Shown here in pieces: positions 1 to 19,011 of a stretch of DNA of 19,011 nt. This DNA is from Promethearchaeota archaeon (GTDB lineage Archaea > Asgardarchaeota > Lokiarchaeia > Sigyniarchaeales > SOKP01): positions 1-19,011 of the forward strand of contig JBHLNT010000075.1 of NCBI GenBank assembly GCA_048941265.1. Reading direction: 5' to 3'. The notes under the pieces were generated by a model, which saw nothing but the letters and a program-made list of their open reading frames with translations, ran no database searches and was not told the origin of the DNA. Position numbers and translations under genes: made by a program. Within the stretch, counting starts at the first letter, position 1. The number at the start of each line of letters is the position of its first letter.

Positions 1-767
1 TGAGATCTTTCAACATGTCGTACCTTTTTGACGAGTTGCTTGAAGCTATTCATGATATTATACATTTCTGACTTCGGATAATCATCAATATTTTTTAACA
101 CATAAAAGATATACACTTCAGCTTTTTCATATCTTTTTATCCGAAGACTAATATCAACAAGTTCTAAAAGAGCTAATTCATATAGGAATTTACTCTCGAT
201 ATTTGGAATTATTTTTTCAAAAATCCAATCAAGAATATTAGGCTGGTCAAATTTTTCGATAATATCAATTAAAAATTTCACAACAGTAAAATAAAGTTTA
301 GCATTTTCCGTCTTGGTTGAGCTTAAAAAAGAGACTAATGCGTATTTCACTCGTCCCATCGCATCCTCTAAATTTATTGGTTTTTCTGTAAATTTATAAA
401 ATGCTGATTCTAATATTGGCTTCACTTTTTCTCTGGCGTCGAAATCATACACGAAATATTCGCCCCAATTAGGACTCAGAGTTGCTGACTGTTTCGGGGC
501 ATCTTGCTTAATCTTTTGAGCTGAAGCTGATGCTTTTGATTTTGTGGTCTTTTTTGTCTCGGAAAGTACTTTGGCTTGCTCTTCAGAGATAATTTCAAGA
601 ATAATCTTATTTTTTTCCTGAGGGACAATCATTCTAAAAAAGACATCCTTATTCTCATCTTCGAATAGATCTTCTCGTAAATTCTTGGGAAATGTTATTC
701 CAGTCTTAGTTTTTTTTATTACTTCTTCAAAATAAAAATCGTCTTTTGAATCCTTTTCTTTCTCCAT
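1..767 (-). CDS. Hypothetical protein (runs off the window, >=255 aa): N-terminal AbrB/SpoVT-like domain, low-complexity linker, helical C-terminal region
   Basis: Not in the ORF track. Manual translation from ATG 767 is open to the window edge: MEKEKDSKDDFYFEEVIKKTKTGITFPKNLREDLFEDENKDVFFRMIVPQEKNKIILEII...VRHVERS. GITFPKNLREDL resembles the AbrB G-x-I-x-I-P-K-x-x-R-x-x-L motif. TATA-like TTATAAAA on the minus strand about 21 nt upstream. Confidence 0.85.
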   Translation of the reverse strand, partial: MEKEKDSKDDFYFEEVIKKTKTGITFPKNLREDLFEDENKDVFFRMIVPQEKNKIILEIISEEQAKVLSETKKTTKSKASASAQKIKQDAPKQSATLSPNWGEYFVYDFDAREKVKPILESAFYKFTEKPINLEDAMGRVKYALVSFLSSTKTENAKLYFTVVKFLIDIIEKFDQPNILDWIFEKIIPNIESKFLYELALLELVDISLRIKRYEKAEVYIFYVLKNIDDYPKSEMYNIMNSFKQLVKKVRHVERS

Positions 768-956
768 ATTTATATTGAAGAATATAATTTTTATAACTAT
801 TACCTTAAGATTGATATCGCATAATAGATGATTAAATAACCATATTCTTATTCACTATATCTCTTTTTTTTTTTTAAAAATTGAAAAGAAGGAAGAAGAG
901 AGAAAGAATTTCCTTGATAAAAAATTTATTTACCTTTTAAATTCAATACTTTTTGA

Positions 957-1541
957 CTAAGAATTAATATGTACTAGCTCAACTCCACGGACCACAAAAT
1001 CTCTGTCAATATAGGTAACTATTGCATGTCCTTTATGAATATAAACTATAGGTACAGGAAAAGAGGTCTCACTTTCCATTATGCTTTTTTTAACATACAT
1101 TGATAGAGTAGCTTTACAAACTCGACAGAGAACGTCAACTTTCTTAACTAATCGCAAACTATGAAAATTCTCTATGATCCGATCCATTTCTTGTTTAAAA
1201 TGTTTAAAAATTACAGGATTTGTATTACTATAAGAAAGAATAGAGTCAAGATCATACATCTCATTGAATTGTTTATCAATTTCTTCAATTAGGGCTTCTA
1301 AAATTTGATATTGCAGATCATTAGCTCCAATTGAATATATTAAGTTGTGCTTTCTAATATGTACAATCTTCAAATTACCTTTATTAATATGAAAGAAAAT
1401 ATCGCTAACCTTGTTTTCTTTTACTATATTTAAATCTAATATAAAACTTTTGAATGATCTGGGAGGTTTCCATTCAAATAAAACGAGATCTTCACTCGAG
1501 ATGTTTATGAATTGTATGTATTCTTTAATATCCTCTAACAT
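957..1541 (-). CDS. Longin-like domain fused to a C-terminal CxxC...HxxH putative Zn-binding domain
   Basis: 194 aa. Longin-like pattern (LKIVHIRKHNLIYSIG / QILEALIEEIDKQFNEMY / FKHFKQEMDRII), then CRVC...YIHKGHAIVTYIDRDFVVRG. The CDS is well supported; the fold is inferred. Confidence 0.65.
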   Translation of the reverse strand: MLEDIKEYIQFINISSEDLVLFEWKPPRSFKSFILDLNIVKENKVSDIFFHINKGNLKIVHIRKHNLIYSIGANDLQYQILEALIEEIDKQFNEMYDLDSILSYSNTNPVIFKHFKQEMDRIIENFHSLRLVKKVDVLCRVCKATLSMYVKKSIMESETSFPVPIVYIHKGHAIVTYIDRDFVVRGVELVHINS

Positions 1542-1635
1542 TATAATTAAGATCTATTCTATAAATTTAACTTTAACTTTTTTATTATTTACCGATTATA
1601 AATTCTTAAAATGGTATAAATATAGGTGATTAAAT

Positions 1636-2478
1636 TTGGATAAAAAAAGAAAATTCAGAGAACTTCAAGATTTCAAAAAAACGCAATTAAATGGGAAATA
1701 TGAAAACCTATCGTTTACAATTGTTTTAATTTCTCCAGAAACTGCGGGAAATATAGGTGCAATAGCAAGAGTTATGAAAAATTTCGATTTTAAAAACCTC
1801 GTTATATTTAATCCAATTGAAGAAATTAATAAGATATTAGATTATGAAACATATGGATATGCTATGCATGGTAGGGATATTCTTCAAAATGCAAAAATTA
1901 TAATTATTGATGATAAAAAGAATCATCTATCTGAACTTAAAACTCTTCTAAAAAATTTCGATTTAGTGGTTGCTACTACTGCAAAAGGAAAAAAATATAC
2001 TAATATCAAACGGATTGCAGTGTTTCCCGAAGATTTTTGGCTACCTATCTCAGAAAAACCAATAAATATTGCGATATTATTTGGTAAAGAATCACGAGGC
2101 CTAACCAATGATGAGATTAGGCTTGCTGATATGATATTAAGAATTCCGGCTAGTGAAGAATACCCTTCTTTAAATCTTTCTCATGGATGTGCAATTATTT
2201 TGTATGAAATTTTTAAAAAGTTGAATATTTTAAATGTCGGAAGAGGAAAAAAACCAGTTTTATTAGCAAATAAAATAGATCGATTGATTTTATATGATTT
2301 CATTAAAGAAGCCATTGAAATTCTTAAATTAAAAAGCTATAAAGAAGATTATGTATATCGAGCATTTAAAAATGTATTTGAACGTGCGTTTATATCAAAA
2401 AAAGAGTTAAGCTTGATGCTCGGACTCTTTTCGAAGGTTAATTCAATTTTAAAAGAAGTTAGACCCTATGAAGATTAA
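1636..2478 (+). CDS. trmJ: SPOUT RNA methyltransferase, TrmJ/TrmH family (likely tRNA C32/U32 2'-O-methyltransferase)
   Basis: Motifs PETAGNIGAIARVMKNF, AMHG, LFGKESRGLTNDE, IPASEEYPSLNLSH. TTG start with GGTGA RBS at 1625-1629. Confidence 0.88.
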   Translation: MDKKRKFRELQDFKKTQLNGKYENLSFTIVLISPETAGNIGAIARVMKNFDFKNLVIFNPIEEINKILDYETYGYAMHGRDILQNAKIIIIDDKKNHLSELKTLLKNFDLVVATTAKGKKYTNIKRIAVFPEDFWLPISEKPINIAILFGKESRGLTNDEIRLADMILRIPASEEYPSLNLSHGCAIILYEIFKKLNILNVGRGKKPVLLANKIDRLILYDFIKEAIEILKLKSYKEDYVYRAFKNVFERAFISKKELSLMLGLFSKVNSILKEVRPYED

Positions 2479-2490
2479 AAAATATAAAGA

Positions 2491-4191
2491 TTATTTTTGT
2501 ATAGGATACTTTCCTATTGTCCTTGTCGCCCTTAGTATCGCTCTCATGTTCCCTACAGGCATATCTCTTGGAATCTCACAACCAAATGCTAACCAGTATC
2601 CTCCTCCTTTGCCTGCAATTTTTATATGTTCGGCGCAATCATCATACACTGCTTTAGGACTGGCGTTGATAAGTTTATTATAATTTAAATTTCCCATAAT
2701 AGTAACCTTATCTTTGAGGAGTTGTTTAGCCCAAGCTAAATCTACTTGATAATCGAATTGGATGGCACCACCAGGATTGGTTTCTTTGACAAAGGGAACA
2801 CATTGAGGAACGTATCCACAACAATGAATTAGTGGATACATGCCCATTTTTCTTATAGCACGGCATAGTTTTTTTTCTGGTTCCAATACAAATTCTTTGA
2901 AAAACTTTGGAGACATGAAATAACCTGCAGTTTCGCCAGCTCCAATGATCTCTGCACCGGCCTCATACATTGCATTAGCTATATTAATTGCCCAGTCAGC
3001 GTACCAATCGAGTATCTCTTTAAATTCATCGGGATGGTCGAGTACATAAAATAAAAGAAACGGATCTCCGCCACCCAATAAAGCAGTTCCTTGAAAGGGG
3101 GCCTCTAACCAACCAATCAAAGGTACATCGTCTCCAATTTCCTTTTTTACGATTCTGATAGCCTTAAGAGATTCTGCTAAACGACTGGGACTCAAAGGAT
3201 CAGGCATTTTCAAGCTTTTAAAATCTTTATACAAATTCCCTTGAGATAGAACTGGCTTTACGATTCGAGGAACATCATCGTGAGGATACTCACACTTGGC
3301 TCCGCATGCCTCTGCGTATATCCCAACGTCGGAAGAAAAGCAAAATGCATCCCATCCCAGAGCATTATAAGCTTTTAACTGCCCCTCTGCCATTTTTTCT
3401 GCTTTACTCACATATTCAGAAAAGGGGATTTCCGCAAATTTTGCAGTAAAAGTTTGCGCAAATGGCATAAAAGGAATTCTATCGGGTTCTTTATGCTTAA
3501 GAGATGTCATAACACGATCATATGCGGTCATTTCAGCTTTCAGATCTTCCGAAAATTCCTTTACTTTTACTATTAATTCATTTACATCTTCTACATATGC
3601 ATCTATGTTGTATTTCTCTGCCATCGCACGAGATCCTGCCGGACCGCTAAGTATTGTCCTAATTTTATGGCGAATCCCACGATTCCATAGTTCCTGTTCT
3701 AGTTTTGCTATTTCCGCTTGAGACTGCATAAGGTATATAGCGGATGCTACAATTCTCGCATTTGAATCAGCAGCTGCTTGAGCTATCTTTTCAGGGGGTA
3801 TATCTGAGCCCACATCGATAACTTCAAAGCCATGTGCTTTTAGATTAGCAGAAACGATAGCATTCCCTATAGTCCAAGGACCTCCCATAACTCCTATTAC
3901 GACTTTCTCCTCGGGACTTTTTTCCTCTTCTGAAACAGGAAGTGATCGGGCCCCCACTTCAAAAGCCGCAGCCGAAACGACAATATCATCTAAGTACATT
4001 CCCTCTTTCTTATATTTCCGACTTATGGCAGTTATTCCAGCTGAGAGGGCTTGGATAATTTCTTGTGGAGTAAACCCTTCTCTCTTAGCTTTTCTCACTA
4101 ATTTACCTATTTCCTTATATTTTCCCCTTAAAGTTAATTCGGTAATTTCTTCTAAGATATTATTAGATATTTTAATCAGCTCGTTTTTCAA
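2491..4191 (-). CDS. Fusion of corrinoid-protein domains (cap + B12-binding Rossmann) and an MtaA/CmuA-type (URO-D fold) methyltransferase
   Basis: aa 1-220: helical cap then KVVIG...GFEVIDVGSDIPPEK...RGIRHKIRTILSG. From aa 221: MTAYDRV...PDRIP, and Zn motifs IHCCG and FGCEIP. TTG start. Confidence 0.88.
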   Translation of the reverse strand: MKNELIKISNNILEEITELTLRGKYKEIGKLVRKAKREGFTPQEIIQALSAGITAISRKYKKEGMYLDDIVVSAAAFEVGARSLPVSEEEKSPEEKVVIGVMGGPWTIGNAIVSANLKAHGFEVIDVGSDIPPEKIAQAAADSNARIVASAIYLMQSQAEIAKLEQELWNRGIRHKIRTILSGPAGSRAMAEKYNIDAYVEDVNELIVKVKEFSEDLKAEMTAYDRVMTSLKHKEPDRIPFMPFAQTFTAKFAEIPFSEYVSKAEKMAEGQLKAYNALGWDAFCFSSDVGIYAEACGAKCEYPHDDVPRIVKPVLSQGNLYKDFKSLKMPDPLSPSRLAESLKAIRIVKKEIGDDVPLIGWLEAPFQGTALLGGGDPFLLFYVLDHPDEFKEILDWYADWAINIANAMYEAGAEIIGAGETAGYFMSPKFFKEFVLEPEKKLCRAIRKMGMYPLIHCCGYVPQCVPFVKETNPGGAIQFDYQVDLAWAKQLLKDKVTIMGNLNYNKLINASPKAVYDDCAEHIKIAGKGGGYWLAFGCEIPRDMPVGNMRAILRATRTIGKYPIQK

Positions 4192-4376
4192 TTAAGTAAA
4201 AATGTTAAAATGAATATATTAAAGAAAATTAATTGATAATTGAATGAGCTTCTATAAAAATATTTAGAAAACCCTTTTTTCATTAAGGTATATATAGAGG
4301 AAAAACAATTGTTAAATCAATAATTTGATCTTTAATAATCTCTTTTGGTAGAATAATTAAAATAGAATGATTGATT

Positions 4377-5774
4377 ATGAGTAAAAAAACAAAATCAGGG
4401 GAAGATATAACCACCAAAGGTTTTTTAGCATTTGGAATCGGTCAATTCTCAGATGCTATAGCACTTCAAATGATCACAATTTATCTTTTTACTTTTTACT
4501 TCGCAATAGTGGGATTAAATGTAAATCTCATTACAATAGGATTTATACTTTGGTCTATATGGAACGCTATTAATGATCCATTACTCGGAGCATTATCCGA
4601 TAGAACTAAAACGAGATGGGGAAGACGTACCCCATATATTGTAGGGGGTCTTTTTCCTTTATGTGTCGTAATAGTTTTACTATACGTTCCACCTGTAGGT
4701 GTAGAAATAATTTCCTTTATTTACTTTCTTATCGTATTGATTTTATTTGATGCATTTTTTACAATGTATGATTTAAATTATTGCGCACTTTTTCCTGAGC
4801 AATTCAAAGATTTAGACCAAAGAGCTAAAGCGAGTGCTTTTAAGCAACTATTTACTATAATCGGTTTGCTGTTTGTATTCATAATCCCTACAATTATCAT
4901 TCCTGATTTAACAAATAAAAAATATATTGTTAATTATATGTATGCCGCACTTACAATGATAATTTTCATAATTTTAGGGGCAGCAATAATGATAAAATTT
5001 GGAATAAAACAAAGAGTAGAATTTTCTGAAGATTATAAAACCGCTCCTCCTATTTTGACTTCATTAAAATTTTCATTGAAGAATAAGAATTTTCGAATTT
5101 TTATTATAATGAATTTAATGTATTGGTATGTAGTTGGGATGCTTCCAATTATTGCGCCACTCTATGGAAGATTTGTTTTAGGGATAGGAGAAGGAGATGC
5201 TTACTTATTGGGGCTCTTATTAGGATTAGCATTTATTTCTGCGGCATGTTGTATGCCTTTATGGCGTTACATCACAATCAAAGTAGGGATGAAAAAAGGA
5301 GTAATGATCTCAATTATCACGTTTATTGTGACCCTTTCACCTTTCATGTTTATATATGATATCTCAACAGCTTTTTTCGCATTTATATTTGTTGGTTTAG
5401 GTCTTTCAGGTGCCATCTATTTTGGAGATATTATTCTCTCTGCAATTATTGATGATGATGAATTAAAAATAGGTACTAGACGTGATGGAGGATATTTTGG
5501 CATAAATGCGTTGATTACTAAATTATCCACAATTTTGGTAATAATTAGCATTAGTCTTGTTTTTAATACCGTCGGGTGGGCTGTATTCGAACCTGTTGCT
5601 ACTGAAAATATAATATTAGGACTAAGGATATTGATGTTTGTTTTCCCGGCAATAGCATTAACCATTGGTCTGATTGTGATTTCTCGTTTTCCAATTACAA
5701 AGGAAAAATATGAACAATTAAAACAAGATATCGAAAAATTGCATGTTGAAAAAAGAGAAAAACAAAGAAAATAA
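4377..5774 (+). CDS. MFS transporter, GPH (glycoside-pentoside-hexuronide:cation symporter, MelB-like) family
   Basis: WNAINDPLLGALSDRTKTRWGRRTPY signature, many hydrophobic segments, IDDDELKIGTRRDGGYFG motif. ATG 4377 preferred over TTG 4371. Confidence 0.9.
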   Translation: MSKKTKSGEDITTKGFLAFGIGQFSDAIALQMITIYLFTFYFAIVGLNVNLITIGFILWSIWNAINDPLLGALSDRTKTRWGRRTPYIVGGLFPLCVVIVLLYVPPVGVEIISFIYFLIVLILFDAFFTMYDLNYCALFPEQFKDLDQRAKASAFKQLFTIIGLLFVFIIPTIIIPDLTNKKYIVNYMYAALTMIIFIILGAAIMIKFGIKQRVEFSEDYKTAPPILTSLKFSLKNKNFRIFIIMNLMYWYVVGMLPIIAPLYGRFVLGIGEGDAYLLGLLLGLAFISAACCMPLWRYITIKVGMKKGVMISIITFIVTLSPFMFIYDISTAFFAFIFVGLGLSGAIYFGDIILSAIIDDDELKIGTRRDGGYFGINALITKLSTILVIISISLVFNTVGWAVFEPVATENIILGLRILMFVFPAIALTIGLIVISRFPITKEKYEQLKQDIEKLHVEKREKQRK

Positions 5775-5888
5775 TTGATGATTGCCTTTTTTTCATTTAA
5801 AAACTATTTCTATTTTTTTTATTAATTAAATCTTTTAAATTTAATTATCATACTTATAAATTAGATTTTACTATAAAAGTGATAAGAT

Positions 5889-7304
5889 GTGAAAAAAGAA
5901 GATATTTGTTTTATGTCTGCTTGGGATATGGCAGAAAAAATTAGAACTCAAGAATTGACCTCTTTAGAGATAACGGAAGCGATTATTGAGAGAATAGAAA
6001 AAATTAATCCGATTATTAATGCTTATTGTACTACATCCTTCGATTTAGCCAGAGAGATGGCAAAAAAAGCAGACAATACATTTAAAAAGGGGGAAAAGTT
6101 AGGGCTCTTATATGGAATACCTACATCTATTAAAGATCTCATAGAAACTAAGGGTATTAGAACTACCTTTGGAAGCAAAATTTATGAAAATCATATCCCT
6201 GAAGAAGATAATATGACAGTTAAAAAGTTAAAAGAAGCAGGGATTGTACTTCTTGGAAAGACCAATACTCCAGAGGATGGACATAAAGCCGTGACAGACA
6301 ATTTAATTTTTGGGGAATCAAAGAATCCGTGGAAACTGGATCGAACATGTGGAGGTTCGAGTGGAGGGGCAGCTGCCGCCGTCGCTTCAGGATTAGGTCC
6401 ATTAGCATTAGGGTCTGATGGGGGTGGCTCAATCAGAATACCTAGCTGTTTCTGCGGAATTTATGGATTAAAACCCAATTTTGGGAGAATTGCTAGAAAG
6501 TTTAGACATCTTGCATTTTGTACGATGTCTCATTACGGCCCAATCGTAAGGTATGTAAAGGATGCTGCTTTAATGCTGGATGTAATGGCAGGTTCAGATC
6601 CAATTGATAAATACTCAATACCCCAACCAGATGTGAGTTTCTTAAAAGCTCTAAATGAAAAGCCAAATAGATTAAAAATCGGCTATTCTCTTGATTTAGG
6701 GTATGTTAAAGCTTTAGATGAAGAAGTTGAGCAAACAATTCTTAATGCTGTTAAAAAATTTGAACAATTTGATTGGTCAGTCGAAAAGAGTAAAATAAAA
6801 TTAAGAAAGGCCCCGGCAGTTATGGCTACATTAGTAACTTCTCCCTTTGCTTTTGATTATAAACCATTTTTAAAAGAATGGAGGGATAAAATAAGTCCTA
6901 CTTTACTCAGATTAATTGATGCAGGCATGAATCTTTCTGCTTTGGAATTTTTGAAAGCAGAGTCCCAAAGACAAGATATTGAACAAGTGGTTTATCAATT
7001 CTTTAAGAATTTTGATATTTTAATTACTCCAACTACGGCAGTTCCCCCTTTTGAATTAGGTAAAATGTTCCCCGAAAAAATCGCGGGTAAATCTGTATCT
7101 CCTGTGGGATGGATGCCTTTTGCTTTTCCATTTAATTTAACATGGAATCCCGCTGCTTCTATTCCATGTGGATGGACTAATGACGGATTACCAATTGGGA
7201 TGCAGATTGTCGGAAGAAAGTGGGATGAGGCTACAGTGCTTCAAGTTTCAAAAGCTTTTGAAGAAATAGCCCCATGGCAGGATAAAAAACCAACTTTTAG
7301 TTAA
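5889..7304 (+). CDS. Amidase-signature family amidase
   Basis: GIPTSIKD (catalytic Lys), GKTNTPE, GGSSGG, GSDGGGSIRIPS (nucleophile), GLPIGMQIVG. No gatB/gatC neighbours. Confidence 0.92.
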   Translation: MKKEDICFMSAWDMAEKIRTQELTSLEITEAIIERIEKINPIINAYCTTSFDLAREMAKKADNTFKKGEKLGLLYGIPTSIKDLIETKGIRTTFGSKIYENHIPEEDNMTVKKLKEAGIVLLGKTNTPEDGHKAVTDNLIFGESKNPWKLDRTCGGSSGGAAAAVASGLGPLALGSDGGGSIRIPSCFCGIYGLKPNFGRIARKFRHLAFCTMSHYGPIVRYVKDAALMLDVMAGSDPIDKYSIPQPDVSFLKALNEKPNRLKIGYSLDLGYVKALDEEVEQTILNAVKKFEQFDWSVEKSKIKLRKAPAVMATLVTSPFAFDYKPFLKEWRDKISPTLLRLIDAGMNLSALEFLKAESQRQDIEQVVYQFFKNFDILITPTTAVPPFELGKMFPEKIAGKSVSPVGWMPFAFPFNLTWNPAASIPCGWTNDGLPIGMQIVGRKWDEATVLQVSKAFEEIAPWQDKKPTFS

Positions 7305-7398
7305 TTAAGATCATTGGTAAAATTTGTTGAATTAAATAGTATAAATATGGATTGTTCCTTAAGTTAAGTATTATGTAATGATATGGAGGATAGAAATC

Positions 7399-8058
7399 TT
7401 GATTTATTTAGAAGAAAAATTTAATCTCATACCTGCCAGCCCGGTAACTCTTGAAGAATTTGTGAATTTTGCCCAGAAACAACTTGTTCCCGTCTGTGAA
7501 CGCCTTGGAACACGCCTTATTGCTGGTTGGTACACTAACTCCGAATGGTTCTCTCAAGTAACCCAAATTATAGAATTCGATGATATGGAAGCATTAAAAG
7601 CTTTCCGTATGAAAACCAGCCAAGATTCAGCATGGGGCGAATACGCAGCCCGTTTGGAGGATTTTGCCCCAGAACGGCGATCCCGGTTGCTAGAACCATT
7701 AGGACCTATACAGCCAAAAGTCTTACATAAAGCAATTAGAAGAAGCCAAAAAAAACCCTTAAAAGTCTATCTTTTGGCAACACTCGAGGTAGCTCCTAAC
7801 AAAATGCCAGATTTTCTTAATGGAATGGAACAAGCATCTAAAATGTTCCCGATTATAGCTAGTTGGCGTCCAATCGGCGGAAGCCCTAATGAAGTAATTG
7901 ATCTATGGAAGGGTGTCAAACTAATAACGGATGGATTTATAACGGGATACGAACCACCTAACGACTTTAGCAGAGAATTCTTTACCCAACTCCGGCAAAT
8001 CGCACCGAAAGAGCATGCGGAGCTGGTATTTACACTGCCCTATGCCCAATTACGATAA
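7399..8058 (+). CDS. NIPSNAP-like (dimeric alpha-beta barrel) two-domain protein
   Basis: (M)IYLEEKFNL...LIAGWY...IIEFDDMEALKAFR...DSAW...RSRLLEP, followed by a second related repeat (IIASWRPIGGSPNEVIDLW). GGAGG at 7385-7389 favours the in-frame TTG 7399 over ATG 7378. Confidence 0.72.
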   Translation: MIYLEEKFNLIPASPVTLEEFVNFAQKQLVPVCERLGTRLIAGWYTNSEWFSQVTQIIEFDDMEALKAFRMKTSQDSAWGEYAARLEDFAPERRSRLLEPLGPIQPKVLHKAIRRSQKKPLKVYLLATLEVAPNKMPDFLNGMEQASKMFPIIASWRPIGGSPNEVIDLWKGVKLITDGFITGYEPPNDFSREFFTQLRQIAPKEHAELVFTLPYAQLR

Positions 8059-8063
8059 ATCTA

Positions 8064-8073
8064 TTTTTTTTTT
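8064..8073 (+). terminator. Oligo-T terminator candidate after the NIPSNAP-like gene
   Basis: T10 starting 6 nt after the stop at 8058. Confidence 0.55.
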
Positions 8074-8082
8074 AAAATAAAA

Positions 8083-8724
8083 TTAAATGAAGAAATTTTG
8101 TTGTAGTTCTATATATTCGTAATAATCTTTGAGATATATCTCAATCAATTCGAAGATAATTTCATAAAATTGGCGGAATAATTCTTCAGGAAATACATTC
8201 ATTTCAAACACCAATTTTGTAATCAATTCTTCACAGAGAATTTGAAGATTTATTGGCTGATCGTTCAATAAAAAATTCATCATTGCCTTATCGACTTCTT
8301 GCTTTACAATACTTTTTGCCAATTTAAATCCAATGTCCGTTTTTAGATCCATATAATAGGGATAATTCTTGTCATCTAAAATTTTTACAAAATTTAATTC
8401 ATACGTTAGCTTTTCTACTGAATAATCTAATGAACTTTGTTGAATGCCAAACTTCTTACAAAATCTCTTTTTAGATTCATGAGCAGGAAATGCTTGGGGA
8501 TGTCGAAATACAATATAATAGGCTGCGATAAAAAATTTATACAAATTATGGGGAACTTTGCTGTTATTTTTAAGAAATCTATATATTATTGATATACAGT
8601 CCAAGATGATTTCATAATTTATATCGAATCCTTCTAAAAATTCGTATCCTTCTTTAAGGAAATCGATGATTATCTGATCTTTCGTGTTTAAATTGTCTTG
8701 TTTTATGTTAATTAATTCTAACAT
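8083..8724 (-). CDS. Hypothetical protein with a cyclin-fold/TFIIB-repeat-like segment
   Basis: FFIAAYYIVFRH...SKKRFCKKFGIQQSSLDYSVEKLTYEL resembles the TFIIB repeat AAxxYxxxR...HTH. Start is ATG 8724 or GTG 8733, with GAGGT upstream. Confidence 0.55.
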   Translation of the reverse strand: MLELINIKQDNLNTKDQIIIDFLKEGYEFLEGFDINYEIILDCISIIYRFLKNNSKVPHNLYKFFIAAYYIVFRHPQAFPAHESKKRFCKKFGIQQSSLDYSVEKLTYELNFVKILDDKNYPYYMDLKTDIGFKLAKSIVKQEVDKAMMNFLLNDQPINLQILCEELITKLVFEMNVFPEELFRQFYEIIFELIEIYLKDYYEYIELQQNFFI

Positions 8725-8818
8725 ATTACACACATACCTCTTACTTGAATATTATTGAATTTTATTAAGGCGATAATATTCCGATATATATCTTAAGATC
8801 ATCCTCATATATAAATGT

Positions 8819-8838
8819 ATGCATCACTGAAGATGCAT
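8819..8838. promoter_or_regulatory. Palindromic operator candidate ATGCATC-N6-GATGCAT between divergent TATA boxes
   Basis: Perfect 7-bp arms at 8819-8825 and 8832-8838. TTTATATA on the minus strand at 8815-8808 and TTTAAATA on the plus strand at 8862-8869. Confidence 0.5.
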
Positions 8839-8926
8839 TAATTGATCATTAGGACAGAAGATTTAAATATGGGAAAAAACACTTCAATATTATAGTAAAA
8901 TTATTTTTGTCGAATTATTCTTTAAA

Positions 8927-9352
8927 ATGCCATCAGATTCAAGTAAATCATCTGGTTTGTTACGGATCACTTTCAGTCTAGATCCAGTTGATGAAAAAGT
9001 AATAGATATGATGGCGAACAAAAGACAAGTGTCTCGTTCTGAAATCGTACGAAATCTTGTCCATAATTGGATTGAAGGTAATCCAGAAATTTTAAAAAGC
9101 AATTATAGTATAGACCTTAATGATGTAAGCAGAGAAATTGAAATCGAAGATATGGAAAAATATTTCGAAGAGAAAATTCAAAAATTAGTAGAATATTCAA
9201 GATTATTTGAAGAAATTGATTTAAATATCCTGGCAGAACAATTGGAAGTAAGCCGTAAAAATTTGACAGATTTAATTTTTGAAAACCAGGATAAGCTAAG
9301 CAAAATGGGTGTTAAATTAACTATTCGGAAAAATCTTGTGGTTAAAACTTGA
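8927..9352 (+). CDS. Ribbon-helix-helix (CopG-like) regulator with a C-terminal winged-helix/PCI-like domain
   Basis: LRITFSLDPVDEKVIDMMANKRQVSRSEIVRNLV is a clear RHH. The C-terminus FEEIDLNILAEQLEVSRKNLTDLI...LTIRKNLVV looks like a wHTH. Confidence 0.75.
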   Translation: MPSDSSKSSGLLRITFSLDPVDEKVIDMMANKRQVSRSEIVRNLVHNWIEGNPEILKSNYSIDLNDVSREIEIEDMEKYFEEKIQKLVEYSRLFEEIDLNILAEQLEVSRKNLTDLIFENQDKLSKMGVKLTIRKNLVVKT

Positions 9353-9647
9353 TTGCTGCTCTTTAAAAGAATACATTAAGAAATAAGAAGATCTAATTAT
9401 TTTATTAGATATTTATTCCTAATACTGATTTTAAGAGATATTTTTAACATTTTGTTTTGAATTAAACCTTACTTTTTTGTATGAATTAATATATTTAGAA
9501 CTTATTAAAACTTTTTTTTGAGTCATCCTGAAAATCAATTAACGTAATTATAAAAGAGGAAAAGGAAAAAACACTAATTAGCAATTTTTTTAGCCTGTTC
9601 GGCAATTAATTATGATAGAATTAATAATCCAATTTCTATAAAATTAA

Positions 9648-10586
9648 TTAAATATTTTTAATATTTTTGAAGATGAAAAATAAACCCCCTAATTCACCAG
9701 TAATTGGAGTACTTTCAGTTATTGGTTTATATTCTTGGTTATAAGCCCCTATATATTGAAATCCTCCTCTACTTGCAAAAAGTATAAGATCATCGAATAA
9801 CCATAAACGTAATTTATGGACTTCATCTACAACTAATTGATTCCCATTTTCATTTACAATCATTTGAAAATCGACATGACGTATTTTACTTTGTACATCA
9901 TACCTATTTATTACCCAAGATAGTTCAATATATATACCGTTTTCTTTTGCAAACCATTTATCGTCAGTTTTGATTTCATTCCTAATATCTTCGCATTTAC
10001 AACTTAATTCAACGATGTAGATTCCCCCATTTTTTAACGACTTCCCCATAACCTTAAAGTGTGAGGTAATATCCTCATCACACGTTAAATACCCTAAACT
10101 GTTTATGCAAACAACTGCAGCATCGAATTTGGAATCAAATTCAAGATTTTTCATATCCCCTAATAAAACATCTGCTTTATCGTGGAATATTCCCGCATTT
10201 ATCAAACGCTCTTTAGTATATTCAATCATATCAGGACTTAAATCATATCCAAGGGCATAATACCCAAATTTAGGGAAAGATTCTATGAGTATTCCAGTAC
10301 CGCATGCAGGTTCCAGTATTCGTTTGACAGTTACATCCGAATAAAGTTGAAAACATTTTTGAAAAAATTTAATATCTCCATCAACATCTCTGCTAAATGC
10401 CATATCATAATATTTTGGAAGCCTGTAAAATTTATGAATCTCATCTTCTTTAATTGAGATATTAAAGGCTTTAATTTCCATCTCTTCTTTTATCAACTCA
10501 TGCTCGGTAGCTATTGTTTGAGCGTATATTTGTTGACCTTTCAAGTTAAAAGATGGTACATTATTCTCATCAACAATATTATTCAT
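9648..10586 (-). CDS. Class I SAM-dependent methyltransferase
   Basis: Motif I ILEPACGTG, GYDLSPDM, GDM, FDAAV, LKNGGIYI. GGTGA RBS upstream of ATG 10586. Confidence 0.9.
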   Translation of the reverse strand: MNNIVDENNVPSFNLKGQQIYAQTIATEHELIKEEMEIKAFNISIKEDEIHKFYRLPKYYDMAFSRDVDGDIKFFQKCFQLYSDVTVKRILEPACGTGILIESFPKFGYYALGYDLSPDMIEYTKERLINAGIFHDKADVLLGDMKNLEFDSKFDAAVVCINSLGYLTCDEDITSHFKVMGKSLKNGGIYIVELSCKCEDIRNEIKTDDKWFAKENGIYIELSWVINRYDVQSKIRHVDFQMIVNENGNQLVVDEVHKLRLWLFDDLILFASRGGFQYIGAYNQEYKPITESTPITGELGGLFFIFKNIKNI

Positions 10587-10893
10587 TCCAGCTCACCATT
10601 CTTCTTTTAATGAAAACTTTTTTGAATTTGCCTTTTATGAATTAAAAATTAGAATTTATGACTAATTTTTTAGTGGATTTTTAAAATTTCTGTATAGAGT
10701 GTTCTTACAAAAATTTACCCCTTTTTGTTATAATCCAATAGAATTTTTCTTATAATTAAAACTTATCTTTTTTCTCCTAAACATAAATGAGTAATATTTG
10801 ATGCTAATTTATTTAATTCTCTTTTACTCTATTTCCTAAAATACTAATTGTTGTTAGCTTGGCTCTAAGGAAATATGATGGTTGATCATTTTC

Positions 10894-10902
10894 AAAAAAA
10901 AA
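10894..10902 (-). terminator. Oligo-T terminator candidate after the FabK/NMO gene
   Basis: A9 on the plus strand just beyond the stop at 10907. Confidence 0.5.
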
Positions 10903-10906
10903 GAAG

Positions 10907-11881
10907 TTAATTAAATATTTTATTGAGTTTTAAAATTGTATCTTCCGCTTCTTTCATTATCCGGTCCAGCAATTCTTTCACAGTAGGGATATCCTTAATT
11001 AAACCTACACCCTGTCCACAGCTTACCATGCCTACATCTAAATCCCCTTCTCTATACATTTTTAATGCGTTTTGACCGGATGCAACTTTAATAATCTCCT
11101 GTAAAGAGGCTTTTTGAGATTCTAATTCAATTATTTTTTCAGCTGCTTTATTTCTCCAGACTCTATGAGTATTACGAATTGATCGCATGACTAAACTAGT
11201 GTCAGTTTCGGCCGCATTTACAAAAGCTTGCTTTAGATTATCATGGAGCGGACATTCCTTTGTAGCCATCATTCGAGTTCCCATAATCACACCCTCGGCA
11301 CCAAGAGCCAAAACTGCAGCGACAGCTCGACCATCCGTGATGCCTCCTCCCGCAATTACGGGCACATCTAACGCATCGACCACACTTGGTGTCATAACAA
11401 GGGTTCCTATATCTAGGGTTCCCGTAGCCCCCCCGTTTTCATACCCTACAACAGTTATAATATCAGCTCCCAAGGATGCTCCTTTTATCGCATATCTCAC
11501 ACCTGCACATTTGTGTATCCAAAGTGCCCCTCCCTCCTTAAATTTGGGGACTAAATGCTCCGGAGCCTTGTGGCCGCTTGTTTCAATAATTTTTGCACCT
11601 GCATCAAGAGTGGCATCAACATAGTCTTCTAATTTATCTTGAGGCATGAGGGCAGGAAATAAGTTAATGTTAACAGCGAATGGTTTATCTGTTAAGGATT
11701 GCGTTTTTTTTATTGCCTTACCTAAATCCTCCGGAGTTTGATAATTAGCACTTGCTAATACGGCACAAGCGCCCGCATTGCTAGCTGCTGCGACAAACTC
11801 GGGATTAGTTATGTTTGCCATAGTTCCTACAATTATAGGATATTTACATCCTAACATTTCAGTTATTTTCGTTTTGAGCAT
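10907..11881 (-). CDS. FabK/nitronate monooxygenase family FMN-dependent oxidoreductase
   Basis: LKTKITEMLGCKYPI, TDKPFAVN, PVIAGGGITDGR, LGAEGVIMGTR, GQGVGLI. Confidence 0.88.
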   Translation of the reverse strand: MLKTKITEMLGCKYPIIVGTMANITNPEFVAAASNAGACAVLASANYQTPEDLGKAIKKTQSLTDKPFAVNINLFPALMPQDKLEDYVDATLDAGAKIIETSGHKAPEHLVPKFKEGGALWIHKCAGVRYAIKGASLGADIITVVGYENGGATGTLDIGTLVMTPSVVDALDVPVIAGGGITDGRAVAAVLALGAEGVIMGTRMMATKECPLHDNLKQAFVNAAETDTSLVMRSIRNTHRVWRNKAAEKIIELESQKASLQEIIKVASGQNALKMYREGDLDVGMVSCGQGVGLIKDIPTVKELLDRIMKEAEDTILKLNKIFN

Positions 11882-11978
11882 AATTTTTCACTTTAAAAGT
11901 AGTTCTTATAAACTATTATTTCTCCATTTAATTTATAATTCATGAAAAAAATTCGTTTAACAGAAGTTTGTCAGTCTT

Positions 11979-12398
11979 TTAAGATTTTAGTAGTTTTTTT
12001 TTTAGATTATCAGAAATAATTGCCTTTTTTTGACTTTCGTAATCATACCAGATCATATGGGATTCCCCCTCAGCTGCCTTTTTGTTTAATTTCTTACTTA
12101 CTAAGGCATGTTTCATAATAATTTTCGATCTCTTTATACTTATGATTTTTGCCCCAACATAAACGGTATCGGGAAAGGTCAAGGGAGCTTTATAGTGGCA
12201 ACTTTGAAAAGATAATATTGGACCTACACGAACTTCTGTGGGTCTTTCATAAATATCCAAGTATTGATATAATGCTATTCGGGATATTTCAAAATATCGA
12301 TAATATATTGCATTATTTACGTGTCCTCTAGCGTCCATATCTCCCCATCGAACGGGAACTTTCTCAATTATGGTATAGTCATTTAAAATTTCGCTCAT
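11979..12398 (-). CDS. Hotdog-fold acyl-CoA thioesterase (4HBT/YbgC/FadM type)
   Basis: VRWGDMDARGHVNNAIYYRYFE signature and YKAPLTFPD. Same strand as, and just upstream of, the FabK/NMO gene. Confidence 0.9.
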   Translation of the reverse strand: MSEILNDYTIIEKVPVRWGDMDARGHVNNAIYYRYFEISRIALYQYLDIYERPTEVRVGPILSFQSCHYKAPLTFPDTVYVGAKIISIKRSKIIMKHALVSKKLNKKAAEGESHMIWYDYESQKKAIISDNLKKKLLKS

Positions 12399-12595
12399 AT
12401 TATCAACTCTTACTTTAAAAAAGGTCTCTTAACATTTATTTATTTTATTGAAGATTTTATGATCTCTTATTAGGTTCTTGAATGGGTGTCCAAATATTTT
12501 TATCATTGCTAATCAGAAAAAATGAACCAAAAATTAAAAATTACTTATTAATTTTTATCTTTTAACTTCATATTTAATATTATAATTTAACTCAT

Positions 12596-12670
12596 CCTAA
12601 TAATGCATTAACAAAAGAATTCCACTAGCTTTTTATTCTTATTTCGGGATTTGTCTAGTATGAAAGGTTA
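12596..12670 (+). repeat. Copy A of a 75-bp degenerate direct repeat (leader and first codons of the hydrolase gene)
   Basis: Gapless alignment to 13625-13699, 59/75 identical by manual count, including a shared TCCACTAGCTTTT core. Confidence 0.8.
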
Positions 12671-13550
12671 TGCTCACTATATTTGGAGTGCCAGTGCGTT
12701 TGTAGTGGCAATGTTAATAATAACATCAATCTTCTATCCCGTGGGAGATTTCAGGGCTATTATTATTGCATCTATTGCTACTTTTATTTCGATAGCTTTT
12801 CAGACCCGCTCATCTAGAAAAGAAAGGGAATACAAAGCTTTAAAAGGAAAGAATACTACTTCAAAAGAACAAAAGAAAAGGATGCGAAGATCATATTTGG
12901 CAACAAGAGAAATTTCTGCGGGATTTTTGCTTATAGCACTTGTCTTTTTGATTTATTTTCATTCAATGAGGGCTTTAAGTAGGTTAGATAATTTTGATGA
13001 GGCAGTAATAATGACAGGCTTTTTGTTTTCGTATATAGGAAGCGTGGTTCCCGATTCTGACCTCATGCTTGGAGTCGAAAATCACAGAAGTAAATATACC
13101 CATTCAGCATTAATTCCCAGTACTGTTGCTATTGTATGTTTATTTTTTACTAATGAAGCTCTAATGCCGATATGTATGCTTTTATTCGGTCTAACAGTTG
13201 GAGCAGCGCTGCATTTATTCTGCGATGTCGTTCCCGAGGGATCTAATGTGAGAGAAGCTGTGGTGTCTTTTATAAAATGGGATAAAACTCCAGGCGACAT
13301 CCGTGGAATTAAAGAAAATAAGGAGCAAGCATATCTCATTATTAACGGCCTTATTTTAGTAGTATTTTCTATACTTTTTGTCTTACGCCAATTGTCGGGT
13401 CTATGCGATTTTCCACCTATAATGAACAACGGAGTTCTTTCCATATCAACGCTCTCGATAGGATTATTTGCTTTTTCAATATTTCTTTTCATGATTTCAA
13501 TTATAATGATGTTGACATGGAGATCTAAACCTAAAAATTCTAATTCATAA
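12660..13550 (+). CDS. Membrane-bound metal-dependent hydrolase (YdjM-like)
   Basis: MKGYAH, GSVVPDSD, HRSKYTHS, LHLFCD and multiple TM segments. ATG 12660 fits the family MxxxxH start better than TTG 12651. Confidence 0.78.
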   Translation: MKGYAHYIWSASAFVVAMLIITSIFYPVGDFRAIIIASIATFISIAFQTRSSRKEREYKALKGKNTTSKEQKKRMRRSYLATREISAGFLLIALVFLIYFHSMRALSRLDNFDEAVIMTGFLFSYIGSVVPDSDLMLGVENHRSKYTHSALIPSTVAIVCLFFTNEALMPICMLLFGLTVGAALHLFCDVVPEGSNVREAVVSFIKWDKTPGDIRGIKENKEQAYLIINGLILVVFSILFVLRQLSGLCDFPPIMNNGVLSISTLSIGLFAFSIFLFMISIIMMLTWRSKPKNSNS

Positions 13551-13577
13551 GATTTCTTTTTTATTTTATTTTTTGTA

Positions 13578-13625
13578 TCATTTAGGCTGTAGTTTCAGGA
13601 TCCCTTCAATGTTATTTAATATCGC
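13578..13625 (-). pseudogene. 3'-terminal remnant of a penicillin-acylase paralog
   Basis: Reads AILNNIEGILKLQPK* versus TITKNLEGILKLQPS* at the end of 16383-18623. The three nucleotide differences within EGILKLQP are all synonymous. Confidence 0.75.
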
Positions 13626-13699
13626 CTAATAATGAATTTAGAATAGAGATCCACTAGCTTTTCATTCTTATTTACGAATTCGCCCAATATGTAAGATTA
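13625..13699 (+). repeat. Copy B of the 75-bp degenerate direct repeat
   Basis: 59/75 identity to 12596-12670. ATG AAA GGT corresponds to ATG TAA GAT here. Confidence 0.8.
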
Positions 13700-13714
13700 G
13701 CAATTTCCTTATTT

Positions 13715-13736
13715 TTACATATTATTACATATTATT
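13715..13736. repeat. Short tandem repeat (TTACATATTA)x2.2
   Basis: Exact 10-bp units at 13715-13724 and 13725-13734, plus TT. Confidence 0.6.
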
Positions 13737-13904
13737 GATGAGAATTAATCTCAAACGAATATATTTTTTTGATGAATTAATAGAATATAACCTCGATATT
13801 TATAATCTCAAGAATTTCATAACAAATCAAAATTCTAAATAAAAAATGTAATTGAAAAGATATTTATTAAATTTATTTTAACTTTTAAAATAAGAAGAAA
13901 GGTT

Positions 13905-14939
13905 ATGCAAAAAGCAGTAGAGACTTTTGATCTTGTTAAGCAATTTAACGGTTTAACCGCTGTCAATAAAATTAATTTAACAATTGAGGCTGGTGAAATT
14001 TTTGGATTACTTGGTCCTAACGGGGCGGGAAAGACTACAGCTATTAAAATGCTTATTACCCTTTTAAAACCGACTAGTGGAAATGCGCATGTAGCAGGTT
14101 TTGATGTTGTTTCTCAAGAAAATGAAGTTCGTAAGAGAATTGGATATGTTCCCCAAGAAACAGCTTTAGATATTCGATTAACTGCTACTGAAAATTTGAG
14201 ACTTTTCGCGGAATTGTATAATATATCCCGAAAACAAATTAAATCAAGGATTATCGATGTTTTAAAGTTAGTGGAACTTGATAAACGAAAAGATGATCTT
14301 GTAGGCCATTTTAGTGGAGGTATGAAGAGACGATTAGAAATAGCTCGAGGTTTAATCGCTTTCCCTCAAATTCTTTTCTTAGACGAGCCTACTGCTGGTC
14401 TGGACCCTCAAACAAGACGAATTGTATGGGATTTTATACATAATCTTCAAAAAGAGTGGAATCTAACGATTGTAGCTTCAACGCACTATCTTGAGGAAGC
14501 AGAACAAGAAATGGATCGGGTAGCCATCATTGACTTTGGGCGGATAATAGCACTGGGAACACCAGCAGAATTAAAGAGTGCTTTTGGTCAAGATTTAATT
14601 GAAGTGACTCTAAGTTTAATGGATAATCGCAAGGAATTGGATGAAATATTGAAAGAAAAAATATTAAAATTAGAACTTGGAACGAATGTTACATTTCATG
14701 ATAAAACCATTTTAATTATGGTAAAAGATGCTAAACACGCTCTTCTTTCAGTTTTACATAAGATTGAATCTTTGGGGGTTATAATTGATTCTATTGGAAT
14801 TCGAAACCCTTCTTTAAATGATGTTTTTATTAAGTATACGGGAAGAGATATTAGAGAAGAAGGAAGACCAGGAGAAATATCCTCAGATACAAGGAAACAA
14901 CAAGCAAAACTTATTGGAAGAATGAGAATGAGGGTGTGA
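13905..14939 (+). CDS. ABC exporter ATP-binding protein, DrrA/NodI-like
   Basis: Walker A GPNGAGKTT, signature FSGGM, Walker B LFLDEPT, H-loop STHY, C-terminal PSLNDVFIKYTG. Confidence 0.93.
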   Translation: MQKAVETFDLVKQFNGLTAVNKINLTIEAGEIFGLLGPNGAGKTTAIKMLITLLKPTSGNAHVAGFDVVSQENEVRKRIGYVPQETALDIRLTATENLRLFAELYNISRKQIKSRIIDVLKLVELDKRKDDLVGHFSGGMKRRLEIARGLIAFPQILFLDEPTAGLDPQTRRIVWDFIHNLQKEWNLTIVASTHYLEEAEQEMDRVAIIDFGRIIALGTPAELKSAFGQDLIEVTLSLMDNRKELDEILKEKILKLELGTNVTFHDKTILIMVKDAKHALLSVLHKIESLGVIIDSIGIRNPSLNDVFIKYTGRDIREEGRPGEISSDTRKQQAKLIGRMRMRV

Positions 14940-16165
14940 TAATAATGTTAAGAGGAGCAACAGCAATATGGAAGCGTGAAATGCGCAAATGGTGGAGAAG
15001 TAAGCCTCAATTGGTAACTTCTTTATTGATCCCTGTGCTTTTTCTACTAATTATGGGAAATGCTTACTCTGGTAATTTTACGGATATTAAAATTGTAGTA
15101 ATTCAAAAAGATTCAGAAACCCCTGGTGATGTATATTATGAACTTGTTAAAGATTCATCTGAAGTTTCAATTGTTGCTAAAGATATTTCCGAATCTGCAG
15201 CTAAAAAAATGATTGATGAGGGAAGTATTGCAGGATATATTATTATCTCTGAAAATTTCAGCTATGGATTAACTGGCTTGGCAACAGGTAAAAATACTCA
15301 AATTAAAGTTACCATCGATAATACAAATTCAATGGTTTCAGATGCTCTAAAAGCATTCGCAGCTGAGACTTTGAACGATACCTTACATGATTCTAGGGTT
15401 AAACATTGGGTTAAGGACATAACAAATCATTCCATAACTGCAAATCCTAATACAATTAATGATGTCAATGAATATTCCTCTACAGATTATCAATTTATTG
15501 ACTTTTTAGCACCTGGAATATTAGCTATGACAATATTATTTACATCACTTTTTGCTGCTGGGATGCCTGTAATTCTTGATAGAGAAATCGGATATTTTGA
15601 TATGCTTATTTCAACACCGGCGAGTCGAAGAAACATTATATTAGGATTTACTTTAGCCGGGGTGACTAAAGTCATAGTTCAAGCAACTCTTGTTATATTC
15701 ATAGCTTTACTTTTAGGTGTTCATCTGGTGCTTAATATTTTAACACTAATCTATCTCTATATTATGATCATCCTCCTTGCACTTGGATTTGTAGGGATCT
15801 CAATCGCACTTAGCATGAAAATAGACGTAACTGCTTTTCAATTTGTTGGTGGTCTAATCAATTTCCCAATATTTTTTCTCTCGGGTGCTTTTTATCCGGT
15901 AGAATCATTACCTGAATGGCTGAAAATCCCTGTATTATTAAATCCAATGACATATGCTGTACATGCTTTCCGGACAATAATGATTAAAGGAACTAGTATA
16001 ACATTGCTTATACCTGATTTGATAATCCTTGGCATCTTTGCTATCTTAACTCAAATTCTAGGAAATCTAATGTTTTATTTATCTTTATCGGGTAAAAAGC
16101 TACATATACGATCCCAAAATCATAAGAAAAGAAAAAAACCAGTAAATGATACAGAGAAACCTTAA
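14936..16165 (+). CDS. ABC-2 type permease (DrrB/YbhR-like) with an extracytoplasmic domain
   Basis: AIWKREMRKWWR, FLAPGILAM, DREIG, FLSGAFYPVESLPEWL, NPMTYAV. GTGA overlap with the ATPase stop; alternative start ATG 14945. Confidence 0.9.
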   Translation: MIIMLRGATAIWKREMRKWWRSKPQLVTSLLIPVLFLLIMGNAYSGNFTDIKIVVIQKDSETPGDVYYELVKDSSEVSIVAKDISESAAKKMIDEGSIAGYIIISENFSYGLTGLATGKNTQIKVTIDNTNSMVSDALKAFAAETLNDTLHDSRVKHWVKDITNHSITANPNTINDVNEYSSTDYQFIDFLAPGILAMTILFTSLFAAGMPVILDREIGYFDMLISTPASRRNIILGFTLAGVTKVIVQATLVIFIALLLGVHLVLNILTLIYLYIMIILLALGFVGISIALSMKIDVTAFQFVGGLINFPIFFLSGAFYPVESLPEWLKIPVLLNPMTYAVHAFRTIMIKGTSITLLIPDLIILGIFAILTQILGNLMFYLSLSGKKLHIRSQNHKKRKKPVNDTEKP

Positions 16166-16220
16166 AATATTTCAATGGAAACGCTATCAACTAAAATTAA
16201 TAGATTATTTAAAATAACTC

Positions 16221-16232
16221 TTTTTTTTTTTT
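16221..16232 (+). terminator. Oligo-T terminator candidate after the ABC permease
   Basis: T12 about 55 nt after the stop at 16165. Confidence 0.45.
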
Positions 16233-16382
16233 AATTTTCAGCTTAAAAATCAATAAATTTTAACCACTTATTCATTAAGATGAATAGAAAGATCTAACTA
16301 CAGATACGACACTTGTGGTTTCAAATGATAAATCAGAAGTAAATGAACATATATATATTTAAATATGTCATTCATTGTTTCA

Positions 16383-18623
16383 TTAACTAGGCTGTAATTT
16401 CAAGATACCTTCTAAATTCTTTGTTATAGTTTCCTTGGTAAATAACATAGGAATATATTTTCCTTTTACGTATAACTTTATTAAATCATTATAATGCTTA
16501 TGGAATGGTAAGCCAGATTGCCCTCCTGGTATTATGCAAATAGAGTTATCCCAATCAGTCATGTCATGGATTTGACGAAAAGAAGGCCCAACAAGTGTAT
16601 CAAATGGATTTAAAGGATCAGCATACGCATTATTCAGCGTGTTTCTATCACCTCCTACTTTATAAGGCCCTATATTTAAGACTTTAGCTTCAGCGTTCGC
16701 AAGAGAGAAAGGATGAACTAGTGTTAATGTATGGATATTCCCCCATTTCCACTTATTGTGATCTTTAGAGACGTTTTTTGCTAGAAATTCAATTGTCATA
16801 TGAAATGTATTTAATAGAAGCTCCTTGAATTCCGCAGGTTTAGTATCATACAATTTAAATAATCGAATCAATTCAAGGGAAATGCTTCCTAAAAATGGGT
16901 TTAAACTTTCTTCCCCTATAAGAGGTATTAAAATGGCTTGTTGAAGTTTTAAAAACCAGACTTTATAAATTGTAGCAGCAATACTCTGTTTTGTCATATG
17001 AAAGTCCCAATTTTCTAAAATTGCTATGACGTCCAAATACTTATCAGGAATGTTACAAGTTTTTAAAATGTCTAATATTTTTGGTAATACTTCGGCGGCT
17101 TCTTCACTTCGCTGGTCTAGTTGAATATCGATAAAATCTTGAAAAGAAAATTTTTCTTTCGATTGAAATATCTTTTTTAATCTTCTATGTCGATAAGGCT
17201 CATCAGTATCTCGTGCTAGTAGTAGTCCTTTTGGCGCCTTATCTTCATTAAAATTTGCATTAAAAATATAGCCGCAGTCAGGATTATAAATCGAGACCAT
17301 TTCTTCATAGTTAGATAGACGTTCCCAATTATATTTTTCTTCAGTACCGGGAGTTGTAGTTGCTCCATCTCCATATTTCCGCACTGGGATCCTCCCTCCA
17401 TGCTGAAGACCTATATTTCCGTTTATGTCTCCATAGGAAAAATTGATTGGATTTATTGTTAGCAATTTTAATCCCTCCCGAAATTCTTCCCAATTTGAAG
17501 CTGCATCCACTTTAATAAATGCTTCTAATGAATCTTCTATATTAGCCACATAGCCAGACCAACGCAGAGCATAAGTACTAGGAAGTTGTATTTTATACAG
17601 GCGATCATCTCGTTCAAAATATTTCACAGCTGGTCCAAAGTTTGATACATATATTTTAAAAGGGATGGAATCTGAGTCTTTAACGATAATTGGGTCTTCT
17701 AGTATTTCAAAATTTATCCATTGTCCGTTATATTTATATTGGTTTTCATTTTCAGGATTTAAATCAAGCTTAAATAAGTCGATTGTATCAGCGTGAACAT
17801 TGGTCGCTCCAAATGCTATATGATCATTATGTCCAATGATTATTAAAGGAATTCCGGGAAATGAAGCACCAAAAATATTGAATTTTGGACAATGTAAATG
17901 AACTAAAAACCAAATTGCTGGAAGTGTAAGTGGCAAATGAGGATCATTTGCGAACAAAACTGAGCCTGTTTCGGACTTATTTGGGCTTACTATCCAACAA
18001 CTGCTTCCCATAGAGTTTGAAACTCTTGCACCAGAATAAAGAGGAATAAGACTGTCTGCCATTTTATGTCCTAATTTGCTAATTAATTGCTCCCTTAGTA
18101 TCTCCATTGGATAATTCCAACAACTCTGCCCCCAATCTATAAACGTTAGAACTTTGAGTGAATCTTCGATTTGCCAGTCCCTTATTTCCAAATTTAAAGC
18201 AGCAAATTCTACAGGGGGACTAATTCTTGCTTTCTCTAATCCTGCATTCACTCCGTTTTTATATGCATTTAAGCAACGGTACACTTGGCTGTCTTGATTT
18301 TTACCAATTCTTTCAGCACTACTTTTTGCCATTCGATGTAATCCAATAATTTTATAGTGTTTATCGCTATCAATCGCTTCTTCACTAACAATTTCTGAGA
18401 GTTCCCCGGATATTAAGCGTCTGAAGAGTTCCATTTGGAATAAACGATGGCGTGCATGAACATAGCCTTGAGAGAAATATGCATCTTCAGCACATTTAGC
18501 AAATATATGTGGAATACCCCATTTGTCCCATAATATTTCAACGTCCTTTTTAATACCTTCTAAAATCTCAGTACCCTTTAATGGAGGAAAAGCTTTTTTC
18601 GCAATTTCTAAAAAATTTTCCAT
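16383..18623 (-). CDS. Penicillin acylase family Ntn-hydrolase (peptidase S45)
   Basis: DKWGIPHIFA, LFQMEL, GSSCW...ANDPHL (Ser207 predicted nucleophile), PGGQSG. No signal peptide or N-terminal anchor. Confidence 0.92.
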   Translation of the reverse strand: MENFLEIAKKAFPPLKGTEILEGIKKDVEILWDKWGIPHIFAKCAEDAYFSQGYVHARHRLFQMELFRRLISGELSEIVSEEAIDSDKHYKIIGLHRMAKSSAERIGKNQDSQVYRCLNAYKNGVNAGLEKARISPPVEFAALNLEIRDWQIEDSLKVLTFIDWGQSCWNYPMEILREQLISKLGHKMADSLIPLYSGARVSNSMGSSCWIVSPNKSETGSVLFANDPHLPLTLPAIWFLVHLHCPKFNIFGASFPGIPLIIIGHNDHIAFGATNVHADTIDLFKLDLNPENENQYKYNGQWINFEILEDPIIVKDSDSIPFKIYVSNFGPAVKYFERDDRLYKIQLPSTYALRWSGYVANIEDSLEAFIKVDAASNWEEFREGLKLLTINPINFSYGDINGNIGLQHGGRIPVRKYGDGATTTPGTEEKYNWERLSNYEEMVSIYNPDCGYIFNANFNEDKAPKGLLLARDTDEPYRHRRLKKIFQSKEKFSFQDFIDIQLDQRSEEAAEVLPKILDILKTCNIPDKYLDVIAILENWDFHMTKQSIAATIYKVWFLKLQQAILIPLIGEESLNPFLGSISLELIRLFKLYDTKPAEFKELLLNTFHMTIEFLAKNVSKDHNKWKWGNIHTLTLVHPFSLANAEAKVLNIGPYKVGGDRNTLNNAYADPLNPFDTLVGPSFRQIHDMTDWDNSICIIPGGQSGLPFHKHYNDLIKLYVKGKYIPMLFTKETITKNLEGILKLQPS

Positions 18624-18665
18624 AATTTATCTTTGATTTTTAAAAATTTTAAGAATTTCTAGTTA

Positions 18666-18818
18666 TGCCCCACTCATGAGTGGATTTTTGTCCTTTGGTT
18701 AGTGTAAGTATTATCGACTTATAAAATAATAGTAATTCGTTTAGCTTAAAGCAATAATACTATAAATCACAACTCATAACCATATTACATGATTTCGCAA
18801 GATTTATTGAGTGGGGCA
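18666..18818. mobile_element. 153-bp MITE-like element with terminal inverted repeats and TA flanks
   Basis: TTATGCCCCACTCA (18663-18676) and TGAGTGGGGCATAA (18808-18821) form a perfect 14-bp inverted repeat. Parsed as TA|TGCCCCACTCA...TGAGTGGGGCA|TA; TA duplication is typical of IS630/Tc1-mariner. AT-rich non-coding interior. Confidence 0.65.
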
Positions 18819-18842
18819 TAAATTATGAAAATCATTTTCGAA

Positions 18843-18850
18843 TATATAAA
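18843..18850 (-). promoter_or_regulatory. Candidate TATA box (TTTATATA) for the acylase gene
   Basis: Canonical archaeal TATA on the minus strand, about 65 nt from the ATG if the MITE is removed. Confidence 0.4.
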
Positions 18851-19011
18851 TCACTACAGATTGCATATTTACTTAAGAATCTTTTAAACAATAAGGAGGG
18901 TATCAGATTTCAAACGATTCAATTTCATAGTTTTAAAATTGAAAAAATATCTCATATAAAACAGTTAAATAAAAAAGATTAATTAGGTAGTTTTAAATTT
19001 GGGTTATTTTG

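Follow-up and report, generated by a model that had tools for sequence, protein, structure and literature searches.

A corrinoid domain and a methyltransferase in one gene

The window (the whole stretch of DNA that was analysed, 19,011 nucleotides of contig JBHLNT010000075.1 from a Promethearchaeota archaeon) carries a gene that joins a corrinoid module to a methyltransferase domain, with a transporter gene transcribed divergently from it:

2491..4191, minus strand: corrinoid-domain/MtaA-like methyltransferase fusion, whole ORF (566 amino acids, TTG start, intact)
3958..4155, minus strand: B12-binding_2 four-helix cap, residues 13-78 (Pfam PF02607, 24.2 bits, cutoff 23)
3598..3903, minus strand: Rossmann-type B12-binding domain, residues 97-198 (Pfam PF02310, 43.6 bits, cutoff 32.1)
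2521..3522, minus strand: URO-D/MtaA-like TIM-barrel methyltransferase domain, residues 224-557 (Pfam PF01208, 6.5e-64)
4371..5774, plus strand: MFS_2/GPH-family transporter, divergently transcribed (Pfam MFS_2, 1.2e-58), a recurring neighbour of the fusion family

The architecture, a corrinoid module and an MtaA-like methyltransferase in one chain, is confirmed. The corrinoid module is N-terminal and the methyltransferase (MT2) domain C-terminal. The latter scores 216.6 bits on PF01208 (cutoff 23.9) and matches MtbA (PDB 4ay7) at 5.8e-20 with phmmer. An AF2 model of the fusion has a mean pLDDT of 88.5 and a pTM of 0.85, and its cap helices span residues 5-82. Foldseek aligned this model with MtbA 4ay7 (TMt 0.89, rmsd 2.3), MttC 7xcn (TMt 0.71) and 4jgi (TMt 0.68). 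The protein falls under every NCBIfam cutoff, scoring 92.9 bits on TIGR02370 (MtaC/MttC type, cutoff 215.3), 165.9 bits on TIGR01463 (MtaA/CmuA, cutoff 235.4), 118.7 on the MtaA equivalog (cutoff 400) and 111.1 on that of MtbA (cutoff 600). A search of the ESM Atlas with the fusion as query returned nothing outside its own cluster. Promoter and terminator sites were no commoner than in shuffled sequences, and a search of sequencing runs with the stretch recovered DNA runs only and no RNA run.

Tryptophan at the position of the cobalt ligand

Proteins tune the reactivity of cobalamin chiefly through the axial ligand of cobalt, which in the corrinoid proteins of methyl transfer (MetH, MtaC, MttC and their relatives) is a histidine. 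Three motifs of the corrinoid domain are altered in the fusion:

3865..3882, minus strand: GPWTIG loop in place of DxHxxG (W106, codon TGG at 3874-3876)
3730..3744, minus strand: SAIYL, residues 150-154, in place of SxL (Y153 and L154 invariant in the Trp family, defined below)
3640..3648, minus strand: SGP, residues 182-184, in place of GG (invariant in the Trp family)

The earlier note had placed a Trp at nt 3874-3876 where the cobalt-ligand His is expected. The TGG codon is read there (minus-strand codons GTT ATG GGA GGT CCT TGG ACT ATA GGG), and HMMER aligned W106 on the His of the G-D-x-H-x-I-G motif in the solved proteins MttC 7xcn and Moorella 1y80, with a one-residue gap preceding W106 in both alignments. 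The same note's altered SxL and GG motifs are likewise read in the ORF as SAIYL and SGP, and both are fixed across the Trp family. In MetH, the part of the fold to which SxL and GG belong houses the nucleotide tail. The AF2 model places the GPWTIG loop between a strand (residues 96-100) and a helix (108-119), and Y153 in the loop after strand 3; model confidence drops around these loops, to block means of 70 for residues 101-110 and 75 for residues 151-160.

The Trp family is conserved and monophyletic

Among 120 matches listed, GPW is present in every one of the 118 homologs spanning the site (the other two, P0106 and P0117, are fragments without the corrinoid domain). The earlier note had proposed checking the conservation of GPWTIG: the exact motif is found in 115 of the 118, and the remaining three read GPWSIG, GPWTMG and GPWTIS. 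We refer to these proteins as the Trp family. Its members share 62-95% identity with the fusion in Asgard archaea and 44-50% in bacteria; the bacteria belong to several anaerobic phyla, and the organisms are mostly non-methanogens. In an alignment of 24 Asgard and bacterial members, 47-50% identical between the two groups, the invariant residues include G104, P105, W106, I108, G109, Y153, L154, S182, G183 and P184. Few positions in the N-terminal half are as well conserved as these loops, which face the cofactor, and this speaks against a dead domain.

The family is monophyletic with 100% SH-aLRT in a tree of 43 family rows and four outgroups. A profile search of 1.84 billion representatives gave 830 bits, then a 512-bit fragment and then 267 bits. 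His-type fusions with the same domain order reached at most 204 bits on the family profile in that representative search, against 830 inside the family. Among the best 150 matches, DxHxxG is kept by 18 of the 21 fusions outside the family, and these 18 His-type fusions have S/T-x-L-type and GG motifs, in contrast to the A-I-Y-L and S-G-P of the Trp family.

The refuting outcomes named in the earlier note, orthologs with DxHxxG, decay or a sequence error, are ruled out by the 118 tryptophans in 118 homologs and the fully supported clade. In particular, an error of sequencing or assembly, or a pseudogene decaying in one genome, is so improbable that we set it aside; nothing in its favour was found. 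One in-frame stop each occurs in two relatives from other genomes (a TAA in G071 and a TGA in G129). The ORF in the window is intact, the motif recurs in many assemblies and sources, a second paralog in the same genome has it too, and the stretch is present in DNA sequencing runs of more than one study. By their sequence conservation, the Trp and the changes in SxL and GG are constant traits of a conserved family, and neither decay nor error.

The zinc-ligand motif of the methyltransferase domain

The C-terminal domain has the following cysteine and histidine features:

2818..2826, minus strand: H456-C457-C458 (H456 and C458 match H-x-C of MtbA in the alignment, with C457 as a further invariant Cys)
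2800..2802, minus strand: C464 (VPQC), a family-specific invariant Cys, missing from a 33%-identical split relative
2575..2583, minus strand: G537-C538-E539 (C538 aligns with the third zinc-ligand Cys of MtbA)

LIHCCG and AFGCEI of the fusion align with vlHiCG and lapGCgi of MtbA 4ay7, and H456, C457, C458, C464 and C538 are invariant in all 24 aligned sequences. The H-x-C...C positions are the zinc ligands of MtaA and MtbA. H456, C458 and C538 match the MtbA motifs, so the earlier reading of intact MT2 zinc ligands holds. Zinc does not by itself define the chemistry: some O-demethylases contain zinc and CdmB is without it, according to the available text of PMC13222342. That source assigns CdmB to a different, zinc-free URO-D clade; CdmB matches the fusion weakly (1.2e-6, residues 224-287).

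The Pfam name of this domain raises the question of whether it is instead a URO-D-like decarboxylase or another tetrapyrrole enzyme, with the fusion acting in cofactor metabolism. The hemE model TIGR01464 does score 81.9 bits, and many of the Foldseek matches are uroporphyrinogen decarboxylases. However, MtbA is the best match in both sequence and fold, the MtaA/CmuA-type models reach twice the hemE score, the H-x-C...C motif of MtaA and MtbA is invariant, and the neighbouring gene encodes an importer rather than a tetrapyrrole enzyme. We therefore regard a decarboxylase as very unlikely.

Genomic context of the fusion gene

The window transporter scores 178 bits on TIGR00792, under the cutoff of 231, and matches MelB 4m64 at 4.9e-19. 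In Asgard loci, a divergent MFS_2 gene lies no more than 1.2 kb upstream of the fusion gene in 14 of the 26 informative cases, and one gene farther away in two more. In bacteria, a scripted count found MFS_2 directly downstream on the same strand at 7 of 11 informative loci; L042 is an eighth case, in which the overlap of the listed ORF arises solely because the ORF was called too long. The MFS_2/GPH identity is backed by Pfam or NCBIfam at L029, L038, L039, L041 and L044, and L027 has a CUT1-type sugar ABC transporter in place of MFS_2. Fusion and transporter form a two-gene unit in the bacterial loci, without a corrinoid protein nearby. No second methyltransferase or activase adjoined the fusion gene in the loci examined.

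Because the genome has about 56 full-length MFS_2 matches, the transporter link in Asgard archaea carries less weight than the counts suggest. MFS_2 genes do not as a rule accompany URO-D genes in this genome, where an MFS_2 match lies within 5 kb of only 4 of the 27 URO-D matches. We also rejected co-transfer of transporter and enzyme as one module, as the bacterial neighbours are not orthologs of the window transporter: they share 24-30% identity with the proteins of the genome that match them best, which were C274 for five of six and C26 for that of L029, and never the window gene. TrmJ, an amidase, a NIPSNAP-like protein, a small GTPase, an M32 peptidase and the families c2, c3, c5 and c7 were rejected as partners of the system, being conserved in Asgard loci only and absent from the bacterial ones. 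Such Asgard-only conservation is read as the synteny of relatives, outside the system. A separate observation concerns a 349-amino-acid neighbour at L039, L041 and L042, which had no Pfam, NCBIfam or PDB sequence match and gave weak glycosyl-hydrolase-like leads at 0.91-0.92 in the ESM Atlas.

Other corrinoid proteins of the genome

DxHxxG is present in all 12 MtaC-type corrinoid proteins that the genome encodes, and only two of its proteins have W, the paralogous fusions C352 and C28. In the genome scan the B12-binding score of the fusion was 46.7 bits, compared with 62-89 bits for the 12 DxHxxG proteins. Two RamA-like activase matches indicate that corrinoid methyl transfer is in use in this genome. 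In other Asgard genomes we found a His-type split pair, consisting of a corrinoid protein and a 33%-identical methyltransferase.

These data bear on whether the N-terminal module holds a corrinoid at all. It could be a corrinoid-free scaffold, docking or regulatory domain, in line with the repurposed B12 domain suggested in the earlier note, with the MtaA-like domain using a separate His-on protein. All three B12 motifs are off canon, the Pfam and NCBIfam family scores are low, a dozen canonical MtaC-type proteins are on offer in the genome, and other Asgard genomes have the His-type split pair. Against this, a relaxed loop would be expected to drift, but the replaced motifs are invariant over about 45-95% identity; no full-length family member has lost either the cap or the Rossmann module; and the bacterial two-gene unit has a transporter but no corrinoid protein beside the fusion gene. 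On balance we consider a corrinoid-free module unlikely, although it deserves attention, and we favour a module that would bind a cobamide.

Relation to known corrinoid enzymes

The closest solved matches are MttC 7xcn and MtbA 4ay7, and the fusion shares its two folds and zinc-ligand motif with the pairs formed by MtaC, MttC or MtbC with MtaA or MtbA. It differs from them in that the two parts are fused, and in the replacement of His by Trp, of SxL by x-Y-L and of GG by SG. Fusions of this general kind have been described in Methanosarcina acetivorans, where the available text on MtsD, MtsF (CmtA) and MtsH reports fused corrinoid/methyl-transfer proteins that are thought to carry out methylthiol:acceptor transfer with one methyltransferase site (bioRxiv 10.1101/548461; PMC7374477), and activity of MtsF (CmtA) in vitro (bioRxiv 10.1101/548461). 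By these descriptions, they resemble the window protein in having corrinoid and MT2 domains in one polypeptide, whereas they serve coenzyme M in a methanogen.

CmuA is likewise a methyltransferase/corrinoid fusion without the His ligand. A CmuA-like representative, P0281 (TIGR01463, 379.5 bits), has Gln at the His position, in agreement with the non-His motif that had been attributed to CmuA, and it keeps GG. Its domain order is reversed, with the methyltransferase at residues 2-349 and the corrinoid domain at 419-625, and it forms a branch separate from the Trp family in the corrinoid-domain tree, which indicates independent loss of His. The corrinoid domains of two other proteins, P0305 and P0347, do cluster with those of the Trp family (SH-aLRT 97%, and 94% when 27 motif columns were removed). 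After strand 3 their loop has the same G-[VIL]-Y motif as the family, but they have an N-terminal methyltransferase and a C-terminal corrinoid domain, Gln or Met for Trp, and GGK for SGP. Judged from tree and motifs, the corrinoid domain of the Trp family belongs to a wider His-less lineage with a shared Tyr after strand 3.

A non-ligating side chain under base-off cobalamin in a Rossmann-type domain has precedents in TokK, TsrM, QueG and CFeSP. In the available text of the review PMC13331322, Trp76 lies under a four-coordinate cobalt in TokK, an Arg blocks the lower cobalt face in QueG and TsrM, and Trp beneath cobalt is known only from TokK, a radical-SAM enzyme. These precedents belong to other enzyme classes (radical SAM enzymes, epoxyqueuosine reductase and an Fe-S corrinoid protein), and Pfam found no radical SAM family in the fusion. 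Moreover, as TokK is described there, the loop after strand 3 supplies its Trp, whereas that of the fusion comes from the His position after strand 1. Our literature search found no description of a Trp-for-His corrinoid/methyltransferase variant; one paper that it matched is, judging by title and abstract, a taxonomic account of a sulfate reducer.

The comparison with TokK allows a further reading, in which cobamide is bound with some other lower ligand (its own base, as in base-on binding, the Y153 side chain, or a water molecule that Y153 holds) and the Trp only shapes the pocket. The changes from GG to SG and from SxL to x-Y-L touch the region that houses the nucleotide tail in MetH, and the invariant Y153 belongs to the loop that, by the available account of TokK, supplies the sub-corrin residue there. 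However, a bulky Trp stands at the exact His position, and in the available text of the review a Tyr ligand in a Rossmann-type B12 domain is unreported (PMC13331322). Another lower ligand thus seems to us rather improbable.

A proposed mechanism

We lean, with modest confidence, towards a single-chain His-off corrinoid methyltransferase in which Trp blocks the lower cobalt face and which acts on an imported methylated substrate. The domain architecture, the strictly conserved motif replacement, the intact zinc-ligand motif and the recurrent transporter gene are observed, whereas we infer that a cobamide is bound, that it is His-off, how this alters its redox behaviour, which way the methyl group moves and on what substrate. 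In the proposed scheme, the MtaC-like cap and Rossmann module would carry the cobamide and swing it onto the active site of the fused TIM barrel, where the His-Cys-Cys zinc site of the MtaA-like domain may activate the methyl donor or acceptor. Where MtaC, MttC and MetH offer His to cobalt from the strand-1 loop, the fusion would offer the invariant Trp, and W106, the Y153 loop and the reshaped SGP may together fill the space beneath the corrin. Since Trp cannot ligate, the cobalt would be without a protein ligand, that is, His-off and four- or five-coordinate. Such a state would be expected to favour Co(I)/Co(II) and to let methyl-Co(III) donate its methyl group more readily. As substrate, a methylated small molecule may be imported by the neighbouring GPH/MFS_2 symporter; candidates are S-methyl or O-methyl compounds, possibly glycoside-like. 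The self-contained enzyme and the methyl-thiol or methyl-halide substrate put forward in the earlier note would likewise be conjectural. That a sugar-type importer recurs beside the fusion suggests a class of methylated substrates not yet assigned to corrinoid enzymes.

A bolder version, which we hold to be an unlikely extension, is that the Trp family and its Gln/Met sisters form a distinct, old His-less lineage in which W106 and Y153, aromatic residues of the loops after strands 1 and 3, seal the lower face, the permanently ligand-free cobalt has a raised Co(II)/Co(I) potential, and the enzyme demethylates imported O- or S-methyl glycoside-like compounds. If this were true, no dedicated corrinoid protein and little or no ATP-driven reactivation would be needed. 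Methylated sugars from algal or plant polymers and methylthio-sugars would be example substrates.

Significance for B12-dependent methyl transfer

A conserved clade has exchanged the axial His for a bulky non-ligating residue and remodelled two other B12 motifs in step. This would be a natural experiment on the purpose of His-on binding, in terms of redox potential, the need for reductive reactivation and methyl-donor strength, and as the protein is a single 566-residue chain, the question is open to direct test. The Trp clade points to an uncharacterised handling of B12 in methyl transfer. To our knowledge, methyl-group metabolism in Asgard archaea is known almost only from gene lists. Should the extended proposal prove true, the family would represent a route, so far overlooked, by which methyl groups enter C1 metabolism in Asgard archaea and anaerobic sediment bacteria.

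Domain architecture and cofactor motifs of the fusion

The window is the complete contig C352 of the G000 assembly (5.0 Mb in 361 contigs, 91% complete) and is AT-rich, with a G+C content of 32%. It encodes an intact corrinoid/methyltransferase fusion with the following features.

2491..4191, minus strand: fusion ORF, 566 amino acids (ORF call)
Residues 13-78 of the fusion, minus strand: B12-binding_2 cap (Pfam)
Residues 97-198 of the fusion, minus strand: B12-binding Rossmann domain (Pfam)
Residues 224-557 of the fusion, minus strand: URO-D domain (Pfam, 6.5e-64)

The top NCBIfam models are MtaA/CmuA-type methyltransferases and methyltransferase-cognate corrinoid proteins, every one under its curated cutoff. 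By sequence, the closest solved structures are MtbA for the C-terminal domain (4ay7, 5.8e-20) and MttC for the N-terminal half (7xcn, 1.3e-17). The AlphaFold2 model, made from a 24-sequence alignment, is confident (pLDDT 88.5, pTM 0.85), and Foldseek aligned it with both structures (TMt of 0.89 for 4ay7 and 0.71 for 7xcn). The fusion is architecturally complete as a corrinoid carrier joined to an MtaA-type zinc methyltransferase. On sequence grounds it would work like a fused MtaC/MtaA system, and it is a member of none of the curated MtaC, MtaA, MtbA and CmuA families, because it misses their cutoffs and lacks the His, SxL and GG features.

The minus-strand codons GGA GGT CCT TGG ACT ATA GGG place W106 at the TGG of nucleotides 3874-3876. 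HMMER alignments pair this residue with the His of G-D-x-H-x-I-G in MttC and in the Moorella corrinoid protein 1y80, and in the model it is predicted to occupy the loop joining strand 96-100 to helix 108-119, the place of the ligand His in the corrinoid fold. The fusion reads SAIYL at the SxL motif and SGP at the GG motif. In the methyltransferase domain, LIHCCG and FGCEI match the corresponding stretches of MtbA; these MtbA-type motifs and scores make it unlikely that the C-terminal domain is instead a decarboxylase. The earlier note had described Trp replacing the cobalt-ligand His at 3874-3876, altered SxL and GG motifs and intact MT2 Zn ligands (HCC...GC), and its observation was right in all details.

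Conservation and limits of the Trp family

A word-indexed search recovered 233 homologs. Among the best 120 of these, identity to the fusion is 62-95% in Asgard archaea (Promethearchaeota/Lokiarchaeia, Hermod-, Hod-, Thor- and Jordarchaeia) and 47-50% in bacteria. With P0106 and P0117 left out as fragments without the corrinoid domain, G-P-W occurs in 118/118 of the homologs spanning the site. The longer motif GPWTIG, whose conservation the earlier note had proposed to check, is unchanged in 115 of the 118, the remaining three being GPWSIG, GPWTMG and GPWTIS. Invariant positions in the 24-sequence alignment are G104, P105, W106, I108, G109, Y153, L154, S182, G183 and P184 in the corrinoid half and H456, C457, C458, C464 and C538 in the methyltransferase half. 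The three cofactor-facing motifs have been exchanged for other residues that are as invariant as the canonical ones.

In a profile search without word index, run against 1.84 billion representatives, scores fell from 830 bits (family representative) to 512 (a fragment) and 267 (next match), and this drop bounds the Trp family sharply. The top 150 matches include 21 non-family fusions of corrinoid and URO-D domains, in either domain order. At the His position 18 of these have DxHxxG, two have Gln and one has Met; P0281, which is among the Gln proteins, resembles CmuA (TIGR01463, 379.5 bits) and has its methyltransferase domain at the N-terminus.

Of the 36 B12-binding matches in G000, we read the 31 strongest. 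Twelve short MtaC-type proteins (209-253 aa) all carry DxHxxG, EEYHEVG is present in one ORF and DGH(D/W)RG in two short ones, and fourteen longer ones are without a DxHxxG-type motif. Among the 31, W occurs at the His position in two fusions only, that of the window and a second paralog on C28, which is cut by the contig end and has the same motif. Because GPW is family-wide, the paralog is alike and the 12 MtaC-type proteins keep DxHxxG, decay, sequence error and an organism-wide habit are excluded as causes of the Trp, and a reading of the gene as a sequencing error or pseudogene is refuted.

Six B12-binding ORFs (473-502 aa), none with DxHxxG, are grouped on G000 contig C164 (2533-27737); they are probably B12-dependent radical SAM-type enzymes.

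Evolution of the Trp family

In a quick IQ-TREE phylogeny of full-length sequences (43 family rows from loci and window, 4 His-type outgroups), the Trp family is monophyletic (SH-aLRT 100%). All 30 Asgard rows form a single clade (100%) nested among bacterial rows that form a grade (Chloroflexota, Abyssobacteria/Hydrogenedentota-type, Spirochaetota, Bacillota, Myxococcota-labelled and NPL-UPA2). Because the outgroup branches are long, an origin in bacteria followed by a single transfer to Asgard archaea is offered as a suggestion only.

True family members (>=877 bits) occur in 9 of 151 sampled Asgard genomes, G000 counted, which fall in two of 27 family-level groups. Two Asgard members have one in-frame stop each (G071:C23:44167-45840, TAA; G129:C260:4574-6244, TGA). 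Two more of the 151 genomes, G070 and G088, score ~341 bits. The G070 match consists of two unfused proteins: a corrinoid protein of 212 aa carrying YTDIHTIG and, after it, a methyltransferase of 348 aa that is 33% identical to that domain of the fusion and has the same GKYPIQ C-terminus.

L048 (G070:C67), 1992-3707: unfused His-type pair
L048, flanks 27-1595 and 3834-5264: a GH38-like gene and a sulfatase, on either side of the pair

A further corrinoid protein begins at 5367 of this locus.

Of the separate domain trees proposed in the earlier note, that of the corrinoid domain was built, with 41 rows, and repeated with 29 rows after removal of 27 motif columns. The Trp family groups with P0305 (Gln) and P0347 (Met), both reversed-order URO-D/corrinoid fusions, with SH-aLRT of 97% (94% without the motif columns), and the CmuA-like Gln protein is on a separate branch, apart from the Trp family. 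The loop motif is G-V-Y in P0305 and P0347, (A/G)-(I/L)-Y in the Trp family and S-x-L in His-type proteins. Given these placements, loss of the His occurred on at least two occasions, and the Trp family is part of a broader His-less lineage characterized by a Tyr in the loop that follows strand 3.

Genomic context

ORFs were called and clustered in 47 fetched loci plus the window. Across these, the sole neighbor recurring in archaea and bacteria alike is an MFS_2/GPH-family transporter, which in the window is divergent from the fusion across a 180 bp gap.

3-767, minus strand: ORF without Pfam or NCBIfam family (c2 or c3)
957-1541, minus strand: ORF without Pfam or NCBIfam family (c2 or c3)
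4371-5774, plus strand: MFS_2/GPH transporter
5889-7304, plus strand: amidase (PF01425)
7378-8058, plus strand: NIPSNAP-like protein
16383-18623, minus strand: 746-aa penicillin-amidase-family protein

The transporter lies <=1.2 kb upstream in 14 of 34 Asgard loci (14 of the 26 with enough flank) and one gene farther off in L003 and L022. In 7 of 14 bacterial loci (7 of 11 informative) it is directly downstream, on the strand of the fusion; L042, where the listed ORF begins too early, is an eighth case. Pfam or NCBIfam confirmed its identity in L029, L038, L039, L041 and L044. An Abyssobacteria locus (L027) has instead a CUT1-type ABC system (SBP_bac_1, two permeases and a MalK-like ATPase).

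G000 has a very large MFS_2/GPH expansion, with 80 MFS_2 matches, about 56 of them full-length, in 5.0 Mb (e.g., C211:87553-88758, C53:5787-7046 and C303:2110-3336), and MFS_2 is <=5 kb from a URO-D match in only 4 of 27 cases. The bacterial neighbor transporters are just 24-30% identical to their best G000 matches, which are on C274 for five of six queries and on C26 for one, and never the gene of the window. This rules out one inherited module of transporter and fusion, and the sequences indicate that the same transporter family was recruited repeatedly beside the fusion.

Most Asgard loci have the ORFs at 957-1541 and 3-767 behind the fusion and on its strand (23 and 20 loci, respectively); their clusters, c2 and c3, are absent from the bacterial loci. 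The amidase and NIPSNAP-like gene are again near the fusion in some loci, all Asgard. A protein of 366 aa that ends in a 2x[4Fe-4S] ferredoxin domain (c14; e.g., L002:2800-3900) adjoins or is near the fusion in 8 loci, including L001, L002 and L032-L034, and might supply electrons for reducing the corrinoid.

In three bacterial loci a 318-349-aa protein lies beside the fusion-transporter pair.

L039:13215-14264, 318-349-aa protein
L041:3310-4359, 318-349-aa protein
L042:1999-2955, 318-349-aa protein

It belongs to a large, unnamed family (1192 matches) with invariant C-x-C-x-x-C and D-E, for which no Pfam family was found. Weak similarity to glycosyl-hydrolase-like clusters of the ESM Atlas (0.91-0.92) offers the sole clue to what kind of protein it is.

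In the loci read, the fusion has no second methyltransferase, corrinoid protein or RamA-type activase beside it, and the two RamA-like matches in G000 are away from it. The N-terminal module may instead serve as a scaffold without cofactor, with the methyltransferase domain using a separate His-on corrinoid protein, one of the 12 in G000, but this is hard to reconcile with the invariance of precisely the replaced motifs and with the two-gene units in bacteria. The G000 assembly, 91% complete, yielded no CobS (PF02654), which may reflect a gap in the assembly or reliance on cobamide import.

Proposed mechanism and substrate

We propose that the corrinoid module of the fusion still binds a cobamide, and that W106, probably with Y153, would be packed beneath the ring, placing the cobalt out of reach of any protein ligand. 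Without a ligand, cobalt is more easily reduced to Co(I), and in the methyl-Co(III) state it donates its methyl group better to thiolates. Loading or unloading of the methyl group would then fall to the fused methyltransferase domain, at its zinc site. According to one review, Trp76 of TokK fills the space below the cobalt, with spectroscopy supporting four-coordinate cobalt, and Arg has the same role in TsrM and QueG (PMC13331322). A rival reading is that the cobamide is bound with a different lower ligand, namely its own base, water or Tyr153.

The architecture parallels that of MtsD/F/H of Methanosarcina, for which a preprint proposes both half-reactions at one site and describes MtsF as active in vitro (bioRxiv 10.1101/548461). 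Zinc would be compatible with thiol or thioether chemistry; it is also present in some O-demethylases, according to another study (PMC13222342). The importers of sugar type (GPH, CUT1), together with the glycosidase-like and sulfatase neighbors of relatives, hint weakly at a polar, perhaps glycoside-like, methylated substrate.

In a full-text literature search, with subscription journals mostly outside its scope, we found no description of a methyl-transfer corrinoid protein in which Trp takes the place of the His. The Trp family, described here from sequence and predicted structure, is of real interest to both B12 enzymology and Asgard metabolism.
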